A DNA stretch of 57,489 nucleotides, filler included, from Porpidia crustulata (Eukaryota): the NCBI GenBank assembly GCA_964255105.1. It is 5 parts of 5 records of this genome, joined end to end, with 100 filler letters (N's around TTAATTAATTAA, not from the genome) between each part and the next. Parts side by side here need not be neighbours in the genome. Positions count along the whole stretch, not along the records: positions 46,090 to 57,489 come from CAXUWE010000664.1; 4 more parts are not named here. The stretch is one strand, 5' to 3'. The translations under genes were made by a program, and so were the position numbers. Positions 1 through 57,489 of this stretch are shown in pieces (the stretch's first letter is position 1; the number at the start of each line of letters is the position of its first letter). Below the pieces are notes generated by a model. That model searched no databases, was not told the DNA's origin, and saw only the letters and a list, made by a program, of their open reading frames with translations.

Positions 1-58
1 CCTCAAACCCCAAAACACCTCACCCACACCCATATGTCGCAACCCGTGTACCACCCAT

Positions 59-3000
59 TCAATCCCCATGATCCCGATACCGCACCCCGCCTCTCAACTC
101 ATGAACCGCCCATTTGTCCACCTTCTTGTCGCCGTCCGTGTAGGTCGTACCGTCTCGCAGCTCGTGCCGGACCACGGCTCGCGTCTTCCGCGGCGTGGTT
201 CTGTTGCTGCTGCCCTTTGCGCTGCCGGTCTCGTCCTCTTGGCTGTCGTCGATGCCGTTTTCGGTGTAAGAGGTGCCGTCCCGCAGCTCGTGCCGGACCA
301 TGGCTCGAGTCTTCCGCGGGGTGGTTCTTTTGCTGGCTTTTGCGCTGTCGTTGTTCTCTTCGCTGTTGTCAACGCCATCGTCGGTGTATGTGGTGCCGTC
401 CTGCAACTCGTGCCGGACCGCGGCTCTCGTCTTCCGTGGCGTGTTTTCTTTGCTGGCCTTTGCGGCGTTCTCGTCTTCTTGGCTGTCGTCGACGCCATCG
501 TCGGTGTACGTGGTGCCGTCCCTCAACTCCTGCCGTATAGTGGCGCGGGCGGGTTTCTGGGGGCTTGGCGTCACGGTTGTTTTGTCGGTTTTCTTGGCCT
601 CGGGCTTCTTCTTTGGCACGGCGGCTTCCAGTTTTTGGATTTTGGAGGCGCCGAGGCTGGCCCACCAGCTCCAGAGTCCTTTGGCGTAACCTCGTTCCTC
701 GGCAGCGAATTCGACGGGAGGGCCGTTCATCTGCACGTCCTCGCCCTTTTGGAAGACGGCCCAGGCGCTGGTGTCTGTGCTGAGCAGTAGTATTCGCTTG
801 GCTTGGGTTTGGACTTGAAAGTTGCGGAGGAGTATGGCATCGCCCTCCGCGACGAGTGGGAAGGCGGTTTTGCGGGGCCGGAATACACGCGCGGTGGTTA
901 TCGGGGGGGTTTCCGAGGCGGAAGAAGGATCGGCGATATAGAGAGATTGATAGAAGTCTTTGGGGCCACTTTTCGCGCGGCTAATGGAGGTGCTGGAGAC
1001 GATTGTGGCGAAGACGTCGATGGTGTAGCTGAAGTGAGAAGATAGGGTGGAGAGGGAAGCAAAGTAGGAGTGTGTTGTGCGAAAGCCGGATTGCTGAGTC
1101 GAATCAGTTGCGCTGGGAGACGGAGTGTAGGGAAGGGTTTTGTGGAGCCGAGGCGACTGTCGTAATATATGAGGGATGGGCGACAGGGATTGGGTATCCT
1201 TCAAATAGTCACCTTCATCCGAAGAAATCTGACTTGTTGAGTGCTCGCTTTCTACGCTGTCACTGTCGGTATTGGGAATAATTTCGCTGGATCTTTTGGG
1301 TGCAAACCAGGGGCTTGCTGCATCAGTCCTTTTGCGATTTCGTGGCAATGTTGCTGAGAGCCTCCTCAGTTCTTGCAATCTTTCCACAACGGAACGTCTT
1401 TTTGGAGTGGCAGGGCCCACCACACTAGTGACATCGTTTACAGTCTCGGGGTAACGTTGTGCGAGATGCTCATGGTCTTCTTGAAGAGGTTGCAGCGATA
1501 GGGGCGATTCTTGTGATACCAGTTGTGTTTGCTGTGTCGCATTTGGGGTCGGAAGCTGGGTTTGAACCTTGGAATCGCTCAATGGACGCGTTTCCAACGT
1601 AATTTGTTTTGCGTCATTATCAATCTCGTCAGGTGCGTCTTTGGTGGATTGAACATTCTCGTCTCGACCCTTTGTATGTGAGCCCGTTTCGTGGTATGGC
1701 TGATCCGTTACAGCAGCGTTCTTGTTTTCTATCATTGATTTTCTAATAGCCTCAAATAAGTCTAAGATATCCGGGAATTCGTCGTCAGAATGATTCAGTG
1801 CCTCGTCTTCGATATTTGGAGTTTCCCTGATAGTGTCAACATCCACATGTTTATCATCTACTTTGTGACCTGCGGCTGGAGATGCTGCCGGGGAAAGTCG
1901 ATTGCCCGCTGCAGGATTTGGTAAAACGCCCATGATGTCTAAATCGTTAATGCCGGACTCATTTGATCTGGGTAGGTCGTCGACTTGACGTTGTACAGTC
2001 TCATCTATACCATCTTCCCTATCTTCCTTATCAGCCCCATCTTCAACCTCTATCCCCTCTTTCCCATCTTCCCCATCTTCGTTATCTTTGTTATCTTCCT
2101 CTTCCATGAACGATGCTGATTGATCGGTCTCCCATACAACACTAAGCTTAGTCTCTCTCAACGTAAGTGCAGTTTGAATTTCTAGTTCAGCACCTTCTAA
2201 CTGAACATCTTCTTCACCCTCGCTTTCGAGATCGATAATCTCGACACTTGAAACTTTAGGCAGAAGACTTGATGATGTGTCCGTTACTTCATCCTGGAGC
2301 TCTATCACTGTGGACTCTTCCGACATTTCTTCATCAGCTTTACCCTGCGTCTTATCATCATCAATATCTTGAACTTTCGCCACCAAACCGTCCGGAGACA
2401 GGGCAGGGAAGGATTTAATATCAGAAGAAAATTGGTGGTCGGCGAAATCTTCGGCGCCGTCTGCGTTTGATGGCTCGTCCTCAACTCTACCAGCACCATC
2501 GTCTTCGTATGGCCCCTTCTTCATCACAGAAGTTTCCAGGTTATCAAAGGAAATTGCCGAAATGTCTTCATGGAATATAGTTTCTGTATCTTCCTCGGCA
2601 GATTTGCATCGTGTAATAGGTTCTTGGTACTTCTCAAGCCCCTTAGCCTCTAAACAGTTCGTCTGTGCCATATCTCCGCTACCATCGGCCTTAACATCCT
2701 CCATGACAACCGATTTAGCATCTTGTATCTTCTCATGCACTGAAGGAGATTCCTCAAGATCATACTCGTCTTCTATTTCCGAGTCTGAGAGAATATTAAT
2801 GGTTTCTATAGGAGCGTGGCCAGGTGAAACAGGATCATGGCTCGATCGATCACCCGAAAAAGCTGACCCATCAAGCCCGAAGTGCGATGCCTCAATTGGG
2901 CTTTCCTCGTCCTCATCTGGTGACTCGTCATGTGGCAAACTCTCCGCGGATGAATTTTGATAAATTCTAGGATTGATCCGTCTTCCGTCTTCGGCCTCAC

Positions 3001-4564
3001 TTCCTGACCAATCGGATAGGAATGAAACCTCAAGCTCTTCCCCAGAGTACTCCAGTGACTCCGAACCACTAGTCCCAGGCTCTTCGTCCATTCCAAATCC
3101 ATATTGACTACCAGACTCTACTGGCTCTAGAGAAATTCCTCGCCTTGACGTAGCTTTAGAAGACTCCGTGAAGATCGTTGACTCTGGGGATAGCGACTGG
3201 AGTGCTGGCGCTGTTTCTTCTTCCTCAGCTGGAGCGAAACCTCTGAATCCTACAGCCGGAGCTTTGCTCATATTGAAAGTATCTTGACTGTATGGTGCCA
3301 GTCGAGTCCCCGGTGGACCTAAGGCCATTTGTTCATCTATGTCTGTCATATTTTCGGTCTCCTTCAAAGGGTCTTGATATTCCACTACTCCCTCGATAGC
3401 ACTTTCGCTACCACGAGTATACGCGTGCCCAGCTTCAGACATATCTATATTTGCATTGAGAATAATAGGTCCCACCTCCATAGATATTTCGGATCCAGCT
3501 CTAGAGGCCTTGTTGTTGCTATTTTCCACTCCATCCGCTATGGTAATTGCTTCATCTGATTTGTTACTTACATGAACAGGGCTATTAAGATCCTCTCCGA
3601 TGGAAACAGCTTCCATCGACCGTTCCGGTTCAGAAGTAAGACTTTCCGGAGACCTGACTGTGCTGACTTGTTTGTCTTCCATGGCGACTACTGTTTGCTC
3701 GTTGGCAATAGAGCCCACAGCGTAGACCTCTCTTTCCGGAGATCTGACTGTGGTGACTTCTACTTTGTCTTCCATAGCAACTACTGTTTGCTCGTTGGCA
3801 ATGGAGCTCACAGCATAGGCCTCTTTATCTGGGCTCGGAGTTCGCTCTGTGAATCTCCATTGACCACTTTCTCGCCCGAACTTTGTTCTCTTACTTCTTA
3901 TGCTCCCTTCATAATCATCATCGGTCCTGAACGGGTCATACTGAATGTAGTGGTTTCCCGAGATGCGGCTCCGCTTCAAAAAAGCTGGCGAAGACCATGT
4001 ATCGCTAATTTGCCCTCTACCGACGTGGGGCTTCGGAAATTTGAACACACTCGAGGAAGAAGGCGTACGAGGGGGCGTTGGAGAAGGTGTGGGGTGGTCT
4101 ATATTCAATGTAATAGGCGCATCCGAATCACACTCGATCTGCAAAATATTGCTCAGTGACCTATACAGCTATGCTTACAGATTCTATACCTGGAGAGATA
4201 GGCGCTCCCCAAAGTGCAGCTTCCACTCCACGCCATTCCCCGGCGTTCTTGGTAATGAGTCATCCTTCGCCCATTGTACTCCCTCTAAGCTTAGGAGAAG
4301 CCGAGTTCCAATGCCTATACCACTTCGCGCAACTGCTGTCGCGCTGGGGCCAGTGAAGTGTATACGAACCTGTCCCTTCTTCTGGCGCAGGCGGAAATCA
4401 GGCTCCACAAGTAGTATACCGAATGTTTTGTTTGATGAGGAATATGGCCATATCAAGGTCACTACGCCGCTAATAGACTTATGCAGCGTTTCGAGAGAAG
4501 GATCCAGATTCGCAATTGGAGTCTGTTCATGCCCCTCATCTCGATGTGCCGCCGGAGATGCCAT
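59..4564 (-). CDS. Large OB-fold protein (POT1/Cdc13 telomere ssDNA-binding-like domain), ~1484 aa, 2 exons (4564-4190, 4138-59)
   Basis: ORFs 4184..4615 and 59..4144 join in frame across a 51-nt GT..AG intron (4189-4139). N-terminal OB-like segment (SISGVVTLIWPYSSSNKTFGILLVEPDFRLR), long acidic low-complexity middle, C-terminal POT1-like OB (IDVFATIVS..AKSGPKDFYQSLYIADPS..ARVFRP..GDAILLRNFQV). Confidence 0.8.
70..545 (-). repeat. Coding tandem repeat, 39-40 aa unit (R[HQ]EL[RQ]DGT[TS]YT[DE]...TPRKTRA); the HELRDG-like motif occurs 5 times
   Basis: Visible in the translation of the C-terminus and as 117-120 nt DNA repeats (e.g. CTCGTGCCGGACC recurring). Confidence 0.9.
3643..3834 (-). repeat. 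Internal coding duplication, 2 x ~30-31 aa (SP..E.YAV.SIANEQTVVAMEDK..[ST]TVR)
   Basis: Two near-identical ~90-93 nt units, each containing CTACTGTTTGCTCGTTGGCAAT. Confidence 0.9.
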
Positions 4565-5075
4565 GGTTAGCAGCCTGAGGGGATAGTAGACATCATGTCT
4601 TGCAATTATGCGCAAAATTCAGCATCACCAAGATGGATGAAGAACGCCGTACATTGGGACACTATTGAGGGCATAGGCATCAATATTCTCGAGTAAACAA
4701 ACGCCAAGCCCGCCTCGACAATCCGAATGCGGCGGGGCGGAATTTTGCCGCTTGGTTCGAAACGTCAAGAGGACAGTGTCATTATATTACCTATATAGTA
4801 CAGACTACAGAGTACAGGACCTTGAATCTCTACCAATTTATACATTGCCCTTCTCTTGTGCTGTTTCGATCCCATGTATCGCTAATGTCACCGTGTCGCA
4901 GTCGTCTCTCTACCTTCTCGGATCGAGCTTAGTCGGAGCTATTTGATCCTTTTTCATCAATTTCCTCTTCTGCCATTAGCTATTTCGTGTCCGACTTCGT
5001 TAAATCCACATATTTCCACAAAGACGGCATTTCGACTGATCAAGTTATCCACTTAGAAAGTCTACGCTTGTAGAC

Positions 5076-6618
5076 ATGGGCTCCCTACAGCCTAAGGATA
5101 TCAGGCGCGTCGCCATTGTTGGCGCAGGGCCTGGGGGCATCTCCTCCGCCAAGTACGTCATCGGCCCGTTTTTATCAGCGCCCACAGCGACAATTACAAT
5201 TCTGCATGCGCCAAAAGTGCTGAGCCAGTACTAGACATCTCATCGCAGAAGATCATTTTACCTTGATCGATATTTTTGAGCAACAGTCCTCGGTTGGTGG
5301 GGTATGGGTTTATTTGCCAGATGCTCCAAAAGGGAAAACGGACATCCCGCAAACAAATCCATTTCAACCACTTGAAGAGCCAATATGGCGTTCCTTACGA
5401 AATGGCAAGATTGAGATTGTTGATGGAGCTAAAGAGCCTACCTTCACGTCTCCAATGTACAATGGCCTTGAGACGAATATTCCACGCTGTCTTATGGCTT
5501 TCTCGGATAAGCCTTTTCCGGAACCAGAGCAGCTGTTTCCAGGTCTTCCTTCCGTGATTGAATATCTAGAAGAATATGCAGAAGAAGTTAAGCATCTTAT
5601 AAAGTTCAATACCCAAGTCCTGGACGTCAATCGAATATCTCTAGGCGGCATATCGGAGTGGTCAGTCAAAACCAAAAATCTAAAATCGAATAAAGTTGTT
5701 GAAGGAATCTACGATGCCGTTGTAGTAGCCAGCGGTCATTACAGAGTCCCCAACGTCCCCAATATCAAAGGTATCGAGGAGTGGGACCAAGTTAGCCCGG
5801 GCACCATCACCCACTCCAAATTTTACCAAACCCCCTTGGACTTCTCAAATAAAAAGGTAGTGATAGTTGGCTATTCTGCATCCGGCGTCGATATCGCCTC
5901 CCAGATTAGTGCCACCGCCAAACACCCCCTCCTGGTCTCCCAACGCTCCCCGTCAATCTTCTCCCATGCATCTCCCCCTTTCTGGAAGTTCGAACTACCT
6001 GAGATCACCGAATTTCTCCCCGCGCAACGAGCTCTCCGCTTCGCTAATGACCATATCGAGTACAACATCGACCATGTCCTTTTCTGCACTGGCTACTTCT
6101 ATTCGTACCCCTTTCTCTCGACACTTACGCCCGCACCTACCTCCCTCACAGGTGCCCGAGTTCGAAACCTCTACAAACACCTCCTTTACTACCCTGACCC
6201 CAGTCTCGCTTTTATCGGCCTGTCGTTTCCAATCATCCCCTTCCGTACCAGCGAGTCCCAGGCCGCTGTGCTTGCGCGTTTGTGGTCTGGTCGTCTTGCT
6301 TTACCCTCTGTCTCTCAGATGCAGGAATGGGAGGAGCGGCGTATCGGGATGGTGGGGGAGGGTAAGGATTTTCACAAAACACCGTTGCCCGAAGATTTCG
6401 ATTATCACAATTCTCTGTGCGACTGGGCAATGGAAATTGACAATCCTGAAAAGGGGAAGGGTGTTATGAAATGGAGTAAGAGGGATAGGTGGGCGAGGGG
6501 AAGGTTTGCAGAGATCAAGAAGGCGTTTGCGGAGAAAGGAGAAGCGAGAAGAAAGTTCAAGACGATGGAGGAGCTGGGCTTTGTGTATGAAGTAGAGGTT
6601 GAAGCAAAAGGCGGGTGA
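5076..6618 (+). CDS. FMO1: Flavin-containing monooxygenase (class B, Fmo1/thiol-specific-like), 2 exons (5076-5152, 5235-6618)
   Basis: Exon 1 carries the FAD motif RVAIVGAGPGG. Intron GTACGT..CTAG restores frame with ORF 5263..6618. FMO motif (PGTITHSKFY), NADPH motif (VVIVGYSASG) and FCTGY are present. Confidence 0.9.
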
Positions 6619-7202
6619 AGGAGTACGGTTTTGCAGAGTACATGGCGATGGAGAGTTCAGTGTCAAGGAGTTACAGCTGGGGTAGAGGCCTGACAAGAAG
6701 CAAAGATGATAGGCATGAGGTCTGAGGTATCACTGACTGATCGTAGATTATTAGCGAGCCAAGGGCTGTGGTAAGTAATGATATCTGCATCGTAAATTAC
6801 AATCTATTTATATGGTTTTGCGAGAAGAATAAAATTCTCTTTCTACATAAGATACTCACTTACAAAGAATTAATCAAGTGTTCCAACATAGCCAATCGCG
6901 GACCCGTGTACATATGCTATCAATTATTATAGAAAGCTGAAGGGTCTACTAAGAAATACCTTCACCACTCTATCCGAGTAGACATTAAGGTACTTAGCGC
7001 ATCCCGCTAACCCTTGTTCGGGATCTTATTTCAAGTATACATATCGTCAACACGCCGAAAATGATACTGTAAATAGTGGATTTGCCGCGCAGTGCGACAG
7101 TTTTATCTGCACGAAAAGGTGCAATTGAATTATCTGGTACTTTCGAATGGAAATGGCCGCAGTCTTCATGATTTGTAACGAGTCGAATGAGACACGCGAA
7201 GT

Positions 7203-10200
7203 ATGAGTTCTCGGAAACGTAAGAACAGCCCTATTCCCGTTGCAGAAAACAATCCACCGAATAAGAGAGCAAAATTGCTATCAAAACTTTGGACCTCTCA
7301 GGAAGATACGACTGAAATATCAAAGAAAGTTGTAAGGCGGGAAGGTATATTGCGTGGTACACCAAGGGTTATCAAAGAGCAACCAAAGCAGTACATTATC
7401 AATTGGCAAGCACGACAAGATCTTACTGTCGAGGGAGAAACTCACCAAACAAGCCGAGTGAGTGGATAGAATTTTTATTCACTGGAATCTTTTGTGGTAA
7501 TCAATTATTTCTTGTGATTCACAACTTGGGGGATACCGCAAAGTCAACTAACAAGCGACTGGGTGCAGCCACCGGAAGGTAAATCCAACGAGCCCTTAAG
7601 TGTGCTACCTGAAGAACAAGATCTGGTCAGGAATCCAAGGAGATCAAGTCGTTTGGTCCAGCAGCGGCGTAAGAAGAAAAGCCAAGGCCTGACCGCAAGT
7701 CGAAAAGCAATCCCGGGAGCCAATAAAGATTATCAAGGAGAGCAGCAGCGTAGCACTGATTCGTCCTCATCAGATATTCGAAATTCCAGTGGCCTACTTG
7801 AAGATTTGTGTATCCAGCGACACTCCGTTCAGGTACCGACACTGTCAGAATTGGTTGTTCTTCTTTCGCAACACAGCAGCTTCGAGAGAGACAATTACAT
7901 CCAGCTTCATTCTTCGCTTTCCAGTACAAACTTGACCAGCTCGCTTTTAGAGCATCCCGATTCTGGGATCGGCGAGTCTTCGCCTCTATCAGTGAACGCG
8001 GAAGCGACCAGATTTGAATGTAATAGAGTGATACCTGATTCGCAAGACTTGCCAGGTTCTTCTAGCTACGTCCCGACATCAAGTACCTCCACTGGTACTA
8101 TAAACTCCATTCGGTACGAATCGGGAATTAGTGTTATTAGTACTTCGTCTTGGAACATTTCCAACCATAGCCTAGCTCCTAATTCCGCATCTCTCCACTC
8201 TTTTGCACAAGAATTGAGTGACCCTATTGAGGATTCTACTGATTTCCCTACGGAATTTATCCAAATTTGCAGCACTTCTACATGGTCGAGATCATTACCT
8301 CTTGCAAGAAACGCAATAGGAACAAGAACAAAGAGCCATTTACCCAGATATATATTATACAGTATTTCAGATTCAAATTCGATCGCTCACACTGAAGAGA
8401 GCTCCAGCCATCGATCTTCCAGAACATCGACAAAACTTAGAGTGAGTGGTAGTGGCTCAGAGGTATCACAGTCCCGGAACCGTGATACTCATATACAGGC
8501 CTCGTCGGATATCCTGAGCGCGCACGGGAATTCATATGTAGCTGAGTCCCGTAATTCTTTGAACTATAGATATTCTCAAAGCCGGGCTACAGACCAAAGT
8601 ACCCAGGTACAACTTCATTCGGCTCCAGATAGCCAGGCTACTCACATATCATCTACAATATCAACTAGTAAGCACTGACGCTTGTATCTCTTTCCAATCC
8701 CGTTGCTCAGGTCAGAGTTATATAGGTACCGGCAGAATTTGGCAGAGCGCGCAAACTATCCTAGGGCCTGGTAAAGCACAGTCTCAGATTTCGTCGGGAA
8801 GCGATCCCATTCCAGGAAAGCAAAAAGCCGTTTCAGCGTTCTTAGGGAATTCACAGTCCGTAGGCTTACCCAGACAACCTTCGGCTGTACCAGAGCCTTT
8901 TACTATTTCAGAAGATACAAGTGTCAATAGTCAGACAACACAGGGTTTGAAAAGTTCTGTTCTCAGTCAGCGCGACTCGAATTCTCAGACGCGGAAGTCC
9001 GTTCATCCAAGTGAAGACGCCAAAGACATTCCCTTGCCTTCGATCGAATCTAGGAACGCCGATACCGAGAATATCCCACTGTCCTTCATTTCTGCTCTCG
9101 AAAGCCGTTTACAAACCATAGATCCAGCAGTATTACCTCGAGCGCTGTCAATCTACGATTTCGAGATGGCTGAACCATCACAGACCCAGATGGATCTCCA
9201 TTCAACCCCTGCGCAAGCACTGTCTATGGTTCCTACTCCGAGGGGCACGTCCATGCAGGAAAGGCTGAGAAATATGCGGGCTGCGTCTGCTGCAGATTTT
9301 GCCGCTAATACAGCTGCACTGAAAGCCAAGATAGAGCAATCGCAATCACCTAAGCCAGATCTCGAAAGAACACCATCGATCATACTGGAGGAAGGCGGCC
9401 CTTTAGAACCCATTGATAGTCGACTCGAAGTTCAGCCAATGCAAGTGCCTGTTGAAGTTCCGTTGCCAATGCGAATAACTCAATCAAACCCTCATACACC
9501 AAATCGACCGAGTAAACTCCATTTCCACAGAGAAATATCGTATTCTCAGACGATAACAACACTAAATCCCGTAAATCTTGGAGAAATGGAATATGTGGTT
9601 CCCTTGTCCATGAATACAAGGGTACGAGATCAATATATCTCGACCATCAATTACTACCGACAACCTATAGAAAACTTGATGAAAGATGAGATACCGGATG
9701 AAGGATTGGTACAGCAGATTAGGGCAATGCTTCGTCGAGTCAACCAGGTCACTACCCACGTGGATTTGGATGGTGGAGACTCGATGACCCAGCAGCAAAC
9801 ATCACCGGAAGATGAAGCTGTCTGGGCCGAGAACTGTAGTGCCAAGTTTCAGTTCCTACGATATCTTTTCGACACAGTTCGAAATCTAGACCTTCACATT
9901 GCCATTATTGCACAAGCAGGCCAGCTCCTTGATATAACTGAGATGTTCCTAAAAGGTAGACACGTTGTCTACAGTCGACCTGATACGCTGATGAGATCAG
10001 ATTCGCATATTGCAAAAGGGCGCATGGAGGTAAGCTTGATAGCTTCAGGAGAAGAGGGAGCAGCGACGCTTCCGAAAGCAGCGAACCTCGTTATAGCCCT
10101 AGATGGTTCTTTCAATGCTCAAGACGTGCAAGTCGGCATATTGCGTAGCCATTTGACCAACGTTGGCCAACTATCCCCGATTATTCACCTTCTCGTTTAT

Positions 10201-11434
10201 AACTCTGCCGAGCATATCGAACGATGTTTGCCGACCTCGATAGAACCAATCGACCGGCTGCGAAAAATTGTGAGTTGTATGACACAAACGCGACATGAGG
10301 TTGGCATCCTGTTACCAGACGAACATAATTCGCTAGCCGCTGCTGAGGAGGTTGCTGCGTTTCTGGAAGCAGGGGCCTTGGAAAAAGACTGGGCGTTTCC
10401 ATCTATCAGGCCTATTGATGGAATAGAATTCTTGGAATCGTCCCAAGATACAGAATCTAGTCAGTCAGACATTCAACCACCCGTCGATCAGTCTAGTGGT
10501 CCAGCGCCTGCCCCCGCTACGTTGAAAAGAGCTTTAGTATGCTGACTTTAAATGTACCAATAATGTGTCTTCATACTGACCGCACTCAGGATGATATCGA
10601 AGGAACGTCTGGTACGCCTAAGCGTTCCAGAAATACACCGACTCCTGCTGCAGATGTGACTCACATCAGTGATTCTGCAACGCAAGAATCTTCGCTAGCT
10701 GTAGGTTCCCACATTGGGTCGCAGAGAAAGAAGGCTAAGACGTAAAACAGGCACAAGCACAAACGATAGCGGATCTCCGTACTGTCCTTCAAAATGCTCA
10801 GAATGAAGCTACTCGGAAGGAAATATCCTCCACCGAGCGAGAAAAGCATCTTAAAAATATCGTCAAAGCCACCCAAGACCGCCTTCAAGAACACATTGAC
10901 TCCCTCTCCTCCCTCCAGCTTCGCTACGAATCCCTCAATCGCTCGTCCCACCTCCGACGCGAATCCGAAACCTCCCTGACCGCCACCATCACCTCCCTGG
11001 AAGAAAAACTCGAACGCCGCGCCACCGACGTCGCCAACCTGATCAACGACCGCCAACGCCTCGAATCCGAACTCAAAGATGCCCGCCAAGCCCTCCTCGC
11101 ATCCCCCGTCCCCGCCGTCGCCGAACTCGAACGCCTGCGCGAAGAAACCCGCGCCTCGGCCCTCCAAACCGCCACCATCGCCAAGAAAATCGACACCCTC
11201 ACCCAAGATTTCGACTTCACCCGCCAGCAATACCAACACGCCTCCAGTAGCGCCGCCGACCTCGCCGCGCAAAACACCGCCCTCGAAGCCCGCGTCGCCG
11301 CGCTCGCGGCCCGTGCCACGGGCGAAGCTGCCAAGCTCGCCGCCCTGAACAACGCCGCTGATGTCGCGCGCCACCGCGAGCGCGTCGTCGAGCTTGAGGC
11401 TCAGCTGGCGGACCGAGAGGAGTTGCTCAGGCGC
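7203..11434 (+). CDS. HDA1 complex subunit 2/3-domain protein with degenerate N-terminal chromo-like segment and C-terminal coiled coil; 3' truncated by contig end
   Basis: Introns 7458-7568, 8668-8710 (or -8725), 10537-10589 and 10701-10750 link ORFs 7203, 7563, 8947 and an open coiled-coil frame (..LERLREETRAS..FDFTRQQYQHASSSA..) running into the Ns. HDA2-3-like motifs: EYVVPLSM, VTTHVDL, WAENCSAKFQFL, PIIHLLVYNSAEHIERCL. Confidence 0.72.
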
Positions 11435-11534
11435 NNNNNNNNNNNNNNNNNNNNNNNNNNNNNNNNNNNNNNNNNNNNTTAATTAATTAANNNNNNNNNN
11501 NNNNNNNNNNNNNNNNNNNNNNNNNNNNNNNNNN
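11435..11534. other. Artificial contig linker N44-TTAATTAATTAA-N44
   Basis: 100-nt spacer with stops in all six frames; identical at all four junctions. Confidence 0.98.
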
Positions 11535-12021
11535 GGTTTGGGGGGACGCGAGATGGTTGTTGGGGATTGCAAAGGATGTTGTGATTTGAGATCTCGGAAG
11601 CGGATGCTGGAGGGTTAGAACATTGGGGTGGTGATTGCTTGAAGAGAAGATCACTGTTGGCTTCCTGATATGGATCCCTAAACTGCTCTCCAGCACTCAG
11701 CGATATAGCTAGCGCTTGGAGGCTAGCTAATCATGTATAGAATAATACTAGGATCAGCGTACCTAAATAATGTCAAAGCCGCCTTGCTATCAAGTCAAAT
11801 GAACCTAGCGGAGGAGGAACTTTGTACCTAGCAAGTGCCTTCATTCCGAGATATACCTTCACGTAGCAGGGTACGCTTATATAAAAAAACTCGTTTAGAG
11901 TACGTATCACCAGTGGCGAGGGCTGACCTGCGCTCATAATAGAACTGGCTGAACTAGCTGATTTACGTTTCCTGCATTAACCAAGTCGGTGACGCCACCA
12001 ATAGCTCAGCCGTAGATGCTA

Positions 12022-12720
12022 TCATTCAAGAAGATCAGTACAGAGCCATTCGTTGAAATCGAAGTCTAAATCCAAGTCTAAGTTCATAGACTCCTCAACG
12101 TTTCCCACATCCTTCTCTGCCGGCTCTCCAGTCCGACCTTCGGCGGGCGCAGAAGAGCTCCTTGTTGTCGTTGCTGGCGTCAGGAGCCCCGTTCCCACAT
12201 CCATCACACCTAATCCGAGTTTGCTGGGAGATTGGACCGAGCTCTCCGTATCGCCCTCGCTCGACTCCTTCTCAAACTCCTTCATGTACGCCCCAATCGT
12301 AACCCCCACCGTCTTCTTAAACACGCGGCAAAGATAACTCGGCGTAACTCCCACCTCTTTTGCCAATTCCTTGATGCCTCGCTGCATCGTCAAATCATCC
12401 TTGGTTATCCACAAAAGCGCCATCACCCTTGTGACAACCTCCTCCCTCGCTCCAAAGAAGGTCGTGTCATCTGGCTTGCACCGCTTGCACGGCCGGAATC
12501 CGTCGCGTCGCGCTTGGTCTCCGGTGTCGTAAAATACGACATTGGCTCTTCGAGCAAGGCGTGCGGAGCAGGTAGGGCGGCAGTAGATTTTGGTGGATTT
12601 GACGCCGTAGAGAAAGGATGAGTGGGATGAGGGGGTGCGGTGCGTGAGGGCGAGCCAACGGGATTGGGGGCTTTGGAACGAGTGGTGATTGGTTGAGGAC
12701 CTCGGAGATGGCGATTGCAT
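12022..12720 (-). CDS. Ada metal-binding domain protein with AraC-type HTH (methylphosphotriester methyltransferase/regulator-like)
   Basis: YGVKSTKIYCRPTC..FYDT..ARRDGFRPCKRCKPD gives the four-Cys Ada N-terminal site. IKELAKEVGVTPSYLCRVFKKTVGVT is HTH-like. Acidic C-terminal tail. Confidence 0.9.
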   Translation of the reverse strand: MQSPSPRSSTNHHSFQSPQSRWLALTHRTPSSHSSFLYGVKSTKIYCRPTCSARLARRANVVFYDTGDQARRDGFRPCKRCKPDDTTFFGAREEVVTRVMALLWITKDDLTMQRGIKELAKEVGVTPSYLCRVFKKTVGVTIGAYMKEFEKESSEGDTESSVQSPSKLGLGVMDVGTGLLTPATTTRSSSAPAEGRTGEPAEKDVGNVEESMNLDLDLDFDFNEWLCTDLLE

Positions 12721-13272
12721 GTTGACATGAGCTTAGGGATGAAAGAGGCAGCTTGGGTTGAGGACGGGCAACATTGAATAGGAGTAGGAGGAGTGATGTT
12801 GAGCGTATAGTGTGATTGCAGCGAAAAAATCCATCTGGAAGGATCGTCTATGGCATGATGAAATCTTCCAACATTCAACGACGAATTTGAAGTAGAATGT
12901 GCAGTTGGGACATTCGAGAAACGTAGTGGAGTGCATGCGGTCATACATACAAGGGTCCCAGTGACCACAGGGCTAGCCTTACTGTAAGGCTGGATCACGA
13001 CTATCTACTGCAAAGATTACCATTTCAAAAAGTACCGTTACAAAGTAAACATCTCTATGTTGGAGGTACGTATCGCTAACGACGAGTACTTGATCTTCGC
13101 TCATGCTAGAACTGGCTGCAGCCGAATCGTGGCTCAGCATTGATCAAGTTCCATCGAGCTTGGACGGACGCGCTCTCGATATTCGGAGGGGCTTGGGTGT
13201 GTACTTCAAGCTATTGACACCTTTCGGATATGCCTCTTTGTCAAGATTGTACACATTGCTGTTCCTCCTTTC

Positions 13273-14090
13273 CTAGAATTCAAGAGCCGTATTTGTTAGG
13301 ATATTTAGGGCCGAGGGTATGGACATTCTGGGTGGTAGGATCAGGCCGCTTTCCCCTTTAATTACCTCTAGAGCGGTGACCTGGTGGATACCGCCGGTAA
13401 TATCTTCGTTGGTCCAACGCATCAGCGTATCGCCAACGTGTGGCGGTAGGTAAAAAATAAATGAGTCGGGTTTAGTCCAGTCTTCGATTTCTAGGCCACC
13501 AGTGCTGTCTTGGAACAGCATTGACCAAAACCGGTATGTGGGGTAATACGGCTTGTACGGCCCGATTGCGTATCGTCGATGGGATTTACTGTATAGAGGG
13601 TTTGTCGGAAATCTGTTGCACTGGGAACGCAGCGTGCGATCAATGACCCATCCTCGATTCCCCAGGCGACTTCTAGGGCCTTTATCAGCGCCAGAAAACG
13701 TTATCGTATTGATGGCAAAAGTCCTCCATAAAGGATCGAAAGTCCGATAGCTCAGGCGCCTTGGCCCATTTGTCTGGGAAATCTGGTCTTGTACTCGAGG
13801 CCTGCATCGAAATGTATCAGGATCAGTCAAGACGTCGAGCACTACCCGAAAGATGTCATATGGATGAACCTTCGAATCCGTCTCGGTCCTAATCTTCACA
13901 TCATGGTGAAGCTTTCTGATCTCCTCTACTCTCGAGCGTGATAGGCCTTGGCGCTGTTCCATTCGGAATTTCATTCTACACATCCAATGGCTGGTCCATT
14001 GGTCCTGGCAAAGAAAGTCGGTGTTGCGGTAACCACCGATGTATCGAGGCGGGCCTTTCCCCAGGTCAAAAGCTGTTTCTTCGGTTTTTT
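13273..14090 (-). pseudogene. Degenerate 2-oxoglutarate/Fe(II) dioxygenase (IPNS/thymine dioxygenase-like)
   Basis: C-terminal motifs MLFQDSTGGLEIED, VGDTLMRWTN, GIHQV and PRMSIP. The HxD motif reads SRITPHTG in another frame, then frameshifts near 13525. The 5' boundary is approximate. Confidence 0.75.
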
Positions 14091-14122
14091 CAATAATTAA
14101 TCTGAATATTTGCCAACGCTCC

Positions 14123-14312
14123 TCGCTAATTTGTCAAATTGTGTACACATCCGATACTTGTCGCTGAGTGGTTAATTCGAGTACATAGCGAGTGATTGTC
14201 GCTGATTCGTCACTTTGAGTTCACAGTTCCGTCGCTTGTCGCTGATTGTGTACTTTGAATACATACTTCCTACTTCCGTTGCTTTGCGGCAAGTGGTCAC
14301 TTTGAGTACACT
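14123..14312 (+). repeat. Five degenerate ~27-nt direct repeats, consensus TCGCTRAKTNGTCAMTTTGAGTACAYA
   Basis: Copies start at 14123, 14161, 14199, 14239 and 14286 (spacing 38, 38, 40, 47). Confidence 0.8.
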
Positions 14313-14546
14313 GTACTGCTTTGAAATAGAATTTACAATCTCCTCACAATAATGAATTCTCATTTACTTTGTATCGGCTTTACTGCCTTGCGCGTCAAAC
14401 AAGCCTTTAGGCAGGTTTGGTCTATCAATTCTTCTCTCGAAAAAGAACCTGTCAATTGGAAAAACACGACGAGAATCATACTCTTCTTTCCCGTCCTTTG
14501 AGTTCCCACACATTGCAAGGCTTCCGAAGCGAAGCAGTAGGAGACA

Positions 14547-16083
14547 ATGGCACCGACTTCCGAACACAGTTCGTCACTGACGGATATATCACACATCCCT
14601 AATGAAGAAAAAGTTTCTTCTCCCCACAGCGGGAAACCCTCGCCATCTCTTCCCACAGCGGTGGACCCAGGGCCCGTCGACACTGAAATTACTTATCCCG
14701 AGGGTGGCCGTGATGCTTGGTTGGTGGTTTTGGGTGCTTGTTGTGGCTTGACCGCATCGCTAGGCATCTACAACACAGCCGGTGTGCTCGAGGTCGCTAT
14801 CTCGAAAGTGATTTTACCGGGAGAATCTCCATCTACCCTTGGCTGGATATTCTCAACCTACGCCTTCGTGAATTGGATTTGTGGGGTGCAGGTTGGACCG
14901 ACCTTCGATGCAAAGGGCCCGCGTGCACTTCTAATTGCCGGAACTATCTGCACGCTCATTGGCATTTTCTCGCTCAGCGTCTGTACAGGTAAGATTAGTT
15001 CATCCGATACCTGAGTGTCACTCATTCTCGTAACAATCCGCTGAGAATGACGCTAGCCTGATCTTGTTCGATGCTCTGTTTATCACTGACAGTAATATAG
15101 AATACTATCAGATCTTTCCGTCATTCTCCATCTTGACTGGTATCGGTTCATCCCTCCTCCTCACACCATCAATGGGCTGTGTCGCTCATTGGTTCATGAA
15201 GCGCCGCGGTCTCGCCAGTGGCATAGCATTCATCGGAGGGGGTTTCGGTGGCGTTCTCTTTCCCCTGATGTTACAATCACTCCTCCCTCAAGTAGGATGG
15301 GGATGGTCGATCCGCATTCTCGGACTCGTGCTGCTCGCGCTTTGCGCCATCAACGTGGCATTCTGCCGAAGCAGAGTTCCGCCGCGCAAAGGAGCAGCAA
15401 CTACTTGGCGAGATACATTGCCGGATCCACGAATCTTCATGGATGGAACAGGAGCCATGGCGGCGACGACGGCTGGAGTTCTTTTGACGGATCTGGCGTA
15501 CTTTATACCCATCACGTATGCGCCGAGCTACTACATCGATCGACAACGCCTATCTCACGAGGAGACCTTTACGGGCTCGGCGGCTTTCGCATATCAGCTT
15601 CTCGCGATCCTCAACGCTGCATCATGCGTTGGCCGCTTCGTGGCGGGCGACCTGGCCGATCGATTCGGCCGATATAACACCATGATCGTCTCGTTATCCC
15701 TCTGCACGGTCTCAGTCCTCTGTTTCTGGTTGCCAGACATCCTCGTCCCAAAGCTAGACAATTACGCACTCCTGCTCGTCTTCGTACTCCTATTCGGCTT
15801 CGTCAGCGGTTCCAACGTCAGCTTGACGCCAATCTGCCTCGGTCAGCTGTGCGAAACCCCGGAGTACGGTCGATATTACGCAAGCTGCTTCACGGTCGTG
15901 GCTTTTGGCGTGTTGGCGAGTATCCCCATTGCCGGGAGCCTGCTCGATGCCGTGCAGGCTACAGGCAAAGAGAGGTATTGGGGCGCGGCTCTTTTCACCG
16001 GACTCAGCTATGTGGCCGCCTGTCTGTGTTTTGTCTGGGTCAGGGTCAGAGTAAAGGGGTGGGATTGGAGGATAAAGTGGTAG
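14547..16083 (+). CDS. MFS transporter, monocarboxylate porter (MCT/Mch-like) family, 2 exons (14547-14988, 15101-16083)
   Basis: YPEGGRDAWLVVLG, GPTFDAKGPR, VAHWFMKRRGLASGI and GDLADRFGRYN motifs with ~12 hydrophobic segments. Intron GTAAGA..CTGAC..ATAG keeps frame. Confidence 0.92.
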
Positions 16084-16585
16084 AAAGTTCGGCCCGACGG
16101 GCGTTACGAAGACCGTGAAGGATCGGCGAATTTGTATGAATGTAGTCTTAAAATATATAGAGTTCCAGAAGTTTTCAACGCGGCAATGTGCATAAACACC
16201 TGATCTTCATTTTTGATGCTGAACTGATTGAAATCGAGTAAAGGACTCATAATATCTTATCCGATTGGGACCCTAGCACCCATTGGGTTGGTTGTCCTAA
16301 ATTCAACCACCCATAATGCTCAAGGATGGTCCCTAAGGTTGTCACGTCAAAGCTGTTGGAGGAAGCTGCATTGGGAGGTCAGAGTTTGGTCAACCTCTGG
16401 ACTGACAAAGCTTTTGGACTCGTACATGTAATGAATGACCCGATAGCCATACATATGAGTTCCGAAGGTATCATACACAGTCATGATTAGGTGCTTAACA
16501 ACTTGTCCGGCTCATGTCGTTTGACCTCGACATCGGCCCTCATAGCATACACCATATGATTCATTATGCATACAAGCACAAAAAC

Positions 16586-19290
16586 TCAACTGAACTTCAC
16601 CCCCCGGCTCGGATCCCACTGCCCACCCTGCATCTTCGGCACATGTTTCGTATTCGGATACGCAGGATTATGCACATTCTCCGCCCCATTCGCCGGCGCT
16701 TGCTGCTGGCTCGAGCCCCCGAAATTAATCCCCATCTCCGGTTTCCACACGCCGGGCGCCGGGACCGGGGGTGGCGCGACGGCGGCCCTTGTGGGTGTCG
16801 GAGCCGTCAGCGGGTCGGCCGCGGGCGCTTTCTCGTGGTAATGGGAGCGCAGGGTTTCGCGCTGTTTCTGGTCCTGCAGGTTGTTGGTCTGCGAGATATT
16901 GAGCAGGGACATGGAGTTGGCGAGGTCTTGTTCGAACTGGGCGGCTTCGAGACGGCGCTGGTAGGCGAAGGTTTTGCAGTCGTCCTTGAAGCGGGTGACG
17001 ATGTTGGCGAGGTCGTTGTAGAACTTGCGGCCCGTGTTGAGGTTGGAGACGATTTCTTTGTACTTGAAGTAGGCGTTTTCGAGACGCTGAAGGGCCTGTT
17101 CTCGGTCCTTGGTCGAGGAGTCACCACGTCGTGCAGCGGTGAACGCGTTACTTGCTTCTTTTAGTTGGGCGTTGAGGCTCCCTTGCTCTTGCTTTTCATC
17201 CAGCACCATTTGCCGGTCAACGTCGTAGCGTTGGAGACGGTCTTCGAACATGTTCTCAAATTGTGCGGGTTCGATCTTTTGCATGGGAAATTCTCGCTCG
17301 AGACGAGCTGTCTCTGCTAATATCGCTGGGTTGATATCATCCTTTTTTGCCTTGTCACGAAGTTTCTCAATTGTCTTCTTTCGCCTGTTCTCAAGTCGGC
17401 TGACTTCGTTCAGCTGCGCTCTCAATGCTGATATGGCTCTTTCAACATTAGGAGTTATCGTTGCTCTTCGGCTGCTCGGCACATAATCCTCGAGATCTCG
17501 ATCAGTGCCACAAAGCAATTGAAGGACAGCTTCGCATTCCTTGAGCTTTCCCTTGACCAGCTCGTCACTACTGTTTGCCGATTTGAGATAACCCTCAATC
17601 TCAGCAGCTTGCCTATACATCGGTTCAGCCGCTTGCTGTGATGCCTGTCGAGTCCATCTATCTGTTCCGTATTTAAGCTTCGCACGATCGTCCTCGGCCG
17701 ACTCAGATTTGAGAACCTCAACACCTTCATTGTATGTTGCGGCATCATTCGCCCTGAGCTTTGAAATTTCATGCATCGTACGCCGTAGTCGGTGAAGGCC
17801 TTCCTGCTGGCGAATTTCCTCGGCATGGGAGGTCAATGTTGGCGGAAGACCTAAGGGCTTCTCGAGAGCTTGAAGAGATCCAGGTAGGTTGAGAGATTGT
17901 AAGAGATCCCTCAGTTTATTGGTCGTGCTCTCCAACTCGTCAATAATAGTTGTGTTCACTACTCTGTCCTTACGCTCCTGATAGATGCTGATCGCGATAT
18001 GAACGGCGTAGGGTACTAATTTTGCGAAGAGCGGTTGTCCGAAAATGCCCCTTTCACCGAGGGTAGACGCTGGATCAGAAACTTCTGTTGGCGTTCTTGG
18101 AGTTGCCATTCCAGCTCGGTCGAGAGTCCTTAGCTCTGACTTCGGGGGTACTGGTATCAGATATATTACATCATTGTCTTTCTCTGCTCTTTTGAGATCT
18201 TCAGTGACTCTGGACTTGAGACCATTCAGGTCGCCCAAGACAATCTTATTTATCCACCTTGACTCTTTCAGCGCTTCGTTGACACAAACCAAGCTGTCTC
18301 TCAGCCTTGCAACCTCCTCTCCATACCTACACTTATCTAAGCAGTCTCGGGATGCTCTGTATTGTGCCGCTGCCGCGAAATGGTGGTGCTTAGCTGTCAT
18401 GTGGTGGATCCAATCGGTGCTAATAATATCCGACTTCGTACCGTATTCGGCAGCCTGGTCATAGAAATCAGATACTTTCGCGGCTAATTTTGCGATCAAG
18501 CTATCTTTGAGTCCATCTTTGACGGCTTTGGACCAGAAGCATTCTTGGGCTTGAGCGAGCAACAATTGCTGGAGACTTTCTAGAGTCATCATGTCCATGT
18601 CTTCCGGAGGCGTAGATCGTAGATCAGGAATTATGTCATTCTTCAAATAAGAAATGACACCGGCAGCCTGACAGAAATAATTACATGCTGACTTAAGTCC
18701 TTCGCTTGTGCTTCGGTTCAGCGAGACAGCGAGTTGAGAGTAGAGGGAGGCGAGGTTGTATAATACGTTTGCTAGCTCAAAGCGGAGATTATTTTGTGAT
18801 ACTAAATGGTACTATCAGTCGAGTGTTCACGGAAAATCGTGGTCAGCCATACTGGGCCTTTGTGTGTTGAACCCTAGCGCAGGATACCAAGTGAAATCTA
18901 CCCCAATCTGCCGCGTTTCCCAGTGAGTCAATTTCCTCCAGATTGTTCCGATGAGTCGTGGTTTCTACCTTACGTAGGTATGAAGAGCCTACTCACATCA
19001 ATGGGGAATTTCCCCCCAATCCAGACCAGTTGTGCTGCATATGCTGCGAGTTTTCTGATCCCGCTCACATGAGCTTCAAGCGTATTTGCAGCATCTACCC
19101 GTAGCCTATCAATAATTTCGAGGTCCTGCTTGAAAACATCGGGGTGCTGATCATATTTGGACGAGATATACTGCCGGATTGCAGCTGATAGCGCTACTGA
19201 ATGTGTTCTTCGAAAGGGCAGAAAAAGAATATTGCTACGAAAGACTATTAGCGTAGTTTGCAACAAATGTAGAGGCACTTACGAAGCCAT
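16586..19290 (-). CDS. palA: pH-response regulator PalA/Rim20 (BRO1 + ALIX V domain + Pro-rich tail), 4 exons
   Basis: ATG GCT TC|GTAAGT micro-exon, then NILFLPFRRTH..YDQHPD..GGKFPID, LLLAQAQECFWSKA, YGEEVARL, RAEKDNDVIYL and GRKFYNDL. Introns approx 19282-19235, 18996-18908, 18852-18803. Confidence 0.92.
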
Positions 19291-19737
19291 TCGAGCGCTG
19301 CAAGCATAGGAGCTGCGTTGCCGTGGGTGTAATGTAGGGATTTAGCTACATCAGCGGGCAGTTCGGCGGAGAGATATTGCTAACATGTAAACCCTAACCC
19401 TGGTCAGGTTTCCTATGATGTTTAACACAATATGTTGTGAAATTACTCCATTTGTCAATTCCCATTATTCATTATTGCATGCGTAAATTTCATAGCACTA
19501 CTAGAATTTTTACTTGGTAAAAAGGCATTCTGCTCCCGTCGGTATCTCGAAATCCACATGCTTCGATGAATATCAACAAGAAGATCTAGTATGTCAACTT
19601 TTACTCATATTTCATCCCTTGTACTCTTACCTCAGAAGGGCTCCATTTTCATGTGCTACCCGTCCATAACGCCCCCAAAGCACCTCTTTGTGACAGTATT
19701 AAACATGTTCCAACTCCTGACCTTGAAACTATACGTC

Positions 19738-22694
19738 TTAGAATTTCACGTTTGCTCCAATTCCCCCACCTTCGAACCACACTCTCTCCGCCCAGGCGCC
19801 TATCTTAATCCCAACGACTGCTCTCGCACTCACTTTTAATTTCCCCCCGAGCGCCTGCTTCACAGCGTCATAGCCCACACTATCCAAGCTCCATTGCACA
19901 GGGAGTCGCGGTGTTGTAGAGGCGCCAGGAGGCACGGCGAAAGGCAAATCATAGAGAATACGACCAACGGGGTAAGTTTCTTGGGGAGGAAGATCGGGGT
20001 CTATCGGGTCATCTTCAATTGGGGGAGTGTAATAGGCGGTAGCGTTGATGGAAGTGAGGTAAAGGGTCGAGTAGGGAAGCGGGGAAAGGAGAGTTAGGGT
20101 TGCGGTAGAGGAGAGGAGATGCATCTTGAACCTGAGATTAGCGATAATAAAATGTGTTACACTTAGAATGGACACATACAGTAGCATCGTCGATGAAATG
20201 CGGTGCTCTGTCTTTATCATCGTTATCGTCATCGCCGCCGTCAGGATGATTGGGATTTTTCGGAGGTCTTAGTTTTGGAGTAGGGATTTCGATCTCCAAG
20301 GACGATAGAGCCTGGCCTAGCCGCGGCTGCGTGGGGATGGTTCCATTGTGAGTTTTAAGGCTGAGAGTTGTGTTGAAACCTGATGTTGCCCGTCAATATA
20401 TGAGTATGGGGTGGCGGAGCTTCTTTTGACTAACCGGAGATATACTGCGACAAAAGCTCCCTGCCAACTCTCCGTCCCTTCTCGCCACTCGGTGTCATAG
20501 GATCCCACAGCGCTATGACAGGGATGTTGTGATTCAGGCCTGGTACAATTGAGATATTCTCGGCAGTGGCGTGTCCTAGAATTGTACCATTGTTTAGCAG
20601 ATTAATATTCACATATGGCACGGTGGCCGAGTACAGAGTGGGATTCGTGATATTCAGCGTTGCATGAATTGTGAGCGTGGACGCCGTCGTGTCCAAAATT
20701 TCCAAAGACCCGATCTTGGGCAAGAAGCCTGCAAGATGACCTCCAGATATTGCTAACCATACCATTAATCAGCATCCAGGTGGAGCCATTGCTACCTTAC
20801 ATGCGTATATAATAGGAACACTAACGCTTAACGAAAACTTTGCCCTCTGCCGGGATATCTCGGACAACGAACTTTCCAAGTGCCGTTTCTGTCTCTACGT
20901 CGACTTTCGCTTTAACTCCAAGCACGACGGGCTTGCCTCCGAAGATCATCGCTCGTATCACTTCTGAGAAAACCGAATCGTTTGTGATGTTGAGCGGGGC
21001 ATCCTTGATAATAGACTCTACCGCAATGCCAGCCTCCTGGTCCCCATGCGCCTCGATTCGAGTTGAATTGGCCTTCTGCCATTTGCTGAGATCAAGCTTG
21101 CCTAGCTTCTTCTTGTGGAAATACACATCAGCATCGGCCTTGACACGGCCAACAGAGATAGGGAAATTCATCTCCTTCGGTAAACCTGCTATTACCTTGA
21201 CCACAGCACTTATTCTTGGCTTTCCTTGTGGTGAATCCGGATCGGCCAGTGGATCTGGCAAGCCAAAGTGAACATCCGTTAGAGAGAAATTACGGATGAG
21301 ATGGTCGAAAGTATGCCCAGGAAATGGAAGTGGAACTAAGACGTCCTTTACCAAAAGCGTAATCCAGCTAGGAGTGTCTGGCAAGGGAGCTTTAGAGCCA
21401 CGGACGTAAATAGTTGTTTCGTCACCATTTAGGTAGTTGCCTAGAAGAGCATCAAGGGGAGACTCCAATCTATCCGGGCAGGTTTTCGTCAAAATTTCTG
21501 GCAGCTCCCGGATTATGCCTCCAACAGAGACATTTATATCTTCTTTCGGACCGATAAAAGTCTCACGAGTTGAAGCCTTTGCGAGCTTGATGTACGGCTC
21601 CTCAGGAGCGCAGCCTTGCACGAGGATATTAAAGCCAACGGGAGGAATGGTGAACTTGACGGGATATTGGTTCATCATTGTGAGAGACACATTTGCAGCC
21701 ATGGCTCTTTCTGAGTCGGGTAACTGTATCTCATGAAAGTTTAACTTTGTGATGTTGTATTGTGGAAAAACAGGGACATCATTGCCTATGTATTATTAGT
21801 TAAGATTTTGCGGTTCCGCTTCGGAGGGAGCCCCCAAAAATGATGGTAAGGAAGATACTGACTTTGAAAAACAAGCTCATGAGTAAGTCTCTGTCTGCCA
21901 AGGCCAATTATACCAGACTTCAACTCGACATTCGCAATACCAACCACTCTTAGCTGCCCAATACGGCCTGCAATCCAGTCATTTGCAATTTGGCGTATAC
22001 CATCAATATCCCCAGCTACCAAGTCACTAAGAAGATCTACGTGTGTCGTATGACCGTTTCTAACATCGACAACGATAGGCGGCACATCGGCGGTGCCGAG
22101 CAAAACATTACCATATTCTGGAAGATATACCAGTACCTTTGAGCGTTTACTCTCAACTGCTTTCGCTATCCACGTGCCAGCACGACCAAGATCGCGAACA
22201 GACTTCTTTTGAACCCTTGAAGCATCAAGTTTGAAATCTCCCTGTATCCTTGCTTTTACCCCCGAAGACGTAAAGGAATCGATAGATAGATCTGTTGGCT
22301 CGAAGACCATGGCCTGGTTCGCATATTCTTCGACCACTTCTGGCGCTGCAAAGCCCAACCCTAATATAGCAAGTACAATCAAGCTCAGTATTGTTAGAGC
22401 CAGAGCTGTAGGCCATCTTCTAAACTTTTTCTCCTTTGACGATCCCCCGTTTTGTAGAGACCGAAGGGATGGTGCAACAGCTAACGAAGCTTCGTCATCG
22501 TGAGGAGGCGCGCTATCGTAATTACGGTGGTCTATATCTCGGGAGAGTAGAGGCGTAGATTCGGCAGAGTGGGAAGAGCGCTGCGAATGTCTCGAATGTG
22601 CTGACAACTGGGAACTCCGAGAAGGAGGTCGTTCAATCCTTGCTTGTCCTGTTCTCTCTTCCCCCAAGAGGGGAGACTTGGGATTATCAGACAT
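19738..22694 (-). CDS. Tag1-like single-pass membrane protein with LEA-2/DUF3712-like beta domains (often annotated 'pre-rRNA processing protein'), ~5 exons
   Basis: ORFs 21786..22694, 20821..21702, 20430..20765 and 19738..20232 are separated by GT-AG introns. ESTPLL sorting-type motif, one TM helix, then beta-rich domains ending VGYDAVKQALGG..GIGANVKF. Confidence 0.75.
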
Positions 22695-22965
22695 GGTCGC
22701 TGATGTACATCGGCGGCTGAGAAGGAGCTCAAAGGGAGGTTGGGCAAAAGGTTTTCATAAAATGTAGTTGTGGTGAATCATGTCTGTCTTCAATAGGTAG
22801 GGCCATTCAGACAGGCACTCGAAACCTCGAAGCGCCTTAATTGCGGCGCTCACAGCGATGACGACTGACCTTATGATTTGCATTATATTTGCATAAATTT
22901 TAGCAAGTACCTTAGGAGTATTCCCGGGCCCGTGCACGTTCCGGTCCCGTGCACACCCCAAACCC

Positions 22966-23065
22966 NNNNNNNNNNNNNNNNNNNNNNNNNNNNNNNNNNN
23001 NNNNNNNNNTTAATTAATTAANNNNNNNNNNNNNNNNNNNNNNNNNNNNNNNNNNNNNNNNNNNN
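22966..23065. other. Artificial contig linker N44-TTAATTAATTAA-N44
   Basis: Same 100-nt spacer. Confidence 0.98.
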
Positions 23066-23345
23066 CCCCCTCCATCCCCCCAACCACGACGCTTATGACT
23101 TTGGAATTTCTCGAAGATACTCTTGAACCGTCTTCTATGCTCGTTGTTGACATCGTAGCCTTGTCGTGCCATGAAGCCTTCGACAAGCTTAAGATCAGTC
23201 GCCGATTTCTAACATAAGCCAAAGTTCTGATTTCCTGATCACCGTCACCACGTACCTGGATGAGGAACCCTTTTGGTTCTACTGGAACCGAGTTCCAGAT
23301 CCTCTCCGTTCCACTGCTGGCACGTAGGCTGGGGCCCGCGGCAGC

Positions 23346-26300
23346 ATGGCGGAAAGAAATATAGATGCCTTCGCGGCGAAACTGGGGGATCTAAATTTGG
23401 GTACGAGCTTAGCCCAAACCTGCGAGACTTTCTCGTCAAGGGAGATCGTAATCTGTGACACCTGGCTGACAGTCGAGAGCAGACCTCAAGGTGAAATTCA
23501 ACATTGCGACTGAGCTCCGGGACAACATCGACCTGATGTGCAATGGCCCTACTTACTCCGTGTTCCTCAAGAAGCTAGTTCCAATATTCGTGAAGCTCTT
23601 AGAAGGGCCGCCGGTCTTTACAAGTACATCATGGGAGCAAGTACGTTCAGGCTGCTATGATCTCGATCAAGGCGCAACTTGCTAACTCGTAATCTCGCAG
23701 AGACTTCGCAACTGCATCCTCGAAATCTTTCATCGGCTCCCGATGAACCACGCCGAAGTGCTCAAACCTTATGCTGCTAGCATTGTGGATCTTCTGATGG
23801 CGTTGGTCAAGACGGAAAATGAAGATAACGCGGTATTGTGCATGAAGACCATCATGGACCTGGAACGGCATCAGCCAGACGCGACTGCAAGCAAGGTCCA
23901 ACCGTTCTTGGACCTAATCCAGGAAATGTTCCAGATCATGGACCAGGTTGTAAAAGACGTATTCGACAGTCCAGCACAAGGAAGCGGGCCCGGCACTACC
24001 CCGAACAGCGCTCAAATCTTTCAGTCGCCCCGACCAGGCTCCCCGTCAGCTTCAGTGGCCTCGGATCTCGGCATCGACCTACAAACAGCCCGGCCCCTAC
24101 TCAAGGGCATGCAGTCATTTAAAGTCTTTGCAGAGTGTCCGATCATCGTGGTTTCCTTGTTTCAGGCCCATCGAAATTGTGTCCCTTCAAATGTCAAGAA
24201 GTTTGTGCCGTTGATCAAGTCGGTGCTCATGCTCCAAGCTCAACCACAAGCTCGTGCACACTTAGAGGCGGAGAGTAGAGGTGAGATATTTACCGGAGTC
24301 ACTAAGGACATCAAGAATCGGGTCGCATTTGGCGAATTCATCACGGCGCAGGTGAAAATGATGAGCTTTCTCGCTTATCTCCTACGGGTATACTACTCGC
24401 AATTAAATGACTTCTTGCCAAAACTGCCCGATATTGTTGTACGGCTGTTGAGAGACTGCCCGAGTGAGAAGTCTGCTACGAGAAAAGAGTTACTAGTGGC
24501 TATACGGCACACCATCAATTTCAACTTTCGAAAGATCTTCTTGACTAAGATCGATGATCTGCTTGATGACCGGACACTGATTGGGGACGGCCTCACTGTT
24601 TATGAGACCATGCGCCCGCTTGCTTACAGTCTTCTAGCTGATCTTATTCACCACGTTCGCGAGTCACTCAACAGAGACCAGATTCGACGAACGGTGGATG
24701 TCTTTTCAAAGAACCTTCATGATAATTTCCCTGGAACCAGCTTTCAGACCATGAGCGCGAAGCTGCTACTGAACATGGCGGATAGTATAGCAAAGCTGAA
24801 GGATAGAAAAGATGCTCGACACTTCCTGATCATGATACTCAGCGCGATAGGAGACAAATTTGCCGCCATGAATCGTCAATACCGTAACGCGGTGAAGTTG
24901 TCTAAGCTTTATGAGCAGCAGTCCATTGATGCCATCCCCGAAGATCATTTGGCGGATCCGGAAACGCCCCCTGATTGGGACGAAGTTGACATATTCACGG
25001 CCACACCGATCAAGACCTCCAATCCGAGGGACCGTGGAGCTAACCCGGTTGAAGACAACAAATTTCTGTTCAAGAATCTTCTAACAGGTCTGAAAGGCAT
25101 GTTCTACCAGTTGAAAGAATGCAATCCCGAGCCTCCCGCGATGGATCCGGGAAATGCTCCAGCAAACTGGCAAGAAGTGTCGCACGGGTACAACGCTGAA
25201 GAGGTTGAGGTTATCACCCAGCTTTTTCGTGAAGGTGCCTATGTCTTTCGATACTATAGCCTCGATGCCCCTCCCACGGAAACACATTACTCTTCTCCTG
25301 TCGAGTTCCTCGCGAACCATTACATGGTGCAAAGTGGCAAAGAAGAAAAGGATCTTCTTGAGACCTTTGCCACAGTATTTCACAGCATTGATCCCGCGAC
25401 GTTTCATGAAGTTTTTCATTCCGAGATACCCCGCCTGTATGAGATGATGTTTGAACATACAGCTTTGCTTCATATACCGCAATTCTTTCTTGCAAGCGAA
25501 GCCACATCTCCGAGTTTTGCAGGTATGCTGTTGCAGTTCCTCATGGATCGGATAGCCGATGTTGGCACATCAGACATCAAGAAGTCCTCGATCCTACTGA
25601 GGATGTTTAAACTCTCCTTTATGGCCGTAACGCTGTTTTCCCAACAGAACGAGCAGGTTCTCTTACCGCACGTCACCAATATTGTCACCAAGTCTATCCA
25701 GCTATCTACAACCGCCGAAGAACCAATGAACTACTTCTACTTACTACGATCTTTATTTCGAAGCATAGGAGGTGGACGGTTTGAGCTCCTCTACAAGGAG
25801 ATTCTACCCCTATTAGAAATGCTACTCGAGGTACTAAACAACTTGCTAATGGCCGCCCGAAAGCCCCAGGAGCGCGACCTCTACGTTGAACTATGTTTGA
25901 CGGTCCCCGCACGTTTGAGTAATCTGCTACCACATCTAAGTTACCTCATGCGGCCTTTGGTCGTAGCCCTTCGTGCTGGTTCTGATTTGGTTGGTCAAGG
26001 ACTCCGGACGCTAGAACTCTGCGTCGATAACTTGACAGCGGAATATCTGGATCCTATCATGGCACCCGTCATCGATGAACTTATGGCTGCATTATGGGAC
26101 CATCTAAAACCCAACCCATACAGTCACTTCCATGCCCATACCACGATGCGTATCCTCGGCAAATTAGGTGGGCGAAATCGGAAATTTCTCCATGGCCCTC
26201 CAGAGCTCGGCTACCAAAAGTTCGCAGATGATCCGTGCAGTATCGACGTCAAACTCGTCGGATCTAATAAGGAGCGCCCGTTCCCTGCAAATATTGGCAT

Positions 26301-29300
26301 TGATCTCGCGATAGCCAAATTGATCGAGGTACCAAAGGCGCCTGCTCTGAAGAAGGCAGACCCGTACTACAAGCAGCAGGCACTGCGATTGATTACTGCT
26401 CAGCTTAAGATCTATATTGGATTTGACAGTTTACCAGATGATTTCGCACAACTGGTGCGGCTACAGGCGACCGACTTGCTCGAAAGTAAGTATGACGTAA
26501 TATGGGAAGCTCTCCAGATGGCAGATCGGGAAAAGTCGATACCCAAAAAAGATTCGCAAGAAGCCACTCTAAGAAAGCTACTAGAGGCTTGTATGCTTGC
26601 AGCAACGTTTGAAAGAGATTTTCCTGGAGTTGCCGCTGCCGCGTCCAGTCTACTCGCTGATGTATGTCGCCATTTTACCATTTTAGAAATTGGTAGGGCT
26701 GTGGCACATGCGACTCAAAAGGAGAAAGAATTTGACGTCAAGGCCGGAGAAGGTCCAATATACCTAGATAGTCGAATTCTTGCTGAAGCTATTGCTGAAA
26801 ATTTGTCCTCGGATAACGAGGCTCTCCGTTCCATTGCAGGAGGGGCCATCGAAACTATGTATGACTCGTCGGCTACCATTTTTGGGTCGGCAGCTAGTGT
26901 TTCCAAACTGCCCTTCTTCTTACACCTAGCCGATCTGTTTTGTCACAAGTGCCATGAGGAAGAGTGGTATGCTAAAGCTGGTGGCGGCTTAGGAATTCAT
27001 GTATTTGTGACTAGAATTGATCTTGGTCACAACTGGATTGTTGACCGGCAGGTCAAATTCGTTCGAGCTCTCATGTATGTCATGAAAGACATGCCTCAGG
27101 ATCTATCGGCGAATACACGTGTCCGAGCATTGGAAACCGTTGAAATCCTATTGCGGAGATGCAATGAAGGCGTCCCAAGAGAGGATCTAGCTTCAACGAA
27201 CAGCAGACTGTCCAACATATGCGGATTCCTAGTCTACGAATTAGCGCATATGAACAAGCATGTTCGTGATGCTGCGCAGAAGGCCTTTGCAGTGATAGCC
27301 GAAGTGGTCGGTGCTGAAGTGTATGAACTCATAACTCCCGTCAAAGACAGACTTCTTCAGCCGATCTACAACAAACCTCTTAGAGCTTTACCATTTGCGA
27401 CTCAGATTGGTTACATCGAAGCTATATCGTACTGTTTAGGCCTGCAGCGCAACCTGGTAGAATTCAACGACCCCCTCAACAGGTTGTTGATGGAGTCGCT
27501 TGCACTAGCTGATGCAGAAGATGAAGTCCTTGCGACCAAGCCTGCAGAGTATCGAACCGCAGAATCGATCGTCAACTTAAGGGTTTCGTGCATCAAGCTG
27601 TTATCGCTAGCAGTAGGCTTCTCGGAATTTGCGGGGCAACAACAGCAACAAAGCCGAAGTCGGATAATATCTGTATTTTTCAAGTCACTTTATTCAAATT
27701 CATTAGAGGTCATCGACGCTGCTAATGCTGGCCTGAAAGGTGTCCTTTTGCAAACCAACAAGCTACCTAAGGATTTGTTGCAGAACGGTTTGCGGCCAAT
27801 ACTCATGAACCTGCAGGATCCAAAGAAACTAAGCGTTCAGGGACTCGATGGACTTGCCAGACTCTTGGCTCTACTTACTAATTACTTTAAAGTCGAAATA
27901 GGCGAACGCCTTCTGCTCCACATGAGCACCATTGCTGATGGCCCAGCTCTACAGAAATCTTCATTCTCGCTGATAGAACAGAATCCTCAAATGAAAATTG
28001 TAGTGGCTACCTTGAATATCTTCCACTTACTACCTTCCACCGCGGCAAGCTTCATGAAAGACTTGATTAATAGGGTACTAGAGCTTGAGGAGGCGCTTCG
28101 TAGGACTCACTTCAGCCCTTTTCGAGAACCACTTTTAAACTACTTAAACCGGTACCCTAAGGAATGTTGGGCATTCTTCTCGGTAAGACTTTTTGAGATG
28201 AGATACGGACGATTCTTCGCGCAGATGCTTGCCTCTTCACAGAGTGGGCCACTGCGCGAAGTGGTCATTGCAGACATCGAGGGACTGATCAGAGAGTCCC
28301 TTGATCTGCCAGACCCCGTACGGAAAGACGTAGCTTCTGTCAATGCCATACACATTGTGCATTCGCTTTGCGATCATACGAGTGGCTGGCTGCTTAAGAA
28401 CGCGAACTTGCGACAGGCTTTGCTGAGCGTGGGTACGCAGTTGTATCATAAGAAGAACGTGGATCAGCTTGCGGCGGACTTACGGCTTGGAGCCGATCAA
28501 GCTGGGGAGCAGCTGATGCAAATTTTTGTGACATCGCTGAGCCTTGATCCTCAAGATCTCGATTTCCTCTTCCAGATAATTGACGCTATTACTGCTGACG
28601 AGATCAAACTGTACCCGTCCTTGTTGGATTTCATCTACACTCACGTCATCTCCAGTGAATCACACGACTACTGGCGAAGTATCGTCATGCGAAGTCTTGA
28701 CCTCTACAATATTCGTGGCTCTTCACAAAGCACTAAGACTTTTGCATTCCGGAACCTAGTCAACCCGATCCTCGCCATGGACGTTATGCGAAGCTCACAG
28801 CATGCTTCTATCTCGGCCACTGAGCGACGTTTTGTGGATAAGAGCATAGTCGAAGCTATACACAACAAGATCTGGAAGCCTCAGGTTTCCGACATTAACG
28901 ACGATCATGGGCAACCCGGTGTCGATCATTCACGGCTTGAGCTACTTCAGATGTCGGCGTTGCTTCTGAAATACCACCATAATCTGGTCTCTGAAGCCCG
29001 CAAAGATGTTATCAAATTCGGCTGGAGCTACATACGACTCGAGGACACAATCAACAAACATGCGGCATATGTACTCATAGCCTATTTCATTGTGCAGTTC
29101 GAGACTCCCTCTAAAATCGTCAATCAAATTTATGTTGCCTTATTGAAAGCTCATCAAAACGAAGGCCGCGCACTGGTGATACAAGCGTTGGACCTGATAG
29201 CACCTGTGCTTCCTAAGCGACTATCAGGAGCTGGAGATCCGAGATTTCCGATGTGGGCAAAGTGGCCGAAGCGGATCTTATCCGAGGAAAGTTCTAACCT

Positions 29301-32300
29301 GCAGCAATTGATTAGCATTTTTCAATTCATGGTCCGGCATCCCGATTTATTTTACGAAGCCAGGGAGCATTTTGTTCCCCACATCATTCCGTCTTTGTCG
29401 AAGATTGCGCAGCTTCCAAACCCGTCAAACGAGCAGAAGAAGCTGGTATTGGGTCTCATCAAGATGATCCATCTGTGGGAGGAGCATCGCGTGCGTGGTC
29501 CAGAAGGTCAGCCCTCGCAGCCCATAGAATCCCCGCAAGCAAGAAAGCGGCGATTAGACCTTGTTCGAAGCGGTTCTGCTTCGCCGGCATCAAGCTTAGG
29601 GCCTCCTTCGAGCGTTGAAAGAACCGAGTACTGCATTCCCGCACCTCTGCGAACCGTACTCATCAAGTATCTAGCGCAACTCATCAGCACTTTGCCCGAA
29701 CGATATCCGGTTCCTGCACTTAAGCTAAGAGATCTCCACTCAACCACGCCACAGCCAGCACTGCCGCCCAATGAAATGTGCAGGAAAGCGTTGGGTCTTT
29801 TCCATGACTTACTCGCGCCGCATCTCTGGGCTGATCTGGAGGTTGACTTATTTCCAAGAATTAGTGAACAGATTCTTGTTTCTGACAAAGCAGACAAACC
29901 TGACGAGAAGACGGCAACTGGCATTATTAATACGCTCCAGCTGATCCGCGTGATAATGAACTTGAAATCCGACGCTTGGGTCCTATCCCAGCTCGCCCAA
30001 ATCCAGAAGTTACTTGAAAAGCCTCTTCGCTTCGAGAATCCCGAGATCCAAGATTGCCTTCACACGAGCGATGAGGAGCTCGACGGCGGGCGTGGCATTA
30101 GGCCCCTACTGAAGCGTATTCTCGACGCACTTCCAAAAGAAAATCAAGAAGAGGATGAAATGGAAGTCGAAACCCCAGCAACGGAATTTATCAATTTCGT
30201 ATCTGCCGTCGCTCTAGAGACGATGACGGCAGGTAGTCTCATCTCAAGCATCAGCATCTTTTGGACCTTAGCCGCAGTGAAACCGGCTGAGATCGAACAA
30301 CATATCCCTCACGTGATGCGTGCATTGCAACAAAAATTGGCGAAGGATCAAGTCGTACCGCAGGCCGTAGCGGCAGGGGCTATGGCTCAGCAGCAAGGTA
30401 TCAGGCCTGGAGAAGGAGCTGCTGGATTGGATGCAAGAGAAATGGAGATCTCAACTCAACTGACACTTAAAACCATTCACATTATATCGTTACGCATGGC
30501 TACCCTTGGCGACCAGAGGCGACCATTCTTGAGCGTTCTAGCATCGTTAGTAGAACGTTCCCCTAATGTGAAACTCTGTGAGAAGATTCTGGAAATGGTG
30601 GAAACTTGGATCTTTGACTCCAACGAGCCATGGCCCACGCTTAAGGAGAAGACAGCAGTTCTCCACAAGATGCTGCTTTGGGAAATGCGCCCTGACCCTT
30701 CACTCCTACATAAGTTCTTAGACTTGGTTATTCGTATCTATGAGGACCCCAAGATCACGAGGACTGAGCTTACCGTCCGGCTTGAGCACGCCTTCTTGGT
30801 GGGGACACGGGCGCAAGACGTAGAAATGCGCAACCGCTTCATGAATATCTTCGATTATAGTCTAACTAAGACCGCAAATGCTCGTCTTATTTATGTGCTG
30901 ACTTCGCAGAATTGGGATACGCTGTCGGATAGCTTCTGGTTAAGTCAAGCGATCCAACTTGTTTTTGGCGCAATTGATATGGGAACGAATATCCAACTAC
31001 ATGCCGAAGACTTCAAGATGGGACCGCCGATGAAGTTTTTCGGAAAATCTCATGGAGACCCGCGGAAGAATTATATGATGATTGACGACAAATTTGGAGA
31101 CTTTATGTCAAATCATCGACGCTTTTATTTGGAACTTGGAGAAGTCAAGATTCGTGAGATTTTCGAACCCCTCTGTCAGCTGCAGCATACCGACGCAAAT
31201 GTGGCCTATGAAATCTGGGTGGCACTCTTTCCTCTATGCTGGTCATTGTTGCCACGAGACGATCGCGGTGAGCTCGAGAAAGGCATGGTTACTTTACTCA
31301 CAAAAGATTACCATCAACGTCAAATGGACCGAAGGCCTAATGTTGTGCAAGCTTTACTTGAGGGTCAAGTCCGAGCCAAACCCAAATGCAAAATACCCGC
31401 GCATGTCATGAAATTTCTCAGCAGGACATATGATGCCTGGTACACTGCTGCTATTTCGCTTGAGGAAGCGGCCATGGTGCCCGTGATTGATACACCATCA
31501 GTACGTGAGAGCAATCTTGACGCTCTAGTGGAAATATATGCTGGACTACAGGAAGATGACCTATTCTATGGAACATGGCGGCGTCGATGTAAATTTGTCG
31601 AGACAAATGCGGCTCTGTCGTACGAACAGAATGGGATATGGGACACTGCTCAAAAGCTATACGAGGCTGCCCAGATCAAGGCTCGAACGGGAGCAATACC
31701 TTTCTCGCAAGGTGAGTACATGCTTTGGGAGGACCATTGGGTTCTGTGTGCACAGAAGCTACAGCAGTGGGATATTTTAAACGAATTCGCCAAACATGAA
31801 AATTTCAATGATCTCTTACTAGACTCTGCGTGGAGAAACATTGAAGCGTGGTCCGGTCAAGAAACCCTTGAACAGCTCAATTCCATCATCAAATCTGTGT
31901 CCGACGCGCCAACACCACGAAGAACCTTCTTTAAAGCTTTCATGTCATTGCTGAAGTTTCACGACAAGCAAGAAACTCTACAAGAATTCAGCAGCATCTG
32001 TGATGAGTCGATTCAGCTTTCCATAAGAAAATGGCACCAGCTTCCAAAGCGTATCACCAATGCTCACATTCCAATTCTACAAAACTTTCAACAGCTGGTG
32101 GAACTTCACGACGCAAACGTAATATGTACCAGCCTCTCTCAAACGAATCAGACCAATCTCGATCAGAAGTCTCAAGAGCTGAAGCTTCTGCTAGGGACTT
32201 GGCGAGATCGGTTACCGAATGTGTGGGACGATATTAATGCATGGCAAGATTTGGTCATGTGGCGACAGCACATCTTCGCGCTTATTAATCGAACATATCT

Positions 32301-34477
32301 TAGTCTCCTACCGCCCCAACAGAACAACGCCACTGGAAATTCGTATGCTTATAGAGGCTATCACGAGACTGCTTGGATCATCAACCGTTTCGCTCATGTG
32401 GCCAGGAAGCACGGACTACCAGAGGTTTGCATACTCCAGCTAGGTCGGATTTACACTCTACCGAACATTGAGATACAAGAAGCCTTTTTGAAATTGCGGG
32501 AGCAAGCCAAGTGCCATTACCAAAATCCCAATGAGCTGAGTAATGGCTTAGATGTTATTAATAATACGAACCTCAATTACTTTGGTCAGCAGCAGAAGGC
32601 CGAATTCTTCACTTTGAAAGGGATGTTTCTAGCTAAGCTGGGACATAAGGATGAGGCAAATGATGCATTTGGTACTGCATTATACTATGATATCCGTTTA
32701 CCAAAGGCCTGGGCGGAGTGGGGTTACTACAATGACAGGATGTTCAAAGAAGAGCCTGATAATATGGAACGGGCTTCTGCTGCTGTAAGCTGCTATTTAG
32801 AAGCTGCAGGTCTTTTCAAAAACACCAAGTCAAGAAAGCTACTAAGTCGTGTCTTGTGGCTGCTAAGTGTGGACACCGCAGAAAACCGAATATCAGCGGC
32901 ATTTGAGGACTTCAAAGGAGAGACGCCTGTGTGGTACTGGATCACGTTTATACCGCAACTGCTGACTAGTCTTTCACACCGTGAAGCCAAATTATCTCGT
33001 GCTGTTCTTGTCAAAATTGCAAAGATCTACCCTCAGTCTTTGTACTTCCTTCTAAGAACCAATCGCGAAGACATGTTAGCTATCAAGAAGCAGCAAGATC
33101 AGAAGCAAGAGAAGCTCAATCGTCAAAAGCAGCAATCACCCAATGTCAAGCAAGGTTCTCCGGAAAATAACCAGGGTACGCCAAATACTCAGCTTAACAG
33201 CCATTCAAGACCTAGTACAGCCAGTGGTGAGAATCTACCCAATGGTGGTGCTAGTGGAACCCAAGGTGCAGCAAAGATGGAGCCGAACGGCGAAGGTCCT
33301 GCCGGCGCAGATCAGGAGGCGGAGCAACCTCAACCGAAGAGGCCTTGGGAGTACTCGGAAGAAATCATGTCGGTACTCAAAACGACTTTCCCCTTGCTTG
33401 CATTATCCATGGAGACGATGGTCGACCAAATACAGAAGCACTTTAAATGCCCACCGGATGAAGACGCGTATAGGTTGATTGTGGCCTTACTCAATGACGG
33501 TTTCTCGTACATTGGTCGCACACCAATCGCTTACGCACAGGACTTCAAATTACCTCCAGCTACTGAGGCAAATATCAGAAAGTTTGCTGAGACAATACTG
33601 CCCCCCCACATTCGGGGCTCATTCGAAGAAGACTTTGTCGCAAAGAAGCCGACCATGTACGAATACGTCCAAAAACTACGGAAGTGGCGGGATAAATTTG
33701 AAGAGAAATTGGATCGCAGACCCCAATACCAGAGTCTAGAAACCTACAGCCCTCATTTAAGTGAATTTAGGTTCCAGAAATTCGACGAGGTCGAGGTACC
33801 TGGGCAATACTTGCAACACCGCGATAAGAATCAGGACTTTGTTAGAATAGAGAGATTTTTGCCTAATGTTGACCTTGTACGGACTGTTGGTTTCTCGCAT
33901 CGGCGTTTGAAGATTCGAGGGCATGATGGTAGTGTTCATCCTTTTGCAATACAACATCCTGCTGCAAGACATTGCCGAAGGGAGGAAAGAATCCTACAAC
34001 TATTCCGCATTTTCAACGGCGTCTTGGCGAAGAGAAAGGAAAGTCGACGGCGAAACCTCAACTTCTATCTCCCTCTGATGGTCCCGTTGGCGCCTTCACT
34101 TCGGTTGGTACAGGACGACGCTTCTTATGTTTCTCTTCAAGGAGTATTTGAGGACCACTGCAGACGTAATGGTGCAAACAAAGATGACCCGGTGTTATTC
34201 ACCATGGACAAGATGAGGGCCTTGACCGAGCACCGCAGCAACGTGAGTCAACCGGATCTTAAAATCAAGCCTCGGACTAACAATAGCCCTCAGAAATTCC
34301 CAGACCAAACCCTCAAACTCGAAACCTTTACCGCGATTCAAGAAAAATTCGTTCCCTCCACCATCGCCCTGCACTACTTTCAAGCAACCTACCCCTCCTA
34401 CGCCGACTTCTTCCTCTTCCGCCGCCAATTCTCCTACCAGCTTGCCGCCCTCACCTTCATGACCTACACTATGCACA
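23346..34477 (+). CDS. TRA1: Transcription-associated protein 1 (Tra1/TRRAP, SAGA/NuA4 subunit); 3' truncated within the PIKK domain
   Basis: Exons 23346-23400, 23483-23640, 23701-34242 and 34294 to contig end. ~3600 aa of HEAT repeats, FAT domain ([29 protein letters not shown]) and pseudokinase start ([18 protein letters not shown]). Confidence 0.97.
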
Positions 34478-34577
34478 NNNNNNNNNNNNNNNNNNNNNNN
34501 NNNNNNNNNNNNNNNNNNNNNTTAATTAATTAANNNNNNNNNNNNNNNNNNNNNNNNNNNNNNNNNNNNNNNNNNNN
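34478..34577. other. Artificial contig linker N44-TTAATTAATTAA-N44
   Basis: Same 100-nt spacer. Confidence 0.98.
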
Positions 34578-35509
34578 GGAAAGTAGGAGGATTGACGGGA
34601 GAGGGTGAGGAGGGAGGAGGTTGAAATGGGTTTGGTGGTGGATGGATCAATAATGGAGAGGATGCCTAGGCCGTAAGAAAGAAAGAGGGCTTCCTCAAGG
34701 GTCAATTGAAGGTGTTCCTGATTTTTTATAGTAATGGTTTCGAGGGGTCTTTCTTCTGGAGGTTTCGATTTCTCCTCTGGATTAGGCTTTTGTTGTGTCG
34801 AAAGCTGTATACTGGCCTGAGTAGGATCAATGTTTTCCTTGTTTGAATCGGCATCGACATCAGTATTTATAGTTTGTGCGGGATCCGATGTAGCTTGGAG
34901 CACTAAAGCTGGATTAATACTGCCATTCTGAAGATCCTGCCCTAACCTATTCGTTGTTTCCCGCAATACACTTGAATCCTTCTGCTGCCGTTGGCTCCTT
35001 TCCTCCGTCAGCTTCTCTTCAATGGCTTCCCTCTCCTTCCGCGCTCTCTCCTTTTTAAATTCTTTTCTCTCTCCTCGCCTTTTCACTGTCATCTCTTCAC
35101 TGGTTTCGCTAGCAACGACACCAAGGCGCCTCTTTTCTCGATCCAGCCAGCTTGGTTCGCTTCGGCTCAAATTTCCCTTGCCGAAAAACCCCCTTTCCCA
35201 TAACATACGTATGGCGGCTTCATCCGTGACATGGACAGAGCGAGTTTCGTGGGAGTAGTGACTTTGGTAGAGGATATCTGGGTGAGATGAAGGCGGAAGC
35301 ACAAACTGCCGGATATAGGTCAATGCAATTTGGAGGATGGATAGTGGGTTGTGAGGTATCAGTGGTGGAAGCGGACAGACGTTGACTGGCAGCGGCAGGG
35401 CGTGGAGCCTGTTGTAATTAGGTCGAGAGGGCCTAGGTGTCTGGCTTTTCTGGGAATTTGCTGGTCTTTTTGCTGGATGTATGGCGTTTATTCCGGCAGT
35501 GGAGGCCAT
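34578..35509 (-). CDS. SEN2: tRNA-splicing endonuclease subunit Sen2, N-terminal part (truncated by contig end)
   Basis: LWERGFFGKGNLSRSEPSW, TSEEMT.KRR.ER..FK.ERA and EHLQLTLEEALFLSYGLG are Sen2-type motifs. Confidence 0.9.
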
Positions 35510-35998
35510 TATGTAAGGCTCGAATGAGGTATTCTCGACGCTCTGCACTCTTTTAAATGCTTAGCTGGAATTTCAAGAGATGTTGTCTACTACAGTAAAC
35601 TTCCATTATTGCTCAGATACCGTTGTAGTCTTCTCAAAGAGAAAAATGCGCCGGCAGAGAAGTACGACATAAAGTCAAAGTCATGCTTCTAGGCTGCGAT
35701 TTGGTGTCATCACCGCAGGAAAATAGATAAACAACATGAAGATAAATCAACTCACATTTTCACCTCGCGAACGCAATTTCCATCCCTCTGTACGTTGAGC
35801 ATCTTTAAATTGTGAGTCAGCTCATGGTGGGTTGAAGTGCGAAAAAAGCTGCGGCGAAATCCTCGCCTAAATCCAAAACTCCGCTCCATCCTTGAACAAC
35901 TTCACTCGAATGCAACTTACCAGCCGACCAAGCAACAACCAACACAGCGTGCGCCCTTCTAGCCACTATCCCACCCGAACACCTAGCAGCCGTCCAGC

Positions 35999-36337
35999 AT
36001 GCATCTCATGTACACCCTCTCCCCCACCGGCCAGCGCCTCTACACTCTTCAAAAAGTTCAAAGCGGCGAAGTCACCAAATCCGCGCACCCCGCCCGATTT
36101 TCGCCAGATGACAAGTATTCCCGGTACGTATCCTTCCCTCGCGCGCCCAGCTGCGTCTTGCTTTGCATGGTCAAGCGGGGCTAAGTGTTGCATTCGAGAG
36201 AAATAGGCATAGGGTGACGCTGAAGAAAAGGTATGGGTTGCTACTAACGCAGATAAGTGAGTATTCTATGTTCTGAAGATGGATGCCTGTGACGTTGATA
36301 CATGGAGACAGAGGATGAGAAGGTGTTGGGGCAGTAG
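35999..36337 (+). CDS. NOP10: H/ACA snoRNP subunit Nop10, 3 exons (35999-36123, 36207-36256, 36312-36337)
   Basis: [44 protein letters not shown] with canonical GT-AG introns. Confidence 0.95.
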
Positions 36338-37144
36338 GGGAGGGTGAAAATGGGCATAATTTGGCGAGAATTGGCTGCTATTCGTCTTCACGTCGAATAC
36401 TTGAAGCCGTTGGATTGACCATTACGACTTTCACGTTGGCGTGGGCTCGCCACAGAAGCTGCGGGAGGATGTGATGACGACAGGAGAAATCTTGAGACCT
36501 GGTATCTGAAGAGAGATTTCTTGAAGAGGGAGAGTGGAGAGCCACGGTTGACTGCAAATCGAGGAGAGGAGTTGGTGAACCCAGAACAATATCATAAAAA
36601 ATACCCGCTGCTCAGAGCATGGAATATTATTTACATTAATAATAGTATTCCGATCAGACCTGCTCCCTCTCTTGATTCTCTTAATCCTGCTTAACATTCG
36701 ACTCTAGCTTGTGTTCCTAGAACACTGCCAATTTTCCGTGATGCGCTCGTCGCTCAGCCACTTCATACATAAGCCTCATACTGATCCATTCAAACCCAAG
36801 GAGTTTCCTCGTGAGACAACAAGTATCGTCAACTAAATGCGGACAAGAAGGCTGCGATTGATTTTAATGAGCAAACCTGAGTTGGTCGAACATAGCCCAT
36901 GAATGGTCTACTAAATGAACAGTACTTAGAGGACCCAGGACTCAGACAGCTGATGCTAAGTAGAACCTAAGTCTATCACGTAGCTAATGTAGCGTTCCCC
37001 TGTCAGCTACGCTTAGAATCCAGAGTCTATTAAGTTTGCATCTTAATACCAGGTAACACGACGCCAAGCTCCACAAGTCGGCGACTACTTGCAGTACCTG
37101 AAAATCTGTGTAGTATTGGTGATGGATACAGATACAGACAGGCT

Positions 37145-39349
37145 TCAGTGATATTCAGCCTTGATCGCCCATCGCTTGTCGGCTTCCTTGGAGCCTACTC
37201 GCTGAGCGATCAGGCCAAGAGTGTCTTTGATGGCATCTTTTGACTGCTTAGGAAATCTAGAAAGCGCTTTAGATTCCTACATTACTCGAACATGCGAAAA
37301 CCGGAGAGCAAAAACTTACTGCTTCTTCAAGATTTCCACCAAACCAGCCTTAGTGAGATCATTCCCCTGCACTGCGTTCTTGAAGTCATTCATGAGTTCA
37401 GGTGATATCAAGCGCGTTGGCGGTCTAGAAGATTTAGATGTTGCGGTGCCATCTTTCCAAAGCCCGTGTGTCTTTGAACTATCCGTAGGTGTCGCCAGAT
37501 TAGGATACAAGATATTAGTGCGGTTGACACTATTAAGGGGTATTCGCGGAGGGTCCATGGATGCATGTAGTGACTTCGAGGGAGAAGAATGCAGAGACCT
37601 GGCGGCAGTCTTCGAATGCCAATAGCTGGTAGAGTATGGATCAATGGGTAGTTGTGGACAATCTATGAGACTTAGGTAAGGTCATATACGAAAGAGTGAC
37701 CATGAGCCTTACCGAGAATGACTTCTAGCCCATAGCTTTGTAGATCCCCGGACCTTGATTCGAATTTCGCTGCCTTGCTGGTAGCTTCGCAGTCGTTTTG
37801 CCAGCAGATACCAGTAGAAGTAGGTTCCAGATTACCTATCATCGGACGGCGTTTCTGGTGCATTATCCGGGTGCCATCGGCGCCTTCCTCGTCATCCAGA
37901 AATCCCTCCATGTCATCATCGTCTTCCTCTTCGTTCGTTTCCTCCTCACCCTCGGAGTGTAAATCTTCTCCCTCACCTGGCTCTTCCCATTCGGCTTCAG
38001 AATCATAATCGTAATTCGTCTGAGGTAGTATACGGTTGAATGGGCGTTTGCAGAGCTTTCTGATCTTATCGTCGCTTGGAAACTTTGTATAAGTGCCAAT
38101 GTACGGAGGCCTCACATCTTCTGCAAACCGCAAGTATTTCGTAGGTATCGAGTTGAGCATCTTTGCTCTGTCTGCAGTTCTATTTGCCTTCGAGTCAATG
38201 TGATCTGTTGGATGTTGTATATTGCGGTTCACTCTTGTGATTATGTCCTTAACAACGTTCCGCGGTCTTCGGCGTCGTTTGGAATGATTTATGGATATAT
38301 GAAGGAGGCTATCTAGATCGGACGTATCGTTCTCTTCTCTTGATGTGGCGTTGCTCGGATTGATGCACTTGTCAATACTTTCTTGGGCGTACTCGATTTC
38401 CTTGTCATCGCGGGAAAAGCGACTCTTCCAAGCAACGACTGTGTGCGGTTGTTCGAAAAAGGGTAGAAAGAATCTTCCATAATCTGGTAGGGAACACTTT
38501 TGGGAGGTTGCCAGAGTTGAGTCGGCCTTAGCCAGGATTTCGGTGCCGTCTGTAGATGCAGTTGAGCTACGTCGACTGCTCAAGGGGCTATGAGATTCTG
38601 GTTTAGGAGACCCAGTCGATCCTCTTGCTAAATTGCTGGGTTGAATGAAGAACGAGTTGAGGCGTAGTTGTGACTTTAGGGATGTGAGTACCAAATGCAT
38701 TGTGATCAGAATTTCAAGGTTTACTCGCCTTGCCCTTCTTTTCCTTTTCAGCTTCTTTGAGCCGCTTTTCTTCGTCTTTCCGTTTCTTCTCATCGTCTTT
38801 GGCTTTTCTTCTTTCCTCTTCCTTCAGCCTCGATTGCTCCTCTTTGGCATTTCGTCGCTCTTCTTTCTCAGCGTCCCTAAGTCGCTTCTCTTCCTCCTTC
38901 TTAAGTCGCTTTTCCTCCTCCTTCTTTGCTCGCTCTTCCTTCTCAGTATCCTTAAGTCGCTTTTCTTCCTCCTTCTTAAGTCGCTTTTCCTCCTTCTTTA
39001 CTCGCTTATCCGCTCTTTGGCGGTCTTTTGCCTCCTTCTCGCTCGACGTCAGTTTCGACCTCTTGTTTGGCATTGATGTAGTGAAATTGCTTGAGGTGGC
39101 TTGTACACATGGATCTGCGGGTATTGCGCTGGTATCCTCGGGTAGTAGAGACTCTTGTCGGCCGCCATCTGCCGTCAATGATGCCAGTGAAGCTTGGGAT
39201 GTGCACTCGGCGGCAGTTCTAATACAGCATCTTTCATCCTTGATAGCAGCTGTATTTGGGTGATCTTGAACATCATCCTTAAGCCCAGCTTCGTCATATG
39301 TCCGTTTGAGTGATATAGCCACTGATGAAGCCATCAATGACGCACTCAT
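37145..39349 (-). CDS. RLF2: Chromatin assembly factor 1 large subunit (Cac1/Rlf2), 4 exons
   Basis: K/E/R-rich coiled coil, PIP-like QLRLNSFF, KYLRFAEDVRPPYIGTY, YDYDSEAEWEEPGEGEDL, and a C-terminal winged-helix-like LTKAGLVEILKKQ|FPKQSKDAIKDTL. Confidence 0.92.
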
Positions 39350-39449
39350 CAGACCGACGGGGAAACTCTCGACAGAAAGTATCGAGTACTTATAACAACT
39401 TAGAGTTATCGGTCTTGAGTACAACGCTTCATTCTACATTTGGAGCATA

Positions 39450-39493
39450 AATCGCGTCGATCGTTGGGTTTCGCGTTCCTGCCTTTCGCGCCA
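39450..39493 (-). promoter_or_regulatory. Cluster of three CGCG-core MCB/SCB-like elements upstream of the CAF-1 subunit gene
   Basis: Minus strand reads GGCGCGAAA, AACGCGAAA and GACGCGAT, 100-140 nt upstream of the ATG. MBF control of S-phase genes is established in yeasts; function here is inferred. Confidence 0.55.
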
Positions 39494-39524
39494 CTAGGTA
39501 CATTCAAGGCTATTGATGCTCACT

Positions 39525-39592
39525 CCTCAACGGGCCACTCCGACTAGGGTTAGGGTTCGATTAGTAGCATAACCCTAGGTGGCCCGTTGAGG
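39525..39592. repeat. Inverted repeat/hairpin containing TTAGGG-type units
   Basis: Perfect 14-bp outer arms CCTCAACGGGCCAC/GTGGCCCGTTGAGG and 9-bp inner arms CTAGGGTTA/TAACCCTAG. Confidence 0.85.
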
Positions 39593-40124
39593 GGTTTACA
39601 CGAATAAGGCAGGCCACCCGCGTGGTAACATCACTACAATTTACAATCCACATGTACTCAAGGTATAGGGGTACTCTACTGGATTTCATTATCATGAATG
39701 ACAATGGACCTTATGTGACGGAGATGCTCACAAGGCACGGTGTCCACCACAATTGCACTACGTTATGCTCACAGATACTCGTATCTTCTATTTTCTATCT
39801 TCTGATACAGCCCGAGACAAAAATTGCCCGAGTACCCACTGATGATCTCAGTGCCTGGGTATCTCGACTCCCGACTATGCCTAGTTGTTGATCCATGGGT
39901 GTGGAGAATGATATATCTATATACACTAGTATTTGAATCGATACCTTCTCGCCAACCGTCTCGTCGTATACTTGGAGATTCTGGTAAGGGGGTAATATAT
40001 CTATCACCTTTGGTCAGCCCAATAGCAATCTTGGAACAGAATGGAGAATGAGCCTTTACTTAAGATCAAGTAGCGAGATCTGCAATTTTCGTGTAAATTG
40101 TACCACGTCCGTTATTGTTGACGG

Positions 40125-42102
40125 TCACCACTCGAACACCTCGATTATCCGCTCACAAGTCTCCTCGAGCTCACTGCACGGGCGAAGGTACTCTATGGTA
40201 GCTCGACATTCCTCAAGGTCAAAATGCACATCAACCGAAGTGATTCTTGCCCATTTGGGCACATCGTCACAGCTCCTAACATCACCAAGTCCAGCCTCTT
40301 CTATCTCCATCAATCTTTCTGCAACTCTGGCCGTCAAATTGCTATTCCAGATACCCTCTTGGCGTGATGCTGCATACAATAAAGAAATTGCTTTGCGGCG
40401 TATTCGTGGATCGCGACATCGATGAGCCACAGAGTACAACGGTGCTATAATGCCCATATCGAACGAAGAGCTTGGACCGAGACTGGAAGAGGTTGGGGTA
40501 TCGCTGTCGGAGACTCCGAGAATTATTGCCGCTAACGATACTATCTCTTCGTGGTCCGTACGGTATTTGTCCCAAATAAGCTGTTCTCCTGAGAAGGCCA
40601 TCATGTTTCTGTCGAAATATCTAGCAGCGAAGCGGCGGCTGATACTAAGCACAGCTGCTGCCTTCAAGTCTCTTGAATCAAGATTCAAAGTTGATTGTCC
40701 CAGGAAAGAGTGAAATGAAGCTGACCATTGTTGGAATATCTTATGATACTTGTTCGTTGCCATCAATCGCTCAGTACCTTCGTTATTTCCGAGACTTGCG
40801 AGGCAGCTGTTCCATTGGAAATCCAAGGAGTTTCTAGCTTCATCCAGACTAGAGAACGAACTTGGTATACTCGGGCCAAAACCTATCTCGTGATTATTAG
40901 GTCTAGAAGAGAGAACCATTGGAGGGTCATCGAGCATCTATGCGCAGGTTAGCATGTATAGCTCTGGAAGGCCTCATTAGACCGTCCATATACTCAACCA
41001 AAGTTGAAGTTATCCTTACCTGTGTTGCTTGGAAGTCAAGCCTACAAAAAAGGACTTCTAGGCTTTCTAGTGGAACATAAGGAATTGCAGAGCTTCTTAC
41101 GAAACTGTGACGAGATTGCGGCTCTTCACCATGGAATCGAATTTCAGAGAGTATCTTAACACCACTTCTAATATGGGAGAGGGCGGAAGCGAAATGGCCT
41201 CGAAGATTCTGTTTGCTAGTCAGCTTTAATCCTTTTTCAAGACTCTGGCTCAGGCCAACACCGGAGTGGGTCTCACTTCGAAACATGCAAAGAGCAAACA
41301 AGATATCAGACAAACATCTGCAGCTTGCTGGCCATGAGTTTTGATAGGTTGTATTAGATGAGATATGGCTTGATTGTATTGTTGCAAGGCGAAATCACCA
41401 TCTCCACGATCCCCATAGCGGCCTGAAGCCGATCCGTCGAGCTCGAAACGTTCATGAATGGACGCCAAAGCAACTACTGCATGTCGAATGGCAGACTCAT
41501 GATGAACTGTTTGGAGGAGCAGACGGTGCCAAAAGTCGGACTGGAAGAAACCTGCCAGCTGTGGTGCTGTTTTCCTGCAGAAAATGTGGAAATAATGACG
41601 CTCCTTCACGTCTCCGGGTATCTCAATGGGCGGGTTGCGCGTTAGGCTCGCCCGGTAACTGTTCGGATGTTGAAAAGTTCCAGTACCCTTGGTCGGGAGG
41701 TAGCCGTCACACGTACGACTGTCCAGAACATTTATTAGTCAGGCAGCCAACTGGTAAGCAGTCTAAGTACCCAGTGCTTGTGCATCTATGGCAATCCGGC
41801 TTGATTTCGTCACATTTGATGCGACGGACTAGAACACGCCGGCCATGTGAGCATTTGAATTTAACGTGAGCGAGACTCCTTACTCCTAGGTGCGCCCAAG
41901 TAAGCATTTTTGGCCTAGTTAAACCATTGGATACCCAAAAAGTAAAATGAATGTACGATTCAAGACACTTTACGGGAAGTTTTCTTTATAGACGGAATCC
42001 TTATGTACAAGAAAGTTACACATACTTGCATGTAATGCAGCCAGTCCTTACTTTAGGTTTGCAAGCCCTCGAACGCTTCTCGACCCTTTCGTCCATGGGC
42101 AT
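40125..42102 (-). CDS. Zn(II)2Cys6 transcription factor with fungal-specific TF (Fungal_trans_2-like) domain, ~5 exons
   Basis: KVRTGCITCK|VRRIKCDEIKPDCHRCTSTG|RTCDGY split by introns, then AIRHAVVALASIHE, ALQQYNQAI, LISCLLFACFE and HRCRDPRIRRKAISLL..RQEGIW. Confidence 0.9.
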
Positions 42103-43135
42103 GTAATTTATTCAATCGAAGCACAAATTAAGGAACTCGGATACTTTGACTCATCAACGAATCCACAGTCGTATAATGCCGTACATGAGACGTCTGCTGT
42201 CGAAACAAGTATGTAAAGTGAGGCCTTTGCGTTCCCCTTAAATACCAGTCTTGCTATGCATAGAGCTATGATTAAGCCAGCGTGACTCTTTTCATTGATA
42301 TGAACCATACAGCTTTGCCTCATCATTTCGGCGGTGAGATACGGTCAAAATGACTACGTGGGTGAGGCCAGGAGGCTGACTGTGCGGCTGTGGGACGTTG
42401 GTACAGTAATCCAAAGTATCCCGATCGTGATCTGATGAAAAGAAGCGAGTATACGACACAGCCAATCAGAAGCTGCCCGAAGCCGTTGGCGATTAACCTT
42501 CGCCAAACACAGCCCTATACCTGTCAACGTAAGTCTTTACGATACTAACCAATGAGGTATCTGACAAAGCTTGAAGACCGCGTAGCCATCATTTTTCTGT
42601 GGGCGCCCCTTAATTACATGTGATGCAGGGCAAGGCAACTGATATCGTGCAAGCCACGCTTTTCCACGAAGCTTAATACCACATGGCGTACCGCTAAACA
42701 ACTACTTGGTCAATTACGCTTCAATTCAGTTGGTTTACTCGTACAATTGTGCAAATTCTCTGTTTCGGCTATGCTGATCTGTTATTCTTCTTATCACTTT
42801 CTTACGTCGTCGTGTTGGGGTCAGTCATGCTCTGTTTTGGCTGCTTCATGTGGTCGCTCTTAAGTACCTGGTCCTCTCCCTTTTCAATCTCTGATCCAGG
42901 CTGACCTTAACTATTCTCTGGTGCGGAATCCTGTGAACCAAGTCATCATTGCATTTTTCACTCGTTCAAGTCTGCCTGGAATTTGGAGATTCAGAGAATC
43001 AGCCTCTTAGAATCTTGTTCATTCTATTCTTCGACAAGAGTCAAGTCACATTCCACACGGACTGTCTGAAGGGCTTGATACTTTTACATTCCCTTTCCAG
43101 CCTACGTGGCTGTTTATCTATTTAGCTAGATAATC

Positions 43136-44357
43136 ATGGGGTGCCCAGGTTCGTCCGCATTCAACCGGTACACCATGTTCACATCTAATCACTTCTTCCA
43201 GATATCAGTAACCCAAATTCAGCATGGAATTTCTGTCCCAACATGGGCGCAGCCGTCTTTTTTGCGATTCTCTTCGGAGCGACGATGATCGCGCACATTG
43301 TACAAGCTATCAAGTACCGCAAGGCTTATTGTTGGGTAATTGCGATGGGAGCGCTTTGGCAAACTCTTAATTATGCCTTCCGGATCGTGAGCATCAAGAA
43401 CCCGTACACTAATACGTGGTACGTCATCTGGTTTGTTCTGATCCTGGTATTGTTCACTTCTCCATCCTAGGTAATGACTGGCAATGAGCTGAACCACTCT
43501 AGCTTGCACCGTTATGGACGAATGCTTTTGTCTACATGGTGATGGGACGAATACTATGGAACTTCTCAGCCAAGCCTCAGATCTGGGGTATCAAAGCTTG
43601 GAGAATGGGACTTTACTTTGTTTTACTTGACATTACGTAAGTCTTTTGTGCAGGTTGTATCCATCATGACTTACTGACGTTGTATAGAGCATTCATCGTC
43701 CAAGCCGCCGGTGCTGTATCTGCATCAGGAACCAACACCTCCGAGAAGACTAAGAAAACCGGTTTGTGTGCCCACCGCCCCTTTTCCTTAGGCCACGCCA
43801 CCTGACCATCTATTCTAGGCCTCGATATCTACATGGCTGGTGTTGGTTTCCAGCAGCTTTTTGTTCTTATCTTTTTCGGGGTGGCAATTACTTTTCAGCG
43901 CACAATGTCTCAAGAAAGTTCGAAGAAATCGGGGTTGATGAGGCTTTTGTACGTGGAGTACGCAGTGTTATCACTCATCACGGTAAGTCCCCTCACCGCA
44001 TACCTGACATCGTAGTATACGATATTAATAAGATATACCATGCAGATGCGAATCATCTTTCGCCTAGTCGAATACTCGAGCGGCTTCAAGAGCACTATTC
44101 CTAACCATGAGGCCTACCAATATTGCCTTGACTCCTTGCCAATGTTGGTTGCGCTTGTTCTTTTCAACATTATTCATCCTGGAAGGATCATGCCGGGAAA
44201 AGAGAGCGATCTCCCTAGTCGGAAAGCAAGAAAGCTCCAGGGTAACTTCAAGTCGTCTGAGGGTGGCGGAGCGGACTCGGCGTTCCAGCTAGATTCCTCC
44301 AAAGACAGCGGACACTTCCGGGAGACCGAGGTTCCGACTCATGGCTACGTCAGCTGA
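43136..44357 (+). CDS. RTA1-family (lipid-translocating exporter-like) membrane protein, ~6 exons
   Basis: WNFCPNMGAA, LAPLWTNAFVYMVMGR, IRIIFRLVEYS-like and HEAYQYCLDSLPML..FNIIHPG motifs; short GT-AG introns. Confidence 0.9.
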
Positions 44358-44727
44358 AGTCTGGGATACCAGTCTGTTGGAACCAGATGCGACCGCACCT
44401 GTTCTTTGCTGATCCACTATATATTGTGACTTCCAGCACAGTCGGCCATGATGGCATTGGTATTATGCAGCGGCCTACATCAAAACCAACGAAGAAGAAT
44501 TGGTCACGTACGGGACGGGCTTTGGATACTTGGTTTTGTGAGCGTTTGGACGATTTGAGCAGGGTTTTACTTTTTAATACCTGCCAAGCAGTCAGAGGCA
44601 GTGTTTCATCGACTTCGTTACTAAGCTTGACTCGAATATTTCATATACCTAAATGTATTTATGAAGAATGCTTGTTGAAATGCAGAGTAGGCCTACTAAG
44701 CTTCGCAATACCGTGCAACTATTCAGG

Positions 44728-44743
44728 CTAACCCTAACCCTAA
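44728..44743 (+). repeat. Interstitial telomere-type repeat CTAACCCTAACCCTAA
   Basis: 2.7 units of CCCTAA about 335 nt upstream of the desaturase ATG. Confidence 0.6.
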
Positions 44744-45078
44744 AAGTCATCCATCAAAAGCATTAGAAAAACCGCCACTAACACTGGATATAAAATACAA
44801 TCACGGGGATAATATTTAAGGCAGGTTACGAGTCTCAATTGACCGATGCATCCCTTAGAAGCATATGCGTCATCCCTGTGCTCACATTGCGGCTCAGCTT
44901 GATGTATGATCCCCCAGATATTCTTTTGTTTGTTTGGTAGAGGGCGTGGGTGAGGGCCCTCTTGCATAGTCTAGAATTTCACCCTTTTTCCTGACTGTGC
45001 TAGTCAAGAAATCATCCTGCCCATTCGCAAGACCACCATGGACCTAAATTAAGCTGGCCACTTGCGACACCACAACCC

Positions 45079-45989
45079 ATGGAGGCTATCATTAATCCGC
45101 AGCTCACCCAGGCCGATACAATTGTCCTGAAAAACTTGTTCAAAGACATCAAAGGAGTTGATGGTAAATTGGGCACTCCGGGCCTTGACGACAAGGAGTC
45201 AGTTGACCTCCTGACCGGCCTGAGCGATGAAACCAGTGCCGATTTCCAGCCCACGATATTTACAGGATGGGATGAGAAAGATCTGCTAGGGATACCTGAT
45301 ACTCTCCGGAAACACCTACTCCAACCATACGTAAAATGGGCTCAGACTGTTGTTCGCAGGCCGACCGACGTTGTCTTCCTCACCCATATACTGCTTTACC
45401 TCTCGACTTCAGTGCCTAGCGCGGTCTACCTCTACTACCATTTTACATGGGCGCATGGGATAGTCCATTGGGCGATGCAAGGATGGTACGCCGGTGCATT
45501 TACGTTGATGCTCCACAACCATATTCACAATAACGGCCTGCTGGCAAAAGATTACGTTTGGTTTGACAATTACTTTCCCTACATCCTGGAGCCATTGATG
45601 GGACATACGTGGGACTCGTACTACTACCACCACGTCAAACATCACCACACCGAAAGCAACGGCCCCAACGACCTATCCTCCACGATCCGCTACCAGCGCG
45701 ACGAACTCAAGGATCTACTTCAATATATCGGCCGGTTTCTCGTCCTCGTCTGGCTCGACCTCCCACTCTACTTCCTGCGCAAAGGCAAGCGATCCCTGGC
45801 CCTCAAATCCTTCGTCTCCGAAATCTCCTCCTACGCCTTCATCTACACGCTCACCAGATACGACTTCCGCGCCTCCCTCTTCGCGCTCCTACTTCCCCTG
45901 CTGCAAATGCGCATAGGAATGATGATCGGCAACTGGGGCCAACACGCCTTCGTCGACGACACCGAACCCACCTCCGACCTCCGCTCTAG
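45079..45989 (+). CDS. Fatty acid desaturase-domain membrane protein (3' truncated)
   Basis: His boxes LHNHIH and YYYHHVKHHH, plus NWGQHAF and hydrophobic segments; frame open to contig end. Confidence 0.85.
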
Positions 45990-46089
45990 NNNNNNNNNNN
46001 NNNNNNNNNNNNNNNNNNNNNNNNNNNNNNNNNTTAATTAATTAANNNNNNNNNNNNNNNNNNNNNNNNNNNNNNNNNNNNNNNNNNNN
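45990..46089. other. Artificial contig linker N44-TTAATTAATTAA-N44
   Basis: Same 100-nt spacer. Confidence 0.98.
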
Positions 46090-46966
46090 TTGTATTATAG
46101 GCTTAGTCTAGTCAATTGATATAGTTCACTACGACCCCTCACAGGCCGTCGGAATAAGGAGGTAGGTTCAAGTTTGCATAGGTCATTTTTTTAATTAAAC
46201 CTTTATGACATGACCGCGCCTGCGTACAGATTGAAGTCAAGTGCATATCCGAGTTGCTGGCTTTTCGATAATAAGCCTTGTAAACATGCTAATGTGTCTT
46301 ACGCTTGAAAGGCCTAACGACACCCAGCGGAGTATGGTCCGGCGGGTCAAGAGGGTCTTCACCAAGATGATAAGATCGTCGGGGACTCTGTGGACCCGAT
46401 CCATGATGCCCTCCTATCTGAAGATCTCGTGTATACATTCCAGGAATGGAAGCTGAACTTGATGCAGAGTCATTCAGTGACACCTGCGACTCTAGGGGTA
46501 CGTTCAGCCCCATCGATAGCAATAGCCACATAACACTTACGTCGACCCTGGTTTAGACAGATGCTGACTAGGCACCGTACCGAGAAAATATTTGCCCTTT
46601 GTGACAGCCCATTTCGCATGTACTATGGGGCGGTGTTAAGTATGATGTCCAATTCCAATTGCGTGGAATTGAAACAAAGCCGATTGCTAGGACTTGGGTA
46701 ATTTTTATTGATTCAGAAATGGAGCAAGACATTGGTGTAGGGAAATGTTGAAGTACTAGCTTAAATTAGGCTGCATCGGTGCTTCTCTTTCCAACAGAGG
46801 GATTTGGAAGCTAATATCCCGCGAAGTCGCCAAGAGGGCGCTGGCTGTCCTTGAGCTCCTATAAATGCATTTGACATCAGCACCTTCTATTTCAGCTTAG
46901 CCCGGTCCCCAGTCACCCCCAACCTGTTTTTACTCCTTTAGATTTGCCAGCCGGGGGCAGTGCATT

Positions 46967-48022
46967 ATGGCTAGCACAGAGGACAGTAGAGAAAAGAGCA
47001 ACGGCAATACTGCCAAGCCTGACCAGGTTCGGGATGTCTTTTTCTTTCCCCACATCCGAACCGCTTCCCATGTTCTCTGTCGCCTCCTCTCCGGCCAAAC
47101 AGAATGGGCTCCCCAATCGGATTACCATTTCAAGCGTGCTTTTGACTTCGCCAGAGAATCCTTCAATTGGGGTCCGTTAACGGACGTACCTGACCAAATA
47201 CGGAACAAATTTTAGGAACTCCTTCAGGAGGGTTTCGACGAAATCCAGCGTGACCGGAGATCTGCTAGGAACGATGTGAGTTATTCCTCCAGGGTCAGAT
47301 TTGTCTTCTGTTGGTTATTCAGAAAGAACAGGGCAAGAGCATTCTTCTCAAAGAACACACGTTTTATACATGGGAACCGTCCAAGCTGTTGCAGAGCATG
47401 TGGGGCGGCCCCAGGAGACCCGTCTTTCACCGTGGTTGAAAAGGGATCTCCTATGTCCGTGGATTCCGAAAAGACGAACCCAGCTAAATTTCCTGACAGC
47501 TTTCTAAAGTCGTGGAAACCCGTTTTCTTGATTCGACCTCCAGCGCCGACGTTTGAGTCTTGGTACAGAGCTGAAAGCGGCGCTCGGCATATCGATCTTT
47601 CAGACAAGTCATGGTCATTCTTCACCAGCTTCCAGTACTCTCGGCAACTGTACGACTGGTGCTTGTCAAATAGACCTGATGGGTCGTCGATGCCAATCGT
47701 TATTGATGCGGATGATATTCTGAATAAAAGCTCAACGATCAAGAAGTTGTGCTTCTCACTCGGCATGGACACGCAACATATCCCCAACAATTGGGATGTC
47801 ATCCAGGTGCCAGAGAACGCCGGCTGTCGCGAGTCAAAGTTTATGGGTGATTATTGAAACTCGACCTCCATTGATAGCTCAAAGAGCTCACGGGGTCTCG
47901 ATATGCCGGCCAAATACACCAAATGACAGACTGACTTTGGACCTGACGTTTCGAATGAAATTTTGAACATCGTGGAGAAGGCTACGCCAGACTACAACTA
48001 CCTCAAGAGCAAGAAACTTTAA
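46967..48022 (+). pseudogene. Sulfotransferase-like P-loop protein pseudogene
   Basis: FFFPHIRTASHVL, GKSILLKEH, TNP..FPDSFL..WKPVFLIRPP..FESWYR, PIVIDADDI and PDYNYLKSKKL. In-frame stops at 47213, 47855 and 47924, and a frameshift near 47415. Confidence 0.8.
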
Positions 48023-48339
48023 GAATGCTCGCTTAATGGCGGCACCTTATCTGTGATACTTTGTATCTGGTATACCTGCCGCAGAGGACAAAGAGTTACA
48101 AAGAGCACGGGCAGGTGGGATAAGTGCTTCTCTGAATAACATCTCGGTGGAAGTTTTGTGAAAATCGCGCACGTATTGTGTTGATGCCGCGGCTGGAATC
48201 AGTAACTATGATCTTATGAGTAGGCGTTCTGGTGGGTTGCGTGGCTTCGATGGTAGCGATTCAAGTATACCAAAAGCGACGTTGTCGAATTCGCATTAAG
48301 AATCTCGGTTTGAAGTTATGACAGACATCGCGTTCATAT

Positions 48340-49240
48340 TTGCCATTATAATGTACTTGATAAGTAAGGTGCGCACACACTGCAAATACTACTCGTCCTT
48401 GGTGGGCGGGTTCGTCGCTCTTGAGCCCTACCCGTAGACTGACCCGTAGGCTCTATATTCGTAGCTATAGATCGATCTAAACCCTCTTAGACCGTCATAA
48501 CACCCCCTGTAGCAATATCTGACCTCCGTAGAGCTCTCTTCTTCTTTTGGCGTTCGTTTGTGGCCCGTAGCTTCTTATTCGTCGTCTGCGAGGAGGATCG
48601 CGGAGTGCATAGCTATTTTGCAGCCTTTGACTGTTTGTTAAATTGTATGGTCCTTATGGCTAGAAGAGCCAGCTGTACGGTGTTGTACAAAGTCTTCTAT
48701 TGCCTTAACCTGAATTTCTAGCTCTTGTATAATATGTGGCGTCTCTGGGACCCAACCGGTTGTTCGGTTGTAGAAGGAGAAGGAGGGGTAGGCGTTCGTA
48801 ATTGGGTATTGAGCTTTGAAACGACACGCTCAGGATCGTACGGGACTAATCCAGTAGCTATAAACCCGTTACGGATTGTATTTGAAGTTAAAGACTCCGT
48901 ATGGACCGTCAAATAAGCTAGAAGGAAATCAGACTTATCAATGTGGTTGATCCCGACTCGCATAAGATTCTCAATCTGTCGTACGTACAAACGTTCGGGA
49001 ACCGCAAAACAACTAGTGTCAAGAGGTTGAAGTAGAAGCGACGAGTGTGGTGGCATACAGAGAGTAATAAAATAGTGGTCTTTGCAAAACAGGTCGAATT
49101 CGAGTGTAACGTGGCTCCCGTGTCCGTCAAGAATAAGAAGTCTGTATACACCATTTGTACGGTCCTTTGCATGCCTCTCAAATACCTCCGTAAGCCAAGT
49201 CAGGCCTAATTGATCAGTCGTCCAACCGTTCTCACCGCTA
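48340..49240 (-). mobile_element. Fot1/pogo (Tc1-mariner) DDE transposase relic, 5' truncated
   Basis: ENGWTTDQLGLTWL..RLLILDGHGSHVTLEF..LCMPPHSSLLLQPLD..F, NTIRNGFIATGLVPYDPERV and LRTPTPP. The 3' part is degraded and no TIRs were recognised. Confidence 0.88.
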
Positions 49241-49455
49241 GTTTGGTTCGGGCTGTGCCGGACCGGGTCATATAAACCAGTGGAGACTCTATCCTACTCC
49301 ATTCTACTCCATCCAGTGGATCCTCCCGACCCGAACGCGCGAGGCTGGGCAATCCGACGCGGTGGATGGCTCTGCAGCTTGTTGATCATTGCAGGCTGAG
49401 CGCCATGGATTTACCCAGGGGGACGCAAGGCCCCTGTTACCCGAAGAAATTATCC

Positions 49456-51088
49456 ATGACAATGGGCATTCTCCAAGTATCGCCCACCCGCCATCTATAA
49501 AGAGCCTGGATGTCTTGACATTGTAGCTGTCGACTCCCGTAACGCGCGATAGCTTCCTTCGCAAAGCCCCCGGTCACCGGGAGATGGCGGTCTTCCAGAA
49601 AGCTGATTATCGGAACTGCTTGCGTGGCCTTGTTTACTGGTAGGAGTCCGACTGCTGGTTGCCGACGATTTGTTTCTCTAATTCAGTGAAAAGAAACTCT
49701 CCTCGGCGGATTTCCCGTACCAATACTTCCGTATATGCTCGAGGAGCGCCTGCTCAATAATCTATCGCAAACAACGGATACCATCAATCGCCTGCTGAGT
49801 CTGCAGGGTTTTGTGACAATGATCTGCTCCCCTCTTTTCGCGAAGTTGTTCGATTAAATCTCCAGTCAAAAGGGACCGCTTTCTCTGTCGCTGGGACTTT
49901 GTCTTTTGGGGACTGCGCTGGTCGCGTCCACCCTCACTTGCATGTGTCACCCCAGCTACGTGTCCGTTTACTCGATGAATCTTGACGGAATTTGATGCAG
50001 TATGGATGCTTTACCTGGACAGAATCCTGCAGGCATTTGCCGGCTCAGTAGCGTGGCTTGTCTACACAGGTATGGTCACCGAGAATGCAGACGAAGGCGG
50101 AACTGGGACAGTGATGGGACTGAGTAAGTCACTTATCACGATCGGAACCGTGAGCGGGCCAATGCTCGGAGGTGTGTTGCTAGGCTGGTTTGGATACTGG
50201 GCCGCGTGGTCGGTGCCGATGGCTCTGCTATTTCTCGACACGATTGTGCGGTTGGTGGTGAGACAGCCAGAGGGCCGTTCGCCGGATTCGCCCTCCTCGT
50301 TTAATAAGGCCAAAGACAGCGAGCCAGACACTGTCGTCCAAAGCGACTCCCACCTTGATGTGTAGGGAATTTCGACGGAAACATCGCCCCTGCTGCCACC
50401 GTCGCCCCGTCGGCCACCATCGACTTCGACAACGGAGGTCGGCTCAGACTCAGAAACAGAAGTGAGAAGCGATAGCGATTCAATTGTGGAAACCCGCAAA
50501 TCTATGCCGTGACGCTTTGAGATGTTGGTATCTGGACAAGTATTCTAAACACGATCGTCCAAGCCGCGGTTTGAGCTGGTTTCAACGCAACTTTCTTCGT
50601 GCTCCAAGTCCCTATAGTCTTTCTCTCCCCTCTTCTTGGCTGGGTCCGAGATCGCGTCGGTGTCCGATACCCAACGACGATTGGCTGGACCCTGTTGTGC
50701 CGTTACTATGCTGCTTGGGTATTCCCGGGAGCGGAATACCTTGGCTCAGTGGTAGCCAGAGAATTGAACAATCGGCCTTTATTGTATGCATATGTGGCAT
50801 TGGATTGTTTTTGCCATTCGTTCAAGGTGCTGGGGCTTTGTACATGCGGAGTAAGTTAGACGTCTGTTGCTCAATGAGAAGACGAATGTTAACTACGGAT
50901 CGATATCGTGAATAGATATGGTCGGGAAGCTGGAAAAAGAAACCCCCAATATATTTAGGGTTACGATGGGCATGCGAGGTGCTTCGCGATGATATCAGTC
51001 TCGTTTAACACTGACCTGATGCTGGGTCCCGCTGTCGCTGGAGGGCTGTTTGGCAGCATTGGATATTGTAATATGAATATTATTCTCG
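49456..51088 (+). pseudogene. MFS transporter pseudogene (vesicular amine transporter/DHA1-like)
   Basis: Fragments WRSSRKLIIGTACVALFT, RILQAFAGSVAW, GTVSGPMLGGVLLGWFGYWAAW, LSPLLGWVRDRVGVRYPT and LGPAVAGGLFGSIGY, broken by stops (e.g. 50363) and frameshifts. Confidence 0.8.
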
Positions 51089-51195
51089 GTAGGCGATGAC
51101 TTGATTCCGTTTCTCGATCTATGTACTGCAAGCATTGCCATACCACTGTATGATAACATGACATAGGGGCTGCGGCTGAGAGAGATAAAGTCTAC

Positions 51196-54035
51196 ATGCT
51201 CGACATGATCTTGAAGTACCAACGCCCGCGAATCGCCTATTATCTGAAAAAGCTTAAGAAATTGTTGAGATTCGGAGAGCCAACAACACGCACAACTCAA
51301 AATAAGCGACCAAGACTGTCTGATGAGTGGCTTCAAAAGCTACCAGTTCTCCATACACGCAGCTGGATCGACGACAACGAGAACGAATTTCAGTTTTCGG
51401 GCGCCTCACTTAACGAAGCTGAAAACATTTCCAGAGCTGCTTTGTCTGTTCAAAGTCTGAAAGACATTAATGACGAGGTCGACAGCATCTTCAAACTAGT
51501 TGACCTAGTCTCTTCTTTGGATGAAAACGAGGATGATCATCTGAGTCAGGCAATTCTTAAGCAGCTATTACCATCCTTATTTTCTGTCTGGCGATTTCGA
51601 CGGTTTCAAGCATTGATCAAGGCACGTGTACGTGCCCGATTTCAAGACTCACAAAATTCGGAAAAGAGGCAGAATGAAGCAATTACAGCCCTGAAATTCC
51701 TTTGTCGGGTTTACTATAGTGTCGACACGTTCATTCAAGCTGCCGAGAGCATGCCTATTTTCAAGTCTGTGGAGTGTATCCCAATACCTCTTCAGCCAGC
51801 GATCCCCACGAAAGCAACGTCCAACGCCGTTCGAGCACAAGCAACACCACTGGAAATTGCCAAGAGCCTTGGGCTATATGTACGTAGTATTGGTTGGCTT
51901 CACCATCTTGAAAATAAAGCCATCAAAAACAGCTTCGGGAAGCTTCGAAGAGGAAAATGTCATGTTCACGCCGAAATTCAGCTACTGTCCCATCAAACCC
52001 AAATTTATAAGTTCCGACATGGAAATGAATATGTACATCCCTACATTGGTTGTAGCAAGCTTTGTTGCTTACTCTGTTGGCTGTTGCTCCGAGTTCATGG
52101 CGCTTACCATGTCCGAGGAACCCACGAAACCATTGTACACCGGTGGGAGATACCAACGTTCCTTTTGACAGAAGCCTACACTGCTGAGTATCAGCCAATT
52201 TTGCAAGACTTCTTCGGTTTCATCAGGATGTTACTGCAGAATTTACTGGACCAACCCTTTCCTTTGAGGCATCCTAGGCTCCTGGCCCAATCGTCTGCCG
52301 CTCTGTCCACAACGCAGACCGTACTGGACCGAGAAAAAGCCCAAATGGAAAAGCCACAGCTAAATACAAGGTAAGTAAACCTGCTTCCAAAACTTCACCT
52401 GCTAACAAAACTTGCAGGCGACGAATGATGATGCCTATGGTCGGGGATGATGGACTTCTTGTAATTGACCTCTACGAGAAGCCAGGATTCGTCTCTGTCA
52501 TGGGAGCATCGTTGACTAAGCCAAAGGAAATGTCCCGCGAGAAAGCAGAAATATACAAGGAAAACCATATTCGGGTCAAGTTTGGATTGGAGAGGACCGA
52601 TGAAGTGCCCCCAAAGCAAAGCCAATTTGCAAAGACGTGTCGTCGTTGCCACCGACAATCAAGCCTTCGCTGTTCCTCGTGCCGAAGTAATTATTGCTCG
52701 AGAGAATGCCAGAAGAAAGATTGGAGCCGGCACGTCTTTGTTTGCAGGCTGATAAAGCGATCAAACGACGTTGACTACTTGAGAATCTTTATCAGAGAAT
52801 GGTCCCATGCCACAGGAGATGAGTGGAGGCAAGCCCAGACTCTGTCCAAGCTATACTCGGATGATGATCTTTGCAAAGCCTTCGGGTTCAATAATTGCGC
52901 CAAGCGCTACGACGTTGCCAAACTTCTTTGCTTCTACACCCATATGACGTCCAAACTAGGTACAAACGGAGTGCAAGTGGGACTAGACGGAGGAAATCTT
53001 GGTGATTACTTGGCAGTCGCTGCAGAGCTGATACAATATGAGGGGAAAGAGATCTATCACGACTGCCCTTGCTTTGCTTGGTTCTTTTATCGACGGTCTT
53101 TTATTGACTGCGTAATACCAAATTGGACAGGCGACTTCGCGTATCAAGCAGCTGCATTGCGACGGCTTGAGCATGCCCTTTCAATCGTAGAACAGGACGA
53201 CGCTGTGCACCCTCTCTCAATCTCCGAAAGGGAGGTGCTAAGTCTGTACTCAATATTATTCCGAGACTTCAACAACATTCCTGGTCCTCTCACTTCCAAA
53301 TGGCTCAAGTATTGTTTCTACTTTTGCACCAACCGTAGTCAGTCTATGGAGCTCGCAAAGCTCTACGTTCAGCTAGCTAAGAGTGGGGCATCACTCGAGG
53401 AAATCGCGAAGGCTTATGAGGAAAGAACACTGCCTACTCTGATGAGACGCAGAGGTTTGAATGCTTCAACTTTTCAGGCAAAAGGCGTCGCTTTTCACCG
53501 CCCAGACCTCGAGGAGCTCGGCATATATCGTCTCATCGCTGAAGTCAACCACACGCTCTCAGGTCGTTTCTGCTACTGCCATCTTCCAAAACCAAACTGT
53601 CATCCAAAGTTCGAAACTTACCTAAGTCGAGAAAGTGACGGAGACTACGGATTTCACGGGACCGATACATGGGAACATTGGCAACTGTTTAATTTCTACA
53701 AATATGTCTTCGATCACCAAAACTTCGATGCACGGAAAATGCAGGAGGCAAAACGACACCCAGAAAAAGAAAAGCTCGATCAGTACCTCGACTCGCTTGT
53801 TCCCGATTTCCGAAAGAATATAGGCAACAGAGTGCTAGGAGATATCGTGTTCCCGAAGCTAAAGGCTGGGGTCAAATTCCCCAATGGTCGCCCGCCTTGT
53901 TGGTACGTTATGCATGACACAATAGCTCCCGAGGGTTTGGATTGTTTTACATCAACGTTGGTATCGGAACTTCGAACAATGACCCAGGGCAACGAAGAGG
54001 ATGCGCTCGAAGATAGAAATCTCATAGGTACATAG
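51196..54035 (+). CDS. OTT_1508-like Zn-dependent deaminase domain fused to MYND zinc finger and uncharacterised C-terminal domain, ~930 aa, 2 exons (51196-52370, 52418-54035)
   Basis: HVHAEIQLL..PYIGCSKLCCLLC..VRGTH..W deaminase signature. A 47-nt intron GTAAGT..GCTAAC..GCAG joins the ORFs in frame. CRRC..CSSCRSNYCSRECQKKDWSRHVFVC is MYND. Start codon uncertain. Confidence 0.8.
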
Positions 54036-54915
54036 TGCGTCTCCATTGCTTGCAGTAGTCTGCTATTGGAAGTGATAACGTAGCTGGGTTATCAATGACG
54101 ATTTTCGAAGTTTCATGAGTCGCTTGAAGATAAATTGACTCTTTTTATGGGACGAATCTACAGTATAATCATCATTAAATATACTGAATCAAAAACGAGG
54201 ACCATCGCTTGAGGTAGCAGACGTTTAGAGATTATTTGTTCTTTCGAGTTTTAAACATTGGGTCGGGAACACGTCTTTGTAAATGACGCAGAAGGCATAC
54301 TCAAGGAACAATTCCGACTTCTACAAGGTCTCTAATACTACGACGAGCAACGACATGGTAGATATGATCAACAAGATTCTATAGCATTACGAGGTAGATC
54401 ACGCTGATGACATTGATTATCAATCCGACGATGGGCTTGAAATTGCGATATGCTACTCAGAGGAACGCCGGCAAGGTCTACATCTGCAACTCTGGATCTG
54501 TGGGGACGGGCCTAGAAACGACTTCAACGATGATATTCAGTCTAGAGAAAGAGGGACAAGGGGTCAAAGGTAAGAAGGAGGAGAGAGGATGGAAGTCCAA
54601 GGTCATCCGGAATGACGCTATACCCCTTTAGAAGGGTACTGAAATCCTCCAAACTCGTCAAAATTGAGTACGTTGAGACTTATATCAGTTCTGCCACTTA
54701 GATTCGATATAGCATATGCTTTTACAGTTACGGTGGTAGTTGCTGCGATGCCACGTGATGCAAAATCAAGTGATCTATAAGGATGGATTGGTTTGAGCCC
54801 TTTTGGGCCGCTCAATAGTACAATGGGTTCAACAAGGGTGGGCTGGGTTTTTACAATTCGCTTCCAAAGCAGATCGACGATCATACTAGGGTTAGAGAGA
54901 ATAATACATTAATTT

Positions 54916-56180
54916 CTAGTAAAATATCTTGAACAAGAAGAAATTGGTGTAGACATACATCTGGAACAAAAGCAACACGAATGAATTCATCTCATCTTGC
55001 ATCGCTCTGACACACCATCTCTCCATGACGGTCCTCGGCGCGCCTTCTGTAAATAACATGAGCTTCATCATATCTTCCGTCTTTCTCGTCACTGGCTCCA
55101 CCCTTTTGAACATCTCCCGTTCATACTTCTGAATTCTCTGATCCAAAGCGTTTTCCCCACCATCTTTAATCGCACCCTCAATAACATTTGCCAGTTCTAC
55201 TGCGTCTCTCATCGCGGTATTCACTCCTTCACCCATAAATGGCGTCATCAAGTGCGCTGCATCTCCCAGCAGGGTGACTCCGGGCTTGTTCTCCCATCGT
55301 ATGCCTACTCTATCCATAAACACGATCGCGGCGTGATCTTGTCGTCGTCTGCGGACTGCATGAGCTTGACAAGCAGAGGATCCCAGTCTCGATACTCCTT
55401 GCCCAAGGCATCTTTGACCGCCGGTCCATCGAAAACATCATACCCAGATGTCTCCATCCAGTCTTCGTCGCGGGCCTCCCACACAGAGACGTAGATACTT
55501 TTGTCCCCCATCTGTTGACCCATGATCACCTTCCCGTCTGAGAAGGCGAATATTGATCCGTGATTGACAAATTTATCAAGATCGGGATAACGCTTCGCAG
55601 CGTCCGAAATAATTAAATTGTGTCCGCCTACACCTGAAAAGAATGGCTTCTCCAAAGTCAACAGGTTGCGGACTTTACTCCATGCCCCTTCAGCTCCAAT
55701 CACAAGATCAAAGCCCTGCTCTAATCCATGATCGAACTGCAGCGCATGAGTGGTCGGGTCAACGCTCCTGAGACGGCAGCCCCATCGTATTGTGTCTTTG
55801 TCCAAACAATCATAGAGCAGTTGGCGCAGTAGCGCACGGTCCACCTCAGGCTTCCCCTGCGAAAACCAACTGCCTTCTTTCGTAGCTTTCAAGCTTAGAT
55901 AGCAAAGCAATCTCTTATCGCACACAGCCAGAGCATCACCTTCGAATCTGGCAAGCTTGAGGAAGTCTTCATAGAGGCCTGCTGCTTTGAGCGCTGCGAG
56001 GCCTGTGTCGTCGTGCAGATCAAGAGTCCCGCCTTGGCTGCGAGCGTTGGGAGCGGGCTCGCTTTCAAAGACTACCACCGTGACGTTCATACGCTGGAGG
56101 AGGCGAGCAAGTATACATCCTGAGGGACCGGCGCCAATAATGGCAATTCTGTACTTGGAGGCATTGATGGAAGACGACAT
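54916..56180 (-). pseudogene. FAD-dependent monooxygenase (FAD_binding_3, TetX-like) with a single -1 frameshift near 55321
   Basis: IAIIGAGPSG, RSQGGTLDLH, PEVDR, LVIGAEGAWSKVR and TLLGDAAHLMTPFMGEGVNTAMRDA. One missing base in TCG-TG-TTT separates the two ORFs; could be a sequencing error. Confidence 0.8.
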
Positions 56181-57052
56181 GTTAGGCAGGAGATGCGACG
56201 ATTGTAACGATATTGATTTTGCTTCGCGCACATTCAGGTGTACTCAACGATGAAACATATCCGGCTCTGCAAAGGCTTTGACTGTCTATGTCGCAAAGAG
56301 AATAATGTCCGCAGATTCGCGGATAGCGGGTGGTTCTTAGATCTGAAACGGAAAGTCAGCACATCTGAGACTATCAGAGAAGTCTTCTTCCACGAACCAC
56401 TGCCCTTCATTGTAGACCTTCTATGATAGTAAGCTTACACTACAGAAGTCTTCAGTTTTCAATCTTGATATGAAGAAGGGAAGAGAGGCTAGAGACGAAT
56501 GGGAGATGGTGGCATGACATGTCGGACTTATCGGGGTTATCAGCCCGATCCAATGACTCGGATACCCTGCGAAGACCTAATAATTAAAGCTACAACTCGA
56601 TAATGACAGAGGCTGTAATGCAATGTGGAGGAGATGATTACGCTACTACTCGGCTCAAAGACTGGCCTTCTTGACATTCTACTGCACAGCTTCGTACGTC
56701 AGGTTTTTGAATCTTCCCGTGTCCGACTCCGACACAGAAAGGAAAAGCAAGCAACTGTCCGTAAAAATGCGCCCTTTTCCATCAAGACACGAGGTTTCAT
56801 GGAGTGTTCTGACCTGGATGCACGCCATGAATCCGTCGTCATTAATCTTTCCATGTGTTGTTGGTAAATTACCCTGAGGCCATGCTAACTCTCTACGGAT
56901 CAGTCTCTGTCAGTCGAAAAATTTTGTCCAAGCTTCTCGGAAGTTTGTTCAGGATGAGCGAGTAGCAGGGAAAGAGAAGCAGACTCACATATCATCCCGT
57001 ATGAGAGGAAATAATCACTCCTTGACTTGCTATCATTATTGCTATCATCAAT

Positions 57053-57439
57053 ATGATTCAGGATGGATCGGAAATCAGAGCTGATTCGATTGCCGTTGAG
57101 AATACGCATACGGTTATTGCGCCGAAGAAAAGATTATCCGCTCTCAGGCCTGTCTCATTTACGCCATCTATTGAGGATTATAGGTTTCTGGGAAATTCCA
57201 TCCCGGGATCATTCTCCAATGCAGGCAACGACAAGAGAAATTCCGTTGGTGACGGCAAGGTAATTCAGTACACAAGGGAACCAAAGAAAAATGAACAGAA
57301 AATAAAACCCATAGCAAACAAGGCGGCGGACCCCCCCAGTTTCAAGCCGGGCTATCGATTCTACCTCGCTTTTGCTTCGTTGAGTATTATCGCAATGATG
57401 GTCGCGTTGGATGGAACGTCTGTGTCTGTGGCTTTGCCG
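57053..57439 (+). CDS. N-terminal part of a DHA2-type MFS efflux transporter (truncated at window end)
   Basis: Open frame ending FKPGYRFYLAFASLSIIAMMVALDGTSVSVALP followed by a possible GT donor; start uncertain. Confidence 0.65.
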
Positions 57440-57489
57440 GTTCGACCAAATTTTCACACTCAGGGCTATTCCACCCCCAACCCCCGCAC

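Follow-up and report, generated by a model that had tools for sequence, protein, structure and literature searches.

Does an open frame that carries every catalytic residue of a deaminase encode a complete deaminase? The question is raised by a gene of Porpidia crustulata in which a deaminase domain of the OTT_1508-like kind is joined to a MYND finger and which is surrounded by broken genes. The window, i.e. the whole stretch of DNA that was analysed, is 57,489 nt long and consists of five contigs of ~11.4 kb joined by N-linkers, the locus contig being positions 46090-57489 only (Table 1). A sequence-only reading had taken the gene to be intact and its architecture to be possibly undescribed, and had proposed a regulated or targeted editing, mutator or defence enzyme.

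The gene structure proposed in that reading is sound. The two ORFs (51157..52374 and 52278..54035) are joined by a canonical 47-nt intron with GT at 52371, CTAAC and AG at 52417, giving an open frame of 930 codons with 0 stops; from 51196 to 54035 there is neither a stop nor a frameshift, and both splice signals of the intron are intact. In RNA contigs exactly 47 nt net are skipped at this position in 4/4 RNA runs (X1, X2, X4 and X6). This spliced RNA stems from relatives that are ~93% identical and not from the window's own sequence, and it gives no information on the expression of the present copy.

Table 1. Features of the locus contig, in window coordinates
Feature	Coordinates	Strand	Details
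DDE_1 (pogo/Tc5-type) transposase fragment	48718..49293	-	profile 47-177 of 177, 191-aa ORF
MFS transporter remnant	49979..51098	+	ends TGA 51096-51098; occupies expected place of exon 1
Possible remnant of family intron 1, 78 nt	51089..51166	+	GTAGGC 51089, branch-like TGATAAC 51151-51157, AG 51165-51166
Upstream ORF	51157..52374	+	first ATG 51196
Family exon 2 equivalent	51167..52370	+	large helical insert, helix 2 (HAE), strand 3, helix 3 (GxxK, CxxC)
OTT_1508_deam (Pfam PF14441)	51964..52155	+	aa 257-320; HAE (51967-51975), IGCSKLCCLLC (52045-52077) with GCSK-LCCLLC (52048-52077), H310, W317-x-x-P320
Downstream ORF	52278..54035	+	stop 54033-54035
Intron 2 equivalent, 47 nt	52371..52417	+	GTAAGT...CTAAC...CAG, split AG|G codon
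Last exon	52418..54035	+	linker, MYND finger, Cys/His-rich helical C-terminal domain
MYND finger (zf-MYND, PF01753)	52638..52745	+	aa 74-109 of last exon
YCFYFC	53310..53327	+	degraded FGFCFC: F298Y, G299C, C301Y
TAC (Tyr), C496Y	53904..53906	+	Cys in 56/57 relatives
FAD-dependent monooxygenase	54916..56243	-	two overlapping frames, frameshift near 55320

Both domain calls are borne out by Pfam. OTT_1508_deam is matched with 63.5 bits (cut-off 27, E=1.8e-17) over profile positions 1-63 of 64, and zf-MYND with 29.8 bits (cut-off 22.7, E=6.1e-7). The HAE and IGCSKLCCLLC residues are present as H258-A-E260 and C291-L-L-C294, in columns with a conservation of at least 90%. The clade signatures given in Table 1 of Iyer et al. 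(2011; PMC3239186), i.e. GxxK before CxxC, an extended Str-4/Hel-4 loop with a His, and aromatic-xx-P, are kept as G285-C-S-K288, H310 and W317-E-I-P320. The deaminase part retains every catalytic and clade-signature residue and departs at 1/32 conserved columns. Likewise, the MYND finger has 8/8 of its conserved C4-C2HC ligands (C74, C77, C85, C88, C93, C97, H105 and C109), and the model of an orthologue from Glarea lozoyensis (P0054), not of the window protein itself, matches the MYND domain 2od1 with probability 1.0 and TM 0.68.

Comparison with the closest full-length relatives, from Puttea exsequens (MCJ1278318.1, P0208) and Amylocarpus encephaloides (KAG9231531.1, P0214), reveals what the gene lacks. 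The window copy corresponds to their residues 174-1103 with 87% identity (exon 51167..52370: 87% to residues 174-563; exon 52418..54035: 87-88% to residues 566-1103), and over this range insert, deaminase, MYND finger and C-terminal domain are collinear. The similarity breaks off exactly at the conserved intron boundary 51166/51167, two in-frame stops (51151-51156) lie directly upstream of its start, and orthologues align to the window from residue 86-230 onward only, beginning at 51166. In tblastn searches of the 57 kb window nothing above chance was found for the first 172 aa of P0208/P0214, nor for the N-terminal 60-232 aa of the orthologues at E ≤ 50. The window has no exon 1 (~173 aa); where it should lie, there is a broken MFS transporter gene. 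The RNA contigs of relatives diverge from the window upstream of 51166, where they code for KACMERISRE, the end of exon 1. The first intron of the family may have left a 78-nt remnant; among relatives, P0064 reads through the intron at the intron-1 position and P0065 does not.

The missing part is a regular component of the family. Full-length relatives have about 143-230 further N-terminal residues compared with the window copy, and the N-terminal module was found in 20/20 NCBI-annotated relatives checked, in 17 by motif (P0114 showing just one of the two module motifs) and in 3 by eye. Among 44 strong matches, 20 extend at least 140 aa upstream of the window start; RLAExLARY occurs in 20/20 and C[AS]KNEG in 19/20 of these, and 6/6 further orthologues also possess the module. 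The other 24 strong matches begin at or near the window's Met, as is expected from ORF-type gene calls after an intron. The window copy is placed inside the family clade with support 98/95, but it contains neither the module with RLAExLARY and C[AS]KNEG nor a complete core with helix 1 and strands 1-2.

As to the role of the lost exon, the AlphaFold model of P0026 (pLDDT 84.4) has a helix at residues 2-16 and strands at 37-44 and 49-56, followed by the insert, after which come the HAE helix (354-365), a strand (374-381) and the CxxC helix (387-396); residue 96 of this protein is the counterpart of the window's Met. When the 391-aa part of the window protein was docked with residues 1-90 of P0026, the score was 0.77 in 3/3 runs versus 0.17 for the best control, a result to be read with the caveat that these are two parts of one fold, that likeness to solved deaminases may help and that family alignments were not used; the score mark applied is reached by 51/78 solved complexes and 2/108 mismatched pairs. 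At least 88% of the contacts agree between runs, the pLDDT of the partner is at least 75, and among the residues that the window part contributes to the interface are 258-260 (HAE) and 275-288 (strand 3). Thus, the deaminase core is predicted to receive its helix 1 and strands 1-2 from exon 1, and these would pack against strand 3 and the HAE helix.

One comparison with known structures points the same way. VIA-align matches the P0026 model to blasticidin-S deaminase (3oj6_A; Z 6.0, rmsd 4.8, 106/134 residues, range 1..442), although with 13% identity and at a Z level shared with unrelated helical matches. Structure searches with the 1125-aa P0054 and the P0026 models gave generic helical matches only, with Z no higher than 6.2. 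Foldseek against the PDB returned 0 matches at E ≤ 0.001 for both models, the MYND domains being the only recognisable parts and the deaminase core and C-terminal domain having none, and a profile search against PDB sequences reached at best E 0.14, with unrelated proteins. The first AlphaFold model (P0054, 34 sequences) has a pLDDT below 50 in the deaminase core and was not used for the core question.

An intact, active OTT_1508-like deaminase-MYND enzyme of ~930 aa would be expected to show the Pfam matches, the complete HAE/CxxC set and the open, spliced frame that are seen here. Yet the PF14441 model is just 64 residues long and reaches from helix 2 to where the strand-4 loop starts; the window has no helix 1 and no strands 1-2, and every NCBI-annotated relative checked has the N-terminal elements, so that we consider an intact enzyme highly improbable. 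Instead, we favour, with a probability of roughly two in three, the reading that the locus is a 5'-truncated, decaying copy of a known Pezizomycotina deaminase-MYND family whose product is catalytically dead. Having lost exon 1, a product made from ATG 51196 would be unable to form the complete deaminase fold and hence to act as a catalyst.

A complete enzyme might still be made if exon 1 resided elsewhere, because of a misjoined contig, a rearrangement in intron 1 or the use of a separate module. The fragmented assembly with its contigs of ~11.4 kb, a break that falls exactly on an exon boundary and the predicted association of the two parts as separate chains in the docking would all fit such an artefact or split gene. 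We nevertheless regard it as quite improbable: the gene is not cut by the contig end, the contig running on for 5 kb upstream with other genes; long intact ORFs on other contigs, such as Tra1 (3615 aa), speak for good accuracy of the bases; and the losses of Cys residues and the raised substitution rate described below are independent of the break. Neither trans-splicing nor split deaminases are known for the deaminase-MYND family.

Signs of decay are found in the C-terminal domain, which comprises ~420 aa, is Cys/His-rich and helical and has no Pfam model. The motifs FGFNNC, YCFYFC and DYGF that had been noticed in this region are all present, but YCFYFC is a degraded form of FGFCFC, a motif nearly invariant among relatives (F 65/65, G 64/65, C 62/64). 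Of the conserved Cys/His residues of the domain 12/14 are kept, C301Y and C496Y being the losses. The earlier description of the gene as intact, with no lesion over 2.8 kb, does not hold, the exon 1 module being absent and YCFYFC degraded. Of 66 columns with a conservation of at least 95%, the window copy departs at 5, which puts it at rank 6 of 68; the close relatives P0001, P0002, P0005, P0006, P0053 and P0055 show 0 departures at the same columns. The fold of the domain was searched within full-length models, where null matches are no evidence of a new fold; in the ESM Atlas its best score was 0.82 (lead level 0.9), to clusters of MYND-containing fungal proteins.

The protein also appears to evolve about twice as fast as its intact relatives, depending on the outgroup and the comparison. 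With Glarea as outgroup, relative-rate counts are 59:28 against P0208 and 56:26 against P0214 (p=0.0012); against P0001 the count is 31:10, and the terminal branch of the window copy measures 0.091 versus 0.019-0.034 for the intact P0208 and P0214. The excess is gone with more distant outgroups (27:25, 28:24, 30:23 and 31:23) and is also absent against P0002, P0003 and P0055. The dN/dS check named in the sequence-only reading gave a rough sample value of ~0.6; disrupted relatives exist, and the gene models P0007, P0053 and P0055 have no catalytic core. A RIP-like mutation bias was considered and set aside, as the window-to-relative changes (A>G 43 and T>C 36 versus G>A 35 and C>T 29) have no marked skew.

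In a simulation with random substitutions the share of sequences that stayed open fell to 9% at 60 changes and to 2% at 100; given such rapid loss, the open 930-codon frame implies that full neutrality has not been long-lasting. That the frame is still open may be due to a recent loss of exon 1 or to a constraint that has been relaxed in part only, and the two lost Cys and the faster protein rate would indicate that decay has begun. Alternatively, the locus might encode a functional, N-terminally truncated protein with a new start, either at ATG 51196 or via the 78-nt intron from the MFS remnant, that has no deaminase activity but a role of its MYND finger and C-terminal domain, for instance as competitor or regulator of full-length paralogues. 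This would agree with a frame open over 2.8 kb, unlikely under long neutrality, with the complete set of MYND ligands and with the MFS-remnant frame joining in frame through GTAGGC...AG; by analogy only, a truncated isoform of ZAO-1, the partner transcription factor in the Neurospora OLD-ZAO system, is proposed in a report on OLD-ZAO (PMC12754623) to be a negative regulator (ZAO-1C). However, one in three such joins would be in frame by chance and GTAGGC is a weak 5' site, two nearly invariant Cys and FGFCFC are altered and the neighbouring genes are decayed, and we thus hold a functional truncated protein to be unlikely. For the truncated, decaying copy that we favour, the proposal of an editing, mutator or defence enzyme finds no support, as a core exon and two Cys are lost and the rate is raised.

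Of the neighbouring genes said to be disrupted, the transposase, the MFS transporter and the FAD-dependent monooxygenase are indeed so, the fourth, at 46969-47857, lying outside the set that was judged. The MFS_1 match is confined to 49979-50365 (profile 81-184 of 347), with transmembrane-like segments in other frames, and positions 2-207 and 256-347 of the FAD_binding_3 profile fall in different frames of the monooxygenase. The DDE_1 transposase fragment lies 2 kb upstream of the deaminase gene. On 46090-57489 there are 0 inverted repeats and one direct pair of 25 nt, which is at chance level, and no terminal repeats flank the gene.

How the copy came to lie here may be reflected in the distribution of the family. 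Between Puttea (Lecanoromycetes) and Amylocarpus (Leotiomycetes) the proteins share 92.9% identity over 1103 aa, and the 98/95 clade, whose branches measure 0.01-0.17, brings together Lecanoromycetes, Leotiomycetes and one Dothideomycete; other cross-class pairs are strongly supported as well, e.g. Biscogniauxia with Byssothecium (100/100). The housekeeping protein PalA of the window is 69% identical to that of Puttea and 62% to that of Amniculicola, with no Leotiomycete among its best 120 matches. Near-identical copies across fungal classes suggest horizontal spread. Thus, we tentatively speculate, while holding it doubtful on balance, that the family moves horizontally between Pezizomycotina classes, as cargo of a mobile element or as such an element's own gene, and then decays in place, the window holding one landed, eroding copy in a lichen-type, Lecanoromycete-like genome. 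This scenario also draws on the several degraded copies and on the nearby transposase fragment.

As an enzyme the window copy is of little importance, being most likely inactive and of a known architecture. It illustrates, however, that a clean PF14441 match in an open frame does not amount to an intact deaminase where, as in this fungal family, an insert of ~300 aa divides the core, and that fragments of this kind will be overcalled in annotation pipelines and by readers. Should genomic flanks confirm the horizontal scenario, gene flow among ascomycetes, lichen-forming ones included, would be tied to a nucleic-acid deaminase family that has antiviral RNA editors as its relatives in Neurospora.

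The architecture, which the sequence-only reading could not confirm as described, has been in print since 2011: Iyer et al. (PMC3239186) report MYND-finger fusions for a subset of the OTT_1508-clade deaminases of fungi. Among public Pezizomycotina proteins, dozens with a length of ~1100 aa are deaminase-MYND fusions and carry PF14441 and PF01753; in a related-DNA search true relatives were found in 1/46 metagenome loci (L001) and 0/3 genome loci, the rest matching MYND only. The example from Magnaporthe cited by Iyer et al. (NAR 39:9473), MGG_12698, also has a SIR2-like domain, whereas the family described here has the ~420-aa C-terminal domain instead. Full-length members are predicted to consist of an N-terminal module (helix 1, strands 1-2 and CxKNEG), a ~300-aa helical insert, the rest of the deaminase core, the MYND finger and the C-terminal domain; relative to the fold of PDB 3oj6 (13% identity) the core of the orthologue is split by the insert. 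The Puttea and Amylocarpus orthologues and the Glarea 'HIT/MYND zinc finger-like protein' (67-68% identical to the window product) share the PF14441 and PF01753 architecture and are collinear with the whole window product, but they have ~173 more N-terminal residues with the RLAExLARY helix, two strands and CAKNEG, and they keep FGFCFC and a Cys where the window has Y496.

A further comparison is offered by Neurospora crassa, where OLD-1 and OLD-2, according to the work of Honda et al. as reported in PMC12754623 and PMC13327615, belong to OLD-ZAO, an antiviral A-to-I mRNA editing module; their likeness to the present family is one of description. OLD-ZAO includes an adjacent gene for a zinc-finger transcription factor, zao, with an editable premature stop, whereas none is found among the ORFs scanned on the 11.4-kb window contig (46090-57489), with 0 zinc-finger/fungal transcription-factor Pfam matches at E ≤ 0.01 in the 33 ORFs that reach 50 aa or more, and likewise among ORFs of at least 150 aa. 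By analogy, intact members of the family would be nucleic-acid deaminases, most likely RNA adenosine editors like OLD-1 and OLD-2, in which the MYND finger and the C-terminal domain may bring the deaminase to partner proteins.

Excision of a 47-nt intron unites the two open reading frames (ORFs) of the gene via a codon split as AG/G, and the spliced coding sequence translates into 930 residues without a stop. Its first part contains an OTT_1508_deam domain (residues 257-320, profile positions 1-63 of 64, E=1.8e-17, 63.5 bits vs a Pfam cut-off of 27 bits), its second part a zf-MYND domain (residues 74-109, E=6.1e-7, 29.8 bits vs a cut-off of 22.7 bits). As the frames join by splicing and Pfam finds both domains, the two-ORF deaminase-MYND gene seen by the sequence-only reading is real. 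Comparison with relatives locates G285-C-S-K288, C291-L-L-C294, H310 and W317-E-I-P320 in the deaminase part, which deviates at just 1 of 32 conserved columns and retains every catalytic residue, confirming the complete zinc ligands and catalytic Glu described earlier.

Features of the deaminase gene, its surroundings and the comparison gene
Feature	Position	Strand	Basis or remark
ORF 1	51157..52374, first ATG 51196	+	ORF reading
ORF 2	52278..54035	+	ORF reading
Intron, 47 nt	GTAAGT at 52371, CTAAC branch site, CAG ending 52417	+	sequence
DDE_1 transposase fragment, 191-aa ORF	48718-49293	-	profile 47-177 of 177 (C-terminal two thirds)
FAD-dependent monooxygenase, two overlapping frames	54916-56243	-	sequence reading
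PalA/BRO1 ORF	16586-18811	-	housekeeping comparison gene

Four RNA runs (X1, X2, X4 and X6; two metatranscriptomes and two with uncertain library type) contain contigs of relatives ~93% identical to the window gene. In all four a relative's contig spans the intron position and lacks a net 47 nt there: 49 nt are skipped and 2 other letters present in X1, X2 and X4, and 53 nt are skipped and 6 present in X6. The splice across 52370/52418 is thus used in these relatives, whereas the window's own sequence was not found in any RNA run examined. In three runs 52692-52725 (34 nt, MYND-coding) is the sole match of a second, unrelated contig; such contigs stem from different MYND genes in these communities and not from the window gene.

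The copy had been regarded as intact, but the first exon of the family is absent from the window (tblastn). Ten orthologues align only from their residue 86-230 onward (20 for P0019), the alignments beginning at 51166 (two instead at 51127 and 51292). Their N-terminal 60-232 residues match the window no better than chance (E<=50), the top unrelated match (E 0.008, 25% identity) lying in the POT1 gene on another contig. The closest full-length relatives are P0208 from Puttea exsequens and P0214 from Amylocarpus encephaloides; their residues 174-1103 share 87% identity with the window, in which their first 172 residues have no match (best E 0.014, same POT1 place). The homologous GAAAERDKVY is preceded by two in-frame stops at 51151-51156. 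Upstream of 51166 the relatives' RNA contigs diverge from the window and code for KACMERISRE, with which the N-terminal module of the family ends, and P0064 has ~25 extra residues exactly at the break as compared to its close relative P0065. The break point coincides with a conserved intron; the window still has an AG (51165-51166) and TGATAAC, which resembles a branch site. Among 44 strong matches, 24 are ORF-type calls starting at or near the same Met. The MFS transporter remnant upstream ends at TGA 51096-51098, and a 520-nt exon does not fit there. A possible 78-nt intron from GTAGGC at 51089 to the AG at 51166 (window 50992-51168) would put the last open frame of this remnant (...MLGPAVAGGLFGSIGYCNMNIIL) in frame with the deaminase ORF; this could be chance, since the frame match is one in three and the 5' site weak.

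The missing N-terminal module is strongly conserved: RLAExLARY is found in 20 of 20 and C[AS]KNEG in 19 of 20 matches with at least 140 upstream residues, and six of six further orthologues have both. The AlphaFold structure predicted for P0026 from Amniculicola (144-sequence alignment, mean pLDDT 84.4, pTM 0.65) begins with a helix (2-16) and two strands (37-44 and 49-56). In this model ~300 mostly helical residues then precede the HAE helix (354-365), which is followed by a strand (374-381) and the CxxC-bearing helix (387-396); the Met at 51196 of the window corresponds to residue 96. In a VIA-align search of 48,161 chains the model matched blasticidin-S deaminase 3oj6_A (Z 6.0, rmsd 4.8, 106 of 134 residues, model range 1..442), one alpha/beta match among helical ones, which serves as supporting evidence only, its Z being tied with unrelated rows. 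Docking of the 391-aa window part with P0026 residues 1-90 gave 0.77 in three of three runs vs 0.17 for the best control. Two caveats apply to this pass: it may partly reflect likeness to solved deaminases, the docked chains being two parts of one domain, and the docking tool did not draw on our family alignments. Of solved complexes 51 of 78 reach the docking mark, as against 2 of 108 mismatched pairs; for eukaryotes the figures are 39 of 65 pairs for which no like complex had been solved before and 2 of 126 unrelated pairs. At least 88% of contacts recur between the runs, and partner pLDDT is at least 75. Confident contacts connect partner strand 50-54 with window residues 191-195, while window residues 283-285 (strand 3) are contacted by residue 39 of the partner and by its helix (residues 6-13); window residues 258-260 (HAE) are also involved. 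Docking and the description by Iyer et al. (PMC3239186) together assign helix 1 and strands 1-2 of the predicted deaminase core to the lost exon, and we infer that a product without these elements would be inactive.

In the MYND and C-terminal part, 111 columns show conservation of at least 85% across 67 relatives, and the window deviates at 8 of these. The YCFYFC motif noted from the sequence is present, but it is a damaged FGFCFC, since F298Y (F in 65 of 65 relatives), G299C (G in 64 of 65) and C301Y (C in 62 of 64) lie at conserved columns; C496Y (C in 56 of 57) is a further change. Of the 66 columns with conservation of at least 95%, the window deviates at 5 (rank 6 of 68), P0004 and P0007 at three, P0003 and P0054 (Glarea lozoyensis) at one, and P0001, P0002, P0005, P0006, P0053 and P0055 at none. 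With Glarea as outgroup, the relative-rate test counts 59:28 vs P0208 and 56:26 vs P0214 (p=0.0012), whereas with Biscogniauxia or Byssothecium they are not significant (27:25, 28:24, 30:23, 31:23); vs P0001 they range from 31:10 to 20:8 (p 0.0015-0.041), and vs P0002, P0003 and P0055 the test gave no window excess. The terminal branch of the window (0.091) compares with 0.034 for P0214, 0.019 for P0208 and 0.013 for P0053, and is similar to those of P0055 (0.096) and P0007 (0.083), gene models without the catalytic core. The first 40 of 288 differences from the X1 contig (codons 14-193) comprise 22 nonsynonymous codons and 14 synonymous changes, i.e. an estimated omega near 0.6. In simulations the frame stayed open in 44% of trials after 20 random substitutions, 9% after 60 and 2% after 100, which speaks against full neutrality; therefore either the exon loss is recent or the relaxation partial. 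Altogether, we consider the window copy truncated and most likely decaying (probability roughly 0.7).

The window consists of five ~11.4-kb pieces, each an entire small contig, with N44-TTAATTAATTAA-N44 linkers (11435-11534, 22966-23065, 34478-34577, 45990-46089), and a gene neighbourhood is readable only within one piece, i.e. the housekeeping genes of pieces 1-4 (POT1, HDA2/3, PalA, Tag1, Tra1, CAF1A) are not necessarily neighbours of the deaminase. The DDE_1 ORF, ~2 kb upstream of the gene, is what is left of a pogo/Tc5-type transposon. Only one Pfam piece of the MFS gene is significant (profile positions 81-184 of 347), and other frames hold additional transmembrane-like segments; the monooxygenase changes frame near 55320 (ITPRS / VGIRWENKPGVTLLGDAAH), a frameshift, as it lies inside a conserved stretch where an intron does not fit. 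ORF Pfam scans of the deaminase contig (46090-57489) found no zinc-finger transcription factor.

For the last exon, 52 relatives were found at E<=1e-3; the first part has nine longer relatives and 534 representative matches, 41 of them at E<=1e-30. Annotated full-length proteins (1023-1159 residues) occur in Glarea, Biscogniauxia, Byssothecium, Lindgomyces, Puttea, Amylocarpus, Aspergillus and Xylariales, several of them with PF14441 and PF01753, precomputed or confirmed here. The architecture, which the sequence-only reading could not confirm as described, is thus already known as a published fungal family: Iyer et al. (2011) describe lineage-specific expansions of fungal OTT_1508-clade deaminases and propose chromatin-directed DNA mutagenesis for MYND-fused forms (PMC3239186), beyond which a full-text literature search for OTT_1508 together with MYND gave nothing. 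In about half of the annotated close orthologues (P0007, P0053, P0055, P0034, P0026, P0030) the gene models omit the HAE/CxxC core or MYND, which may be real lesions or annotation errors; the family seems to erode readily. On a metagenome contig (L001:1-1206), a decayed copy of the C-terminal domain (best segment 79% identical) is interrupted by at least one stop and by several internal deletions that change the frame.

The P0001 cluster (at least 90% identity, 90 members) unites the lichen-forming Puttea and Sarcosagium with Amylocarpus (Leotiomycetes), P0208 and P0214 being 92.9% identical over 1103 residues. In the tree, the window groups with Puttea, Protoblastenia, two Amylocarpus copies, Lachnellula and Amniculicola (support 98/95) on very short branches nested among Leotiomycete sequences, and further cross-class pairs occur; the gene tree is incongruent with taxonomy (P0208, P0214, P0213, P0053, P0026, window). 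PalA of the window is 60-77% identical to its named Lecanoromycete best matches (Alectoria 77%, Umbilicaria 77%, Imshaugia 76%, Puttea 69%, Agyrium, the lowest-ranked named match, 66%) and 62% to that of Amniculicola, with no Leotiomycete among the best 120 matches. The best named PalA matches being lichen-forming, the assembly probably derives from a lichen mycobiont or a lichen metagenome bin. Contaminated lichen metagenome bins may account for the cross-class likeness, or contig 5 may come from another fungus than contigs 1-4. Near-identical cross-class copies with an omega near 0.5, next to a divergent PalA, suggest horizontal spread of the deaminase-MYND gene across fungal classes.

Full-length members would act as nucleic-acid deaminases, more likely as RNA adenosine editors, whose recruitment may depend on the C-terminal domain together with the MYND finger, a module type that binds proline-rich peptide motifs. 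Fourteen Cys/His are conserved in the C-terminal domain, which matched no Pfam model and no fold in our searches. In Neurospora, according to two commentaries, the OTT_1508-like deaminases OLD-1 and OLD-2 are reported to perform A-to-I editing of the mRNAs of the neighbouring zao transcription factors during virus infection (PMC12754623, PMC13327615).
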